Part shown: piece by piece, positions 1 through 64,000 of the stretch
Numbering within the stretch: position 1 is the stretch's first letter
How the letters are laid out: every line of letters starts with the position of its first letter
Assembly (NCBI GenBank): GCA_021776775.1
Contig: JAJFFE010000231.1
Location: forward strand, 35,844-99,843
Source of the DNA: Planctomycetota bacterium
GTDB taxonomy: Bacteria > Planctomycetota > UBA8108 > UBA1146 > JAJFFE01
DNA: 64,000 bases
Direction: 5' to 3'
The notes under the pieces: generated by a model
Database searches by the model: none
Told to the model about the DNA's origin: nothing
What the model saw: only the letters and a program-made list of their open reading frames with translations
Made by a program: the position numbers and the translations under genes

Positions 1-638
1 GTCAGTGAAAGATCGAAGTCGACCCGGAGAGCAGGAAGCGAACCTGTTTCCAAGTGAGTCACGTCGTTCAGATCTTCGAGCATCGACTGGATGCGCGTCA
101 GCGCGTGTCGCGTTTCGCGCAAGTTCGATTCGATCGAGTCACGATCGATCGACGGCGCCTCTAAGTCGTCGAGCGTGAGTTCGATCTGCGCCGTGGCGGC
201 GGTCAACGGACTTCGCATGTCGTGCGAAAGCAAGCGCGACAAGAGATCCTTGGTCCGCTCAACCGCACGAATCGAACTGACATCCTGGACGAGCAACGCG
301 CCATGTGGCACGTCGTCGATCGCGAGCGATACCAACTCCAAATGCACGTCGCATGGATTCGAGACGAACTTGCGCGGAAAACGAAAGTCGAGTTCGAAGT
401 GAAACGGTTCGTTGCCAATCTTCTGCGCGAAGACTTCGGCGAGCCCCGTCACACGCGTGCAAGGCGCGACCTCACGAAAGAAGTTCGAGCCGAGGACCTT
501 GCGACGAGGTCGACCGGAGAGTGCTTCTTCGTACTGGTTGTAGAAGACAACTCTTCCCGCGGCATCCAGCACCACTACACCGACCGGCAGCTCGTCGATC
601 GTCGCGGTAAGCGATGACGGTTCAAGAATCGAATCCAT
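1..638 (-). CDS. PYP-like PAS domain sensor histidine kinase (partial; 3' end runs off the left edge)
   Basis: Manually translated from ATG at 638; not in the ORF track. MDSILEPSSLTATIDELPVGVVVLDAAGRVVFYNQYEEALSGRPRRKVLGSNFFREVAPCT... is followed by the H-box LLSHDMRSPLT (His codon 222-224). No stop codon before position 1. Confidence 0.88.
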   Translation of the reverse strand, partial: MDSILEPSSLTATIDELPVGVVVLDAAGRVVFYNQYEEALSGRPRRKVLGSNFFREVAPCTRVTGLAEVFAQKIGNEPFHFELDFRFPRKFVSNPCDVHLELVSLAIDDVPHGALLVQDVSSIRAVERTKDLLSRLLSHDMRSPLTAATAQIELTLDDLEAPSIDRDSIESNLRETRHALTRIQSMLEDLNDVTHLETGSLPALRVDFDLSL

Positions 639-1060
639 AGCCGACCGACCATCCCGTGGTTCGAGAAAGGGGTACGCCAATATGGGGAAAGCGACCCACT
701 TGATCAAGCTCGGAGGTCGCCGCGCGAGAGTCTCGCGCGCTTCTCACGGTTGCGCAGCGACCTTCGAGGCGCTGGCTCCTGATTCATCGACGAGCTCGCG
801 CGCTGCAGAAGGGTCGCATGTCCTCGGTCTTGGGGGGAGCCTCCGTCGTGACGGCGGGGGGAACCTCGGCCGTTCGTTAATCTGGCGAGACCCTTGGCCT
901 GGTTTCGACGTCTCACCGCTACGGCCGCGCGGGCGGTCTGACAGAACCGTTTTGGGACCGACCGCCGCCGCAAGGGGCGACCTCGCCCGTCTGTGCGGAA
1001 AAACTCACCGTGAGATGTTGCGCCGAGATGGGTGGGACTCGGAGGCGGAATGATGGATGA

Positions 1061-3445
<2,385 letters not shown>

Positions 3446-3523
3446 TCACATACCGACTCCGTCGACGAGATTTTGGCGCGGCGGGCGCTGAGCTCACCGT
3501 CGGATGAGGATCACGAGACAAGT

Positions 3524-3567
3524 GCGAGAACCCCGTGGCTAACACCGCGGGGTTCTCGTGTTTTTTT
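3524..3567 (+). terminator. intrinsic terminator after katG
   Basis: GCGAGAACCCCGTGG-ctaaca-CCGCGGGGTTCTCGT stem followed by T7 (3561-3567), lying between convergent genes. Confidence 0.85.
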
Positions 3568-3581
3568 GGCTCGCCCGAGCG

Positions 3582-5159
3582 TCATCGGGCCGTGCTACGC
3601 TTCTCCAAGTCGTACTGCTGCCCCTTGCGCAGGACGACCGGGTCACTGCCCGACGCGTAGAACGAAACGGCCTGGTCGCCGATCACCTCGGCCGCGGTGC
3701 CACGAACAATGAGCGCGGTATCCTCGTCGACCCCGATGCCCAACATCTGCGGGTAGTTCTTCATCAATTCGACAAACGGTTCGTGGCGATTTCGTTGGAG
3801 AAAGTGGGCGTCGAGGATAACCCCCTCCAACAAACCGAGGCCGGTGGTATATCCGTCGTGGACGAGAGTGCGGTTTGTTCTGGGGTCCCCCCGCACCAAG
3901 AAGTCACCGGCCACTTGGCATCCGGCGGAACTACCGCCGACCACCCCACCTCGAGTGAGGACGTTTCGCATCAGCGCGTGACTCTTGGTGTGCTGGAACG
4001 AATCCATCATGCGATAGGTGCGACCGCCGTCGATCCAAACCCCGCTCGCCTTCTCCAACAACGCGAGCAGTCGAGGGTCCTTATCCGCTTGGTCGGGGTC
4101 ATTCGTATGAATCACGAACACGTTGGCACAACCGTGTTCACGCAGTTCTCGTGCACTGTAGGACCGAGGTTCGTCGCCGGGGTCGAACTCCGCCGCGCTC
4201 GGGATGCAAACGATGGTGGCGTCCTTACCCCCCGCCGCCTCGATGAAACGATTCCACGTCGGACTCTGAACGCCTCCGCCGCCACTGAGGACCAACGTCC
4301 CGCGCGGCACCTTGGGGGTCGGTGCGTTCTCGGGAGGAAACAGCGGTCCCATTCGATCCTGCGCGGAGCGCCGCCACGCGAGCAGATCGACGTCGTAGGA
4401 GAGTTCATCGCCGTACTCGAAGACGTCGACGGCGCGAATCGAAGCGCGGCGCTCGGGCCACCCTTTGGCACCCGCGACCTGCACCACGACTGAGCCGTTC
4501 CCAATGGCGCCGACGCGGCGTCCGTAGTGGATGACCAGCGCGGTCTCCTTGGGGATCTGCCACCCGACCAAGCCGTCGCCACCGGTGAGAATAGGGTCGA
4601 GTTCGCGCGCCGAGCCGCTTTCGTCCGACGTGTTCAAAAGGTGAACGCGAGAGCCGGGAAGAAGACCAAAGCCTTTCGATTTCTTGTCGACACTAAGATT
4701 CGCGAGCGCCATCGAACCGACGCCCTGTCCCCCGACCACCCCTCCGCGCGCGAGCACGTCGCGAAGCAGTGCCGCCGAAACAGTATTCCTCACCAACGCT
4801 TCGGCCTTGTCCTCGAACCAAACACCGCCAGCCTTCAACAGCGCGAGCGTCAGCTTCTTGTCGAGCTTCGCCTTCGCATGGATGACGGTGACCGAACGAG
4901 CACCGCGCAACTTCCAGCGGGCCGCAGATCGCGACTTACCCTTTGGCGCGACAACCACAATGTCTACCTCGAACCCGCCGCCGAGATGCAAAAACGCGTC
5001 GAGCACGGCGTCGGGAGTGTTGCCATGTCCGGCGAGCACCAGAGACCCCGCGATCGGACGGATCGGCTCGGGTGGAAAACTTTGGCGGGCAACGATGTTC
5101 GAGGGGGTAGCAACAAGCGCAAGGACGACGAGGTAGCCAGCAAGTTGGGCGAATCTCAT
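3582..5159 (-). CDS. secreted cyanophycinase-like peptidase (S51 family) with two tandem domains
   Basis: The C-terminal domain has GTLVLSGGG, GGSSAG (Ser nucleophile), DAHFLQRNR and GIGVDEDTAL. The N-terminal copy is degenerate (GGQGVG). Signal-peptide-like start MRFAQLAGYLVVLALVA. Confidence 0.85.
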   Translation of the reverse strand: MRFAQLAGYLVVLALVATPSNIVARQSFPPEPIRPIAGSLVLAGHGNTPDAVLDAFLHLGGGFEVDIVVVAPKGKSRSAARWKLRGARSVTVIHAKAKLDKKLTLALLKAGGVWFEDKAEALVRNTVSAALLRDVLARGGVVGGQGVGSMALANLSVDKKSKGFGLLPGSRVHLLNTSDESGSARELDPILTGGDGLVGWQIPKETALVIHYGRRVGAIGNGSVVVQVAGAKGWPERRASIRAVDVFEYGDELSYDVDLLAWRRSAQDRMGPLFPPENAPTPKVPRGTLVLSGGGGVQSPTWNRFIEAAGGKDATIVCIPSAAEFDPGDEPRSYSARELREHGCANVFVIHTNDPDQADKDPRLLALLEKASGVWIDGGRTYRMMDSFQHTKSHALMRNVLTRGGVVGGSSAGCQVAGDFLVRGDPRTNRTLVHDGYTTGLGLLEGVILDAHFLQRNRHEPFVELMKNYPQMLGIGVDEDTALIVRGTAAEVIGDQAVSFYASGSDPVVLRKGQQYDLEKRSTAR

Positions 5160-5296
5160 AGTGACAAGGCCCCTTGATCTCGAGGGTAGAGGTCGCAAGA
5201 AATCATGACGGAGAGAGTAGACTCCGCCCAACGTGACCCCGCCTCCGCGACGGAACCGTCAATCGTCGGCGAGTGTGTGGACCGATATGGTAACTC

Positions 5297-6172
5297 TCAC
5301 GAGTCGCGCTCTGCGAGGACCGTTTCGAGGACACGTCGGGAGTTCTCGAGCAGGATGGGGTCGTCACTCGGCTTGGCCAGAGTAATAAGAGCCTTCCAAA
5401 GTGCCCACGCTCGACCGCGCAACCACGTCGCCTCGTCGAGCGCAAGCGACTCACGAAAGGCGCGCCGACAATCGTCGTCGAAGAACGTCCACGCGATCGT
5501 CAAGTCGCACGCCGGATCACCGACCGCCGAGCAACCAAAATCGATGACCGCGCTCAGCCGCCCGTCTCTGACCAAGAGATTCGTGGCGGCGACGTCACCG
5601 TGCACCCAAACGCGCCGACGATTCCACGACGTTTTCAGCGCCTCCTCCCACAGTTCCGTGGCTTCATTCGCCGCGATCGTTCCCTGCAACGTTTCAATCG
5701 CGTCTCGTGTTTCGGCGCTGTAGGTCGTGAGTGCGCCGCCACGGTAGAAGTTGTGTGCGCCCGGAGCGGGACCGCCCGTCGAGTCGATTCGATGAAGAGC
5801 GACGAAGAAGCTAGCCAACGAAGTCGCGAACTCCGCCGGGGCGCCGATCCGGTCGAGGCTAGCGTTGTCACCTTCCAACCAGCGATAGATCGACCAGTGC
5901 CAAGGATAGAGGTCGCAAGGGAGCCCCAGGGCGAGCGGCGCAGGAATCGGAAGCGGTAGCTCGGGCGCGAGTTTCGGCAACCAACGCTGCTCCTTCGCGA
6001 CTTGCTCCGCGTAGGGTTCGGCGCTGGGCAATCGGACGGACATCGAGCGGCCCAGACGGAATGTCCGATTATCCCAACCGTCGAACTCCACCGGCTCGAC
6101 GGCGAGGTGCGACCACTGAGGAAACTGGGACCGAAGCAACCGCTCGACGAGCGAAGTATTGATCTGCACCAC
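5297..6172 (-). CDS. aminoglycoside phosphotransferase (APH)-family kinase
   Basis: GWDNRTFRLG, VRLPS, KEQRWLP, WVHGDVAATN, VIDFG and GDPACDL motifs. Confidence 0.9.
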   Translation of the reverse strand: MVQINTSLVERLLRSQFPQWSHLAVEPVEFDGWDNRTFRLGRSMSVRLPSAEPYAEQVAKEQRWLPKLAPELPLPIPAPLALGLPCDLYPWHWSIYRWLEGDNASLDRIGAPAEFATSLASFFVALHRIDSTGGPAPGAHNFYRGGALTTYSAETRDAIETLQGTIAANEATELWEEALKTSWNRRRVWVHGDVAATNLLVRDGRLSAVIDFGCSAVGDPACDLTIAWTFFDDDCRRAFRESLALDEATWLRGRAWALWKALITLAKPSDDPILLENSRRVLETVLAERDS

Positions 6173-6344
6173 CCTAGTTCTCCCTTCGCGATCACCCTCC
6201 CGCAGGCGACGGATGACTTAACCGTCCCGGTCTCGCACATTTGGATTGGTCGTCGAAATTTCGTCACAGGCAATAGGTCGACACGCCGCGAGCTTCTATG
6301 ATGAGAGCTTCCAGACATAACCTAAAACCGTACTCGGAGACACC

Positions 6345-7250
6345 ATGCGCCCCGTTCTGATTCTCTTGGCCCTCAGTCTGCCGTCTCTCGCCACCGCTCA
6401 ATCCACGTTCACGGAGACATTCGACACCGGTAACGAGGGAGCGTGGAACTTTGGCCCGCCGGCGGTCATCGAAGCCACGGGCGGGAACCCCAGCGCATAC
6501 CTCTACGAACCTCTACTCGACACCTTCGCCCCGCAACCTCGGACCACGGCGGACTCGGTGTTCTCGGGAGACTACCGCGCTCGAGACGTAAGCTCGGTCA
6601 GCGTCGACCTCATCACGTACGACGCCGGCACCACCGGCGGACGCCCGCTATCGATCATGCTCTACTTCGACAACGGAACCGCCGGAGTGGACGATGACTT
6701 TGCCGCGTACTTCATGCACGCCAACAACATTCCCGCGGTCGGAGCCGGTTGGCAGACGTACACCTTCGACATCCCGGCTCAGGAGACATCACTCCCCGCG
6801 GGTTGGGGATTGTGGTCGTCCGGTGCGCCCGGCGTGACTCCCGATTGGAACGTCGCCGTGCAAAACGTAACGAGCCTGCGATTCTTCTACGGGAACCCGG
6901 AGTACTTCTTTATCTTCCAACAGTGGGAACTCGGTCTCGACAACCCGTCGATCACCGAAGCCGGCTCGACGAACCCAATCTTCGTGCGCGGCGACTGCAA
7001 CGCTGACGGAGCGATCGACATCGGCGACCCGGTCTCCGAGCTGCAGATCCTGTTCACGCCGGGAACCGACCCCTCGCTGTGCGACAGCGCATGCGACGCC
7101 AATGATGACGGTGGCACGGACATCTCAGACACCATCTATCTGCTCTCGTTCCTCTTCTCGACCGGTCCGGCGATTCCCGCCCCCGTAACCTGCGGCGAAG
7201 ATCCGACGGTGGATACACTCACCTGTAACGAGTTCGATAGCTGCCCGTAA
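6345..7250 (+). CDS. secreted protein with C-terminal dockerin-like module
   Basis: Signal peptide MRPVLILLALSLPSLATA, a beta-rich N-domain, and C-terminal FVRGDCNADGAIDIGD...CDSACDANDDGGTDISD...CGEDPTVDTLTC. GGAG RBS. Confidence 0.85.
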   Translation: MRPVLILLALSLPSLATAQSTFTETFDTGNEGAWNFGPPAVIEATGGNPSAYLYEPLLDTFAPQPRTTADSVFSGDYRARDVSSVSVDLITYDAGTTGGRPLSIMLYFDNGTAGVDDDFAAYFMHANNIPAVGAGWQTYTFDIPAQETSLPAGWGLWSSGAPGVTPDWNVAVQNVTSLRFFYGNPEYFFIFQQWELGLDNPSITEAGSTNPIFVRGDCNADGAIDIGDPVSELQILFTPGTDPSLCDSACDANDDGGTDISDTIYLLSFLFSTGPAIPAPVTCGEDPTVDTLTCNEFDSCP

Positions 7251-7680
7251 CGCTGTTCGATGTGGCGCGTCACCGAATGGCTGGCGCGCCCGTATCGATC
7301 TCCTCCTCCCGAGCCAACGGACAAGCGCGAGATGCCACCCTCGACGGAAGGAGGCTGCCGGTCGTCAAAACAACTAACGCAGCGATATTCCTCAAGGTCT
7401 CGGGACCGTGTATGCCGATTCCAATAAGCGGCACCCGTTGGCACGCTGCGTTCTATCACCGCGCCGAGTCACCCGGGAAACTGCGCCCTCTTCGCGTGGG
7501 GGCAATCCGGGCCGTTGTGCCATCCCAGTAATGGCAAACGGTGTCGCATGACTGAGAATTTGCTACCCGCGGAATAGTTCGAGTTCCCGACAAGGTCGAA
7601 GCGATCGTGCAAGTCTCGCCGAAATGTCGTCAGCAGCAGTAGCTTCAACGAGTCGCAGTCCGAACAGCGAAGGTCTGAAC

Positions 7681-9114
7681 ATGTTCATGAGAATGGTCTA
7701 CGACGAAAAACTCGCCCAGGCCGCGTACCTCATCGGATGCCAACGAACCGGCGAAGCGGTCGTGATCGACCCCGAACGCGACGTGGATAGATACATGGAT
7801 CTCGCGAAGGCGAACGGTCTACGGCTCGTCGCAACCGCCGAAACGCACATTCACGCGGACTTTCTATCGGGCTCCCGTGAGCTCGGGGAGCAAGGCGCAA
7901 AGGTGTACGTGTCCGATGAAGGCGACGCGGACTGGAAGTACGAGTGGCTGGAGCAAAAATCGGGCGGTGGCGCCTACGACTACGCTCTGCTTCACGACGG
8001 CGACACCTTCTCGATCGGCAACATCGATTTCCTAGCCATGCACACGCCAGGACACACGCCCGAGCACCTCTCCTTTCTCATCACTGACCGTGGCTCGGGA
8101 GCAACGGCCCCTATCGCAATGGCGACCGGAGACTTTGTGTTTGTTGGCGACCTCGGACGCCCCGATCTCCTCGAGACAGCCGCCGGACTTAGCGGTGCGA
8201 TGGAGCCGGCCGCACGCCAACTCTTCGATACCGTCGGAAAACTCCGTGACATTCCCGACTTCGTCCAAGTTTGGCCAGCCCACGGCGCGGGCAGTGCCTG
8301 TGGAAAGTCCCTCGGTGCTGTCCCGTCCAGCACCATCGGATACGAGAAGCGTTTCAATCCGGCGATTCTAGCCAGCGAGACGGAACAGGGTTTCGTCGAC
8401 TACATCCTGGCCGGGCAACCGGAGCCTCCGCTGTACTTCGCGAACATGAAACGCGACAACAAACGCGGCCCAAAGATCCTTGGCTGCCTACCAACGCCAC
8501 CGCAAATCACTGTAGAACAGCTTCGCAATCTCGACGCAAACTCCGTGGCGATCGTCGACACCCGACCGTGGGCGGCATTTAGGTCGGGACACATCAACCA
8601 TTCCCTTTCGATTCCTCTTCGCCAATCGTTCAACACAGACGCCGGATCGTTCTTGTCCGACGAACAAGAAATCTACCTGATAGTCGAACCGACGAGGGTA
8701 GACGAGGCGGTGCGTGACCTGGTGCGTGTCGGATTGGACCGGATGAGTGGTTGGTTCGACGCGAACGAACTCGAACAGTATCGAAGCAACGATACGCCGC
8801 TAACGACGCTGGCCGAAGTCACTCCGGTCGAGGCGCTAGCGATGCTCGAAAGTCCTCGTGTGCAGGTGCTCGATGTGCGGCGAGCGACCGAATTCTCCGA
8901 CGGCCACCTTCCGAATGCCATCAACGTCGCGCACACCCGACTCGCGGCCCATCTCGACGAAGTCCCGAGAGACAAACAGCTGCTGGTTCAATGCCGAACC
9001 GGAGTCCGCTCCGCGAGCAGCGCGTCCTTCCTAAAGCGGATGGGGTATGAGGTCGTGAATCTGAAAGGCGGAATCCTCGCCTGGGAACAAATGCGTGATC
9101 TTGCAGCGGGCTAA
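7681..9114 (+). CDS. persulfide dioxygenase (MBL fold)-rhodanese fusion, CstB-like
   Basis: ETHIHADF, HTPGHTPEH, GDFVFVGDLGRPDL and PAHGAGSACG, then a pseudo-rhodanese domain and an active rhodanese domain (LDVR...QCRTGVRS...NLKGGILAW). Confidence 0.9.
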   Translation: MFMRMVYDEKLAQAAYLIGCQRTGEAVVIDPERDVDRYMDLAKANGLRLVATAETHIHADFLSGSRELGEQGAKVYVSDEGDADWKYEWLEQKSGGGAYDYALLHDGDTFSIGNIDFLAMHTPGHTPEHLSFLITDRGSGATAPIAMATGDFVFVGDLGRPDLLETAAGLSGAMEPAARQLFDTVGKLRDIPDFVQVWPAHGAGSACGKSLGAVPSSTIGYEKRFNPAILASETEQGFVDYILAGQPEPPLYFANMKRDNKRGPKILGCLPTPPQITVEQLRNLDANSVAIVDTRPWAAFRSGHINHSLSIPLRQSFNTDAGSFLSDEQEIYLIVEPTRVDEAVRDLVRVGLDRMSGWFDANELEQYRSNDTPLTTLAEVTPVEALAMLESPRVQVLDVRRATEFSDGHLPNAINVAHTRLAAHLDEVPRDKQLLVQCRTGVRSASSASFLKRMGYEVVNLKGGILAWEQMRDLAAG

Positions 9115-9228
9115 CCCGAGCGACTCCCGACGTGAAACCGGGCTCGCATGGCGCTCGTCCGCGCGTCTAACCACGACTCACATCCATGGATTTGTCATCG
9201 GAACGCACCCAGGACTCGAGGTAGAAAC

Positions 9229-10080
9229 GTGATCTTTGTTCTTCTCGGGGCCCTGGTGATAGGGCTGTCTCTCGGCGTGTTCGGGTCGGGGGGGTCGGTC
9301 TTGACCGTGCCAGTACTGCTCTACCTTCTCCATCACGAAGACAAGGTTGCGATCGCGGAATCCCTCGGGATCGTCGGAGCAATCGCGCTGGTGAGCGCGA
9401 TTCCGTACGCCCGAGCGCGGCTCGTCCATTGGCCAACCGCATTCCTCTTCGGCGTCCCAGGGATGCTGGGTACCTACGTCGGAGCGTGGATCGCCAGCTA
9501 CGTCACCGGACAATTACAGATCATGGTGTTCGCCGGAACCATGTTCTTGGCCGCGTTCCTGATGTGGCGTAACAGTCATCCCTCGCCATCGGAGTGGACT
9601 CCGAGCGAGAAACTACCGGTGCCGAAGATCGCCGCCGAAGGCTTCGCCGTCGGTGCGCTGACTGGATTCGTCGGAGTGGGCGGAGGTTTCATGATCGTTC
9701 CCGCGCTGGTGCTGCTCGGCGGTCTACCGGTAAAACGCGCGGTCGCAACGAGCTTGATCATCATCGCGATGAAATCGACCACCGGGTTCTGGAAATACCT
9801 GCGGACGCTCGACGAAATGAACCTTTCCATCGACTGGACCGTATTCGTCACCTTCGTCGTCATCGGTGCGCTCGGCAGCCTCGTCGGCAAACAGCTCAAC
9901 GCCAGAATCGCTCCGAACATTCTTCAACGCGCATTCGCCATCTTCTTGGTCGCTATGTCTCTCCTCGTCCTAGCGAGAGAGAGCTGGTCGATCATCGCAA
10001 TCACGTCGACAGTCCCGGCCGAGGTCCCCATCCGAATCGCACACCAAGACCACTGTCACACTGAGCAGGAATTCCGATGA
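9229..10080 (+). CDS. sulfite exporter TauE/SafE family protein
   Basis: Hydrophobic protein with the repeated motifs GVFGSGGSVLTVP and GFVGVGGGFMIVPAL, and AVATSL. GTG start after GAGGT. Confidence 0.92.
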   Translation: MIFVLLGALVIGLSLGVFGSGGSVLTVPVLLYLLHHEDKVAIAESLGIVGAIALVSAIPYARARLVHWPTAFLFGVPGMLGTYVGAWIASYVTGQLQIMVFAGTMFLAAFLMWRNSHPSPSEWTPSEKLPVPKIAAEGFAVGALTGFVGVGGGFMIVPALVLLGGLPVKRAVATSLIIIAMKSTTGFWKYLRTLDEMNLSIDWTVFVTFVVIGALGSLVGKQLNARIAPNILQRAFAIFLVAMSLLVLARESWSIIAITSTVPAEVPIRIAHQDHCHTEQEFR

Positions 10081-11837
10081 CTAGACTCTCTCGACGAAAC
10101 CGCCGCGCGGGCGCCATCGTGTCCGCTGCCGCGCTGGCTCTGACAAGTCTTCTCCTCCCTGCGCGATCCAACGACGTCCCGGTGCAATCCGCTGACGTCC
10201 CGGTGCTCGGTCCCGTGACCGCACTCATCGACGGCTGCTTTGCCACTTCGCCGACGTGCGCTATGTGCCACTCGTCGTCGGAGAATGCGACCGCGATGCG
10301 CGACGCGAAGGGTCGGTCTGTTGCTCCCTTCGATTTGTGGCGTTCCTCGATGATGGCCAACTCCGCTCGCGACCCACTGTGGCGGGCCGTGGTCTCGGCG
10401 GAAGTTGCCGAGAATCCGAAAGCGAAGGCCGCGATCGAAGCGAAGTGTCTCCGCTGCCACTCGCCCATGGCGTCCACCGAGAAGAAGCATGCGGGCACGA
10501 GCATCGCTCTCAGCGAGATCTACGACCGAAAAGCGCGGCACAACGAACTCGCCCTCGACGGCGTCTCCTGCACAATGTGCCACCAGATCGAGCCCGATAA
10601 CCTTGGCAAACCGGAGAGCTTCAGCGGCGGCTACGACATCGCTTCGGAGTCACGCATCTACGGTCCGCACAAGTCGCCGTTCTCGATGCCGATGCAACGA
10701 TTCAGTGAGTTCGTTCCGACCTACGGTGAGCACATCAACGCGTCGGCACTCTGCGCCACGTGTCATACGCTGACCACCCACGCCCTCGACGATGACGGGA
10801 AGGCGACCGCACACAACTACCTAGAGCAGTCCCCCTACCTAGAGTGGCAGAATTCGGCGTTCAATGACGAAGGAGACTCCCCCGGAAGCGAAGCGGCCAG
10901 CTGCCAAAACTGTCACGTCCCTCGGTACGACGTCGACGGGAACGTGATCCGAACCCGCATCGCTCGAAACCCGGGTGGGTTCGACTTTCCTCCCGTGCAG
11001 GAACGCGAACCGTTCGGCCGGCACATCTTCGTCGGCGCAAACACACTCGTGCCCGCGATCCTCCGCGACTACGCTGACGAGTTGGGTTCGATTGCCCCCA
11101 AGGAAGCGTTCGACGCCACCATTGCAGCGGCGCGAAATCAACTACGAACCCGAACCGCTCGCCTCGAGGTCGACGCGGTCGGAGTCAGAGACGGCCGGCT
11201 CGACGTGAACGTCACGGTACTCAATCTCGCCGGCCACAAGTTCCCCAGCGGCCACCCCACGAGACGGGCCTGGTTGCGCGTCGTCGTACGGGATAAAAAC
11301 GACACGTTGGTCTTCGCTTCGGGGGACTACGATGAGAACGGACGGTTGCGCGCATCCAACAGCGCGGTGCTCGGCTCAGAAGTCCGGGGAGGTCCGGTTC
11401 AGCCTCACGCCCAAATCATCCGCAACTCTGATCAGGTCCAGATCTACGAAGCGGTCATGGAAGACCAGGCCGGCCAAGTCACCTTCGGTCTCATGCGAGC
11501 GGTATCCAATCGCAAAGACAACCGACTGCTACCAAAAGGGTGGGTCGCCGAGCACGCCAACGGCCCCGCCACCGCTCCGGTTGGGCTCGGAGGAGATACC
11601 GACTTCGCGGGAGGACGCGATACCGTGTTGTATTCGATTCCGATACCGGACGCGACAGTGGGCCCGTGGTCGACCGAGGTAACCCTGCTGTACCAGACCC
11701 TGGGCTCTCGTTATGCCGACGAGCTACGCAAGTGGGACACCCCAGAGATGCGTACGTTCTTCCGGTACTACGACTCTACGGCTAGACCTCCGGAAGTTGT
11801 CGCGCAACTGTCCAAGTCCATCGGCCTCGGCAAGTGA
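10077..11837 (+). CDS. exported multiheme (5 x CxxCH) cytochrome c
   Basis: CAMCH, CLRCH, CTMCH, CATCH and CQNCH; N-terminal basic plus hydrophobic export signal; C-terminal beta-rich domain with GHKFPSG. ATGA overlap with the TauE gene. Confidence 0.9.
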   Translation: MTRLSRRNRRAGAIVSAAALALTSLLLPARSNDVPVQSADVPVLGPVTALIDGCFATSPTCAMCHSSSENATAMRDAKGRSVAPFDLWRSSMMANSARDPLWRAVVSAEVAENPKAKAAIEAKCLRCHSPMASTEKKHAGTSIALSEIYDRKARHNELALDGVSCTMCHQIEPDNLGKPESFSGGYDIASESRIYGPHKSPFSMPMQRFSEFVPTYGEHINASALCATCHTLTTHALDDDGKATAHNYLEQSPYLEWQNSAFNDEGDSPGSEAASCQNCHVPRYDVDGNVIRTRIARNPGGFDFPPVQEREPFGRHIFVGANTLVPAILRDYADELGSIAPKEAFDATIAAARNQLRTRTARLEVDAVGVRDGRLDVNVTVLNLAGHKFPSGHPTRRAWLRVVVRDKNDTLVFASGDYDENGRLRASNSAVLGSEVRGGPVQPHAQIIRNSDQVQIYEAVMEDQAGQVTFGLMRAVSNRKDNRLLPKGWVAEHANGPATAPVGLGGDTDFAGGRDTVLYSIPIPDATVGPWSTEVTLLYQTLGSRYADELRKWDTPEMRTFFRYYDSTARPPEVVAQLSKSIGLGK

Positions 11838-11889
11838 CGAATCTCTCATGAAGCGCAACCGGCGCAGGCTGCGCTTCATGAACGAAACG

Positions 11890-12705
11890 CTACGGGCAGT
11901 TGTAGGCGTCGCAGCCGAGCAACGACTCCTGCGGGGCCGGTCCACAACTTGGAAACGGTGCCCCCGGTGTGTCTCCGGCGAGGAACAGATAGGTCAACAG
12001 GAAAATGATGTCGGCGATATCGACTTGGTTGTCAGAGTTCGAATCCAGCGCTGCCAAACAGTCGGGCGTATCGCCACCGAGGAAGATGTAGTCTTCCGCC
12101 GCGAACACGTCCGCGATGTTGAGCCCGCCATCCGTATTCATGTCGCCGCGGACGAACGGCGCGGGTGAGAACGTGATGGTTCCGTCGATCGCAGTTGGAG
12201 GAATGCTCGCCCCGCCGACCACTAGATTGTTCTGCACTGGGGGCGTTCCCAAGGTATTGGTCCAAACCAAATCGACCGAGTCGCCGACGGTGACACCGTT
12301 GGCGGTGTACGAGATATCGATGACCGGCTGCGGCGTCTCGAACGCGAGGGTCCAGGTCCCAAGAAACGAGAAGACGACTCCGGCCGTCCAACCGTTGGCG
12401 TATTCTTGAGTACTGAAGAAGGTGGGCGTCCCCCAGCTGTCGTCGAGTAGCGGAGCTCCGTACTCGATGTCGGTGACAGTGAGGACCGAGGGGTCATGCA
12501 TGACGCCCATTCCGAATCCCTGGCCCTCGCCGATTGGCCCGTCAGTCTGATGAACCATGAAGCTCACGAGGAAGGTGGTTTGAGTTTCCCCCGGGGCCAG
12601 GGGCACGGTCGTGGTCGGCGCGATGAAATCGAACTGCATCTGGGCGTCGGCCGCGGCGGGAGCGAATAGAAGTGGTAGAACGAGAGCCAGTAACAATCGA
12701 GACAT
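11890..12705 (-). CDS. secreted cohesin-like plus dockerin-like protein
   Basis: Signal peptide; beta-sandwich segment GFGMGVMHDPSVLTVTDIEYG; C-terminal FVRGDMNTDGGLNIAD...CLAALDSNSDNQVDIAD...PGAPFPSCG. Confidence 0.82.
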   Translation of the reverse strand: MSRLLLALVLPLLFAPAAADAQMQFDFIAPTTTVPLAPGETQTTFLVSFMVHQTDGPIGEGQGFGMGVMHDPSVLTVTDIEYGAPLLDDSWGTPTFFSTQEYANGWTAGVVFSFLGTWTLAFETPQPVIDISYTANGVTVGDSVDLVWTNTLGTPPVQNNLVVGGASIPPTAIDGTITFSPAPFVRGDMNTDGGLNIADVFAAEDYIFLGGDTPDCLAALDSNSDNQVDIADIIFLLTYLFLAGDTPGAPFPSCGPAPQESLLGCDAYNCP

Positions 12706-12915
12706 CGGATTCTCTTCCAGGTAGAGGGAGTAGACGACCGCCGATGAGGCCAGGCGCGGTCCCTCCTTACACCGGATTTTCGAAATCTATCGCCAGGCCC
12801 GCGGGCGCGTAATAGCGACCCCGATCCGCGCGGACTCGGAACGGACGAGCTCTGCCGCGCTCACAAGCGTGTTGAATCCACCGTCACATGCGAGACGAAA
12901 GAACAGTGGGAGCTT

Positions 12916-14835
12916 ATGCAAGTGACGACCGCGGCCACCAACTCTAGTCCGAGCCGACGACTCAAGATCGGAGACTATCTCGCGCGATATCCCTGGGATG
13001 TCGGCGGTAAGTCCTTGGACTACCTCTGGCAGTTCGACTTGGACGCGTCGGTTCAACGTCTCTGGCCTCATCTCTCCGATACCTCCTCCGTCAATCGCGC
13101 CATCGGCCTTCCCCCCATGTCCCTCGAAGAAGAAGCGGGCGAGGTCCGGGGCCGGATCAACCACCTAGGGGTGCTGCAGGAGTGGCATGAGCTTCCTTGG
13201 GAGTGGGAGGAGGGTTCCGAGTTATCGAGCACCCGCGTGTATTCGGTAGGCTTCGCTCGCCAAGTCAGAGCGCGCTACCTCCTGGAGCCTCTGGGTGTCG
13301 ACCGAGCACGATTGACCGTGTACTTCGGCTGGATTCCTCGCGGACTCCGTGGGCGCGTGCTCATCCCCTTGGCCATGCAGTGGCTGCGCCGTCGATACAA
13401 GACCGTGATGACGCAACTGGAGACCGCCCTCGCGGAGAAGCGTGAACCGTTCACGTCGACGCCTCCCAACCTTCACCCCGAGACGGTGCAGCGGTTGAAC
13501 GCGATCGAGAACACGCTCATCGCGGAAGATCTGCCGCCGAAACTGACCAGACGCGTTCGCAAGTTCATCGAAGAAGGAAGCGACGAGGGGCTGCATCGCA
13601 TCCGCCCTCGCCGCCTGTCTCGCGACTGGAACGTCAAACTCGAAGATCTCCTCAACGTCCTACTGGGCGGAACGCGTCACGGGCTGTTCCTGCTCAGGTG
13701 GGACGTCGTCTGCCCACACTGCCGGGGTCCTCGCGCCGACGCGGGGAGTCTCGGCGAACTACCCAAGGAAAGTCGCTGCGACCCATGCCATCTCGATTTC
13801 CAGATCACCGGGGTCGAGGGAGTCGAAGTCAGCTTTCGCCTCCACCCGGGCATTCGCGAGACTCAGCCGCAGATACACTGCAGTGCGGAACCCGCGCGCA
13901 AGCCCCACATCGTCATTCAGAAGCAACTCGCCGGAGGCGCCCGATGTGAAGGTTCCACAAAGTTATCGCCGGGCCGCTACCGACTGCGAGTCAACGGAGT
14001 TCAACGCTCCGGTTTCGTCGATGTGGTCGACCACGACAACGAAGCCGCCCCAGCCATTCTCTGTTCGTTCGACAACATCGCCCCGCGCCAAACGGTCCAA
14101 GTGGAGCCGGCGTTCTCCTTGGACAACCAGGGATCAATAGATCGGACGGTCGTTCTCGAGCGGCACGATGCCGACCGCGACGCCCTGCGTCCCGCGGACC
14201 TTTTCTCTCACCAGATGTTTCGGGACGTCTGCCCGCACGAGGCGCTCCCGCCCGACCTTCAGCTGGATGTCGGTCGACAGTGCATCCTGTTCACAGACAT
14301 GGTTGGATCGAGTCGCTTCTACGTTCGCGCCGGAGACGCGCTCGCATTCGCTCAGGTGCGAGCGCACTTCGTCCGGGTCCACAAGGTCGTTCGCGACCAC
14401 CGCGGAGCCTTGGTCAAGACCATTGGCGACGCGTCGATGGTCGTCTTCGCCGACCCGATGGACGCTCTAGCCGCCGCCATCGAACTGCAGCGCCAATTCG
14501 ACGGCAGTGCGCCTTCCGGAGAAGAAGAGCGCAAGCACCGCTTACGCATCTCGATCCACGCCGGACCGTGTGTCGCAGTGAACCTCAACACCGGCATCGA
14601 TTACTTTGGAAACACTGTGAACACCGCCGCCAAACTGCAGGCGATTACCGACGGTGGTGAGATTACGTTTACAGGGCAAGTCGTTTCCGACCCGCGAGGC
14701 CGGGCGTTTCTCGAGGCGCACAACGAGTGTTTGGACATGGTCTTGGAAGCTCCCCTGCAACACGATGACTCCCCCACCTATCGACTGCGGGCCGCGCATC
14801 GCGAAGGTGACGCCACGCGATCCACGTCGGAATAA
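12916..14835 (+). CDS. class III adenylate/guanylate cyclase with START/SRPBCC-like N-terminus and Cys-containing (DUF5939-like) middle domain
   Basis: Catalytic motifs ILFTDMVGSS, VKTIGDASM and DYFGNTVNTAAKLQ; middle region WDVVCPHCRG...CDPC. Confidence 0.9.
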   Translation: MQVTTAATNSSPSRRLKIGDYLARYPWDVGGKSLDYLWQFDLDASVQRLWPHLSDTSSVNRAIGLPPMSLEEEAGEVRGRINHLGVLQEWHELPWEWEEGSELSSTRVYSVGFARQVRARYLLEPLGVDRARLTVYFGWIPRGLRGRVLIPLAMQWLRRRYKTVMTQLETALAEKREPFTSTPPNLHPETVQRLNAIENTLIAEDLPPKLTRRVRKFIEEGSDEGLHRIRPRRLSRDWNVKLEDLLNVLLGGTRHGLFLLRWDVVCPHCRGPRADAGSLGELPKESRCDPCHLDFQITGVEGVEVSFRLHPGIRETQPQIHCSAEPARKPHIVIQKQLAGGARCEGSTKLSPGRYRLRVNGVQRSGFVDVVDHDNEAAPAILCSFDNIAPRQTVQVEPAFSLDNQGSIDRTVVLERHDADRDALRPADLFSHQMFRDVCPHEALPPDLQLDVGRQCILFTDMVGSSRFYVRAGDALAFAQVRAHFVRVHKVVRDHRGALVKTIGDASMVVFADPMDALAAAIELQRQFDGSAPSGEEERKHRLRISIHAGPCVAVNLNTGIDYFGNTVNTAAKLQAITDGGEITFTGQVVSDPRGRAFLEAHNECLDMVLEAPLQHDDSPTYRLRAAHREGDATRSTSE

Positions 14836-14928
14836 GCCCGCGGGGCCGCGTCCCGAAGGGTTGGACCGAGGTCGGTGCGTCACGCATGCGCGGACACGGT
14901 CACTCGCGGGCGTAGCTTCGCAACGGAG

Positions 14929-17900
14929 CTACCTCGTTTTCGTGTCCCCCACCGGATCTCCCTCGTCAGGCGGCGGCGACGCCGACCGAAGTGCCGAGCT
15001 CACGATCGGATCGATCGAGCGCAAGTGGAGATCACGCTGCGGGAATGAGATTTCGATGCCGTGGGCATTCAGGTTAGTTTCGATCGCCCCGACGAGTTCG
15101 TGCCGGACTTCGGGAATGGCGTCGGGGCTCGGCAAATAGACGCGAACATCGAAATTCACAGAGTCGTTACCGAACCCGGTCAGGAGCGCTTGCGGCGCTG
15201 GTTCGCGCAGCACGCGTGCATTCGCCAGCGCGGTGTCCATGAGAACCTTCTGGGCGAGCTGTTTGTCAGAGCCGTAGTTGATCCCGACCGGAATGACCAT
15301 ACGCAGAATGGAGTCGGTCAACGTCCAATTGATCAGTCGGCCGGTGATGAACTCCTTGTTGGGTACGAGCAGTTCCTTGCGGTCGAAGTTGGTCACCGTG
15401 GTGGCGCGGATGCGTAACTGGGTCACCTTTCCGTTCACATCTCCGATGGTGACGATGTCGCCAACTCGGACGGGTCGCTCAAACAGAATAATGATACCCG
15501 ATACGAAGTTGGCGAAGATCTCCTGAAGGCCGAACCCGAGTCCGACAGTCATGGCCGCGATCAACCACTGAATCTTCGACCAGCTCATACCCAACCAACC
15601 GAACGCCATCACGAATCCGACAACCGTGATCGCGTATCGCGACAGCGTGATGATGGCGTACCGACTGCCGGGTTGCAGAGGCAGCCGTTGCAGAATAGCG
15701 ATCTCGAACAACCCGGGCACATCTCGCGCTGCCAAGAGCGAGATCACCACGACGACCAGCGCCAACAAGAGATTCGCGAGCGTGATGTCCTCGTTGGCAA
15801 GTGTTCCGTCGGCGAGCGCCACTTGACTGGTCCACAAGGTGAAGCTGTCGAAGACCCGGAGAGCAGGCAGAACGTCTTCCCAGATGAACCAGAAGCCGAG
15901 CAGCAACGCGAATCCGACGGTGCTCTTCAGGAGCTTGCGCGTCTGCTGGTCCATCGCGGCGAGATCCACGATCGGCTCTTTGATCTCGAGGAGGTCTAAA
16001 CTGGAATCGGCGTCGGCATCAGCCTCCCGCGCGCTCTGTCGCAGCGTCTTCGCCTGTTCAATGGCAATTCGGCGACGGGTCACGAAGAGCCACCGCAACG
16101 TCAAAGTGTGAAGGAGAAGCAACCCCACCACGAGATAGAGCGTGCCGAAGAATCCGTCTTCGAGCTGTCCGCTGGTATACGTGTAGCCAAGCACCACAAG
16201 AAGCGCCAACGCTAGCGGTAGCGCGACCACGACTCCGTACAACACATAACGCAACCGAGGAAACCAACGGTTCTGGATCCCACGTTCCAAAGCGGCCAGA
16301 GCAGGCCCTCGGGGTCGCAGCAAGATGCCGAGGAACAAGCCGATCTCGACCAGGAAGAGGATACGAAGACAACGTTCGACCAAAACGTCAGATGCCTCGG
16401 TCGAGCGCCCGTACGAGCCGAGCAAAAACACGGTCGGAACCAGCGCCCAGCGGAGCCACTGCGTGTGACGCCTCAGGGAGAGTCGTGCCGCCTTGTTCCA
16501 ACGGAAGTGCACGGCCGCGAGACCTTTGTTGCGGGTGAGCCATACGACAGCCGATGTGACCATAAGTGGCATCGACGCCATGCGAAGGCCGCGGGCGACG
16601 GGAGTCGAGAGGTCGGTCGGCGACGAATCGATGACCCACGCGCCGATCCAAAACAAGATCGCTCCGAGGGCCGCGATCCCGAGCACATCGACGAGCGCGC
16701 GTACTGTGTGCGAATACGCATCTGTTTGCCAACTCGATGCAAGTTTGTTGAAGCGATCGAGGCGGCGCCGGAGCACTTGGCGAAAACCAATCGCGACGAG
16801 AATCGCCACCAAGAAAGTGACGAGTCGCATCAACGGGGCAAAACGACGGACGACCACCGAATTGGCGAGTTCCACCCAGTGGCTCGAGGCGTACGTCTTG
16901 CTCAACTGGGTAACAACCTTGACGGTATCGTCCGGGCGAAGAACCCGATCGTGTTGAACCCAAATGAGATGATCATTGATGAACACGGTGAACTTCTCGG
17001 CCCGGTCGATCATCTCCCGCTGGATGGCGCTGTTCTCGACGAGCAGGTCTAAATGACGACCGTAATCCTCGGCCAGTCGTCGAAAGAGCTCATCGCGGAG
17101 ATCGATCATGTCCTGAGCGGTCGCCCGCATGGCTACGTTCGTCCCGGACGCGCCTCCCCCGTCCGAGCCGACCAGCGCCGCAACTCCTGAGTCGAGTTCG
17201 CTCGTCGACATGAGCAACTCCTCGATCTCGAGGTAGCGACTTTGCGTCGGGCGGATCTCTTGACCGATACGTTGAAGGCTGCGACGCAACTCCCCGAGGT
17301 CGGGAAGCGCCCGAAGCTCGCTGGCGAGCAGTTGCGCCCCGGCCTCGCCACCGAGCGTTTTGGTGCGATCGCGGGCGCGCCGCTCTCGCGCCCGACCGGC
17401 TTCGAATCGTGCTCGCAACGCGATCACTTCTTTCTCGAGCGTCACGATGCGTTCCACGAGAGACGGGCTGTCTTCTCGACGCCGCACTCGATCTTTCGCG
17501 TACTCGAGGTTGCGCTCGGCGACGGATCGAAGAGCGTCGGGTGCACTCTTGAGTTGAGCCTCTGCTCGGCGAACCATATCTCCCGCCTGCCGACGCCGCT
17601 CAGACGCGACCGCTGCTTGCCAAAGCTGTTCGATCCCGGTGAGTCGCGTGATCTCACGCCGGAGACGTTGGGTCTTGAGCGGCAAGACCTCTCGGCGTTG
17701 TTCGTAAAACTTGCTCTCGAGTTCTACGGAAGCAACCGTCGCTCGAGTGGCGGCGTGGCGGGCGTACAGTGATGCTTCGCGAGCCGACCGTACTTCTGGC
17801 GGCAGGTCGCCGACTTGTCTCAGTTGCTCGGCACCATCGGCGAGCCCGTCGAGGGTTGACCGGAGCTGAACAAGCTCGTCAGGGATCTGCTGTCGCCGCT

Positions 17901-18357
17901 CTTGTCGACGGGAGGGCTCCGTCTCGAGCTCCGCTAGTTGCTCCTTGACGCTGGCCAGTTCAGTCGAGCTGACTTGGAGACGAAGCTCGAGATCGGTCAG
18001 TGATAGCCCCCCCGCCTGAATCGCCGGTTCTTGAACCGGTCTCTCGAGAGACGCTCGGAGTTCCGCCTGCAGACTCGCGGTCGCCGTTGGATCTTCGCGG
18101 TACTGCTGCTCGGCCAGCCGTTGGGTCGCAGCAGCCGCGCGAATCGCGTCGATCGCTTCACGGTAAGCCGCGATCGCCGCGGTTCGGTCGGCATTCGAAA
18201 GCGTGGACGACCCCTCCACTTCCGACAAACGCTGCTCGATCAGTTCGACGCTCGGCGGACTCGGCAGGCTCTCGACCGGCCGAATCAGAGTCCATGCCGG
18301 TACCAGAGGTTGCGCAAGAACGGCGGTTAACGCGAGTACTGGACCGAACGTGAACAT
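14929..18357 (-). CDS. large MscS-family mechanosensitive channel (MscK/KefA-like)
   Basis: Long coiled-coil periplasmic N-region, multiple TM helices, and C-terminal GLGFGLQEIFANFVSGIIILFERPVRVGD...IRATT...VPNKEFIT. Confidence 0.93.
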   Translation of the reverse strand: MFTFGPVLALTAVLAQPLVPAWTLIRPVESLPSPPSVELIEQRLSEVEGSSTLSNADRTAAIAAYREAIDAIRAAAATQRLAEQQYREDPTATASLQAELRASLERPVQEPAIQAGGLSLTDLELRLQVSSTELASVKEQLAELETEPSRRQERRQQIPDELVQLRSTLDGLADGAEQLRQVGDLPPEVRSAREASLYARHAATRATVASVELESKFYEQRREVLPLKTQRLRREITRLTGIEQLWQAAVASERRRQAGDMVRRAEAQLKSAPDALRSVAERNLEYAKDRVRRREDSPSLVERIVTLEKEVIALRARFEAGRARERRARDRTKTLGGEAGAQLLASELRALPDLGELRRSLQRIGQEIRPTQSRYLEIEELLMSTSELDSGVAALVGSDGGGASGTNVAMRATAQDMIDLRDELFRRLAEDYGRHLDLLVENSAIQREMIDRAEKFTVFINDHLIWVQHDRVLRPDDTVKVVTQLSKTYASSHWVELANSVVVRRFAPLMRLVTFLVAILVAIGFRQVLRRRLDRFNKLASSWQTDAYSHTVRALVDVLGIAALGAILFWIGAWVIDSSPTDLSTPVARGLRMASMPLMVTSAVVWLTRNKGLAAVHFRWNKAARLSLRRHTQWLRWALVPTVFLLGSYGRSTEASDVLVERCLRILFLVEIGLFLGILLRPRGPALAALERGIQNRWFPRLRYVLYGVVVALPLALALLVVLGYTYTSGQLEDGFFGTLYLVVGLLLLHTLTLRWLFVTRRRIAIEQAKTLRQSAREADADADSSLDLLEIKEPIVDLAAMDQQTRKLLKSTVGFALLLGFWFIWEDVLPALRVFDSFTLWTSQVALADGTLANEDITLANLLLALVVVVISLLAARDVPGLFEIAILQRLPLQPGSRYAIITLSRYAITVVGFVMAFGWLGMSWSKIQWLIAAMTVGLGFGLQEIFANFVSGIIILFERPVRVGDIVTIGDVNGKVTQLRIRATTVTNFDRKELLVPNKEFITGRLINWTLTDSILRMVIPVGINYGSDKQLAQKVLMDTALANARVLREPAPQALLTGFGNDSVNFDVRVYLPSPDAIPEVRHELVGAIETNLNAHGIEISFPQRDLHLRSIDPIVSSALRSASPPPDEGDPVGDTKTR

Positions 18358-18477
18358 GTTGTGGTCGTCTTTCCTGGCCGCTCAGGGAAGGCGGCACGGA
18401 AGACTACCGCGGCCGAGACCGCGTGGACAGACGGCGGTCGAAACTGCCCCCAAATATTCGACGGGCAAGTCGGCGGG

Positions 18478-18873
18478 ATGACGCAGATCTGGGCGTCACA
18501 GGTTCTTCTCCGAAGCCAAGGGCAAGTACGCTGGGCTGTTGAGCGAGCGCAAGGAGCTGGAGAGTCGCCGGCGTCCGGCGAGGAGTGGTGCGAACACCAC
18601 GTGGCGACGATTGCGGGTGTCAAGTTCTACCAGCGAGTACAGGCGCGAACCTGGCCGGAAAAGATGGTCGATCTCACCTGGAAAGTGGTCAACACGAACA
18701 ACCACCCCGTGTGGCACAGTCTGGAGGAATCCAAACCCAACTCTGAATTGAGAAGCTACCTCTGGGGCGGTAGCGATCTAAAGCCGGGCGCCTCTCATAC
18801 GCACGTCTCTGTCAGCTACGAGCCAGGGCGCAGCGACTGGAGGTTCGAAGGATTCGTGCGTCGAGAAGACTGA
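18478..18873 (+). CDS. hypothetical protein
   Basis: Open frame filling an otherwise empty gap, with a protein-like C-terminal half. The start is uncertain (the ORF-track start at 18361 abuts the divergent channel gene). No family recognised. Confidence 0.4.
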   Translation: MTQIWASQVLLRSQGQVRWAVERAQGAGESPASGEEWCEHHVATIAGVKFYQRVQARTWPEKMVDLTWKVVNTNNHPVWHSLEESKPNSELRSYLWGGSDLKPGASHTHVSVSYEPGRSDWRFEGFVRRED

Positions 18874-19096
18874 CGCCACTGACGCGACCTCACCCATTTC
18901 TAGATCATCCATGAAGCGGATCAATAACGAGCGGTAAGAGAACGGCTTACCAACGTCTCACACAACGTTTGAACCGGTCAAACGCTGTCCCTCGCCCGGC
19001 GCACAAGGCCCGTCGATGATACCTTAACAAGACACTTTCCCGCTTTCGATGATGCCTAAATGACGAGACCATTCTTGGTTCTCGGGAGCCGTTTCT

Positions 19097-19492
19097 ATGG
19101 ACGAAAACACTCCACGTATTCTGATCGTGGATGATGAACCTCTGAACGTCGAGGTACTCGAAGAGTTGCTCGAAGACTTCGTCGTCGACCACGCCTACTG
19201 CGGACCCGAAGCTCTCATCAAGATCGACGAGTTCGCACCAGATCTAGTCCTGCTCGATGTCATGATGCCGGGCATGGATGGCTACGAAGTGTGCCGGCAG
19301 ATTCGCAATCACGATCAATTCAGTGGATCGATCGTCGTGTTCCTATCGGCGAAGGCTGGGCATGAAGACATCGAAACCGGTTACAACGTCGGCGCGAATG
19401 ACTACCTGACGAAACCGTTCGATCATTGCACCTTGCTCGGCAAAATAGAGTCGTTTCTCGAATCGCGTCGATCCCAGGGACAAGCGCACTAG
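19097..19492 (+). CDS. single-domain response regulator
   Basis: ILIVDDEP, PDLVLLDVMMPGMDG, FLSAK, DYLTKPF. Confidence 0.95.
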   Translation: MDENTPRILIVDDEPLNVEVLEELLEDFVVDHAYCGPEALIKIDEFAPDLVLLDVMMPGMDGYEVCRQIRNHDQFSGSIVVFLSAKAGHEDIETGYNVGANDYLTKPFDHCTLLGKIESFLESRRSQGQAH

Positions 19493-19642
19493 TCGAGTGG
19501 GTTCCCGTACCGGCACTTATGACTCAGGTATGGGGTAAACGCCCGACGTCGACAAGTCCATGATGGTACTCTTCGTGGTATTACGGTTCCCGGACTGACT
19601 CTAGGTAACACCATTCACTCAGCATATAGGGAGTGAGAGTTC

Positions 19643-20077
19643 ATGACGGACACAGAGGAACGCGTCGCACGTATCCTCGTGGTCGATGACGAGCCGGCCA
19701 ACGTGGAGATTCTCGAAGAGCTACTCGAGGACTTCAACGTGCAGTCGGCGGCCAACGGTCGCGAGGCGTTGCAGAAGATCGAAATCTTCGAACCCGATCT
19801 GATCCTGCTCGATGTCATGATGCCGTCGATGAACGGCTACGACGTGTGTCGCTACATTCGGTCACGAGCTCGCTCGGTTGGGTCAACCGTCATATTCCTG
19901 TCCGCCAAGGCCGACGCCGAAGACATCCAGGCCGGATACGACTCGGGTGGTGACGACTACATCACCAAGCCCTTCGACCCCATGCTCGTTCTCGGACGTG
20001 TCGAAGAACACTTGAAAACACGCCCGGGAATCGTCCTTCCTAGCACGGAGAACGACGCGACGCCCGAAACGGGCTAG
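19643..20077 (+). CDS. single-domain response regulator (paralogue of the upstream gene)
   Basis: ILVVDDEP, PDLILLDVMMPSMNG, FLSAK, DYITKPF. Confidence 0.95.
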   Translation: MTDTEERVARILVVDDEPANVEILEELLEDFNVQSAANGREALQKIEIFEPDLILLDVMMPSMNGYDVCRYIRSRARSVGSTVIFLSAKADAEDIQAGYDSGGDDYITKPFDPMLVLGRVEEHLKTRPGIVLPSTENDATPETG

Positions 20078-20529
20078 CCCGAGGCGCTCCCCAATCCACC
20101 CCGCGTACCTCGCGACTCGGTCCAGGTTGATCTGCCCGCTCGGTAGCCCCGCACCGACATTCCGGCCCCGTCGCAAGATCTGCTCTCTGGTCGAGACACG
20201 CTTTGCAATGTTCCGGTAACTGACCGGGAAAGGCAGAGCTCGCTGGGTAATTCTCATTGTCGAAAATTTGTTCAGTTACTGTCACCCGGCAGCCGAAAAC
20301 ATCTCCGGGACGACACGTGTTCTCGAGCAAAGGTGATGAGACATCACGCCCCGCATCTGCTCGACCCACGCCAGATCAACTCGGTGACAAGTGGACCAGC
20401 CGCGCAAAGCCGACATTCGTCGAGGAACTCAGCCGCATCCCGAACGGGAAGTCGCGGTCGATTCCGTCGGAACCTCTTGGGAGATCGAATGACTCCGGAG
20501 CGGTGCACCTCGGCAGGTGGTGAGCGATC

Positions 20530-22374
20530 ATGAAAGGAATCTCTCCGACCTTTCGTATCAGCTTCGGACTCGTCCTTCTGACCGTGAGCGCGTTCCTGTT
20601 CGCCGACATGCTCGGCCTCGTTCCCAACCGACGAGAAGTGCTGCTAGACGCGCGCAAGACACTGTGTGAATCCCTGGCCGTTCAGTACTCATCGGCCGTC
20701 GCGACCAACCAGTACGACGCTATCGGACGATCGATGGAGTCGGTGGTCGACAGAATCGGCGACGTTCTCTCCCTTCGCATGGTCACAGCTGACAACGCAA
20801 CGATCGCCGAAGCCGGGGATCACTCGACCTGGGAAAACGTCTCGAAGGAAAAGTCTGTCGCCAACCAAGTGGTGGTTCCGATCTTTCGCGGCGATCGCCG
20901 TTGGGGCTCGGTACAGATTCGTTTTGACTCCATCTCTGGCAGTGGCCCCTTGGGTCTCCCGTGGGGTGGCATCGTCGAGACGATCTTGTTCGTAGGAATC
21001 TCGGGCTTCTTCCTATACTGGATGTTCATTCGCAAGACGCTGCAGCACCTCGACCCGTCGAACGTCATTCCCAGCCGCGTCAAGACAACGCTCGATGCGT
21101 TGGCCGAAGGCGTCGTCCTGATGGATGTGCACGAGCGTATCGTTCTCGCCAACGCCACGTTCTCCCGGATATCTGGAGAGGACACTGACACCCTCCTGGG
21201 TCAGCGAACCTCTGAGATCGCCTGCCTCAAACAGGAATCCGAATCCCGGCTGCCCTGGCACCACGCGCTCGAAGCGGGAAAAGAACAAAAGGCGACCGTG
21301 GTACCGCTGTCAGCCAAGAACGGATCGATTCGCAAGTACTCCGTCAATGGCGCTCCGGTGGTCGACGTGAATGGGAAAGTCCGCGGCGCCATGGCCACGT
21401 TCGACGACGTGACCGAGGTTGAAGAGAAGAACGATCAGTTGGAAGAGATGGTCTCTCTCCTGAGGCGAGCTCGCGATGAAGTAGACCAAAAGAATAAAGA
21501 ACTGCTCGCTACGAATCAGATCATCGAAGCGAAGGTCGAAGAGCGAACCGTCGAGCTTCGCAAGAGCATGGAAGCAGCCAAGGCAGCGAATCGTGCAAAG
21601 TCCGCCTTCATAGCGAACATCTCGCACGAGCTTCGGACTCCCATGCATGCAGTTCTGAGCTTTGCACAGTTCGGCGTCAAGAAGATAGACAAAGCCGACA
21701 AGGCGAAGCTTCTTGGATACTTCGAGCGCATCCACAAGAGCGGGAGCAGCCTGCTCGGATTGCTGAACAACCTGTTGGATCTTTCCAAATTCCAAGCCAA
21801 CAAGATGACCATCGCTTGGAAGCTCGCGAATCTGGACGACTTGGTCGAGGGAGTCGTGTCGGAGTTCGCGGTCCTCGCGGAAGGTGCCGGCACCACGCTG
21901 CAATTCGTCGCTTCGAACTGCGACACAAACGGCCAACTCGACGCCGATCGAATCACTCAGGTGATTCGCAATCTCGTCTCCAACGCGATCAAGTTCTCGC
22001 AACCGGACACCAAGATCCAGCTGGGCCTTTGCGAGTCCACGATCAAGATTTCGAAGCGGCAGATTCCTGCTCTGCTGTTCTGGGTCGAAGACGAGGGAGT
22101 GGGCATCCCACCTGATCAACTCGAGGCCATCTTCGATCCGTTCACTCAAAGCCGGCTGACCGATTCGGGCTCCGGCGGGACCGGCCTCGGCTTGGCGATC
22201 TGTCGCGAGATCGTCGCCGCTCACGGAGGCCGTATCACCGCGACCAACCGCGATACGGGCGGAGCTCGCTTCTCGTTCCTCATTCCTCGAAGCCAAGTTC
22301 CGGAACTGCCGAAGACAGCAGCGAACGCCCCCACCGCGACCGCCTCGGGTGCCGACGACGCAATCCCGGGCTAG
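20530..22374 (+). CDS. membrane PAS-domain sensor histidine kinase
   Basis: Two TM segments, a PAS domain (LDALAEGVVLMD), H-box ANISHELRTPM, N-box NLVSNAIKF, and G-boxes DEGVGI and GGTGLGLAI. Confidence 0.95.
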   Translation: MKGISPTFRISFGLVLLTVSAFLFADMLGLVPNRREVLLDARKTLCESLAVQYSSAVATNQYDAIGRSMESVVDRIGDVLSLRMVTADNATIAEAGDHSTWENVSKEKSVANQVVVPIFRGDRRWGSVQIRFDSISGSGPLGLPWGGIVETILFVGISGFFLYWMFIRKTLQHLDPSNVIPSRVKTTLDALAEGVVLMDVHERIVLANATFSRISGEDTDTLLGQRTSEIACLKQESESRLPWHHALEAGKEQKATVVPLSAKNGSIRKYSVNGAPVVDVNGKVRGAMATFDDVTEVEEKNDQLEEMVSLLRRARDEVDQKNKELLATNQIIEAKVEERTVELRKSMEAAKAANRAKSAFIANISHELRTPMHAVLSFAQFGVKKIDKADKAKLLGYFERIHKSGSSLLGLLNNLLDLSKFQANKMTIAWKLANLDDLVEGVVSEFAVLAEGAGTTLQFVASNCDTNGQLDADRITQVIRNLVSNAIKFSQPDTKIQLGLCESTIKISKRQIPALLFWVEDEGVGIPPDQLEAIFDPFTQSRLTDSGSGGTGLGLAICREIVAAHGGRITATNRDTGGARFSFLIPRSQVPELPKTAANAPTATASGADDAIPG

Positions 22375-22491
22375 AGGTGTGGCTAGAGATAGTTCCTACG
22401 ACAGTCCCGCCCGATATCGACCGATAGTTGGACAGAGCCGAATATCGGCACGTTCCGCCAACAATACGGACACAATGCTACGAGGAACGCC

Positions 22492-23892
22492 ATGAGTCCA
22501 TCTCCGCAAGCGTCGCGCGACGAGATCCAATCGATCGTGGACCAGCTCGCGACCGTCGTGCAGCAGCGCTACTCTTCGGCGACCCACGACTTGGTAACCC
22601 ACCTCGCGGTTCGGTTTGGGTGTGAGCGCGTCAGCCTCGGATGGCTTCGAGGCACTCGGGTGTCGGTCCAGGCGATCTCTCATACCGACCGATTCGATCC
22701 GAAGAGCCGACTGGTTCGATCTATCGCTCATGCCATGGAGGAAGCGGTCGATCAGCAGACGACACTGATCTACCCGCAAGTTGATCGTTCTCATTAAAGT
22801 CAGACGCGTATCTTGAGAAAGCACGGCGCTCTGGCCGAGCTTCCCGGATCGGGTACGGTCTGTTCGATACCGATTCTCGACCGCGACGAGATACGTGGCG
22901 TTCTTACGCTAGAACAACATCCGGGTGGATCCTTCGACGCAACGCTGCGGCGAATCTGCGAAGCGACCATGCTCATGGTAGCGCCGGTTCTCTACCTGAA
23001 GTGGCGCGACCAACGCTGGGTCGGATCCAAGGTCTGGGAGTCGGTCGGCAACACGGCTCGTAGCTTGCGACAACCAGGAAACGACGGACGCAAGGTCGCG
23101 GCGGCCGCCGCCGCACTGCTCGCACTCTTTGTCTGTTTCGGTTCGGGACAGTATCGCGTGGCGGCGCGTGCACACCTGGAAGGCTCGGTCCAACGCGCGG
23201 CGGTCGCCCCATTCGACGGCTACGTCGGCGAAGCGACGATACGAGCCGGCGACATTGTCGATCAGGGCACGGTGCTCTGCGCCCTCGACACCCGAGAACT
23301 CGAGCTAGAACTCAATCGCTGGCAGACGGAGCGAGACAAGCTCTCCAAGCAGAAGCGCCAAGCGTTGGCGGAGACGGACGCGGTGCAGATTCGCGTCATC
23401 TCCGCCGAGATGGATCAAGTCGAAGCGCGACGCGCCATGATCGAATACAAGCTCGAACGTACGGAGTTGGTGTCGCCTCTTCACGGAGTCGTCGTCACCG
23501 GCGATCTCAGTCAGCGAATAGGCTCACCGGTCGAACGCGGAGAGATCCTGTTCGAGATCGCTCCTCTCGACAGCTACCGATTGATCCTAGAAGTCGACGA
23601 GAGTGACATCGACCAGATCGTTACCTCACAGTCCGGCACCGTCGTCCTGTCGGCGCTGCCCGGCGAATCGGTTCAGTTCACCGTGGTCAACATCACCCCC
23701 GTCTCGGTGCCGCGCGATGGACGCAACTACTTCAGGGTCGAAGCCCAGATTCCTCAGACCGCGGTCAACGGTCTACGGCCCGGCATGGAGGGTCTCGGAA
23801 AAATAGAAATCGGACGTCGAAAATTCGCTTGGCTGTGGACCCACGATCTTTTCGATTGGGCCCGCCTCGGATTGTGGAGTTGGTTGCCGTGA
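22492..23892 (+). pseudogene. GAF-domain HlyD-like membrane fusion protein interrupted by an in-frame TAA (22795-22797)
   Basis: ORFs 22492-22797 and 22813-23892 are in the same frame (...QVDRSH*SQTRILRKHGAL...). The GAF-like region spans the stop, followed by a TM helix and a biotinyl-like hairpin (VAPFDGYV...SPLHGVV), ending LRPGMEG. Confidence 0.8.
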
Positions 23893-26033
23893 GCGACGCG
23901 CTTTACAGCGATGCATGGTACCGCGTTGCCGACAGTCGCCCGCAGATTCGGTCTCAACTCGCAATTCACCGCCACCACTATCGCGGTGAACTCTGGTACG
24001 TCCTCGAGAACGCTGCTCACCGTCGCGTCCATCGCTTCACTCCAGCCGCGTACCGACTCATCGACATGTTCGATGGCTCGAAGACGGTGAACGAACTCTG
24101 GGAACACGCCCGAGAACGATTAGGAGATGAGGCCCCGACTCAAGACGATCTGATTCAACTGCTCAGCCAACTGCACGAAGCCGACGCGCTCACCGCTGAC
24201 CTGTCTCCGGATTCCAAAGCCGACGAGCAGTTTCGAGATCGACAGTCCCAGAACACGCGTCGCAACACATGGCGGTCGCCGTTGATGTGGCGCATCCCGC
24301 TGTTCGACCCCGATCCCATCCTTCATCGACTACGCCCGCTTGGGTACGCGCTGTTTACGACGCGAGGTCTTCTCGTATGGATTGCCCTGGTCGCCGCCGC
24401 CTGCGTCACGGGTGTCGCGCACTGGCAACAACTCACGGAGAATTTGTCAGACCGAGTCCTCGCTCCATCGAACCTCGTCGTTCTGCTTCTTGTGTTCCCG
24501 GTCTTGAAGTTGATTCACGAGTTTGGCCACGCGCTCGCCGTCAAGGCCTTTGGCGGCGAAGTGCACGAACTCGGCGTCATGCTCCTTGTGTTCAACCCCA
24601 TTCCCTACGTCGATGCCTCGGCCGCCTCTACCTTCCCGCGAAAGCGGGAGCGATGCGTCGTCGGTGCCGCCGGCATGATGGCAGAGATCTTCGTCGCGGC
24701 GTTGGCCCTACTCGCCTGGACTCTGGTGGAACCGGGAGTTCTTCGTGCCCTTCTGTTCAACATCGTCTTCATCGCCAGCGTCTCGACGATCATGTTCAAC
24801 GCCAACCCGTTCTTGAAGTTCGATGGCTACTCCATGCTGTCCGACGCAATCGAGATTCCAAACCTCTCGGCCCGCGGGACGTCGTATCTACGCTACTTGG
24901 CAGAACGCTACGTCCTCGGAAACCGGCGACTACCACGTCCGAAGTCTACGGCAGGCGCACGCCGCTGGCTGTTCACCCACGCCGTGGGATCTGTGGTCTG
25001 TCGAGTTCTCGTCATGGCCAGCATCTGTCTCTTCGTCGCCGGGAAGTTCTTTTCACTTGGGGTGCTTCTCGCCGTGTGGGCGTTCACAGCATGGTGCTTG
25101 CTGCCGGTGGGCCGTGGCGTGATCTACTTACTTCGCAGCCCAAGCCTCACCGAAGTTCGCGGCCGTGCCGTTCTGGTGTCAGTACTACTCGCCGTCATGG
25201 CAACTAGCTTGATGTGCATCGTCCCGGCTCCGCTGCGCACCCGAGCCGAGGGGGTCGTGTGGGTGCCGGACGAAGCCGTACTGCGTGCGGCAACCGACGG
25301 CTTCGTAATTCGCTTTCTGGTCGAGCCGGGGGCGACCGTACGACGCGGTGATCCAGTCATCGAGTGCGCCGACCCGTTGCTCAATACCGAAGTTCAAGCC
25401 CGTGAAGCGCAACTCAACGGACTTCGTGCCCGCCAAGACGGAGAGTGGATCGTCGACCGCGTGGCAGCCGCGGTAACCGCGGAGGAAATTTCGAGGGCCG
25501 AGAATGAGCTGGAGTCGGAGCGCTCCCGCGTGAGTTCGCTCATCCTCACTAGCCCGTGTGACGGCACGCTGATCGTCGATCAATTCGAGGACCTCGTCGG
25601 TCGCTACGTGCGAAAGGGTGATCCGATCGCGCACGTCCTGAATCCGGCCGACGTCGTCGCACGCGTGGTTGTCTTACAAGAGAACGTCGACTTGGTTCGC
25701 AATAGGTTGAACGGAACTCGCATCCGCTTGAGTGAATCGCCGGGGCAAGTCGTACCGGCGGTGATTCGTCGAGAGGTGCCGGAAGCGTCGTCTCGCCTAC
25801 CGTCAGCGGCACTCGGCACGCGCGGTGGTGGATCGATTGCCGTGGATCCCACAGATCCGGACGGAGTCGCTTCCCTGCAGACGTTGTTTCAGTTCGACGT
25901 TCACTTCCCGTTGCGCAGCAACTTGCCGCACATCGGCGGGCGAGTTTTCGTTCGGTTCGATCACGGCTGGGAGCCCATCATTGCTCGGTGGTACCACCGA
26001 GCCAAGCAGGTCTGGGAGAAGAACCGTGGCTAG
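23889..26033 (+). CDS. M50 (site-2) peptidase with PqqD-like N-terminus fused to an HlyD-like membrane fusion domain
   Basis: IHEFGH, PYVDASA, AAGMMAE and FNANPFLKFDGY motifs, then AATDGFV...SPCDG. The GTG start overlaps the upstream TGA. Confidence 0.9.
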   Translation: MSDALYSDAWYRVADSRPQIRSQLAIHRHHYRGELWYVLENAAHRRVHRFTPAAYRLIDMFDGSKTVNELWEHARERLGDEAPTQDDLIQLLSQLHEADALTADLSPDSKADEQFRDRQSQNTRRNTWRSPLMWRIPLFDPDPILHRLRPLGYALFTTRGLLVWIALVAAACVTGVAHWQQLTENLSDRVLAPSNLVVLLLVFPVLKLIHEFGHALAVKAFGGEVHELGVMLLVFNPIPYVDASAASTFPRKRERCVVGAAGMMAEIFVAALALLAWTLVEPGVLRALLFNIVFIASVSTIMFNANPFLKFDGYSMLSDAIEIPNLSARGTSYLRYLAERYVLGNRRLPRPKSTAGARRWLFTHAVGSVVCRVLVMASICLFVAGKFFSLGVLLAVWAFTAWCLLPVGRGVIYLLRSPSLTEVRGRAVLVSVLLAVMATSLMCIVPAPLRTRAEGVVWVPDEAVLRAATDGFVIRFLVEPGATVRRGDPVIECADPLLNTEVQAREAQLNGLRARQDGEWIVDRVAAAVTAEEISRAENELESERSRVSSLILTSPCDGTLIVDQFEDLVGRYVRKGDPIAHVLNPADVVARVVVLQENVDLVRNRLNGTRIRLSESPGQVVPAVIRREVPEASSRLPSAALGTRGGGSIAVDPTDPDGVASLQTLFQFDVHFPLRSNLPHIGGRVFVRFDHGWEPIIARWYHRAKQVWEKNRG

Positions 26034-28067
26034 CCTTCGTCACGATCAACGTGCGACGAGCGGTGCGTATCTAGAACGCCCCGACCGATCGGCAACTCCG
26101 CTCGACCGATTCGGCACGATGTTCGGCCTGTCGTGCCGCAAAGCGCAATCACGACGAAGTCAGAAGCGCTTCCTCGCCCACGTCGGCACCGCCGGTAGCC
26201 GGTACCGCGAGCGCTCGACTGCGGCCATCACTGCCGACCTCGAGCAGCTGCGGCGCCGACTCGGCAGCCACGGCCTTCGGCCCGACCTGACGGCGGAGTC
26301 GTTCGCGATCGTCCGCGAGCTGGCTGACCGAACCATCGGTCAGCGGCCGTACGACGTTCAGGTCATCGGAGGGCGCGCACTCCTACAAGGATTCGCGTGT
26401 GAAATGCAGACCGGGGAAGGAAAGACACTGGCGGCGACCTTGCCAGCGTGTACCGCCGCGCTCGCCGGTCGGCGGGTGCACATCGTCACCGTCAATGACT
26501 ACCTGGCAAGACGCGACGCCGAAACGATGGCACCCATCTACGAGGCCATGGGAATCGAAGTCGGCGTGGTGACTCACGGTCAATCGCCGTCAGAACGGCG
26601 CCACGCCTACTCCCGCTCGGTGACGTACTGCACCAACAAGGAGCTGGTCTTCGACTACCTTCGCGACCGGCTGACGCTCGGCGACCGAGACTCGCGGCTG
26701 CACCTGCTCTTGGAACAACTCGGTGCGGGGCCGCACCGAGTCGACGAACTTCTGCTGCGCGGACTCGACTACGCCATTGTCGACGAGCTCGACAGCGTCC
26801 TCGTCGACGAAGCACGGACCCCCCTAGTGCTGTCCAAGGTCGATGAACACGACGGAAACCCCTACGCGTTCCAGTGGGCTCGCTCTATGGCCGAAGCACT
26901 GCAACCACAAGAGCATTTCGTCGCCAACGCCGGTCGCGAGCGGATCGATCTCACGGAGTGCGGTCGCTCCGAACTCCGTCGACTGGCTCAGGAGGGTTCC
27001 GCAATCGACGAGACGTGGCGATTCGCCCGCGAGCGCGAAGAACGAATCGTGCAAGCACTCACCGCACGGTATCTCTTTCGCAAAGATCGCGACTACATCG
27101 TCCGCGACGGCAAGATCGAGATTGTCGATCGCAACACGGGGCGGGCCTGCCGGACCGTTCATGGGAACGCGGGCTGCACCAAGCGATCGAAGCGAAGGAA
27201 GAGTGCACCACCGCCCCCGGCCAAACTCCGGTCGCGCGCATGACGTATCAGAGATTCTTCCGTCGGTACCACCGATTGTCCGGCATGACGGGAACCGTGC
27301 GAGAGGTGGCCGGCGAACTGCGCTCGGTGTACGGACTGTCGACGATCTCCGTTGCGACTCATCGATACGTTCGCCGGGAGCAACTACCCACCCGCGCGTT
27401 TCGCACGGCGTCGGAAAAGTGGTCGGCACTTGCCGACCGTGTCGTGGCACTCCATGAAACTGGACGACCCATTCTGATCGGTACGCGATCCGTCCGCACT
27501 TCCGAACAAGTCGCTGAGATCTTAGAGTCGCGTGGTCTCCACGTTAGGCTACTCAATGCGCGCCACGACCGACAGGAGTCCGAGATCGTGGCACAAGCTG
27601 GCCAACGCTCCGCCGTGACCGTGGCGACCGACATGGCCGGTCGCGGAACCGACATCGCACTGGCAAGCGACATCCGAGAATTGGGCGGACTCCATGTGAT
27701 CTCGGCCGAGCCGCATGAGAGTCGAAGAGTCGACCGACAGTTGTTCGGCCGCTGCGGCCGCCAGGGCGACCCTGGGAGCTACGAAAAGTTCATCTCGCTC
27801 GAAGACGATGTCCTCGTTCACTTCGCAGGTCAGCTCGCTGCTCGAGTCAGCGAACGGTGGTCGCGCAACCGCGGCCCGATTCCGGTGTGGATCGTCGAGA
27901 GAATCTGCCGGCACGCCCAGCGCCAGGCGGAACGGAGACGCCGCGAATCACGACGACAGCTTCTCGAAAGCGACAGCAGAACGTCGATCCGGCTCGCGTT
28001 TGCCGGCCACGAATCGGCGTCTCGTCCGCGACACAGCCACCCAACCATGAAAGCATCTACGACATGA
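26026..28067 (+). pseudogene. secondary SecA (SecA_DEAD) ATPase, frameshifted near 27147
   Basis: First frame: EMQTGEGKTL, VTVNDYLARRD, AIVDELDSVLVDEARTP, IVDRNTGR. Continues in another frame as LPDRSWERGLHQAIEAKE, LSGMTGT, LNAR, ATDMAGRGTDI, QLFGRCGRQGDPG. One base appears to be missing at CGG-GCC|TGCCG. No wing or SEC-C tail. Confidence 0.88.
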
Positions 28068-28930
28068 AACTCACGCATAGAGTGTCCGCCTTGTTGGCCG
28101 CTATCATCATTGTCGGCTCGTTGGGAAACCAGTGGAGCGTAGACGCGCAATCGGGTCAGTCGGACAATGGAAGCACACCCGTGCCGGCCGAGTTCGACGG
28201 TCTGATCAAGGCGTCCCGCACCATCAATCTCAGCGCTCCGGTGGACGGGCTGCTCGAATCGGTCCGCATCGAACGTGGCGATACCGTCAGCAAGGGCCAG
28301 ATCGTGGCCACGTTGGAGTCGACGGTCGAGACTGCGACGTGGGAACTTGCCGAAGCACGGGCCCGGATGGAAGCAGAACAGCGAAGCCGGCGCGCACAAC
28401 TCGCCTTCCTTACCGGCAAGTTGGGCCGCGAGGAACGGCTTCATACCCGCGGCATAGTCTCCGACGATGAACTCGCTCTGAGCCGTACCGAACACGCGGT
28501 CGGCCAAGAAGCGGTGCTCGAGGCTGACGAGCGGAAACAGCTCGCTGTGCTCGAGCAGAAGCGTGCCGCCGCCGCGCTCGCCCTTCGCACGGTCTACAGC
28601 CCGATTGATGGTGTCGTGATCGAACGTGTCCTGTCCAAAGGAGAGCTCGTCACGCGACAGCACCAATCGAAGATCATGGTTCTCGCGCAGATCGATCCCC
28701 TGACGGTCGAGGTCATTGTCCCGGCTGACATCTTTGGAACGGTCTCGGTCGGTGAGCAGGCCGACGTCGTCCCGGTCGGGTTCGCTCAGTACCGATCGAC
28801 CGCAACTGTGAAGACCGTCGACAAAGTCATCGACGCCGCTAGCCACAGCTTTCGAGTCAGCCTCGAACTGCCGAATCCAAACCACCGTCTCCCCGCCGGA
28901 GTAAAGTGCTCCGTGCGCTTCAACAAGTGA
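28064..28930 (+). CDS. efflux RND/T1SS-type periplasmic adaptor (membrane fusion protein)
   Basis: SAPVDGLL...GDTVSKGQ, a coiled coil, SPIDGVV, VIDAASHSF and LPAGVKC. ATGA overlap with the SecA-like gene. Confidence 0.9.
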   Translation: MKLTHRVSALLAAIIIVGSLGNQWSVDAQSGQSDNGSTPVPAEFDGLIKASRTINLSAPVDGLLESVRIERGDTVSKGQIVATLESTVETATWELAEARARMEAEQRSRRAQLAFLTGKLGREERLHTRGIVSDDELALSRTEHAVGQEAVLEADERKQLAVLEQKRAAAALALRTVYSPIDGVVIERVLSKGELVTRQHQSKIMVLAQIDPLTVEVIVPADIFGTVSVGEQADVVPVGFAQYRSTATVKTVDKVIDAASHSFRVSLELPNPNHRLPAGVKCSVRFNK

Positions 28931-28948
28931 GCCCAGCCTCGAAGATGG

Positions 28949-30253
28949 CTACCGCGTCGGAAGGGCGGCTCGGGTCGCGGCCGCATTGGGCGTCGATTTG
29001 ACCGGGTTGTTGTCCGCGTGTGCCAAAGTCGTGAGGACTTCACTGAACGCAAGCTCGAACTGGACGCCGATGACCCACCGCTCATAGTCAAAGATGTTGG
29101 CTCGGTAAGCCGAAACGTCGAACGCCCCGTCTCGTCGGGCGTGGACGTTGGACTCGTTGACGTTGTAGCCCACGCCGACGAGTGCGTTGAGCGGAAACAT
29201 CTCGGTCGCGATCAACACTCCGGCGAAGTAGCTCTGTGAGAAGTCTCTTCTCTTCCCTCGGACATCGAACACACTCGTATTGCGATACTTCGACCACCGA
29301 ACCTCAGCGTCGCCGATCAGATCGACAGTCCACGAGTCGACCTGGTAGCGGTGGCGAAGCACCGCGTTCAATGCGGCGCTGTCCACGTCGTACTCACTTC
29401 CTTCGGTCCGCTGGCTATCCAAGTCACCGCCGAGGTAGAGCTGATGGGTCTCGTTGAAGAGCTGAGCCTCGAAACCAACCGTGTGTTTCGTTCCGTCCAG
29501 ATCCAGCGCCTCTTTAACACTCGGGCTTATCGTCTGAAGATCGGTCACCTGCTCGAGCCGGTAGTACCCGATTCCAGCCGCACTACCACCCCCTTCGAAC
29601 ACGTGGATCTCGGGGCTTCTAAATGCGAGTATCCCTGCATGACGGAGAGCCGAAGTGCTGTGATCGAGAACCTCTCGGCGAAACTCGTAACTTGCCGCGA
29701 TCGTCCCGCCGAACAGGTCCGCATTCAAGAAGGCCCGCCCCACCTCCTCGTCGTAGGAGAGGTCCGAGTTGCGCTCCGGCACGTCGGCCCGAAACCTCGC
29801 GACGATCCCGATGCACACTTTGTCGTTCAGCTCGCGCAGCCCAGCGGCCTGCGCTCCAACACTCCAGTACGTTTCATCTCGGTAACCGAACGTCGGGATG
29901 CGTGCGTTGGCGTTGATACCGATGGTGTTCGAGTCGTATCTCCATCCGGCTCCGCCGCGAAAGTCCGAACCACTCATGCGATCGAAGAGGAACATAGGCA
30001 GCCGCGAGTGGTTTCCGAGACCCCACGTCAGCGTCTCTCGGACGTCGTCGTCGAACGGGTATTGGGGTGCCGCGACCAGCAGGGGTTCTGGGGTCGCGGT
30101 GAACAAGGATGTCCCGTATAGCGCCCAGCCGGGGGCGCCCGCCGGCTCGGTCGGCAGCTCGCTCGCCGCCGCGCGACTCATGACAAGTGTGACCGAGGTC
30201 ACGACGAAAGCGATCACGACTCGACGGAGTTGAATACACATCGAATCCACCAT
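28949..30253 (-). CDS. putative outer-membrane beta-barrel protein
   Basis: Signal-like N-terminus and amphipathic aromatic-rich strands (GAGWRYDSN, VGVGYNVNESNV, FDYERWVIGVQFELAF). Confidence 0.6.
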   Translation of the reverse strand: MVDSMCIQLRRVVIAFVVTSVTLVMSRAAASELPTEPAGAPGWALYGTSLFTATPEPLLVAAPQYPFDDDVRETLTWGLGNHSRLPMFLFDRMSGSDFRGGAGWRYDSNTIGINANARIPTFGYRDETYWSVGAQAAGLRELNDKVCIGIVARFRADVPERNSDLSYDEEVGRAFLNADLFGGTIAASYEFRREVLDHSTSALRHAGILAFRSPEIHVFEGGGSAAGIGYYRLEQVTDLQTISPSVKEALDLDGTKHTVGFEAQLFNETHQLYLGGDLDSQRTEGSEYDVDSAALNAVLRHRYQVDSWTVDLIGDAEVRWSKYRNTSVFDVRGKRRDFSQSYFAGVLIATEMFPLNALVGVGYNVNESNVHARRDGAFDVSAYRANIFDYERWVIGVQFELAFSEVLTTLAHADNNPVKSTPNAAATRAALPTR

Positions 30254-30719
30254 CCGGAACTGGGGGGCGGGCGGGAACAGTGACTAACTTTGGATGGCGA
30301 AAGGATAGAAACGGATGATCCTCCGGTCAATGTCCGTCGACGCGATCGCCCTTCAATTGACGCTGTAACCAATCGCGTGCCAACTCGGAGCCTCTTCGTA
30401 GAACGGTCTTGGTACCTCGAGCCCGTGAATTGGCGAAGGTCATGTCGCTCTCTGCGTTCTCGAGAGTGTGTGCCGACAGAGCTGGGCGAGGCTAACTCGA
30501 CCCCGGGGGGATGCCAGAACAGCCGCGCCGACCGAGTAGGAGCGGCTGTGGAGCGCGCAGCGACCCGTTTGACGTTCACGCTCGCCCCGCGGCGCCGCTG
30601 GTCACTGGTGGCCCAACACCCAACAAGACGAGACCTTACGCCATCGCGTCTTCGATCGTGGCCGGCCCACAACTTTCGCATGGTACGATGCTCGGGCGAG
30701 GCACTACCGCAGGGGAATC

Positions 30720-31829
30720 ATGGGGAATCTTAGACAGTTCTTGTTTGCCGCGACCATCGCGTCGGTCTGCGCGTATCCAGGCTGGGCATCGGCGCAGATC
30801 GAGTTCCGGCGGGGTGACGTCAACGGTGACGGAACGTTCGACGCGATCGCCGAGGCGATCTTCCTGTCCGAGGCACTGTTCGGTGGCGGCACTGCTCCGG
30901 GCTGCCTCGATAGCGCAGACGTCAACGACGACGGAACGCTCGACGTCACCGACATCTTGCTCGTGCTCGCAGCCGGATTCGATCCGGCCCCCCCTGCCCT
31001 ACCGGCACCGTTTCCCGCTTGCGGACTCGATCCCACGCCCGACGCACTGAGTTGCGACAGCTACTTTTCATGTGCGTTGCCATCAACCGCCCCCGAGAGC
31101 CCCGACTACATCATGACGATCGGTGATCTCTCCGGCTCGATCGGAGACGACGAAACGGTCAGTGTGCTGCTCGACAACGTCGGAATGCCACTGAGCGGTT
31201 GGTCCCTCGGCGTCTGCCACGACTCCAACCTTCTGGAAATCGAGAAGGTCGATCTAGGCGAGATCTTCGACACCGTCGTTCCGGACTTCGAGATTCGCAA
31301 TGTCTATCCGGGTTCAGGCTGGACCGCCGGTGTCGTTCTCAGCTTGAGTACCGGTGTCACTCTCAGCTCCGGACTTGGCCACGAACTCTATCGCGCCGAG
31401 TACGAGCTGCTCGCCGTCGGGGCCACCGGGATCGAACTGTGTGGCACCCTCGGAGATCCACCGGTGCCGGTCGTCGTGCGACGCGCGTTCACCCCGGGCC
31501 CACTGAGTCCCATCTCGATCGACGGGCTCGCCCTCATCGAGGTGTCGGGGCCGAGCACGACCTTTCGCCGCGGAGACGGCAACGGCGACGGCACCGTCGA
31601 CCTGGGTGACGTGATCTACACGATCAATTGGATCTTTCAAGGAGGCCCCAGCTTCGGCTGCCGCAGCGCCGCCGACGCCAACGACGACGGTGCGATCGAT
31701 CTCGGCGACCCCATCTGGGTGATCAACTACATCTTCACGAGCGGCGCGTCGCCTCCGTCGCCGTTTCCGAATTGCGATGAAGATCCCACCGCGGACAGCC
31801 TGACCTGCAACTCCTACCCGAACTGCTGA
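30720..31829 (+). CDS. secreted dockerin-cohesin-dockerin-like protein
   Basis: Two FRRGDxNGDG...CxxxADxNDDG...PFPxC...DPTxDxLxC modules flank a beta-sandwich (GWSLGVCHDSNLLEIEKVDLG). Confidence 0.85.
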   Translation: MGNLRQFLFAATIASVCAYPGWASAQIEFRRGDVNGDGTFDAIAEAIFLSEALFGGGTAPGCLDSADVNDDGTLDVTDILLVLAAGFDPAPPALPAPFPACGLDPTPDALSCDSYFSCALPSTAPESPDYIMTIGDLSGSIGDDETVSVLLDNVGMPLSGWSLGVCHDSNLLEIEKVDLGEIFDTVVPDFEIRNVYPGSGWTAGVVLSLSTGVTLSSGLGHELYRAEYELLAVGATGIELCGTLGDPPVPVVVRRAFTPGPLSPISIDGLALIEVSGPSTTFRRGDGNGDGTVDLGDVIYTINWIFQGGPSFGCRSAADANDDGAIDLGDPIWVINYIFTSGASPPSPFPNCDEDPTADSLTCNSYPNC

Positions 31830-31946
31830 ACGCGACCGTGCGGACTCGCGACTTTTGTCGTCTCTCCGCGCCAGGTTCGTGTTTCCTCGCAAACTCCACT
31901 GTGTGAGACTGATCGCTCAACGTCTCTTACGGTGAAGGAGCACCCT

Positions 31947-33053
31947 GTGATTCGTCTCCGCGGATTACTGTTCGCCCTGGTAGGTTCAATCGCCACGATC
32001 GCTGCGGCATTCGCTTGCTGCATGGTCACGGTGGACTATCCGGGTGACGTCGACCAGTCGCGTCAAGATGCTGTCATCGTCCATCACGACGGCGTCGAAG
32101 ATCTCCTGATCCGAGTCTTGCCCGAGTTTCCCGGCCAAGAGCGCGGCCCCGAGCGACTTCTTTGGGTCCTGACGCTCCCGAACGCGCCGACGCACTACGA
32201 GGAGGTCGACGAGCAAGTCTTCGCCGATGCGAAGGCTTTGGTAAAAAAGCTGGTTCAGCGGGTCATCGATGCGCGCCCGAAAGGCGACTGGAAGTCGGCT
32301 GACAAGCTCGACGCCGCCGCCCTGGTCATTGCCGATCCGGTGCGGGTCGGTCAGTTCGAAATCACCGAGGTCCGAGCCAAAGTCGGTCAAGGCGCGGCCG
32401 CCGCTGCGGAACTCAACACCTTCTTGACCAAGAGCGGTTACCCGGCTGAGCCCGAGGGCGAGCTACGCTGGTTCATGGAACGCAGCTTCTCGTTTCTTTG
32501 CATCCAAGTCTTCCCTCCCGATGGTCAGGATCACTTCGCGGCAAAGATCTCGACTCCTGCACTGCGCGTGACGTTTCCGACCGACGAACCGTACTACCCG
32601 GCGAAGTACAGTGCACGACAGGGGCAGTTTGCGCTAAACCTCACCGTGCTATCAAGCCGACCGTTGTCACCAAAAGATCTACGGCACGAACGCGACCGCC
32701 TCCACAGCTGGGTCTACTACACGAACCTTTGGACCGACAGTCGCCCCCCAGGCGCACTGGGAACCATGGTCTCGACCACGGCTCACTACGACGGCGTTTC
32801 ACGTTGGTACGTCAACTCGGCGCCGTCTTTCGAGGGATTCAACACCCCGGTCGATGATGACCTCGGCGCCATCGCCACCTGGAACGACGACGTCTTCTTC
32901 GCGCTCGGCAGCGACGCCGACGCGTACGATATGCCGACGCCGACGTGGAACCGCATTGCCGCGCTTCTCATCCTCGGAAGCTTGCTCGGTGCTTTGGCCG
33001 GCGCCGTGATCGGCATGCGCAAACGTCGGCGAACGTCCTCGAGTCCGGGATAG
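31947..33053 (+). CDS. DUF2330-like exported protein with C-terminal membrane anchor
   Basis: Signal ending in ACCM, QDAVIVHHDGVEDLLI, VGQFEI, LRVTFPTDEPYYP, and a C-terminal TM followed by RKRRR. AAGGAG RBS before GTG 31947. Confidence 0.7.
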   Translation: MIRLRGLLFALVGSIATIAAAFACCMVTVDYPGDVDQSRQDAVIVHHDGVEDLLIRVLPEFPGQERGPERLLWVLTLPNAPTHYEEVDEQVFADAKALVKKLVQRVIDARPKGDWKSADKLDAAALVIADPVRVGQFEITEVRAKVGQGAAAAAELNTFLTKSGYPAEPEGELRWFMERSFSFLCIQVFPPDGQDHFAAKISTPALRVTFPTDEPYYPAKYSARQGQFALNLTVLSSRPLSPKDLRHERDRLHSWVYYTNLWTDSRPPGALGTMVSTTAHYDGVSRWYVNSAPSFEGFNTPVDDDLGAIATWNDDVFFALGSDADAYDMPTPTWNRIAALLILGSLLGALAGAVIGMRKRRRTSSSPG

Positions 33054-33077
33054 CCCGGCCCCGCGAGGCAACGAGCC

Positions 33078-34823
33078 TCAACGCCACAAGTGGGTCGAGA
33101 CCCAGTGTGCCGTTTGCGTCTTCTTGTGCTTCTTCAAGAAGGCGCGTTTCGCCTTGTCATCGGGAGGTGAAATGGGGTTGAGGAGTGGGCGAAGATCGGC
33201 TTGCGCCGCCGCTTCCTTCTTTGCGCGGGAGATCGATTTCTCGAGCTTCTTGGCCGGCTTCGACAGCCCGGCCGCCTTCGCCCGCGGCGCGAGCTTGGCA
33301 ATGCGAACGGTAGCGCCCTGATAGTCCGGCAGTGCAGTCAGCTTCGGATCGAGCAGCCGCATTTCCTGTTCGAGATCCGCGACGATGTCGTCGACCACCC
33401 GCTTGGCGAGCGCCCCCGGGTCCAGGCTCTTCGCCTTCTTACGAATGGCCTTTGCCGCCTTCTCGAAGCGCGACCGCTGGCCATTCATGAGTTGACTCAG
33501 CGATGAACGAGTGTCGCCCGCCGACATGCCGGCGCGAAGCAGCTGCGCCGCCGCGAGCCCAAACTCCATGGTCGGGTCGCCGACCGAACAGATCACCGGG
33601 CCGTAGGGGATCTCAACATCGGCGGGCCACCCGACGCCTTCGGTGTGGATCCGGCGAATCGGTGTTGCGCGATTGTTCACACCGAGCCGAAAGTCGACCA
33701 ATCCGGATGGACACTGGAACCCGTTGGGAATGATCCCCCACCCGCCGGTTCGACGCCCGACCGACACCACGCGCTCGGTTTCCGAAACCGCCCACGTGAA
33801 CGTCTCGGCCGACGACACTTCGAGTTCGTCCTGCAACATGACGACAGGTCCGTCGAACTGCCATGAACCGCTCGGTTCAATGTTGCGCTGGTTGCCATTG
33901 GGCGTCGACTTCCTGAACAGGCGACCGGCCATCTCCCACGCCGACGAATCACTGCCGCCGCCCATGGCCCGACAATCGAGGATCAGGAGCTCCATTCCCC
34001 GCAGCGTGTCGAACGCTCGGTGAAACGCGGTAACCGTGGTCCCGTTCATCGATCCCGTGATACGAAGATAGCCGACCTTGGAAGACCACGGAAATGAGAG
34101 CAGTTTCGCAACCGCACCCGGCGCCGACTCCACCCCAGCCGGCATGGTCGCCGCGCGCATCGAGAACGCCTGCCCCCCTGGCCCCCAGCGCGGAACCTTC
34201 ACCGTGACGCGATCGCCCTTAGGGGTTAGCAGCTCCACTGTGATTTGCTGCTTGTCACCAAACGGTAGTATTCGATTGCCGAGGCTGGCGAACGTCGAGT
34301 GACGGCTGGACTGGCCGCTGTACACAGCCATCCGATGCCACTCTTGCTCCATAGCAATCCAAGCCGGGACGCCATCGATCGAGATAATGTCGGAACCGAG
34401 CGGGATCTTCTCGGCCAACGCGTGGCGCGGCATGATTCCCTGTACGAGAAACCGACCTTCGTGCCACCCGATCCACAGGCCGCCCCCGAACAAGCCGTCG
34501 AACTTGGAGGGAAGACTCTTCTGATCGACCGAAGAGCGTGTGACTCCAGTATGGCTATCGCGCAACTCGGCCAAGAGTCTCATGACGTTCTTCACATGTT
34601 CGAAGTCACTCGTGCACGCCGCAAACTCAGGCCGATACCGCGAACACACCCGCGCCCAATCGATGTTCTTCGACGTGACGGACGCGCCTCGTGCCGCCAC
34701 CGTGCGTTCTATGAACTCAAAGTCTCGTACATAGTCGGCTGCGCCCAAAGCCGTCACGCTGCTCATTGCCACGAACACCAACGCAAAGACCAACTGAACC
34801 ATCGTCGCGCTGCACCGCGTCAT
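33078..34823 (-). CDS. S41-family (tail-specific) secreted peptidase
   Basis: LAELRDSHT, VGYLRI, LILDCRAMGGG, SSAETF, GRRTGG and EGVGWPADV motifs. GAGGAGG RBS before ATG 34823. Confidence 0.85.
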   Translation of the reverse strand: MTRCSATMVQLVFALVFVAMSSVTALGAADYVRDFEFIERTVAARGASVTSKNIDWARVCSRYRPEFAACTSDFEHVKNVMRLLAELRDSHTGVTRSSVDQKSLPSKFDGLFGGGLWIGWHEGRFLVQGIMPRHALAEKIPLGSDIISIDGVPAWIAMEQEWHRMAVYSGQSSRHSTFASLGNRILPFGDKQQITVELLTPKGDRVTVKVPRWGPGGQAFSMRAATMPAGVESAPGAVAKLLSFPWSSKVGYLRITGSMNGTTVTAFHRAFDTLRGMELLILDCRAMGGGSDSSAWEMAGRLFRKSTPNGNQRNIEPSGSWQFDGPVVMLQDELEVSSAETFTWAVSETERVVSVGRRTGGWGIIPNGFQCPSGLVDFRLGVNNRATPIRRIHTEGVGWPADVEIPYGPVICSVGDPTMEFGLAAAQLLRAGMSAGDTRSSLSQLMNGQRSRFEKAAKAIRKKAKSLDPGALAKRVVDDIVADLEQEMRLLDPKLTALPDYQGATVRIAKLAPRAKAAGLSKPAKKLEKSISRAKKEAAAQADLRPLLNPISPPDDKAKRAFLKKHKKTQTAHWVSTHLWR

Positions 34824-35166
34824 CGATCCCTCCTCGCACTCTGCGGGCCGATACCGTGATCGCATGAAAGTCCGCCCCCATCAACTCCTGGCTCGTAGCC
34901 TCTGGTCAGATAACCAGCGGAACCGACGATCGATCGCTTCGAATCGCGGACGGGGACGCACCGCTCGCCTCCGCGGTCTGTCCGGTGCTCTTCCGGTCGG
35001 CGCCCCGTGCTACGGTTGTTCCTACCTTCAACATCTTCGCCACATCTCGAACTCACCACGTCTCGTAGCACCGACGGAGTCATCGCATGGAAACCGTGTT
35101 TCGCAAGGAGCATCTATGTCGTAAGCTGCCTGGGATCGAAGAGTATTCACGTAACGAAAGAGCAAC

Positions 35167-37110
35167 ATGACGGATGCCACGCTCCGCGCAATATTGGACG
35201 CGATGCCCGGCAAGTTCTTTCTCAAAGATGCGAAGAACAACATTATTCTTGCCAACCGACACGTAGCCGAGTCACTCGGCGTACACCCCGAAGAGTTGGA
35301 CAACACGCCTACCGCACGGTGGTACCCGGACCACGCGGCTCGATACTACGAAGACGACAAGGTGGTTCTGCGCTCCGGCCAACCGCAGCTTGGTATCGTC
35401 GAGCCACTCCTGGTCGACGGTGTCGAGGAGCATTGGATCCGCACGGACAAGTTCCCGCATCGCAACGACCAGGGTGACATCGTCGGCGTCATTGTCTTCA
35501 TTCGAGATACCACCGAGGAAGCGAAGGTCGAGTCAGCGCTCCGTGCCAGTGAACAGGCGCTGCGGCAATCCAACGAAGACCTGACACGAGTCCTGTCGTC
35601 GGTTTCCGATTACCTGTGGAGTGCGACATTCGGCCCCGACGGCACTGTCACGAGTCGGTACTACTCTCCGGTCGTCGAGTCGATCACCGGTCGCCCCCCC
35701 GAGTTCTTCGAAAAGAACCCGGATCGATGGCTCGAGACGATTCACCCCGAGGACCGTCCACGCATTGAAGAACTCGCCGGGCGCCTCATCGCCGGTGCAG
35801 AACCCGCCCTCACCGACGAATACAGAATAGTCTTGCCCACCGGCAAGACTCGCTGGGTTCGGGACAGGGTGACGGCCCGGCAGCTGGACGACGGCTCGCT
35901 TCGGCTGGATGGTGTGGTCACCGACATATCCGATCATAAGAAGGCGAAGGATGAAGAGGCTCGCCTCGACGAACGAATTCGACAGACCCAGAAGCTAGAG
36001 AGCTTAGGGGTGCTCGCGGGCGGAGTCGCGCACGACTTCAACAACATTCTCACCGCAATCATGGGAAACGCTGCTCTCGCCCGAGAAGACGTGTCGCCGG
36101 TGTCCCCAGTGGGCAAGCATCTCAGCGTCATTGAAAGTGCCTCTGAGCGAGCCGCGGAGCTCTGTCGGCAGATGCTTGCGTACGCTGGCAAGAGCGTACT
36201 CGCCAACACAGTGGTCGACCTTTCCCAAGTGGTTCGAGAAACCACGACGCTACTCGAGGTTTTTGTCCCGAAGAACGCAACGATCGAACTGAACTTCGCG
36301 GATTCCCCACTGCCGGTGATGGCCGATCCGGCTCAAGTACAACAAGTTGTGTTGAACCTGATCACCAACGCTTCTGAAGCAATCGACCACGACGGCGTCG
36401 TCTCGATCCGCACCGGTAAACGAACTTGTGACCCGTCGTACTGGGCAAGCACGTATCTTGGCGAGCCTTTACCTACCGGAGAGTACGCATTCGTCGAAGT
36501 CACGGATACCGGCTGCGGAATGGACGCGGCGACGAGAGCGAAAATCTTCGATCCGTTCTTCACGACCAAGTTCACGGGTCGCGGGCTCGGACTCGCAGCA
36601 GTGCTGGGGATTGTTCGCGGGCACCAAGGCGCAATCCAACTGCACTCGACTCCCGGCGAAGGTACTTCGTTCAAGATCCTGTTCCCGCTGTCGAGCCGAC
36701 CCGCCAGCGCAGCCAAAGCGCGGACGACCAGTCCCGACGCTTGGCGGGGTGCCGGGACCATTCTCGTTGTGGACGATGAATCGACCATCCGCGCTCTGGC
36801 GAAAGTGTCTCTCGAAGCGGTCGGATTCGACGTAGTGACCGCAGTCGATGGTCGCGAAGCGCTCGACGCCTTTCGGCGACAGCCGCATGACTTCGCCCTC
36901 GTGGTGCTCGACCTGACGATGCCGGGCATCGGCGGTGAGGAAGTGCTCGTCGGGTTGCGTGAAACCCGCAAAGACGTGCGCGTGATCTTGTCGAGCGGTT
37001 ACGACGAGCAAGATGCCGTCAGGCGATGCGCCGGCGACCGACCGGAGAGCTTCCTGAGAAAGCCGTATCGCCCGAGAGAACTCGTGGCCGCCGTCCGCCG
37101 CGTGATCTAG
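35167..37110 (+). CDS. PAS-PAS hybrid histidine kinase/response regulator (CckA-like architecture)
   Basis: Two PAS domains, QKLESLGVLAGGVAHDFNN, FDPFFTTKFTGRGLGL, and a C-terminal receiver (ILVVDDE, LDLTMP, KPY). Confidence 0.95.
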   Translation: MTDATLRAILDAMPGKFFLKDAKNNIILANRHVAESLGVHPEELDNTPTARWYPDHAARYYEDDKVVLRSGQPQLGIVEPLLVDGVEEHWIRTDKFPHRNDQGDIVGVIVFIRDTTEEAKVESALRASEQALRQSNEDLTRVLSSVSDYLWSATFGPDGTVTSRYYSPVVESITGRPPEFFEKNPDRWLETIHPEDRPRIEELAGRLIAGAEPALTDEYRIVLPTGKTRWVRDRVTARQLDDGSLRLDGVVTDISDHKKAKDEEARLDERIRQTQKLESLGVLAGGVAHDFNNILTAIMGNAALAREDVSPVSPVGKHLSVIESASERAAELCRQMLAYAGKSVLANTVVDLSQVVRETTTLLEVFVPKNATIELNFADSPLPVMADPAQVQQVVLNLITNASEAIDHDGVVSIRTGKRTCDPSYWASTYLGEPLPTGEYAFVEVTDTGCGMDAATRAKIFDPFFTTKFTGRGLGLAAVLGIVRGHQGAIQLHSTPGEGTSFKILFPLSSRPASAAKARTTSPDAWRGAGTILVVDDESTIRALAKVSLEAVGFDVVTAVDGREALDAFRRQPHDFALVVLDLTMPGIGGEEVLVGLRETRKDVRVILSSGYDEQDAVRRCAGDRPESFLRKPYRPRELVAAVRRVI

Positions 37111-37386
37111 CTCTAGAGTCAGAGACACGGTGCAGGTCGGCCGGGACTATGCGACGGCCCCCGTCCAACCGGTTGGGACCTCTGACATGTTCCCGAACAA
37201 CACGCTCGCAGTTTGATTGGAACAGCCGCCCGTCGGCGGCGACGTAGGAATACGTGACCTGCCTCGAGCGCTCGATCCGGACCCGACCCCTCCATTTGCC
37301 GATCTCGATCCCGCGGGAACCCAACGTTCGCTGGCTCGGTCGCACGGCGTCACTCAAAGTTTGACCTACCGGAAAGCAGACTTCTC

Positions 37387-37923
37387 ATGACGTGGAGGAT
37401 CCTTGCGGCGGCAGCCGTCGCGTTGACGACCGGCATGCTGTGTTGGAGCGGAATCGCTGATCAACGAGTTCCCGGCGCACCGTCGCCTACCCTACTCCCG
37501 GGCAACTCCGGGGCCTGCCACAGTTGTAGCTTGACACAACACGATCTGCCGACGATCTCCGACGCAACACTACTCGAACACCTCGACGAGTACGCAGGCC
37601 TTCCACTAGGCAGTGAAAGTAGTGCGATCGATCAACTCCTGTTTCATGGTGATCGAACGCGCACCCTGCTCAGATCGAACCCCGCTCGACTCCCTGCACG
37701 GCAACGCGCGTTTCTCGAACGAGAGCTGAACCGTACGCACGCACGGGTCTTCTTGCGGGTGGTCGACGCGGCCGGAAACGTCGTTACCCATGTCGACGGA
37801 GCACGCGTCCCCCTCGACGAGAAGCAGCACCTCATGGGATCGAACCTTGTCGCACTCAAGCCCCATGAGTTCAACGGCACAGTCAAGCGCGTCGGCCTGC
37901 ATCACCTGTGGACTCGCATGTGA
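37387..37923 (+). CDS. hypothetical exported protein with CxxC
   Basis: Signal-like N-terminus and ACHSC; lies just upstream of the DUF2330 gene. Confidence 0.65.
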   Translation: MTWRILAAAAVALTTGMLCWSGIADQRVPGAPSPTLLPGNSGACHSCSLTQHDLPTISDATLLEHLDEYAGLPLGSESSAIDQLLFHGDRTRTLLRSNPARLPARQRAFLERELNRTHARVFLRVVDAAGNVVTHVDGARVPLDEKQHLMGSNLVALKPHEFNGTVKRVGLHHLWTRM

Positions 37924-38072
37924 GTGGAAGGCGTTCACTTCGTGGCCGGACCGTGGTTCACGGTTCAACGCAGCGGTAGCGATTGGCAGCAAATCGGCAC
38001 CCTCTCCCTCAGCGACGGCGGACACCGATCCCGCGCACGCGTCGAGTATCGAATCGAATTGGAGCAATCTTC

Positions 38073-40607
38073 ATGACCCACAAGCAACGCCTCGCCTTCA
38101 CCACGCTTTTTGTCTTCATGAGCGCCCAACTGTCGCCCCTCGTTTGGGCCGACCCGTGCGGCATGGTGCCACCGATGTGGCTCGGCGACGGGCCACCGAT
38201 CACCCGTATCGGTGCGCAGCAGACGTATGTGTTTTACAAAGAAGGTATAGAAACGTTCGTCATCAAGCCCGGCTTCTCGGGCAAAGTCGACGAGTTCGGT
38301 ATGTTGATCCCCTTCCCCACCCCGCCCGCCATCCGCAAGGTTCCGGATGACATCTTCGCGCACCTTGCGGCAGCGATTGATCCCCCGGAGGTGATCGTCG
38401 ATTTACGGCCACGCCCTAAGTTCGAGTGCTTCTCCATGGAGAAGGATTCTCGAAGTGCTGCGCCGTTGATGGCCCAGCGGGATGGCGCCGTCACTGTCAT
38501 TCGCGAAGAGGCGGTCGGCATGTACGAAGTGGCGGTGCTCGATGCAGGAAGCGCCGCAGCCCTGAAGTCGTGGATGGACGAGAATGGGTATCGCTACCCG
38601 TCCGGGATGGACGGCGTCTGCGAGGAGTACGTCGAACAAGGATGGTGCTTTGTTGCGGTCAAGACGAAGGTTGGACAGAAGAACGGAGTCGACCCGAGAC
38701 CCGGTATGCGCTCCGCCGACAGTAAACTCGCCCCCGGATCGACGTTCGACGGCGCCGTGCAAGCGATGGGCTTTCGCTTCGAAACCGACGAGTTCGTTCT
38801 TCCCATGCGTCTCTCGACTTTCAACGAGGGCGACTTGAGCAACGTCGTCTATGTGCTCAGCGACCAACCGCAGCGCATCCGCGGAATCTCCGATGACCGC
38901 GTTCGCCGGCAAATTTCGGGCGACGAACTGTTCCGGAACGTGACTCGGTCGCTCCCGCTGCGCGTTATCGGCGGAACCCCGTCCGACATTCCCACGAGCC
39001 GACTTGCCACGTTGCCCGACGAACGCAATCCACAACCGCACAACGGCTACGCCAAGGATCTTTTCGCATCAGATCTAGCCGCGGTGCGCAACAAGCAACT
39101 CAGCAACGGTTTCGAAGAGACGGAAAAGGAGCTACTCCGGATCAGCGAACGGCTCGGGCTTCGCGGTGCAGACGTCGACGCCCTCCACCACGGCGCCTTG
39201 TCGACGTCGCGTGAAGAAGCGATCTCGGTTTCGCTGAACGATCTGCGGGACATGACGCTCACCGTGATCGACGGTGCGTTCCCGCGAGAGGTGCTGGCCA
39301 ACGACAACCTTCACTTCGAGTCGTTCGCCATGCCGAGCGAGAACAACACGCCGGACACGTACGACGCCAAGATGCGCGGGCCCGCGTTCAAGCGTGGTGG
39401 CTTGGTGTTCTGGGGCGATGACGGAGTGGGTCCCCACTCGAACAACGCCTTGCTCACTCTCATTGCCGCCATCGCCGGTGCGGCGCTGGTTGTCTCCTTC
39501 CTACGCCGCCGACGCACGATTCGTCTCGGGTCTGCCGCGGGTCGCGGGGTTGGACTGGTCATCGTGATGGCTACGATCATCGTCGCGAGCCTCGCCACGA
39601 CGGCGCAACCCGTCTCCGCCCGGGACGACGACGATCCCGTACTTCGAATGGAAGCCCGCTTCGTCGCCGCGCTCGTCGACAGCCTGGGAATCGCCGGGAG
39701 CGCGACAAACGCACTCGACCGCTTGAAGTCGCTCTCACCGGAAGTCACGGTTCCAGCGCTGCTGGGGGAAGCACTCTACGGCAAGCGGCTCGCGTCTCGC
39801 GGCTGGGCTATCGTTGGCCTCGCCGAGATCGGCGGAAGTGCCGCCAACGAGGGACTGACCGAGATTCTCATCGACAGCCAAGCATCGGCACTGTTGCGCA
39901 CCTGGGCGGCGGCCGGGCGTGTGAGCACCGCCACCACCTTCGACGAACTCGGCGCCGTCTTCGGCCTCGCCCAGCAGTACCCTGCGATCCGCCGACCACT
40001 GAAGCTACAGCTCACGCGTATCGTCCCGACGACCCTCGACGGCGCCATCGAACTCATTCAACTCTGTCGAAGAGACCCGTCAGGACTTGGGGCCAGTGCC
40101 GACCTGATCCTCTCCTTGGGTTCTGCGACCTTGACCGACGTCATGCGAACGGCAGCCGACTCAGAAGTAAGGCGCATCGCCGCCGCGAGCTTGGCCAACA
40201 TTGCGATGGCTGGTCGTACGGATGAGGTGGCCGAAGCTGCGCTGACTGCGTATCGATTCGACACGGAGTTGAAGATCGAACCGTGGACGGGAGGTGCGTT
40301 GTTCGTGCCCGGCATCCAGTGGAGCGGCGAATCGGCAAAATCGCTGGTCCGGAATCTCGTCGCATGGCACGTGTGGGCAGATCGCCACGACCGTGCCGAT
40401 CTCAAGCAACAAGTTCACAACAACCTCAATAGCTTGCAACTCGGTCACGCGGCCGGCTACCGGATCCCCCGTCGGACGCTCGACACCGTCGGGTGGCTCG
40501 AGATCTTGGCTCAAGCGTGCGGACGTGAAACCGTGCGAGAAGTTCTGGCGGAACAAGGCGTCGACGGGTTACCGAAGTACGCGACCACTGTTGCCGCTTA
40601 CAGGTAG
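38073..40607 (+). CDS. DUF2330-like domain, two TM helices and a HEAT-like helical domain
   Basis: ADPCGM after the signal, EFGMLIPFPTPP, VGMYEVAVL, WMDENGY, YVEQGWCFVAVK, LPMRLS; paired hydrophobic segments around RRRR; Ala/Leu-rich helical tail. GGAG RBS. Confidence 0.78.
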   Translation: MTHKQRLAFTTLFVFMSAQLSPLVWADPCGMVPPMWLGDGPPITRIGAQQTYVFYKEGIETFVIKPGFSGKVDEFGMLIPFPTPPAIRKVPDDIFAHLAAAIDPPEVIVDLRPRPKFECFSMEKDSRSAAPLMAQRDGAVTVIREEAVGMYEVAVLDAGSAAALKSWMDENGYRYPSGMDGVCEEYVEQGWCFVAVKTKVGQKNGVDPRPGMRSADSKLAPGSTFDGAVQAMGFRFETDEFVLPMRLSTFNEGDLSNVVYVLSDQPQRIRGISDDRVRRQISGDELFRNVTRSLPLRVIGGTPSDIPTSRLATLPDERNPQPHNGYAKDLFASDLAAVRNKQLSNGFEETEKELLRISERLGLRGADVDALHHGALSTSREEAISVSLNDLRDMTLTVIDGAFPREVLANDNLHFESFAMPSENNTPDTYDAKMRGPAFKRGGLVFWGDDGVGPHSNNALLTLIAAIAGAALVVSFLRRRRTIRLGSAAGRGVGLVIVMATIIVASLATTAQPVSARDDDDPVLRMEARFVAALVDSLGIAGSATNALDRLKSLSPEVTVPALLGEALYGKRLASRGWAIVGLAEIGGSAANEGLTEILIDSQASALLRTWAAAGRVSTATTFDELGAVFGLAQQYPAIRRPLKLQLTRIVPTTLDGAIELIQLCRRDPSGLGASADLILSLGSATLTDVMRTAADSEVRRIAAASLANIAMAGRTDEVAEAALTAYRFDTELKIEPWTGGALFVPGIQWSGESAKSLVRNLVAWHVWADRHDRADLKQQVHNNLNSLQLGHAAGYRIPRRTLDTVGWLEILAQACGRETVREVLAEQGVDGLPKYATTVAAYR

Positions 40608-40630
40608 TTCTTGAACAGCTGAGTAACAAG

Positions 40631-40671
40631 CGAGCCCGCGATTGACATTCGATCGCGGGCTCGTCTGTTTT
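40631..40671 (+). terminator. intrinsic terminator
   Basis: CGAGCCCGCGAT...ATCGCGGGCTCG 12-bp stem followed by TCTGTTTT. Confidence 0.75.
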
Positions 40672-40983
40672 GGTCAACCTATTGAGCGGATCTGTCGAGT
40701 CGACGAAAACTACCGGTCCAAGTGCCGCCCTGCGCGAACCCGCTGCGACAAGCCAACGAGTACAGCGAGATCGTCACCTCGTAGAACATCAGCATAGCCG
40801 CCAGGAACCGACAGCGACTCGCGCGATGCGTCCGGCCACGAGACGAGCGACCGAACTCGGTCCCTGCAAGTCGCCCACGCACACCCGGTTCAACTGACAG
40901 TAGGTCACAACCAACACGCGTCTTGGGACAACGCCCGCTCAACGGGTGGTCATTTGCATCCTGACTGCCAGAAGGAGCACACC

Positions 40984-41631
40984 ATGATACAAGAAGCATT
41001 GGAACGACTGAGTCAGTACATGGGCCGACGTCGTTGGCAACCGATCGTACCCGACCTGCTCAGCCAAGATCCCGACACCGCGCGTCAAGACGCTCTCGCC
41101 CAGCTGAAGTCGACCGGGCTGCGACTTTCGTTCGAACGGCTCGAATCGGCCGTTCAAGCCACCGAAACCCCCATTCTCGCAGTGACGTCCCTCGTCGGAC
41201 TTTCCGATCCGAAAACAATACTCATACAGTTCCAAGCCGCGGCCCTCTTCTGGAACCACACTTCCCGTCACGAACTCGGTGGAGCCTCACCGATCGACCA
41301 CCTCAAGAATCGCATCAAACAACGCCCCGACGATGAACCCTGGAAGGTCGCCTCCGAAGAACGCGATCTAGTCGCGATCATCGAAAGCCCCGAACAATTC
41401 AAAGACCTTCCCGAACCCGCCGAGTTCGGTCTCCCCAACGACTTCTTCGATACGTCAGACCTAGCGCAACACGTTTCGGGCCCCGTAACGATCGAAGAAC
41501 TCCCCAACGCGCGAAAGCGCAAAACAAGAAAGCTCCAACACACTCCCAAGCCGCGCATCTCCCGCAACCAAAAGTGCCCCTGCCGGAGCGGCAGCAAATA
41601 CAAGAACTGCTGTGCAAGGAGTAACGGCTAG
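40984..41631 (+). CDS. SEC-C metal-binding motif protein
   Basis: C-terminal ISRNQKCPCRSGSKYKNCC; AAGGAG RBS before ATG 40984. Confidence 0.85.
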   Translation: MIQEALERLSQYMGRRRWQPIVPDLLSQDPDTARQDALAQLKSTGLRLSFERLESAVQATETPILAVTSLVGLSDPKTILIQFQAAALFWNHTSRHELGGASPIDHLKNRIKQRPDDEPWKVASEERDLVAIIESPEQFKDLPEPAEFGLPNDFFDTSDLAQHVSGPVTIEELPNARKRKTRKLQHTPKPRISRNQKCPCRSGSKYKNCCARSNG

Positions 41632-42124
41632 CCCGACCGAGAAATGAGAAGCGACGCGCCACGACGTATCCGCCATCTCATCATGAGCTTGGCGGCCCTG
41701 GCGGATCTCGGCGGCTTAGCGAGAGATAGGCCGCTCAGGTCTTGGGACCTGAATCACTGGAGCTGAATCGCAAGGCTATGCGTTGGTCATTTATTAACGC
41801 GGCTCGAAGGCCCTTTTGCCGGGCGCATCGTGCCGTGCCGAATGACGCGCCAGCATGACGTGTGGCTCAACCCTGGGGGTCACGGGGCAAGAACCTGAAC
41901 GCCAGGCCTGGCTACGCCTAAACTCCAACCTATGAGCGAGAGATAGCGTGATAAACAGCTCGTCCTCAGCGGTGCGAAGCGGCATGGCAGTTGGATGCGC
42001 TGATCGTTTCGCTTTCGTCGCTTGGCCCATTCTCGCGAGGCGCCAAGAACCGCAAAGGCCGCAAAATAGGCTTTGCCCCACGGGGCATGGCTCTCCCACT
42101 CGACTCCCACGCAGTCATCCGCAA

Positions 42125-43498
42125 TCAGTCGCGGAAGTCGAAACGGCCGTCTAGCTCATCGAGGCCGCCTTCTATTTCCCGTCGATACCGGTCGAGGACA
42201 TAACTCCCGTAGAGATCCTCATAGCAGCTGCGGTCGAGCAACTTCTTCAGACCACTCAGTCGATCGAGCCAGAACTTTTGCTCTCGCGCATCGAGGCGCC
42301 GCCGAGCAAACGCGTAGAGATCGGCGTAGGCCATGAACGTGAGGCTAGGGTTGTTCATGAGGTGGACCCGCGAAACCAAGTCCTCGTACGCCTCCTTGAG
42401 ATGCTCCGACGGCGCCCCGTCGTCCAACAACAGGCGCGCCTGAAATCCGAGAAGCCTGGTGCGCGCATCGATGCATCCACGCTCCTCTGCTTCCATGAGC
42501 AGCTCTGCAGTGCGCGCAAAAACGGTGTCGTAGTCCTGTTCGCGCAGCGCGAACTCGACGAGTCCGAGCTTTGCGTAAAGGATCCCTGTGTAAAACGGCG
42601 GTTCTAGCTGCTCGAACAACTCAATCGCGTAGCGGAATAGGTGCTTTCCTTCGTCTTTGTTCCCCCAAAGCGTGTCGAGCTTCGCAGACAGTAACACCAG
42701 ATAAGCTCCGTACTGACGAAACACGTCTGGGTTGGTATCGATCAGGTCTTTCGCCTCGGCGAGTTCATAGTTAGCCTTGGCAAGAACCTGCAAATACAGC
42801 GCTGCTTCACTTGCCATCAGGTGGGAGTGAATCAGAGTCGCAACGTCCCCCTGTTTTGCCGCCGCGCGTCGAAATTCGCCATTGGAAAGCTCGCCCAAAG
42901 CCGCGCGAAACTGACCAGCACTCAAGAGTAGTCCACCGTAAACGAACCGATAGGAAGCTCCGAAGCAAAGCTCGTTCTGATCACAGGCTTCGATTGCGCC
43001 TAGGAGCTTCCTGGTCGCTCGTCGGAAGTCTCCGCATTGCTGATATGCAAAACCAAGCCAATGCTGAATCATCGCGTCGAGCACAAGCGCGAGTGGAGAG
43101 TTGCCTCCGCAATCGACTGCCTCAAGGGCCGTGATCGCTTCGTTGAACCGTTCTTCTCGAAGCCAGTCGATGCAGCCAACGAGGGTGGCGACGCTGACCA
43201 AGAATCGATCCTCCTTGAGCTCTGCCAAGGACCGTATGGTGGAAGATAGTCCAGGGGACGAATTGCGGCCAGAACTGCTGTTGACGACGTATCTCAGTGT
43301 CTGCAGTCGACGCATCTCGGCATCCACCGACAACAGCGACGGTAGTTCATCAGCACGCACAAGTTCTATAACTCTGAGATCGGCGATCGCAGCTTTGGCC
43401 TCGGACGTCCCAAGGCCTAATTCTTCAAGGTGCAATACGACGGCCTCAAGGCTCCGCCTCTGGAAAAAGGCCAGAGTCGTTCTTGAGTCGAGAGTCAC
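42125..43498 (-). CDS. TPR-like all-helical hypothetical protein (cassette copy 2)
   Basis: TPR-like segments (HWLGFAYQQCGDFRRA); clear paralogue of 44424-45806; GGGGAGG RBS. Confidence 0.8.
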   Translation of the reverse strand: MTLDSRTTLAFFQRRSLEAVVLHLEELGLGTSEAKAAIADLRVIELVRADELPSLLSVDAEMRRLQTLRYVVNSSSGRNSSPGLSSTIRSLAELKEDRFLVSVATLVGCIDWLREERFNEAITALEAVDCGGNSPLALVLDAMIQHWLGFAYQQCGDFRRATRKLLGAIEACDQNELCFGASYRFVYGGLLLSAGQFRAALGELSNGEFRRAAAKQGDVATLIHSHLMASEAALYLQVLAKANYELAEAKDLIDTNPDVFRQYGAYLVLLSAKLDTLWGNKDEGKHLFRYAIELFEQLEPPFYTGILYAKLGLVEFALREQDYDTVFARTAELLMEAEERGCIDARTRLLGFQARLLLDDGAPSEHLKEAYEDLVSRVHLMNNPSLTFMAYADLYAFARRRLDAREQKFWLDRLSGLKKLLDRSCYEDLYGSYVLDRYRREIEGGLDELDGRFDFRD

Positions 43499-43510
43499 CC
43501 TGCCTCCCCC

Positions 43511-44158
43511 CTAGTCAATAGACAGCGGACCAAAACCGGCAAGCCCCAAGTCAGTAGCGCTCACCCGAAGAAATATCTCGTCGGTCGCACCAACGTATCT
43601 GATCACGAGGATCTTACGGTTCGACGAAACGAGAGTTGGATCCGGAAGCGCAAAGATCGTGCGGACGGAGAGTCCACGGTCGATCGGTTCCAATAGACGT
43701 GCGGGACTCGATCCCAGCACATGGACCAAGAACGCGTAGCACGAGGCGTCCCATACGACGACGTTGTTGTCCGGCGGTCCGTTTCCGGCCGCGACAGGAA
43801 AGCGGAAGGAATCGGAAGCCGACAGCTGGCCAGTCGCACAGTGGTAGTGAGCGAACGCCGCGTCGGATCCCGAGCCCGGTGCTGGCGAACGGCGCGCCTG
43901 GTACAGCGTCCCGAACCCGAATGGAACACCGACGAAACTCAACGACACGGGTCCCACGGCGAGTTCGGACTCTACGTCGGAGCGAAATGCGACGTTCGTC
44001 GCGACGGAGTGTAGAATCGCCCAATCGGCAGCACTCGTTAGCGCGGGAGAGCCGGGTGGGAAGACAACGGTTTGGCCAACCAACAACAGCGGGAGCGAGC
44101 AGCTGGCAACCAAGATCCAAGCAGCGACGCTCGGTGATCTCTTCTTGCGATCAGACAC
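43511..44158 (-). CDS. exported/membrane-anchored hypothetical protein (cassette copy 2)
   Basis: GTG 44158 after AAGGGA; basic plus hydrophobic N-terminus; paralogue of 45819-46490; ends GFGPLSID. Confidence 0.75.
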   Translation of the reverse strand: MSDRKKRSPSVAAWILVASCSLPLLLVGQTVVFPPGSPALTSAADWAILHSVATNVAFRSDVESELAVGPVSLSFVGVPFGFGTLYQARRSPAPGSGSDAAFAHYHCATGQLSASDSFRFPVAAGNGPPDNNVVVWDASCYAFLVHVLGSSPARLLEPIDRGLSVRTIFALPDPTLVSSNRKILVIRYVGATDEIFLRVSATDLGLAGFGPLSID

Positions 44159-44423
44159 GGTTCCGATCCCTTCGGGTGGATGCCCACGTAACGCCACCGG
44201 CACGTCTCCGCTGACGGCCGCCTCGCTTCTCCCCGTTATCCGCGTACTTCTTACCCCGCTCCCATAATAGGCGCGGCACCCGGAGGCATCCAGCGGTCCG
44301 CTGGACTCGGCGCCGCAGAGCGGCCGAAAAGTACGCTTACGCCTGTCAGAGACCAGCGTCACTCATTCGAGAACAAGCGGATTCGCACTGCTGGGTGGCC
44401 GGGAGCAACCCCGCACCGCTGAA

Positions 44424-45806
44424 TCAGTCGTCGGTGTCCAAGCGCCACTGCGCGTCCGAAAGCCCGGCTTCGATCTCGATCCGGTAGCGCTCGAGAACGT
44501 AGTCGCGATAGAGATCCTCGTAGCAGCTACGCTCGAGAACCGACTGTAGACCATGGAGCCGCGCCAACCAGAACGACTGCTCTGGGCGATCGAGATGCTT
44601 CCGCGCGAATGCATACAGATGCGCGTACGCCATGAAGGTGAGCCGCGGATTGTTCATGAGGTGAACGCGCGACACCAGGTTGTCGTAGCCTTCTCGCAAC
44701 CTGTCGGCTGGGACCGCCTCGTCCATGAACAGCTTCGCTTCGAACGCAAGAAGCCGAGTTCGCGCGTCCATACAACCACGCTGCTCGGCCTCGTCGAGCA
44801 ACTCGCCCACGCGCTGAAAGACGATGGTGTACCGACCGTCGCGCGCAGCGAACTTCACGAGTTCCAACTTGGCATCGAGGACAGCACTGTAGAGCGGAGG
44901 ATCCAACGCTTCGAACAACTCGATCGCGTGGTTGTACAGGTGGGCCGCCTCTGCGGTGTTTCCCCAAAGCGTGTCGAGTTTCGCCGAGAGTAGCACGAGA
45001 TACCCTCGGTAATGTCCGAGCCGCTCCTGGTTCTCTTCGATGAGATTCTGGAGCTCACACAGCTCGTAGCTTGCCTTCGAAGTCGCGGTCAAACAGAGGG
45101 CGGCTTCGGTTGAGACGAGGTGTGAGTATGCCAAAGTATCGAGATCGTTCTGATTCCGCGTTTCTCGTCGAAGCTCTTCGTCGCCCAACAGCAGGACCGC
45201 ACGGCGGAATTGACCGGACGCCACCAAGAGGGCCCCGCGGGCGGTGCGATAGGACCAGCGGACACAGAAGTCGGCAGCGTCGGCGACGCCGATCGACTCT
45301 TCAAGCTCTCGGTCCGCTCTCTGGAAATCACCACGGCGCTGATACGCCCACCCCAGCCAGTGCTTCTTTATGCAGTGAACGAAGCTCGCGAAGGAGCCCA
45401 GCGCGGCGTCTGGGACTGTGGCGATTCGCTCGAGACGCACGGTTGCCTCGACGAAGTTCAACTCACTCAGGAGATCTTTGGCACCAGCGACTTTCGCAAG
45501 GCTGAGGAGCTGTTCGTCACCAAACCGACGCGCAAACACGTGGATAACACGAGCGAGATCCAGTCCGAACCGCCGGGCTTCACGACCATTCAAGACGTAG
45601 CGAACGATCAGTAGCCGCGCAACCTCCGGGTTGTAGCAGTACTCGGAAAGCACAGCCTCGAGCTGTGCGATCGTCGCTCCTTCGACTCGTTCAGCTTGCT
45701 CGTATTGCCACTCGGGAACGGAGAGACCTTCTTCCCGCGCCAGTTGACGAACGGCGGATAGACTCCGACGGCGAAGGAAGGTGAGCAGAACATCGTTCGT
45801 TGTCAT
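44424..45806 (-). CDS. TPR-like all-helical hypothetical protein (cassette copy 1)
   Basis: HWLGWAYQRRGDFQRA; C-terminal half closely matches 42125-43498; AAGGGG RBS. Confidence 0.8.
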   Translation of the reverse strand: MTTNDVLLTFLRRRSLSAVRQLAREEGLSVPEWQYEQAERVEGATIAQLEAVLSEYCYNPEVARLLIVRYVLNGREARRFGLDLARVIHVFARRFGDEQLLSLAKVAGAKDLLSELNFVEATVRLERIATVPDAALGSFASFVHCIKKHWLGWAYQRRGDFQRADRELEESIGVADAADFCVRWSYRTARGALLVASGQFRRAVLLLGDEELRRETRNQNDLDTLAYSHLVSTEAALCLTATSKASYELCELQNLIEENQERLGHYRGYLVLLSAKLDTLWGNTAEAAHLYNHAIELFEALDPPLYSAVLDAKLELVKFAARDGRYTIVFQRVGELLDEAEQRGCMDARTRLLAFEAKLFMDEAVPADRLREGYDNLVSRVHLMNNPRLTFMAYAHLYAFARKHLDRPEQSFWLARLHGLQSVLERSCYEDLYRDYVLERYRIEIEAGLSDAQWRLDTDD

Positions 45807-45818
45807 GTTCGCCCCTTC

Positions 45819-46490
45819 CTATTCGATCGTCAGAGGGCCGAAGCCGGTCGGAAAGGCTTCCGCTCGAACCGTCACGAGGAAACCGGTCGACGGCCCGACG
45901 TACTTGAGAACCAAGAGTTGCTGGCTCGCCTGAGCAGACGCACTCGTGTCCGGGAGGCAAACGATACGCTTGAGTTCAAACCCCGCACGCAGCGGATCGA
46001 TCAGCCGCCCGGGACGGACGCCGAGTACGTGTCGCAGAAACTGATAACTTTCCAATCCCCAGATCACGACGTTCGAATCGGCAACGGTGTCGTTTCCAGA
46101 CGTCATCCGGAACTTGAACTGATCGACCGAAGGATTGATCGGCAGCGACCTGTTCACGTAAGAAAACAGGAGCGTTGAAAGTTGCCCGAACGGCGATCTA
46201 AAGTTCCAACGACCCCCGCACCGTCTACTACTACCGTCGTCTTCACACGTCATACGCCCGAAGCAGGGTCCCACCGCGAAGCACGCTTCAGAAACGAGAG
46301 CGAACGCGGGGTCGGAAACCAGTTGATCGAAAATCAGCCAGTCGAGCTCTGAGCTAAGGACGGGTGAGCCCGGAGGATCGGGCACGACCTGCGCCACAAC
46401 CCACAGGGGCAAGACAAGGATCAACGAAACGAAAGCAGCCCGCACATAGCGAGCAGGCTTGCTGCGTTTGGATTCAGCCACGGATGTCAT
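45819..46490 (-). CDS. exported/membrane-anchored hypothetical protein (cassette copy 1)
   Basis: Basic plus hydrophobic N-terminus ending VVAQ; ends GFGPLTIE; paralogue of 43511-44158. Confidence 0.78.
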   Translation of the reverse strand: MTSVAESKRSKPARYVRAAFVSLILVLPLWVVAQVVPDPPGSPVLSSELDWLIFDQLVSDPAFALVSEACFAVGPCFGRMTCEDDGSSRRCGGRWNFRSPFGQLSTLLFSYVNRSLPINPSVDQFKFRMTSGNDTVADSNVVIWGLESYQFLRHVLGVRPGRLIDPLRAGFELKRIVCLPDTSASAQASQQLLVLKYVGPSTGFLVTVRAEAFPTGFGPLTIE

Positions 46491-46883
46491 CCATCCCCAT
46501 TGGGAGACGTTTTTTTGGGTTCGCCAAAGCGTAGATGTCGCTGGCGAAGTCTCAGAGCCTTGGCCGGATAGTAGGAAGAGTGGAAAACCAGTTCCACAGG
46601 TTCACCGCAAACGCCCGATATTGATTAAACTCAATCGTGGGTGCGATGCGTCGATCGACGAACCTGTGGTTGATTTGGGCTCTGGTCGTTGAGGATGGCG
46701 AAGCGCGAACCTGCGCAGTCCGCGCTGAGCATCGGAGCTCGGCCGAAACGTCGGCGGCACGGTCGCGCGGTACATGGCAAATTGCGACCGGATCCTCACT
46801 CCGCGCTATCTCGCGAAGACGATCATCGGGTCGAGCATCCCTCGGTCTCGTCGCTTGGTGAGCGGCTCAATGCCGCGGAGCGA

Positions 46884-48161
46884 CTACGCGACGCACACCT
46901 CCGAGACGACCTCGCCAACATGCGAACCGCCGTGAAACCAGAAGGTGGTTCCTTCACCGGGTTCCGATTCGACGGTGATGTCGCCACCGAGGCTTTCGAC
47001 GAGCTTCGTGACGATAGCGAGCCCGGCCCCGGCCCCGCCTCCGTACTCGTTCCCAGAGTGAAGTCGGCGAAAGACGTCGAAGATCGCGGCTTGATTGGCC
47101 GAGTCGATGCCGATTCCGTTATCCCGAACGTAGAACCGTCCGTCGCCCGGTTCGCCGCTTTCGGTCCCCGTCTCGAACCCGATCTCTATCCAACGATTCG
47201 CCTTGTCGTTGTACTTCAGCGCATTCGTGACAAGGTTACGGAACACTTCGGCAATCGCGACTTCATAGCCGTGAACCACCGGCAGCGTGGCCGCAACGCG
47301 CACCTCGGTCTGAGTATCGTCGATCGAAAACTGCAGTGACTCCAATACGCGCTCGACCACCTGCTGCGTGTTGACGTCGGCCTTCGACTCTTGGCCCCGT
47401 CCCGCCTTGGAATACTCGAGCAGTGAGTCGACCATGTGCTCCATACGGTCTGTCAACTTGGCAAGTACCTCCAGCTGCCCGACTCCCGCTTGACCCAATT
47501 CCGCGCCGTAGTCTTCGATGAGAAACTGAGAGTAGTGTCGCAAGCCCCGCAGCGGCTCTTTGAGATCGTGCGAGGCGATGTGGCAGAAGTCGTCGAGCTG
47601 CCGATTCGCAGCCTCGAGACGTAGAGTGGCTTCCTGCATACGTCTCTGGTGCTCGCGAGACTCCAACAAGCTGAGCCGCAGCCCTAGAACCGTGGACACT
47701 TGCCGAGACAACGCCTCGAGGATTTCTCGTTGCTCCTCATTCAAGACTCGTGGCTTGGAGTCGATGACGCACAGGGTTCCGAGGGCCGCTCCGTCGGGAG
47801 TGACGAGGGGTGCGCCGGCGTAGAAGCGAATGCTCGGATCTTCGAGAACCAAAGGGTTGTCCGAGAAGCGCTCGTCGCAAGTCGCGTCTGAAACCACCAA
47901 TGTTTCGTCGGGCGTCAGGATAGCGTGCGCACAAAACGCTAGGTCCCGGCTAGTCTCGGTGGCATCGATCCCCACCTTGGACTTGAACCATTGACGCTCG
48001 CCGTCCACCAGACTTACCAGCGCGATGGGAGTCCCGCAAATGCTCGCAGCAATCTTGACGATGTCGTCGTATTCCCGTTCCGGCAACGTGTCGAGGATCT
48101 CGTACCGCTTTAGCGATCGAACTCGCGCGTCTTCGTTGGCCGGATGAGGTGCCTTGGGCAT
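46884..48161 (-). CDS. GAF-domain sensor histidine kinase
   Basis: YEILDTLPE, RQWFKS, AFCAHAI, IRFYAGAPL, ASHDLKEPLR, NLVTNALKY, DNGIGI, GAGLAI. Confidence 0.95.
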   Translation of the reverse strand: MPKAPHPANEDARVRSLKRYEILDTLPEREYDDIVKIAASICGTPIALVSLVDGERQWFKSKVGIDATETSRDLAFCAHAILTPDETLVVSDATCDERFSDNPLVLEDPSIRFYAGAPLVTPDGAALGTLCVIDSKPRVLNEEQREILEALSRQVSTVLGLRLSLLESREHQRRMQEATLRLEAANRQLDDFCHIASHDLKEPLRGLRHYSQFLIEDYGAELGQAGVGQLEVLAKLTDRMEHMVDSLLEYSKAGRGQESKADVNTQQVVERVLESLQFSIDDTQTEVRVAATLPVVHGYEVAIAEVFRNLVTNALKYNDKANRWIEIGFETGTESGEPGDGRFYVRDNGIGIDSANQAAIFDVFRRLHSGNEYGGGAGAGLAIVTKLVESLGGDITVESEPGEGTTFWFHGGSHVGEVVSEVCVA

Positions 48162-48270
48162 AGATGGAGTCCTACTACCGATTCACGGGCTGAAAGATAG
48201 ACAATAGAAGTTAGCCTTTGAGCGGGTCGCTTCATAAAGAGCGCTGCGCGAATTGTCGTGAGCGAGCGTC

Positions 48271-49353
48271 TCAATATGGCCCCTCGGCCGACGTCACACG
48301 CAACGGTAGCCGAACGATGATCTCCGACTGTCCCTCGACGAAGTCCAGGAACGATACGTCGCCGCCGTGGATCGACACGACCCGTTGGGCGACGTAGAAC
48401 CCTAAATCCATGATCTCGCCGGTGTTCGAAGCCAAGTCCGGCGCAATCCCGGCGTCGCCGATGGGGAACCTGACTTGAACGAATTCTTCGTCTTCGGACG
48501 TCACTTCGATCGCTACGGCGTGCCCCTTCGTCAACGAGGCGGCGGCTACTTCCACGACATGAGTCAGTGCGGTCTGCAACCAGTGAGTATCGACTCGGAG
48601 CTCAGGGTCCATGGTCATGGGCGATAGCTCGAGGAGGTCGCCGCGACTGGCGATGACCGACTCGAGGACGACGCTCAGCTTTGTGGTGACGGGGCGAATC
48701 GTGTCGCGGCCAAACCCGACTTTCGTCGCTTGGACCAAGGTCTCAATAGCCTGCTCGACCCGCCGACGTTCCTCCAGCGAAGCCAGAGCGCACTCCCGCT
48801 GCATGTCGCTCAGGGAGCCCGAGAGCCCGGCGATCAAGGCCAATTCCGCCTCGCGGCCGGCGGCCAATTGCGACTGCGCCTGACCCGCGATGTATTGACA
48901 CAAGCCCTCGAGTTCTTGAGCGCGCTCTGCGGCGCGCGTCGCCTCGTTTTGTTCGACTTCCCGGCGTCGATTGGCCTCGAAGGCGTTGTTCAAGGCGCGT
49001 TGTAGCTCGCTTCCGCTAACCCCGGACTTCAGCAAGTAGTCGGCGGCACCCGCGTGAATCGCTTCGACGGCAGCGTCCTCGCCGGCTCCACCGGTCAGGA
49101 CAATGACGGGCGCCGACACGCCGAGCTCCAAGAGCTCGCGAAGGACGTCGAGTCCACTGACCATGCCCAGGTTGTAGTCGAGAAAGATGACGTCCACTTC
49201 AAACGTCGGGAGCGCGGCAACCGCGGCTTCCGGATCTTCGTATGAAGTAAACGAGAGCGGGCCGGGGGTCAGCCGAGACAAGAACCGTTCGAGAATCTTG
49301 CTGTCGATCGGGTTGTCATCGACGGAGACCACCTTCAGGGCGCTCTGGATCAT
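48271..49353 (-). CDS. response regulator receiver fused to a degenerate histidine-kinase core
   Basis: Receiver motifs VSVDDN, FLDYNL, LTG and DYLLK. The C-terminal part keeps DLGFYVAQRVVSIHGGDV but has no H-box His or N-box Asn. Confidence 0.75.
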   Translation of the reverse strand: MIQSALKVVSVDDNPIDSKILERFLSRLTPGPLSFTSYEDPEAAVAALPTFEVDVIFLDYNLGMVSGLDVLRELLELGVSAPVIVLTGGAGEDAAVEAIHAGAADYLLKSGVSGSELQRALNNAFEANRRREVEQNEATRAAERAQELEGLCQYIAGQAQSQLAAGREAELALIAGLSGSLSDMQRECALASLEERRRVEQAIETLVQATKVGFGRDTIRPVTTKLSVVLESVIASRGDLLELSPMTMDPELRVDTHWLQTALTHVVEVAAASLTKGHAVAIEVTSEDEEFVQVRFPIGDAGIAPDLASNTGEIMDLGFYVAQRVVSIHGGDVSFLDFVEGQSEIIVRLPLRVTSAEGPY

Positions 49354-49793
49354 GGTCCGGCCAATCCAATGGAAGGAAGCGACGCTAAGCAGCGCCAAAT
49401 CGTAGCATCTCGCTTGAACGCGGGACAAACGTGTAACGGACGCCTGACGACTAACCCCGCGCTTCATTAGTCCTTTCGGAATAAACATTGAGTCGCTGAA
49501 TGGGTATTTCGCCGACCGCCCGGCGGAGTTATAGGAGCTTGGGCGTACGGCGGGAGCGCGCCCCCCTGGACTATCCAAGCGTCGATCGCGCTGATGCTCG
49601 AACCGCGCCCGGTCCCGCGGCGAGACGGCGGCGAGACGGCGAAGCCAACTTGCGCATCTCGGTCAAATTACGGCGACCGTCCTCGAACGCACGTCCTCCG
49701 GAAGCAGCGAACCTCACCACAAGTCGTGCTGCGTAGGGCAATCGGGCGCGACTCGGGCCCATTCTCATCTCTCCGCCGAACCAGACGGGGGTT

Positions 49794-49826
49794 GGACACT
49801 CCTTGTCCTACGGGATGGTCTAGGAT
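49794..49826 (+). promoter_or_regulatory. GGACA-N5-TGTCC palindrome plus TAGGAT -10-like box upstream of the WYL gene
   Basis: GGACActcctTGTCC at 49794-49808 and TAGGAT at 49821-49826. Function is inferred. Confidence 0.45.
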
Positions 49827-49895
49827 GCTGAGCATCGAACCTTGCGCACGGGGGCTTTGGTTTTGTTCTCAATTTGAACTCTGGGGAGAGTCTTG

Positions 49896-50900
49896 ATGAC
49901 AGATGAGCCGCAACTATATAGGTCTGCCGAGGGAGACTATCTGAGTCGGTGGAAACGTGTTGTCTTCTTGGATCAGCGGTTTCGGGATGGATCGTTTCCC
50001 AATGCGACGGAGTTGGCCGGGATTTGTGGCGTTTCGACGAAGACGATTCACCGCGATATCGAGGCGATGCGTTTGGAGTTGTCGGCGCCGATTGAGTTCG
50101 TGAAGGCCGAGAACGGCTATCGATACACGGATGGTGATTTCGCCATACCGGCGGCGACGCTTTCGGAACGTAACTTGTTTGCACTGATGGTGGCGGAGAA
50201 TGCCATCGCCAATTACGAAGGTACGCCACTGGTCGAGTATCTGCGTGAAGCGTTCGGCAAGATTCTGTCGGTACTTCCCGGTGACGTGCGTGAAAAGCAC
50301 GAACTCGGGGCTCGAGCGATTCGCTTCGGAGGACTTCCCGCTCCGCGGATCCGTCCGGATGTATGGAACTCAGTCGCACGAGCAATTCGCGACCAGCGGG
50401 CCATAGATGTAATGTATCGCAAGCCGGGAAAGCCGTCGGGCACTCGGGCGTTGCACCCGTACCTCTTGGTCGTACGAGAGCGCGACTGGTTCTTGATCGC
50501 CCGAGATCCTGATCGAGACGCAGTGTTGACCTACTATGTGCCTCGGATCGACTCGGTCACGGTGCTCGATGAAGAGTTCGAAATCGAACGGGACTTCTCG
50601 GCGGCCGAGTACTACCGATTCGGTTTCAACGCCATGCAAAGTCATGCCGACGCGGACGAAGTGGTGCTTCACTTCGCGTCCGACGCAGCCCACTTGGCGC
50701 AAGAGCGCGCGTGGTCGCCTGATCAGCACGTCGACGTCGACCACGACGGATCGGCGCGAGTTCGCTTTCACTCTTCGGCACTCTTTGCGATTCAACGCGC
50801 GGTGCTTCAGTACGGAGGCGAGGTCACGGTGGAGGCGCCGCCGGCACTACGCGACGGGGTACGAAGCGCGGCGGAACGAATAATCGCGTCACACGGCTAG
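49896..50900 (+). CDS. WYL-domain transcriptional regulator (HTH-WYL-WCX)
   Basis: ATELAGICGVSTKTIHRDIE (HTH), ALHPYLL...DWFLIA...YYVPRI (WYL), VLQYGGEVTVEAPPALR (WCX). Confidence 0.93.
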   Translation: MTDEPQLYRSAEGDYLSRWKRVVFLDQRFRDGSFPNATELAGICGVSTKTIHRDIEAMRLELSAPIEFVKAENGYRYTDGDFAIPAATLSERNLFALMVAENAIANYEGTPLVEYLREAFGKILSVLPGDVREKHELGARAIRFGGLPAPRIRPDVWNSVARAIRDQRAIDVMYRKPGKPSGTRALHPYLLVVRERDWFLIARDPDRDAVLTYYVPRIDSVTVLDEEFEIERDFSAAEYYRFGFNAMQSHADADEVVLHFASDAAHLAQERAWSPDQHVDVDHDGSARVRFHSSALFAIQRAVLQYGGEVTVEAPPALRDGVRSAAERIIASHG

Positions 50901-51016
50901 CTAGCTCGAGACACGACCGTGTCACGTCAGTACTTCGCTGTCGACGCTCACGACGTCGACACGGGATCTGCTTTTCGCTCAGACTTGGTTCAGCCTCTCC
51001 TTCCGACGGGCCGCGA

Positions 51017-53848
51017 ATGTCGCTTTCGTTTCAACTTCACATCACCCCGACTCTCGCCGGGCAGTCTCACAACTGGTCAGGCGCCTCTGCCCTTGGTCGT
51101 ATCTGCGGGGGAAGAACGTCCCTTCTCGATTGGTTGGAAATTCAACTGGGTTGCGCCAAACTTCCCGTACCCATGGGGCGGGAATTGGCCTACCGCGCGG
51201 TCCTCGAACAATTGGCTGCTTCGGGTGAATGGGGATCGACCGGTCAAGACGGCCTGACCCGCAGTTTTTCTATCGATCCGCTGGGCACAGCCGCAACCCT
51301 GCTGGCGCACCGCGACGAGTTGCTCCTCTGCGGCTGGAACGGAAAAGATGCGCCAACCGAGTTGCTCGTCGTCCTTGCGCGAGTCGAAACGATCTGCCGT
51401 CGAGACGGCGTGTCGATCGACGGATCGGAGGCGGAACGGCTACTACACGTCGAACAGTTACTCGACGAAGGACGACTACTGCCTAGCTACACGTTGCTTG
51501 TCGAAGCGCCGGCTTTCCAGTGGCCGCACCGGTGGCGAAAGCTCCTCGCACGACTCCGCCCGGAGACCAGCGAGTCCGCCGCTGCCCCCACTGACAGCGA
51601 TCGAGCCGCCCGTCCTGACAGCGCCCTAGTACACGTGCAGGCCTCTTTCCAAGGGCTGCTCAAGGACTCCCAGCCGGAGCTATCCGTGCTTCCCGATGAA
51701 TCACTCCAATGGTGGCGCGCGGCGAGCGCGTCTGCGGCGTGTGAGTCGGTGGCAGATATCCTGGATCGTGCCGCTACGAACGATCCAGCCCCGCGGATCG
51801 CCGTGCTGTGCGAAGAGCCGTCACTCGCACGACAACTCGATGGTGCACTCGAAAGACGCGGCGCCCCAACGCTCGGAGTCGCGATCGACCGGGCCCCCTT
51901 GCCCGCGTTGCAAGTGCTGCCGCTCGCGCTCGAGTTGGGTTGGGATCCACTCGATCCGCAAGTATTACTCGACTTTCTCACCTTGCCCCTCACCCCACTC
52001 ACACCGTCGCTCGCAAGAAGATTGGCGCGCGCGATCGGCGAAGCGCCGGGGATCGGTTCGGACTCGTGGGAAGCGGAACTCACGAGCTGCGAGGAAGTCG
52101 CGCTCGAAACAGATCCCGATACGGACGTCGCATGGATACGGAATCAGGTTCGCGACTGGATCGATTCTCCGCGTCACGATCGGACCGCCGGCTTGGATCG
52201 ACAGTGGATCACACGGCGCGCGTTGCAGGTGTCCCGGTGGGGAACGCGACAAGCGGCCAAGTTTCGTGACTCCGACCCCGAACGTTCTCGATCGCTGGCC
52301 GCCGCCGCGCGCCAAGCGGAGTTGCTGTGCCAGTTGATCGACGAAGATTGGATCGCCAGCGGTGAACGCGTCTCCGAGCCGCTCCTCGCCCGGCTACTCG
52401 ATGCCGTCAGCCGCTCGAGCAGCGTCAGCCATCCCAGGGTTCGCCTGGCCGGGAGCGCACGTTGGGTACGCGGACTGAGCGAGCTAGTCGGGGACGCGGC
52501 TCAGTTCGATCATTTGATCTGGCTCGGCACCAGCGCGCGCGACAGCCACCGCTCTCGCTGGTGCACGACCGACCTGCGTGACATGCAGGCCGGCGGTATC
52601 GACATCGATGACGGGCAGCGGGCACTGAAAACCGTTCGGGCGTCTGAGCTCCGCGCTTGGGGTGGCATTCGTCGATCCGTCGTCGCGATAGAAATTCCAT
52701 CCGATCACGACCATCGCCCCCACCCATTGTGGCTTCGGGTACGGCAATCGCTGACCAGGACATTGGACGACGGTTCGATCTTCCCTGTCGAACCGCGCTC
52801 GCTCGAACACGCCCTGCACGAATCGGCGCTAGCCGCGCCAGCTCATCGGGAGAACGCAGCGGCTGCTTCAACCAAGGCGTTCGTTCGGAGCCACGACGTC
52901 ACGCACGAGCCACCGCGACGATCTCCGACGGTGTGGCACGTCGATCCAACACTTCTTCACGATCGCGAGCGAAGCTCGTCGACGAGCTTGGATCGAAGGT
53001 TGAAGTGCCCACTCGCGTGGACCCTCAACTACATCGCCAAGGTCCGTAAGAGCGAAGCCGTGCGGGTCAACCTGGACAATCGTCTCAAGGGAACGTTCTG
53101 CCACCACGTTCTGGAGCGCGTGCTGCCCACGGCCGACCTGAGCGACGTCGACGCGGTCGTCTCGCGCGTCGAGACAGTGTTCGACGAACGAGTTGCCAAG
53201 GAAGCGGCTCCACTCGCCCAGACCACGGCCACGGCCGACCGGGCACGACTACGAAAGGACCTAGCCCACGCCACGAGGACCTTGGTCGCAGTCCTCGCTC
53301 GCGGCGGCTACCGAATCGTAGCGATGGAAAAAGAGTGCACCCGTCCCTTCGAAGATCGCGAGCTGCAAGGGTTCATCGACTGCCTAGTCATCGACGAACA
53401 TGGACACGAAGCGGTCGTCGACTTCAAGTACACGTCGTGGGCGTCCGGCTATCGCACGCACATCAAAGACGGGACTGCGCTGCAACTCGCCACTTACGGT
53501 GCGCTGCGACAAACGGCGGCCGACGGTGCGCGTTTTCCCCGGGTAGCGTATCTCATGTTGATGACCGGTGAACTGATGACTCCGGACGGCTCTCCTCTGC
53601 TTGGCGCCGGCGAAACAGACATCGTCTCGGGTGCCCCAGCTATGGCCGAGGTGTGGGCGGAGTTCACCCGAACCCTACGCGGCGCAGAAGGGTGGTTGCA
53701 GTCGGGTGACATTCCCGTCCGTCCACGGCAGGCAGCCAGCGACTGGCCGCCGGGGATCGACCGAATCATCCATCCGTCGAATCCTCCGAAAGAGGTCTGT
53801 CGGTTCTGTGACTACAAGATGCTCTGCGGACTCGAGGAGGCACGCTGA
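51017..53848 (+). CDS. AddB-like PD-(D/E)XK nuclease with degenerate helicase scaffold and probable Fe-S staple
   Basis: SSTSLDRRLKCPLAW, GTFCHHVLE, E...GFIDCL...VVDFKY...LQLATY and terminal CRFCDYKMLC. Confidence 0.85.
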   Translation: MSLSFQLHITPTLAGQSHNWSGASALGRICGGRTSLLDWLEIQLGCAKLPVPMGRELAYRAVLEQLAASGEWGSTGQDGLTRSFSIDPLGTAATLLAHRDELLLCGWNGKDAPTELLVVLARVETICRRDGVSIDGSEAERLLHVEQLLDEGRLLPSYTLLVEAPAFQWPHRWRKLLARLRPETSESAAAPTDSDRAARPDSALVHVQASFQGLLKDSQPELSVLPDESLQWWRAASASAACESVADILDRAATNDPAPRIAVLCEEPSLARQLDGALERRGAPTLGVAIDRAPLPALQVLPLALELGWDPLDPQVLLDFLTLPLTPLTPSLARRLARAIGEAPGIGSDSWEAELTSCEEVALETDPDTDVAWIRNQVRDWIDSPRHDRTAGLDRQWITRRALQVSRWGTRQAAKFRDSDPERSRSLAAAARQAELLCQLIDEDWIASGERVSEPLLARLLDAVSRSSSVSHPRVRLAGSARWVRGLSELVGDAAQFDHLIWLGTSARDSHRSRWCTTDLRDMQAGGIDIDDGQRALKTVRASELRAWGGIRRSVVAIEIPSDHDHRPHPLWLRVRQSLTRTLDDGSIFPVEPRSLEHALHESALAAPAHRENAAAASTKAFVRSHDVTHEPPRRSPTVWHVDPTLLHDRERSSSTSLDRRLKCPLAWTLNYIAKVRKSEAVRVNLDNRLKGTFCHHVLERVLPTADLSDVDAVVSRVETVFDERVAKEAAPLAQTTATADRARLRKDLAHATRTLVAVLARGGYRIVAMEKECTRPFEDRELQGFIDCLVIDEHGHEAVVDFKYTSWASGYRTHIKDGTALQLATYGALRQTAADGARFPRVAYLMLMTGELMTPDGSPLLGAGETDIVSGAPAMAEVWAEFTRTLRGAEGWLQSGDIPVRPRQAASDWPPGIDRIIHPSNPPKEVCRFCDYKMLCGLEEAR

Positions 53849-56800
53849 TGGGTCGACTAAATGTTTCGCGCGCCAGCGCCGGTACCGGAAAGACCTACTC
53901 CATCTGCGAGGCCATTGTCGCTCGTGTTCGCGACGGGTTGGACCCCGCTCGCATTCTCGCCACGACCTTTACCGTGAAAGCGGCGGCGGAGCTCAAGGGG
54001 AGGATTCAGGCGCGGCTGCTCGGGGAGAAAACGCTGCCTCTTCCCGAACGCATCGAACGATCCGAACGTTTGGAGTTGGCGTGCCTGGGCACGGTCGACA
54101 GCGTGGCCAAGCAACTGCTCGAACGATTCGCACTGGAGTTGGGCATCTCTCCCGAGGTACGGGTCGTCGAAGAGGAATCGAGCGAACGGTACTTGCGGCG
54201 TATTCTGCGTGAGCTCCCCGCGGATGAGTGGCGCGAGTTCACGGTCCGCGCCGAACGGCTGAGCTTGATCGATTCCCGCAATCGAACGCGCGATGCGTCT
54301 CGGCTTCTGCTAGCGCTGCTGCGCGTACGTCGCGAGAACCAAATCGGCGACGCGCCGTTCGCCGCAGACATGCAACGTTCCGTCGACGAACTGTGCACGA
54401 TGCTCGCTCCGGACGGCCCCGACGACTCGCTCCCGGGAATCGCTGAACTGCGTCGCCTGATTTCTGAAGCGTTGACGTTATTGCCGGTCGCCGGCGATAC
54501 CACCACGACGAGCACGCCGAACGCCATAGCCAAGCTCCGACGTCAATATCCGAGCAACCCGCCGTGGGAGATGTTCGCCACCTGCGCTACGATCAAAGCA
54601 GCCAAAGCGTCGAACGACGCGTTGAATTCCCTACGTGACTACGCCACCACGGCGCGTTACCAGCCCGCTCTGCACGACGATCTTCGTACATTCATGCGGC
54701 TCGCCACCGAGCTCACGGTGCAACTCTCCGATCGCTACACTTCGTTCAAGCGCGAGCGCGGAGTGTACGACTTCACGGATCTCGAGGTCGAAGTCGATCG
54801 CTTGCTACACCACCCATCGCTCGGCCCGCGTGTCGCCGCCGAGTTCGATTTCGTGGTCGTCGATGAGTTTCAAGACACGAGTCCACTACAGTTGGCGATC
54901 TTCGCGCGCTTGCGTGACATGATCGACGACAACTACTGGGTCGGAGACGAGAAGCAGGCGATATACGGCTTCCGTGGGGCCGACGCGAGGCTCATGCGTC
55001 GCGTCTGGACGGCAGCCGAAGGCGACGCCAAGAGTGATTCCAGCGAGGTGCAGATCCATCACTTGGAGAAGAACTTTCGCAGCCGTGAGGGGCTGGTGGA
55101 ATTCGTCAACGAGACGTTTGCTCCGGTCCTCGGAGAAACAGTGAAGGTGACGGCAGCCCGCACGCCGACCTCCGACGATCCGGATTGCGGAACGCTCGAA
55201 CGCTGGGGATACGCTGGCAAGGGAGTCAAAGTCGTCGAGCCGAAGTTCGTCGCCGCTGGCGTGTCGCAATGGTTGCGAAATGGCACGCGCCCCGGGTCAG
55301 TGGCGGTTCTTGCTCGCAAGAAGAAACACGTCTACGCCATCGCCGATGAACTAGCGGCGCTCGGCATACCGGCGGTGGTTGAGCGGCCCGGCTTGCTGAA
55401 GACGCGCGAGTGCCAAATTGCGGTGGCGGGATTGCGGCTGGTCGCCGATCTCACCGATGGACTCGCCGCCGCGACCATCCTCCACTTGATCGAAGTGCAC
55501 GGACCAGACCTAGCGGACCGCACGCCAAGCTGGTTCGGCGAGCGTTTGAGTCAAATGGCCAACCGCAACGGCGGCCGACTCGCCGCGTTCGCCGACAACC
55601 CGACGCTCGCTCCGCTTCATGCGGTTCATGAACGCAGCGCCATCTCGAGCCCCGCCGAATGCTTGATCGAGGTGATCGCCGCGTTGGCGCTCACCGGTGA
55701 AGTCGCCCGTTGGGGCGAAGCGAGCAAGCGCGCGAGTCATCTCGACGCGCTCGTCGCGCATACCCACACGTACCAAGCGGAGTGCGCCAACGCCGCCCGC
55801 CCCGCCACGATCTCCGGATTGGTCGCGCATCTCGAAGATCTGGCGACGAACGAAGAAGACTACTTGCCGTCGACCGGTGGCGTCGATGCGGTCACCGTCT
55901 GCACCTACCACGCAGCCAAAGGACTCGAGTGGGAACAGGTTGTCTTGACGCAACTCGATGACGACCACCAAACCGATCTTTGGACTCCGGTTGCCGACGG
56001 CGAAACCGATCCGCACGACCCTCTGCGTCATCGCCGACTCACCTACTGGCCGTGGCCGTTCGGCTCCAGCTACGGAAAGATTCGCAAAGGAAGTGGACTC
56101 GAACTCGCAGCCTTCGCGAGCGAACGCGGAGTCGGGATCGAACGCGAACAATCCGCCGAGAGCCTTCGGCTGCTGTACGTCGGTATCACACGAGCCCGAG
56201 ATTGTTGTGCGTTGGTAACCAAGATCGGCGGCAAGGTACCGTGGCTCGACCGGGTCCCGGACATCGATCGCCTATTGCCGGCGTCTGGGCCTTCGGGCGA
56301 CGTCGAGATTGCCGAGGTCTCCGCTCGGGTACGTCGAGTCGAACTAGTGACTGCCGCCGTCGATACCGATCGGCCAACGTCGACTCGTTGGCTCGATACG
56401 TCCGCGCGAGACAATGACAACCGCGCCACGACTGCGGCCTTTCACAGTCCCAGCACGCTCGCTCACACCGCACCGACAGCCGACGCTCCGTCGATCGATC
56501 CAACGCGGTTCGAAGCACACCAACTTCCGGGCGACAAAATCGACTTTCCCCGTGTCGACCGGGCGCTGGCAGACCGACTCGGCAATGCCGTTCACCAGTT
56601 CCTCGGCGCGTTACCGTCAATGTCCGGGGCTGACTCCAACGTTCGAACAACGGCCGCTCGTCATGCCCTCGAGACGTGGGGATTCGACGAGATCGACGCC
56701 GACAGTTTGGTCGAAGCCGGTCGCCGCTTCGAAGTGTGGATTGGCGACCGCTACCCCGGGGCCACGTGGCTGACCGAGTTGCCGGTGACTGCGCCGCGTG

Positions 56801-57048
56801 GAGCCACAGCCGACGACGGTCAATGGAACGGATTCCTCGATCTCCTGTTGGTACTGCCCGGTGGCGTCGTCGTCATCATCGATCACAAGAGCGGCGTAGT
56901 GCTCCCGTCCGGAATCGCTGCGTACGCGGCCCGATACTCCGAACAAATCAGCGCGTATCAAGCCATCCTAGAGCACGACGGAATCAACGTCGTCGAACGC
57001 TGGCTCCACCTGCCGCTCAGCGGCGACATGATCGCAGTCCACGATTGA
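53848..57048 (+). CDS. AddA-like UvrD/SF1 helicase with C-terminal RecB-type nuclease
   Basis: ASAGTGKT, TFTVKAAAEL, VVDEFQDTS, VGDEKQAIYGFRGA, NFRS, TYHAAKGLEW, RLLYVGITRA; nuclease GFLDLL...IIDHKS...QISAY. TGATG coupling to the upstream gene. Confidence 0.92.
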   Translation: MGRLNVSRASAGTGKTYSICEAIVARVRDGLDPARILATTFTVKAAAELKGRIQARLLGEKTLPLPERIERSERLELACLGTVDSVAKQLLERFALELGISPEVRVVEEESSERYLRRILRELPADEWREFTVRAERLSLIDSRNRTRDASRLLLALLRVRRENQIGDAPFAADMQRSVDELCTMLAPDGPDDSLPGIAELRRLISEALTLLPVAGDTTTTSTPNAIAKLRRQYPSNPPWEMFATCATIKAAKASNDALNSLRDYATTARYQPALHDDLRTFMRLATELTVQLSDRYTSFKRERGVYDFTDLEVEVDRLLHHPSLGPRVAAEFDFVVVDEFQDTSPLQLAIFARLRDMIDDNYWVGDEKQAIYGFRGADARLMRRVWTAAEGDAKSDSSEVQIHHLEKNFRSREGLVEFVNETFAPVLGETVKVTAARTPTSDDPDCGTLERWGYAGKGVKVVEPKFVAAGVSQWLRNGTRPGSVAVLARKKKHVYAIADELAALGIPAVVERPGLLKTRECQIAVAGLRLVADLTDGLAAATILHLIEVHGPDLADRTPSWFGERLSQMANRNGGRLAAFADNPTLAPLHAVHERSAISSPAECLIEVIAALALTGEVARWGEASKRASHLDALVAHTHTYQAECANAARPATISGLVAHLEDLATNEEDYLPSTGGVDAVTVCTYHAAKGLEWEQVVLTQLDDDHQTDLWTPVADGETDPHDPLRHRRLTYWPWPFGSSYGKIRKGSGLELAAFASERGVGIEREQSAESLRLLYVGITRARDCCALVTKIGGKVPWLDRVPDIDRLLPASGPSGDVEIAEVSARVRRVELVTAAVDTDRPTSTRWLDTSARDNDNRATTAAFHSPSTLAHTAPTADAPSIDPTRFEAHQLPGDKIDFPRVDRALADRLGNAVHQFLGALPSMSGADSNVRTTAARHALETWGFDEIDADSLVEAGRRFEVWIGDRYPGATWLTELPVTAPRGATADDGQWNGFLDLLLVLPGGVVVIIDHKSGVVLPSGIAAYAARYSEQISAYQAILEHDGINVVERWLHLPLSGDMIAVHD

Positions 57049-57491
57049 GACGCTGCGACCCATGGCCGAAGGCTGTAGATCACGTCTTCATTGGACAGAT
57101 CAATAGTGCGTTGCTCCTCTTCGCCCGCTGCATAGTCCGCATTGGGCCTAGTACGATCCGACTCAACACAGCGATCCTGTTCTCCCGCGAGTCCAACATT
57201 GACACGAGGTTGGATCGTCTCAGGTTGTCGCAGCACGCCGACGAACTTGTCCGCGGCGTCGATCCAACCCTCGGAACGCTCCGAATTGGGGCATCACTAC
57301 CCTTCTGAGACATCGCTGTGTCCAACCCGTTGGCGAGTAATAGCGTCTGGTGGGACCTCCCAACCCAAAGAAAACGGCACACAAACCTCATCGGATTGAG
57401 GTATTGACCCCGGTGATTTATAGGTCTAGTTTTCATGCAATGAGAAATACAGGGTTGGCTCAAACGACCTGAAATAGCTGGGAGAATATCT

Positions 57492-58310
57492 ATGCTGCGT
57501 TTTGCAACGCTTCTGTTTGCATCTATGCTCGTCGGGGGTTTTCCGGTCCTTTACGGCGCCGACGTCGACCTTACGTTGGACCCGATCAACCAAACCGTCA
57601 GCACCGGAGACACGGTCGATGTATCTCTGGTCGCGACGTCCGCGGGGCCCGGCTCTCAAGATGTGGTCGCGCTCGACGCGATTCTCAACTGGGACCCGGC
57701 GAAGCTGGCTCTCATTGAAATCGTCAGTGGTAGTGGACACGCTTGGTTCGTATCGGACTTCCTTTTGGATCCCGACGGACTCAACGACGACTTGACCGAC
57801 GGGGATGCGCTATACACCGCCCTCACGCCTCCCGGTGCACCGGCCCCCGCTCCGACCACCGGGCTTCTGGTGGCAACATTTCGATTCCAAACGCTAGCGG
57901 ACACAGCCGGCACCGTGGTTTCGATGCTCCCGATGTCGGGCGCATTCGCGCAGACGCAGGTGCTCTTCTTGTTCGCAGAGGACATCACCGGGGACATTTC
58001 TGGAACCGCCACCATCGTTTCCGAGAGCCCGGACCCAGGGTTCGTTCGAGGGGATACCAACAACGACGATACGATCGATATCGCCGACGCTATCTGGTTG
58101 TTGAACTATCTGTTCCAAGGGGGACCGGCCCCGGCGTGTCTTGATGCCGGAGACACCAACGACGACACGGGGATCGACATCGGCGACTCGGTGTACCTGA
58201 TGAACTACCAATTCATCAGCGGCCCACCGCCACCTAGCCCGTTCCCAGGGTGTGGGACTGACCCGACACCCGACTTGCTCGACTGTGCGTCGTACGGGCA
58301 CTGCATATAG
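57492..58310 (+). CDS. secreted cohesin-like plus dockerin-like protein
   Basis: GGAG RBS; signal peptide; ALDAILNWDPAKL...ATFRFQ; C-terminal FVRGDTNNDD...CLDAGDTNDD...PPSPFPGCGTDPTPDLLDC. Confidence 0.85.
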   Translation: MLRFATLLFASMLVGGFPVLYGADVDLTLDPINQTVSTGDTVDVSLVATSAGPGSQDVVALDAILNWDPAKLALIEIVSGSGHAWFVSDFLLDPDGLNDDLTDGDALYTALTPPGAPAPAPTTGLLVATFRFQTLADTAGTVVSMLPMSGAFAQTQVLFLFAEDITGDISGTATIVSESPDPGFVRGDTNNDDTIDIADAIWLLNYLFQGGPAPACLDAGDTNDDTGIDIGDSVYLMNYQFISGPPPPSPFPGCGTDPTPDLLDCASYGHCI

Positions 58311-58460
58311 ATCCAAATCTAGTAGCACAATCGTAGGCTGGGCCCGGGTTCCGTCGAACCCGGATTGTGGGAAATACGACTCTGTTGGACCGCGGTTCTG
58401 TTGAACCAGCCGGGCTACGACGCCTCGGCTCGCAACGGCGGTCTGTGGATCGGAACTACT

Positions 58461-61400
58461 ATGAAGTGTGTGTGCTTCTCTGGGTTCATCCGGATGGTTC
58501 TCTTGATCTTCGCTGCGGGCGTGCTGCCTCCGGTGACTTCGTGTGATGCGCAGGTCGTAACGTATCGATTCGCAGCGACCATTGACGGACTCGCCGACAA
58601 CATCGCGGGAGATCTCGCAGCCGCGGGGATTTCGCTAGGCGACACAATCTCGGGTCGGTGGAGCTACCAAACCAGCGCCATCGACTTGAACGCCGGCGAC
58701 GCTACCGCTGGGCTCTACGCTTATGTACTCGCCGAGAACTCGGTTCACGCAACTGTCAACGGACTCGAGTTCACCACCAATCCTGCCAATGTCGAAGTGA
58801 TCGTCGAAGTGTGGAACGATCACCCCTCAGGTGGACTGGTTCACGACCGGCTGCAGATTGAGAGTAACGACAACCTCGCCCCGGGGAGTTTTTCGGCGCT
58901 TCCACAGTTCATCGGAGCCGTGTTCGCCGACAGCGTCGCGCCTCCCACGATTCCCCCTGACTTTCCGGAAGCGTGGAGCGATGCGCTACCGAACGAGCTG
59001 TTTCACTCCGGTGAGACGCTCGGCACCGAGCCGTCCTTGGGATGGAACTCGGAGCGCAGCTTCATCATTGCCGAGTTCGATCCGTTCGGAGCGATGGCCG
59101 GTGACGGCTATTCCGTCACGGCCACCATCACTTCTGTCGAACTGTGCCCTACCGCCGCCAATGCTAAGAGCAGCGCAGTCCTCCCGTCCCAATTCGCTCC
59201 CGGCTACGACTTGACGGAAGGCCGCGGAGTGACCGTCGTTCACTACTTGGCGGGAACGACACTGGCAGATCTACAACCGGGCGGCGCCGGATATCCCGAT
59301 CCCTCCTCGCTCATCGCGTGGGTCGAACGGCGGGACGTTCAGTTGAACTCGACACTAGAACCCTCGGTGACCGACTACTGGAACTACGCGTTCAATAGTG
59401 TCACCTCGGTCAACGACGCCACAAACCCCGCGTCGCCGCTGACGACGCTCGATCTCGACATTTTGCTGAACAACGGACCGTCGTTCGGAGGTCAAGACGC
59501 GGCGTGGACCCTGGATTTCTACGACGCGGTGAACCTACCGGAAGATCTGACCGGCGCGAGGGCACATACCGTCTTGTTCGGCGCGACCGACTCGCCGCTG
59601 CTTCCGTCAGTGTGTGGCCTCGAAGAAGCATCGATTGCTACCGACGGCGGCGGTCAGACCGTGAGGCGACGCGCGTCGACCACGCTGCACTTCGCCGACG
59701 GCGTCTACCATCACCTTATCAGCCAGGAAGCCGACATCACTGCCGCGGCTCTCTGGACCGGCGCCGCGTTCGACCTGCCCATCCCGGGCGCGATCGCTCG
59801 CCGGCCGTTCCTCTTCCACGAAGCCGAAGAAGAACTGCTGGCCCACTTCGATACGACGGAGGCACCACAGCTCTTCTCCTCTCACGAGCTGACGACGCTC
59901 GACCCACAACAGGTGGTCACGGTGTGGGTCAGCGCGACCTGTCGGGATGACACGCTGTCGGCGACGGGTAAGAACCGACTAGGCTTGAACGTCGTCGATC
60001 CGAAGTCGTCCTACGGAGCGGGCGCGGTGGTCGAAGTGAACCTCACGATGGGAACTGCCGAGATAGCCACCGGCTACTCTGCCTTCCTGGAATTCGACGA
60101 GTCCGCGTTGGAGTTCGTCGGGGGCAGCTACGCCATCACACCGTTCCCCCTGCACGTCGACGCACCCATCGTCGCGAACGGCGGAGAGATCAACCTAGAC
60201 GGCTCGGTCGACTTTCTCGACAGCCCGGTCGCCGGAGACGCGGTCTTGGCGACGTTGACTTTCGAAGTGCTCGCGACGCCGATCGACGGAGCGACATTTA
60301 TCGCGTTTCGACCGTTCGACCCGTTCGAGAGCGTGATCAGCTACCAGGGTCTCCCCAATCCGACGCACCTTTCCGATACTCCCCCACTCATGATCGACAC
60401 CACGCCTCCCGTGGTGACTCCAACCCCGATCTTCACCGTGTCGAACGATCCCGGCCTCTGCTCGGCTCTCGTCGAGCTGCCGATTCCTCCGACGAGTGAC
60501 GCCTGCGAGATCCAGTCTCTGGTTGCGGTCCGGGTCGACGGCTTCGAACTAGACGATCCGTACGCAGCAAACTGCGCAGGCGTGAGCTTCACCACGGTGG
60601 CGTGGACCGCGATCGACTGCGCCGGGAACGTCGGACAGGGTCTCCAGTTCGTAGAAGTGCTCGATACCGAGGATCCGGTCGTGACTTGCCCGGACATCGT
60701 GGCCGAAGCGGAGGCGGGTACTTGCGAAGCCACGGTGGCGGTTCCGGTCGCGACAGTGACCGACAACTGCACCGCCACCCCAACGATCACGTTCACCCGA
60801 AGCGACGACGCGGGCGCCTCCCTGGTCGATCCGTTTCCTTCCGGGACCACCGAGATCGTTTGGGCGGCAACGGACGAGTGCGGCAACGTTGGGTTCTGCA
60901 CACAGCAGGTGACCGTGGTTCCGTCCAACTCTGCGATCATCGAGGTCGAACTCACCGGTATCGCAGCGCCGGCACCGTTCACCCGCTGCATCCAGTTCAT
61001 CTTCAAAGACGGGTCGTCCTGCGCCGCTGCGGTGAGTGCGTTGGTCGAATTCAGCGGCACTCCGGCCACGGGCACCGCCACCGTCCAGGTCGAGTGTGGA
61101 GCGTGGAACGCGGTGTGTGTCAAAGATGAACAACACACGCTACACGACACGGCGGCGGTGGTCGTCTCAGGTACGACGTTCACGACTCTGAGTACCGTGT
61201 CGCTGCGAAGCGGCGACACGGACAACGACGCCGACGTCGACATCGACGATGTCTTCTTCTTGTTATCACAGTTCGGTCAAGTCGCCGACCCCGGCAGCTG
61301 CCCGTGGAGTGACACGGCAATCTTCGACGCCGACTTCTCCAACAACGGCGTCGTCGGCAGCGAGGACTACGCGATCTTGGTCTCGAGCTGGCTCGAGTCG

Positions 61401-61706
61401 TCGAGTTGCCCATGTGGGTTCTCGACCCTTCCCACCACCACGGCTCCCGGAGCCGCCGTGCTACGCAAGGGGAATGGTGGTGGTGGTGGTGGTGGCGGCG
61501 GCAGTGGCGGTGGCGGTGGTTCCGGCGCAAGCGGCCCAGGGTCACTCCGTCATTCGCGGTCCGTCACGACCGAACCGGCCGCGCTTCGAGAGCGGTTGGA
61601 CCTCAACCACGACGGCGTCTTCGATCAACGCGACGTGCGATCGTTCGAAGAGCGCTGGGGACTCGATGGAGAACTGTCACGCCGTATGCGAACGACAAAC
61701 CGGTGA
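58461..61706 (+). CDS. large secreted multidomain protein (cohesin-like, two HYR-like domains, dockerin/EF-hand-like motifs, poly-Gly linker)
   Basis: AFLEFDESALEFV...LATLTFEV; DTTPPVV and DTEDPVVTCP...TDNC...FPSGTTEIVWAATDECGN; GDTDNDADVDIDD, ADFSNNGVVGSED, DLNHDGVFD. Confidence 0.8.
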   Translation: MKCVCFSGFIRMVLLIFAAGVLPPVTSCDAQVVTYRFAATIDGLADNIAGDLAAAGISLGDTISGRWSYQTSAIDLNAGDATAGLYAYVLAENSVHATVNGLEFTTNPANVEVIVEVWNDHPSGGLVHDRLQIESNDNLAPGSFSALPQFIGAVFADSVAPPTIPPDFPEAWSDALPNELFHSGETLGTEPSLGWNSERSFIIAEFDPFGAMAGDGYSVTATITSVELCPTAANAKSSAVLPSQFAPGYDLTEGRGVTVVHYLAGTTLADLQPGGAGYPDPSSLIAWVERRDVQLNSTLEPSVTDYWNYAFNSVTSVNDATNPASPLTTLDLDILLNNGPSFGGQDAAWTLDFYDAVNLPEDLTGARAHTVLFGATDSPLLPSVCGLEEASIATDGGGQTVRRRASTTLHFADGVYHHLISQEADITAAALWTGAAFDLPIPGAIARRPFLFHEAEEELLAHFDTTEAPQLFSSHELTTLDPQQVVTVWVSATCRDDTLSATGKNRLGLNVVDPKSSYGAGAVVEVNLTMGTAEIATGYSAFLEFDESALEFVGGSYAITPFPLHVDAPIVANGGEINLDGSVDFLDSPVAGDAVLATLTFEVLATPIDGATFIAFRPFDPFESVISYQGLPNPTHLSDTPPLMIDTTPPVVTPTPIFTVSNDPGLCSALVELPIPPTSDACEIQSLVAVRVDGFELDDPYAANCAGVSFTTVAWTAIDCAGNVGQGLQFVEVLDTEDPVVTCPDIVAEAEAGTCEATVAVPVATVTDNCTATPTITFTRSDDAGASLVDPFPSGTTEIVWAATDECGNVGFCTQQVTVVPSNSAIIEVELTGIAAPAPFTRCIQFIFKDGSSCAAAVSALVEFSGTPATGTATVQVECGAWNAVCVKDEQHTLHDTAAVVVSGTTFTTLSTVSLRSGDTDNDADVDIDDVFFLLSQFGQVADPGSCPWSDTAIFDADFSNNGVVGSEDYAILVSSWLESSSCPCGFSTLPTTTAPGAAVLRKGNGGGGGGGGGSGGGGGSGASGPGSLRHSRSVTTEPAALRERLDLNHDGVFDQRDVRSFEERWGLDGELSRRMRTTNR
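61476..61520 (+). repeat. GGT/GGC trinucleotide run encoding a poly-Gly linker
   Basis: ggtggtggtggtggtggtggcggcggcagtggcggtggcggtggt inside the CDS. Confidence 0.85.
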
Positions 61707-61970
61707 CCGTCACCGGTGGATTCGTCGAATTTGGCCCGCGGTCTCAAGGAGGGGATCGAACGAGAGAACGAGGGCTCGGCAATTCGTAACTAGCGGTCGG
61801 GTCGAACCGATCGGGCTCACTCACGACATTCGAAGCCCGCTGGGGCATGTACGAACGAAAGGATTGGTCTTACATAGCTCGCGTGCCAGCCGAAGTCCCG
61901 AACGCCGATGATCCACGGCGCCCGAGAGATCGACGACACACGAATTCAACGAACGAACGGACGAAAACCA

Positions 61971-64000
61971 ATGAAAGGCAACGCAATGATGCGAGCCAAC
62001 TCAGGCACCTATCGAGCCGCCTTCGGTGTGCTCATCGCACTACTACTCACGGCACTTCCTAGCGCCGTACGACTCGACGGCCAAACGGTCAATACCAAGC
62101 TACTATCGGAGAACGGCTGGTACTCCGACGACACCCGCGCCGACGGCAGCGGAAGCTTGCCCGCGGGCACGAACCTTGTCAGCCCGACCTTGACCGACGA
62201 CCCCGAGGCGACCGCCACCGGGGACCCGACCCACAACTCGGACATCAACGGTCAGATTTCGTTCGGCCCCGCTCCGGGAGCCGTACCCGCCTCCACCCAC
62301 GATGGAGCGGTGCGGCTTTTCATCGACACCAGCGGATCGGGAAAGAGTCAGATCTCCCATCGCAAGGACGACGCGACCGGACACGGACCGGGCAGCGGCT
62401 TCGGTCCTGGCTTCACCGCCGAGTACTCCTGGATGGGCGACGGCACCGCGTCGGTCACCGCTTCGCTCAAGTTCGGGATCAAGACCGCCGATTTCGGTTC
62501 GACTGGAGTTTCGCCTCGAACCGGCGAGAACGTCTGGGACAAAGTTCTCATCTACGAGCCCGGCAACCTCAACGGTGGCGTTTCCGATAGCACCTGGCAA
62601 ACCGAAACGGTCGATTACACCACCGGCAAGTGGTGGTTCTTCGACCGCACCGCCGGCGCTGGCATCATCGGCACCCCGATGACCCTCAGCGACATGTCGA
62701 CCTCTGCCGTAGTCGTCGGAGGCGGTCCCAAGACTGTGGCCGATGTTTACGCGTTGATCACCGCGCCGGGCGCCCTCATCACGAGCGTTCAGTTCGGCAT
62801 CGGATCGGGCAACGCCGACGGCAACGTCTACGTCAATCAGATGGAAACCAGCGTTTATCGCGCCGGCATGACGACGACCTTCGGCTGCACGGATACGCAA
62901 TACTTCAACGGTTTCGAAACCGACACGTTCGGTTGGAATGTCTTCACCTCGCCGACGTTCGACGCCACCCGCGTGGCCTCCGGAACCAACGGCGTCACCT
63001 CCGCGTCCGGCAGCTTCCACGCCGAGGCCGGGGTTTCGGCCGGTAACTGGGGTGGCTACAGCGGTGTTTGCGGCTGCGCCTCAACGACCTGCTCGGGGCC
63101 GGTCAGCACCTTCCCCACCGGCGGCTACGTGACCTCGATCGATATCTATCTCGACGTCTCCGGCGGCTACTTAAACGATACCAACTTCGACTTCAGCTCC
63201 GCGATCAACGGTATCACTGGCGCGCACCATCGCGACTTCATCTTCAACGGAGTCTTCTTGGACTCCGGCGATTTCACCGGCCCGGGCGGCGGCGGCGTCG
63301 ACCGCTTCGTCATAGCCGCGAGTAACAACTCCCCCGGCTTCCCGCAAGGTGGAGTCGACCCGGTAGCGATCACGTCCACCGGTTGGTACACGTTCGAGCA
63401 CCACTTCTACGACTCCGGCTCGGGAGTGCTCGCCTGCGAGTTCATCATTCTCGATTCCAGTGGATCGCAAGTAGCTTCGTGGATTCGAAGCACCGCCACA
63501 GACGTGATCGGAACCAACGTCGGTGGCAACCGCTACGGTTGGTTCTCCAACAACGAGTTCCCGTTCTTGGCGTTCGACAACACGTCGCTCGTCCCGGGAC
63601 CGTTCGATCAGAACGCCACGCCGGATGTCATCTTCGGCAGCGGCAACGCCAATGGTTCGTTCACCGTTGACCGAACCGACGGCATCGAGCTGGCACTTCG
63701 CGCCAAGCTTCGTTTCCCCGCGTCGAACATCTTCAAGTCCAATGGCGACGGGACGTACACGTACAACACCGGATCGGGCACCAGCGTCGCGCCTAACCCG
63801 GAGTGGGCGTTCGAGTGGAGCGTCAACACAGACTTCGATGATAGTACCGGACGTAACATCGAAGACTTGACCTACGAACTCGGCATCGACTTCGACGCCG
63901 ACGCGACCACCAACTACTTGATCTTCGATCCTATTACCCCCGGCGCATTCCTGCCTTACACGGTGCCGGCCGGACCGACGGTCTTCTGGGACCACGCCAT
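61971..64000 (+). CDS. large secreted multidomain protein (partial; runs off the right edge)
   Basis: Not in the ORF track. Open from ATG 61971 (MKGNAMMRANSGTYRAAFGVLIALLLTALPSA...) to the window end. Gly/Thr/Ser/Asp-rich beta domains, e.g. TPDVIFGSGNANGSFTVDRTDGIELALRAKLRF. Confidence 0.85.
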   Translation, partial: MKGNAMMRANSGTYRAAFGVLIALLLTALPSAVRLDGQTVNTKLLSENGWYSDDTRADGSGSLPAGTNLVSPTLTDDPEATATGDPTHNSDINGQISFGPAPGAVPASTHDGAVRLFIDTSGSGKSQISHRKDDATGHGPGSGFGPGFTAEYSWMGDGTASVTASLKFGIKTADFGSTGVSPRTGENVWDKVLIYEPGNLNGGVSDSTWQTETVDYTTGKWWFFDRTAGAGIIGTPMTLSDMSTSAVVVGGGPKTVADVYALITAPGALITSVQFGIGSGNADGNVYVNQMETSVYRAGMTTTFGCTDTQYFNGFETDTFGWNVFTSPTFDATRVASGTNGVTSASGSFHAEAGVSAGNWGGYSGVCGCASTTCSGPVSTFPTGGYVTSIDIYLDVSGGYLNDTNFDFSSAINGITGAHHRDFIFNGVFLDSGDFTGPGGGGVDRFVIAASNNSPGFPQGGVDPVAITSTGWYTFEHHFYDSGSGVLACEFIILDSSGSQVASWIRSTATDVIGTNVGGNRYGWFSNNEFPFLAFDNTSLVPGPFDQNATPDVIFGSGNANGSFTVDRTDGIELALRAKLRFPASNIFKSNGDGTYTYNTGSGTSVAPNPEWAFEWSVNTDFDDSTGRNIEDLTYELGIDFDADATTNYLIFDPITPGAFLPYTVPAGPTVFWDHA

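Follow-up and report, generated by a model that had tools for sequence, protein, structure and literature searches.

A gene pair conserved in one order of uncultured Planctomycetota and coding for an exported protein and a TPR protein of the cytoplasm

Introduction

In the rap-phr, nprR-nprX, and plcR-papR systems, the receptor gene is placed first and the gene of the exported partner second. In the enterococcal sex pheromone system, the peptide cCF10 is cut from the signal peptide of a lipoprotein, CcfA, and is sensed by PrgX, the precursor gene being unlinked to the receptor gene. TPR proteins encoded beside secreted proteins are also represented by the class II chaperones of type III secretion (SycD/LcrH, SicA, and IpgC), which are about 150–170 aa long, carry three TPRs, need a type III system, and become co-activators after the substrate leaves.

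Cytoplasmic TPR receptors of secreted, gene-encoded peptides are, as far as the accessible parts of the sources go, a speciality of Firmicutes/Bacillota, including plasmids and phages, and the RRNPP family has been described in these bacteria and in mobile elements (PMC9765709, PMC12700828). The signature features given in the available text of PMC10075063 are a receptor of 250–500 aa, TPRs, a Sec-secreted partner, a small propeptide, and direct adjacency of the genes, the propeptide having 10–100 aa (21–50 aa in validated cases). The origin of RRNPPA is treated as open in the available part of PMC12700828, according to which a remote structural outgroup would help to root the family. In the accessible literature, no RRNPP-type system was found described in Planctomycetota.

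Here, we describe a pair of genes, S (exported protein) and L (cytoplasmic TPR protein), found in tandem within the window, i.e., the whole analyzed DNA stretch of 64,000 nt. Uncultured Planctomycetota of one order have conserved this pair, previously undescribed, and it defines, at the least, two new co-inherited protein families.

Results and Discussion

Organization of the locus

The ORF list revealed four minus-strand genes forming two tandem cassettes, S1-L1 and S2-L2 (Table 1). The duplication, proposed in the initial annotation, is real, as S1 and S2 are 34% identical over 219 alignment columns (E 1e-30) and L1 and L2 48% identical over 455 columns (E 9e-136), and all of the shared motifs quoted there were seen in these alignments. 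The same holds for the claimed divergence of the L N-termini and similarity of the C-terminal halves (L1/L2 identity of 32% in residues 1–130, 42% in 131–270, and 64% in 271–460), and for the identical spacing, both S-to-L gaps being exactly 12 nt long and purine-rich. The longest form of the S2 ORF (43511–44362) encodes 283 aa from a GTG, with homology to S1 starting at about residue 70; the alternative GTG at 44158, preceded by GAAGGGA, would give a protein of 215 aa.

Table 1. Features of the tandem S-L locus.
Feature	Position	Strand	Description
S1, exported small protein, copy 1	45819..46490	-	223 aa; ORF list, alignment A1, AF2, fold searches
Spacer, S1 stop to L1 ATG	45807..45818	-	12 nt, GAAGGGGCGAAC, purine-rich, RBS-like
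L1, cytoplasmic all-helical protein, copy 1	44424..45806	-	460 aa; alignment A2, AF2, Foldseek, VIA, PDB profile
Intergenic, L1 stop to likely S2 start	44159..44423	-	alternative GTG 44362 extends S2 into this stretch
S2, exported small protein, copy 2	43511..44158	-	215 aa from GTG 44158
Spacer, S2 stop to L2 GTG	43499..43510	-	12 nt, GGGGGAGGCAGG, contains GGAGG, purine-rich
L2, cytoplasmic TPR protein, copy 2	42125..43498	-	457 aa, GTG start; ORF list, alignment A2

An independently built contig, obtained from a public sequencing run, spans positions 41907–47000 with 0 differences, and therefore this assembly is not alone in showing the genes in tandem; the run may be the source of the present DNA and thus does not constitute an independent sample. 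Rfam gave no matches at E ≤ 0.1 within 41000–47500, and a promoter/terminator scan gave counts at the level of shuffled sequences.

Distribution and linkage of the S and L genes

Thirty-four genomes of the order were surveyed with profiles A2 for L (E ≤ 1e-10) and A1 for S (E ≤ 1e-5). L was present in 29 genomes and S in 27; both were found in 27, L alone in two (as fragments), S alone in none, and neither in five. In 39 of 40 cases, an S match immediately preceded an L match encoded by the same strand (this survey together with the C63 locus), and S adjoined L in all 16 larger loci that include upstream DNA, which bears out a strict co-occurrence of the two families. A single-sequence search with S1, which returned one relative (E 1.9e-10) and one chance-level match, would by itself have made S and L appear independent, wrongly so according to the profile search.

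In the sister family of small (~3-Mb) genomes, L was found in 24 of 28 genomes, mostly as a single copy; the stop codon of S and the start of L overlap (gap of −3) in 13/13 resolvable loci, and the pair is syntenic within genera. The linked gene pair, its coupling, and its strict co-occurrence can be regarded as established. The conserved-neighbour search found no genes other than S and L kept together between genera. Two-component genes lie directly upstream at two of the five cassette loci examined in the present genome and are absent from the other three. Short tandem arrays adjoin the pair in some relatives and are found also elsewhere in the same loci; they were not counted as part of the system.

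The present genome contains six S-L cassettes and one diverged cassette, some of them at contig ends. S and L are duplicated as whole cassettes, side by side at this locus and at scattered sites of the genome otherwise, and the suggested diversification by duplication is visible in cassettes that have both multiplied and diverged. The identities of S and L co-vary (r 0.94, 15 pairs), as is expected of linked genes, which gives no independent evidence; the mean pairwise identity is 0.27 for S vs. 0.34 for L. Diverged L-like paralogues accompanied by no detectable S gene were also observed (the second copy in G004:C33, G004:C104, and G002:C49).

The L protein

The AF2 model of L1 (pLDDT 88.5, pTM 0.87) consists of an N-terminal helical region (residues ~1–130) followed by about nine TPR-like helix pairs reaching residue ~440. 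Relatives of L are 446–488 aa long; their C-terminal third is conserved, with R349, R351, R380, N386, P387, and C428 invariant in alignment A2, and the N-terminal region is the least conserved part. The top structural matches of the model were RRNPP receptors, i.e., NprR and Rap, with AimR lower, and the alignments span almost the full NprR or Rap chain (e.g., residues 54–422 on residues 66–418 of the NprR chain). The predicted shape of L is closest to Gram-positive peptide-pheromone receptors, and the RRNPP-like TPR structure suspected at the outset is thus supported at the level of the model. In the PDB sequence profile search, L matched RapJ over ~90 TPR residues (E 9.5e-5), the sole named RRNPP member matched.

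The N-terminal output domain of RRNPP(A) receptors is an HTH or, in Rap, a three-helix bundle. Residues 1–55 of L form four helices at the position of the NprR HTH, a placement derived from the aligned ranges alone. The loose resemblance of the L1 N-terminus to an XRE HTH, noted initially, was not recovered by sequence: a search of residues 1–130 gave an HTH match in 1/14 members (HTH_18, E 0.041, i.e., chance level) and the PDB profile of the N-terminal 130 residues had no match below E 0.16; neither a DNA-binding nor any other output domain is recognizable in L by sequence. For 10 L relatives of greater length or divergence, Pfam returned TPR families only, the ESM Atlas placed L in generic TPR clusters, and the named database clusters were labelled 'hypothetical protein' or 'TPR repeat protein' (one 36-aa member as 'nucleoid DNA-binding protein').

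Searches of Pfam, NCBIfam, PADLOC, and PHROGs with S1, L1, S2, and L2 gave nothing above cut-off (PADLOC, no family at E ≤ 1 with any of the four; PHROGs, 0/4 proteins matched), in agreement with the view that neither protein belongs to a characterized family. In particular, neither L1 nor L2 reached a Pfam or NCBIfam cut-off for a known RRNPP subfamily (Rap, Rgg, NprR, PlcR, PrgX, or AimR).

The S protein

S1 comprises a predicted signal peptide (residues ~1–33), Gln34, a Pro-rich tail modelled with low confidence, and two alpha+beta domains (46–138 and 145–223), the AF2 model having a pLDDT of 85.8. The S proteins are 215–260 aa long, and the two-domain fold is conserved across the order. 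By sequence rules, S is probably exported via a cleavable Sec signal peptide: in 30/30 N-termini, a hydrophobic segment is followed by Gln, and the residue before this Gln is A/G/S in 29 and Thr in one (L042). Basic residues lie ahead of the segment. Alignment A1, comprising 18 S proteins, has three invariant residues, two of which, Gln34 and Pro39, are located in the Pro-rich N-terminal tail, in a stretch with a pLDDT of ~52.

The PDB sequence profile of S gave 0 matches at E ≤ 1, fold searches revealed no recognizable enzyme or toxin fold, and the top ESM Atlas score (0.88) is a lead only; one of the two families has a fold with no confident relative among solved structures. In the model, the terminal GFGPLTIE, initially considered as a possible peptide signal, forms short beta-bridges that pack against the second domain (pLDDT ~96) and no free tail. 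With its conserved fold of two domains, S is also no short propeptide.

Comparison with known systems

Four of the five RRNPP signature features, as given in the accessible text of PMC10075063, recur in S-L, namely a partner with sequence features of Sec export, a protein of receptor size (250–500 aa), TPRs, and gene adjacency, whereas in place of a propeptide of 10–100 aa there is an S protein of 215–260 aa modelled as two folded domains. With 457–480 aa and about nine TPR-like repeats, L resembles the nine-TPR receptors of RRNPP(A) clan B (NprR-NprX and Rap-Phr). Also as in RRNPP(A) cassettes, the partner gene is adjacent and its product apparently Sec-exported, and a single genome can accumulate several diverged cassettes, as does the present one. 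Unlike in RRNPP(A), the exported gene comes first and L has neither sequence-level membership nor a recognizable HTH; moreover, the host is a diderm order of Planctomycetota, while the family has been described, in the parts of the sources available, in Firmicutes/Bacillota (PMC9765709, PMC12700828).

The cCF10/CcfA-PrgX system shares with S-L a full-size exported protein as the peptide precursor (a putative role in the case of S) and a cytoplasmic TPR reader, but S and L are translationally coupled. Other long TPR solenoids that bind peptides, such as LGN/Pins, APPBP2, and MalT domain III, are either eukaryotic or belong to a STAND ATPase, and none of them comes with a paired gene for an exported partner.

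Putative function of the S-L pair

We tentatively propose that S and L may form a cognate module in which an exported ligand is paired with a TPR receptor in the cytoplasm, and which would vary the RRNPP logic. S would be synthesized with a cleavable Sec signal peptide and leave the cytoplasm, while L, encoded immediately downstream on the shared message, would remain there and fold into a solenoid of the NprR/Rap type with about nine TPR repeats. We infer that a segment of S would be released outside and taken up again, and that the inner groove of L would bind it as an extended peptide. For the ligand, the favoured candidate is the flexible, Pro-rich tail at the N-terminus of mature S, where two of the three residues invariant among the 18 S proteins are located; the acidic end at the C-terminus would come second. 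As the output, peptide binding would alter the action of the variable N-terminal helical part of L on some target, and duplication would yield diverged cognate pairs.

This ligand-receptor reading is supported by the strict S-L linkage, the export features of S, the RapJ match of L, the four shared RRNPP signature features, and the multiplication of the cassettes. OppA-type binding proteins, present in 34/34 genomes of the order and also in 11/14 controls, are non-specific and compatible with re-import. The predicted complex of L (A2) and mature S (A1, 34–223) scored 0.00 in both runs, below the mark, which, in runs made without controls, is neutral on binding. Several observations count against the reading: the conserved two-domain fold implies a function of S of its own, no output domain is recognizable in L by sequence and its N-terminal part is the least conserved, the best-conserved part of L faces a very variable S, the gene order is the reverse of that in rap-phr, nprR-nprX, and plcR-papR, and the C-terminal motif of S is modelled as packed strands. 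Single copies in most of the ~3-Mb genomes that have the pair look more like lineage-specific housekeeping than a social trait. The initial idea of a signalling pair thus stands with respect to co-occurrence, the TPR solenoid, and the lack of a known family, and is weakened by the failure to detect an HTH by sequence, by the packed C-terminal motif in the model, and by the two-domain fold of S. A more specific version, i.e., RRNPP-type sensing outside Bacillota, with a nine-TPR NprR/Rap-like receptor and a ligand cut from a co-translated, folded, Sec-exported protein of 190 aa, seems rather unlikely.

Alternatively, L could bind the newly made S precursor in the cytoplasm, as a holdase/escort or as a switch freed on S export. 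The S-then-L order, with an overlap or a 12-nt spacer, favours a co-translational meeting of the products, and the cytoplasmic location of L and its predicted shape of a peptide-binding solenoid, the invariant residues at the junction between the signal peptide and mature S, and the strict co-occurrence are in line with such a contact. The pair would then recall SycD/LcrH, SicA, and IpgC, in which a TPR protein gene also neighbours that of a secreted protein (binding of S by L being putative), but known TPR secretion chaperones are about a third as large as L (460 aa), the signal peptide of S is of the usual Sec type, special secretion-system genes are not conserved nearby, and dedicated chaperones are generally rare for Sec substrates, which makes this explanation improbable. 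Equally, the genes might be co-regulated with no physical link between their products: S would have its own job in the periplasm or at the surface, e.g., binding or inhibiting something via its cystatin/NTF2/PepSY-like halves, and L would be a scaffold or regulator with unlinked partners in the same pathway. Conservation of the S fold as a whole agrees with this, as do the L-like paralogues with no detectable S, and the invariant Arg, Asn, and Cys of L 271–460 suggest a conserved partner, S being variable; this possibility is nonetheless doubtful, considering that S and L are, order-wide, each other's sole conserved neighbour, are translationally coupled, and duplicate jointly.

The several diverged cassettes, some at contig ends, and the fast evolution of S would also suit a toxin-immunity or anti-phage defence pair diversifying by duplication. 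Such effector/immunity and defence readings, raised by the initial annotation, appear very improbable in view of the empty PADLOC and PHROGs searches (0/4 each), the mostly single-copy occurrence of the pair in the sister family of 3-Mb genomes, where it keeps synteny within genera, and the lack of a recognizable enzyme or toxin fold in S; a 460-aa cytoplasmic TPR protein would, moreover, hardly be expected to give immunity to an exported protein.

Conclusions

In this order, the gene of an exported protein is strictly linked to that of a protein predicted to be NprR/Rap-shaped, and the pair is amplified to diverged cassettes in the largest genome. S-L is a testable candidate for an RRNPPA outgroup, for an independently arisen form of this logic, or for a new secretion-coupled cytoplasmic partner. 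If RRNPP-type sensing did operate in Planctomycetota, the pair could serve as the remote structural outgroup for rooting RRNPPA that is called for in the available part of PMC12700828.

Organization of the S-L cassettes

The window carries two tandem cassettes, each composed of a gene encoding an exported small protein (S1 or S2) and a gene encoding a cytoplasmic TPR-like large protein (L1 or L2), and all four ORFs are arranged head to tail. In both cassettes the S stop codon and the L start codon are separated by a purine-rich spacer of exactly 12 nt (GAAGGGGCGAAC in S1-L1 and GGGGGAGGCAGG in S2-L2). The identity of S1 to S2 is 34% (E 1e-30), while L1 and L2 share 48% (E 9e-136), with 32% in residues 1-130, 42% in residues 131-270, and 64% in residues 271-460. 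The four ORFs, the two spacers and these alignments bear out the identically spaced two-gene cassettes proposed in the initial annotation, and all motifs quoted there are present in the alignments of both families.

Homology to S1 begins only near residue 70 of the S2 ORF, and an alternative GTG start at 44158, with GAAGGGA in front of it, would yield a protein of 215 aa whose N-terminus is normal; the S2 gene thus likely spans 43511-44158, although its start is uncertain. Region 41907-47000 shows 0 differences from a contig of a separate assembly of a public run. As this run is possibly the source of the window, the match means no more than that the tandem layout is independent of any single assembler.

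Features of the S-L cassettes, their neighborhood in the window and selected loci in relatives
Feature	Sequence	Position	Strand	Description
S1	window	45819-46490	minus	ORF, 223 aa
L1	window	44424-45806	minus	ORF, 460 aa
S2	window	43511-44362	minus	GTG ORF, 283 aa
L2	window	42125-43498	minus	ORF, 457 aa
Kinase gene	window	46884-48161	minus	GAF-HisKA-HATPase
REC gene	window	48271-49578	minus	REC-HATPase protein
DUF2330 gene	window	37983-40607	plus	874-aa protein
SEC-C gene	window	40954-41631	plus	225-aa protein, SEC-C motif at end
Regulator gene	window	49893-50900	plus	HTH-WYL-WCX
Dispersed repeat	window	41684-42065		three head-to-tail units
Tandem arrays	L032	5594-5730, 8041-8120		
Tandem array	L033	8945-9150		
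Tandem arrays	L034	8956-9257, 11365-11453		
Tandem array	L023	45-140		
Tandem array	L043	11394-11450		
L-like paralogue	L069	1925-3700		open frame continues upstream through a hydrophobic stretch

S1 is immediately preceded, on the same strand, by two signal transduction genes, which encode the GAF-HisKA-HATPase kinase and the REC-HATPase protein, and a REC-LuxR response regulator gene precedes the cassette on contig C131 of the same genome; as the neighbors at the remaining three cassette loci inspected are unrelated, no link between two-component genes and S-L is evident. The interval from the SEC-C gene to L2 contains three units of a roughly 100-nt dispersed repeat. A query of 485 nt yielded 50 matches on many contigs of the window's genome (68-96% identity), and the contig depth at this site is 48-63 vs 8.1 in the flanks. 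The repeat, which has no match in Rfam, resembles a MITE- or REP-like intergenic element.

Copies within the genome

The genome to which the window belongs (8.6 Mb, 420 contigs, 92% complete) has L matches in eight places and, with the S profile, S matches in six, i.e., two in the window and one each on contigs C131, C306, C200, and C63, each of the six immediately preceding an L match. Contigs C147 and C158 each end in a piece of L, and these two pieces might complete the cassettes of C63 and C200. Contig C136 carries a seventh L-like gene of greater divergence; the exported ORF in front of it shares the Ala/Gly-Gln junction of S but was not detected by the S profile. The cassettes of this genome do not share the same flanks. 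The presence of several diverged cassettes upholds the earlier suggestion of diversification by duplication.

Linkage of S and L in the order and beyond

A search of 60 relatives with the single S1 sequence recovered the partner in only one of them (E 1.9e-10), together with one chance-level match. The independence of S and L that this suggested is misleading, as in relatives an exported ORF of 230-260 aa precedes L. In the sister family of the same order with small (about 3-Mb) genomes, its stop codon overlaps the L start codon in 13 of 13 resolvable loci. Profiles, for which 18 S and 22 L sequences were used, found S adjoining L in all 16 larger loci that include upstream DNA.

L was identified in 29 of the 34 genomes of the order, and 27 of these also contain S. 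S without L was found in none of the 34, and the two genomes with L alone are both 81% complete and contain only L fragments at contig ends. Of 40 S matches, 39 immediately precede an L match, and the remaining one is a 96-residue fragment on a contig of its own. Neither gene was found in five genomes (79-94% complete); as contig ends are frequently only 1-3 kb away from the pair, this does not demonstrate true absence. No further gene next to S-L is conserved between genera. The strict co-occurrence that the initial annotation proposed to check by profile searches was confirmed, and the S-L pair is an old, strictly linked module.

Short tandem arrays (period of 13-21 nt, 3-16 copies, differing units) are located right beside S-L in some relatives, and they may explain the frequent position of the pair near contig ends; like arrays elsewhere in the same loci indicate that they are perhaps a general feature of these genomes. 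In one locus (L045, G010:C35) the S and L matches each look split in two, which, given a masked stretch translated as X, is no sign of a broken gene.

Outside the order, a search of 27 genomes from the same class and phylum gave only weak L matches, and among 1.84 billion representative proteins just 58 match the L profile at E 1e-30 or better. Further down the 150 best matches listed, below about E 1e-27, increasingly long multi-repeat TPR proteins appear. Every label of the named L relatives is a MAG of Planctomycetota, Planctomycetia or "uncultured bacterium". The large-genome family additionally has L-like paralogues of greater divergence (L-profile E of 1e-50 to 1e-104) with no detectable S gene, i.e., the second copy on G004:C33 (L069), G004:C104 (L070), and G002:C49 (L071); the HLINNP motif is kept in L069 and altered in the other two.

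The large protein

L has no signal peptide, and its length is very constant among relatives (446-488 aa). Its model (pLDDT 88.5, pTM 0.87) is all-helical, with 26 helices, and the L sequence profile matched consensus TPR proteins (E 8.7e-16) and RapJ (E 9.5e-5) in the PDB, which supports the proposed TPR nature of L, while single Pfam TPR models all scored below their cut-offs. In the Foldseek search Rap proteins gave the top TM-scores (0.61-0.66, on target), so the RRNPP-like shape anticipated for L held. The best shape matches lead other long TPR solenoids by only 1-4 Z units (APPBP2 21.6-21.7, TSK 21.8, LGN 20.7-21.6, MalT domain III 20.6), and high Z is readily attained by helical repeats; for these reasons L is not claimed to be an RRNPP homologue. 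It may safely be described, on its model, as a nine-repeat TPR solenoid of the peptide-binding type, with NprR and Rap as the most similar shapes among solved structures.

Four helices (residues 1-55) fall, by aligned ranges only, at the position of the NprR HTH. No HTH was detectable by sequence in this N-terminal region, and the loose resemblance of the L1 N-terminus to an XRE HTH noted previously is not supported by sequence. The N-terminal region is also the least conserved (mean column conservation 0.33-0.43 vs 0.56-0.72 in residues 261-440), and the conserved C-terminal third contains the invariant residues R349, R351, R380, N386, P387, and C428.

The small protein

In each of the 30 S N-termini examined, basic residues are followed by a hydrophobic stretch, a small residue and Gln. 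The small residue is Thr in one sequence and A, G or S in the remaining 29. By their sequence pattern, these N-termini resemble Sec signal peptides cleaved at a type I site. Only three residues, namely Gln34 (predicted to be the first of mature S), Pro39, and Tyr111, are invariant across 18 aligned S proteins with 14-48% identity to S1. In the AlphaFold model (pLDDT 85.8, pTM 0.78; residues 1-40 low, about 50-56) mature S consists of two similar units (46-138 and 145-223), each built of two helices packed against a curved antiparallel sheet. A Pro-rich stretch, flexible according to the model, contains two of the three invariant residues, which possibly points to a short recognition motif. The terminal motif (GFGPLTIE in the window, ..LEVQP in the sister family) forms short strand bridges modelled at pLDDT of about 96 and would be part of the fold; the free terminal 8-mer envisaged earlier was thus not corroborated. 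Two conserved cysteines, one per unit, in S of the small-genome family and five in S1 would fit an oxidising, extracytoplasmic location. S has no match in Pfam, NCBIfam, PADLOC, PHROGs or the PDB profile search.

Possible mode of action and relation to RRNPP systems

It is established that S and L are co-inherited, translationally coupled genes with one exported and one cytoplasmic product, and that the latter is, as modelled, shaped like a solenoid binding extended peptides. The best reading, which we put forward tentatively, is that L reads a peptide segment derived from S, a mechanism that we infer. A full-size exported protein yields the pheromone in the enterococcal cCF10/CcfA case, which is a precedent. 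OppA-type binding proteins occur in 34 of 34 genomes and, being near-universal, only remove an objection to peptide uptake.

L could instead bind the precursor of S before export, as an escort or a secretion-coupled switch, which we consider unlikely; equally unlikely is that S and L act in one pathway with no physical contact. That the pair is a toxin-immunity or defence system seems highly improbable.

Four of the five features in the RRNPP signature, as set out in PMC10075063, are found in S-L: a Sec-exported partner, a receptor of 250-500 aa, TPRs, and adjacency. The fifth fails outright, as S, unlike RRNPP(A) partners, is folded and conserved and has about 190 residues when mature. S-L multiplies into diverged cassettes like RRNPP(A) systems and differs from them in its reversed gene order and in L lacking both sequence membership and an output domain recognizable by sequence. 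Also at odds with the best reading, S-L is single-copy in most streamlined 3-Mb genomes that have it. Because this defining feature was tested and failed, and sequence membership is missing, S-L is not filed as an RRNPP member. RRNPP(A) systems are reported, in PMC9765709, PMC12700828, and PMC10075063, from Firmicutes/Bacillota and their mobile elements, and our literature search of article texts found no such systems for Planctomycetota. A remote structural outgroup would, according to PMC12700828, help to root the RRNPPA family.

The S and L families are both undescribed, one of them with no confident structural relative. The S-L observation is real and much wider in scope than the window alone showed, and by its presumed function the pair would represent a system composed of an exported partner and a cytoplasmic TPR receptor.
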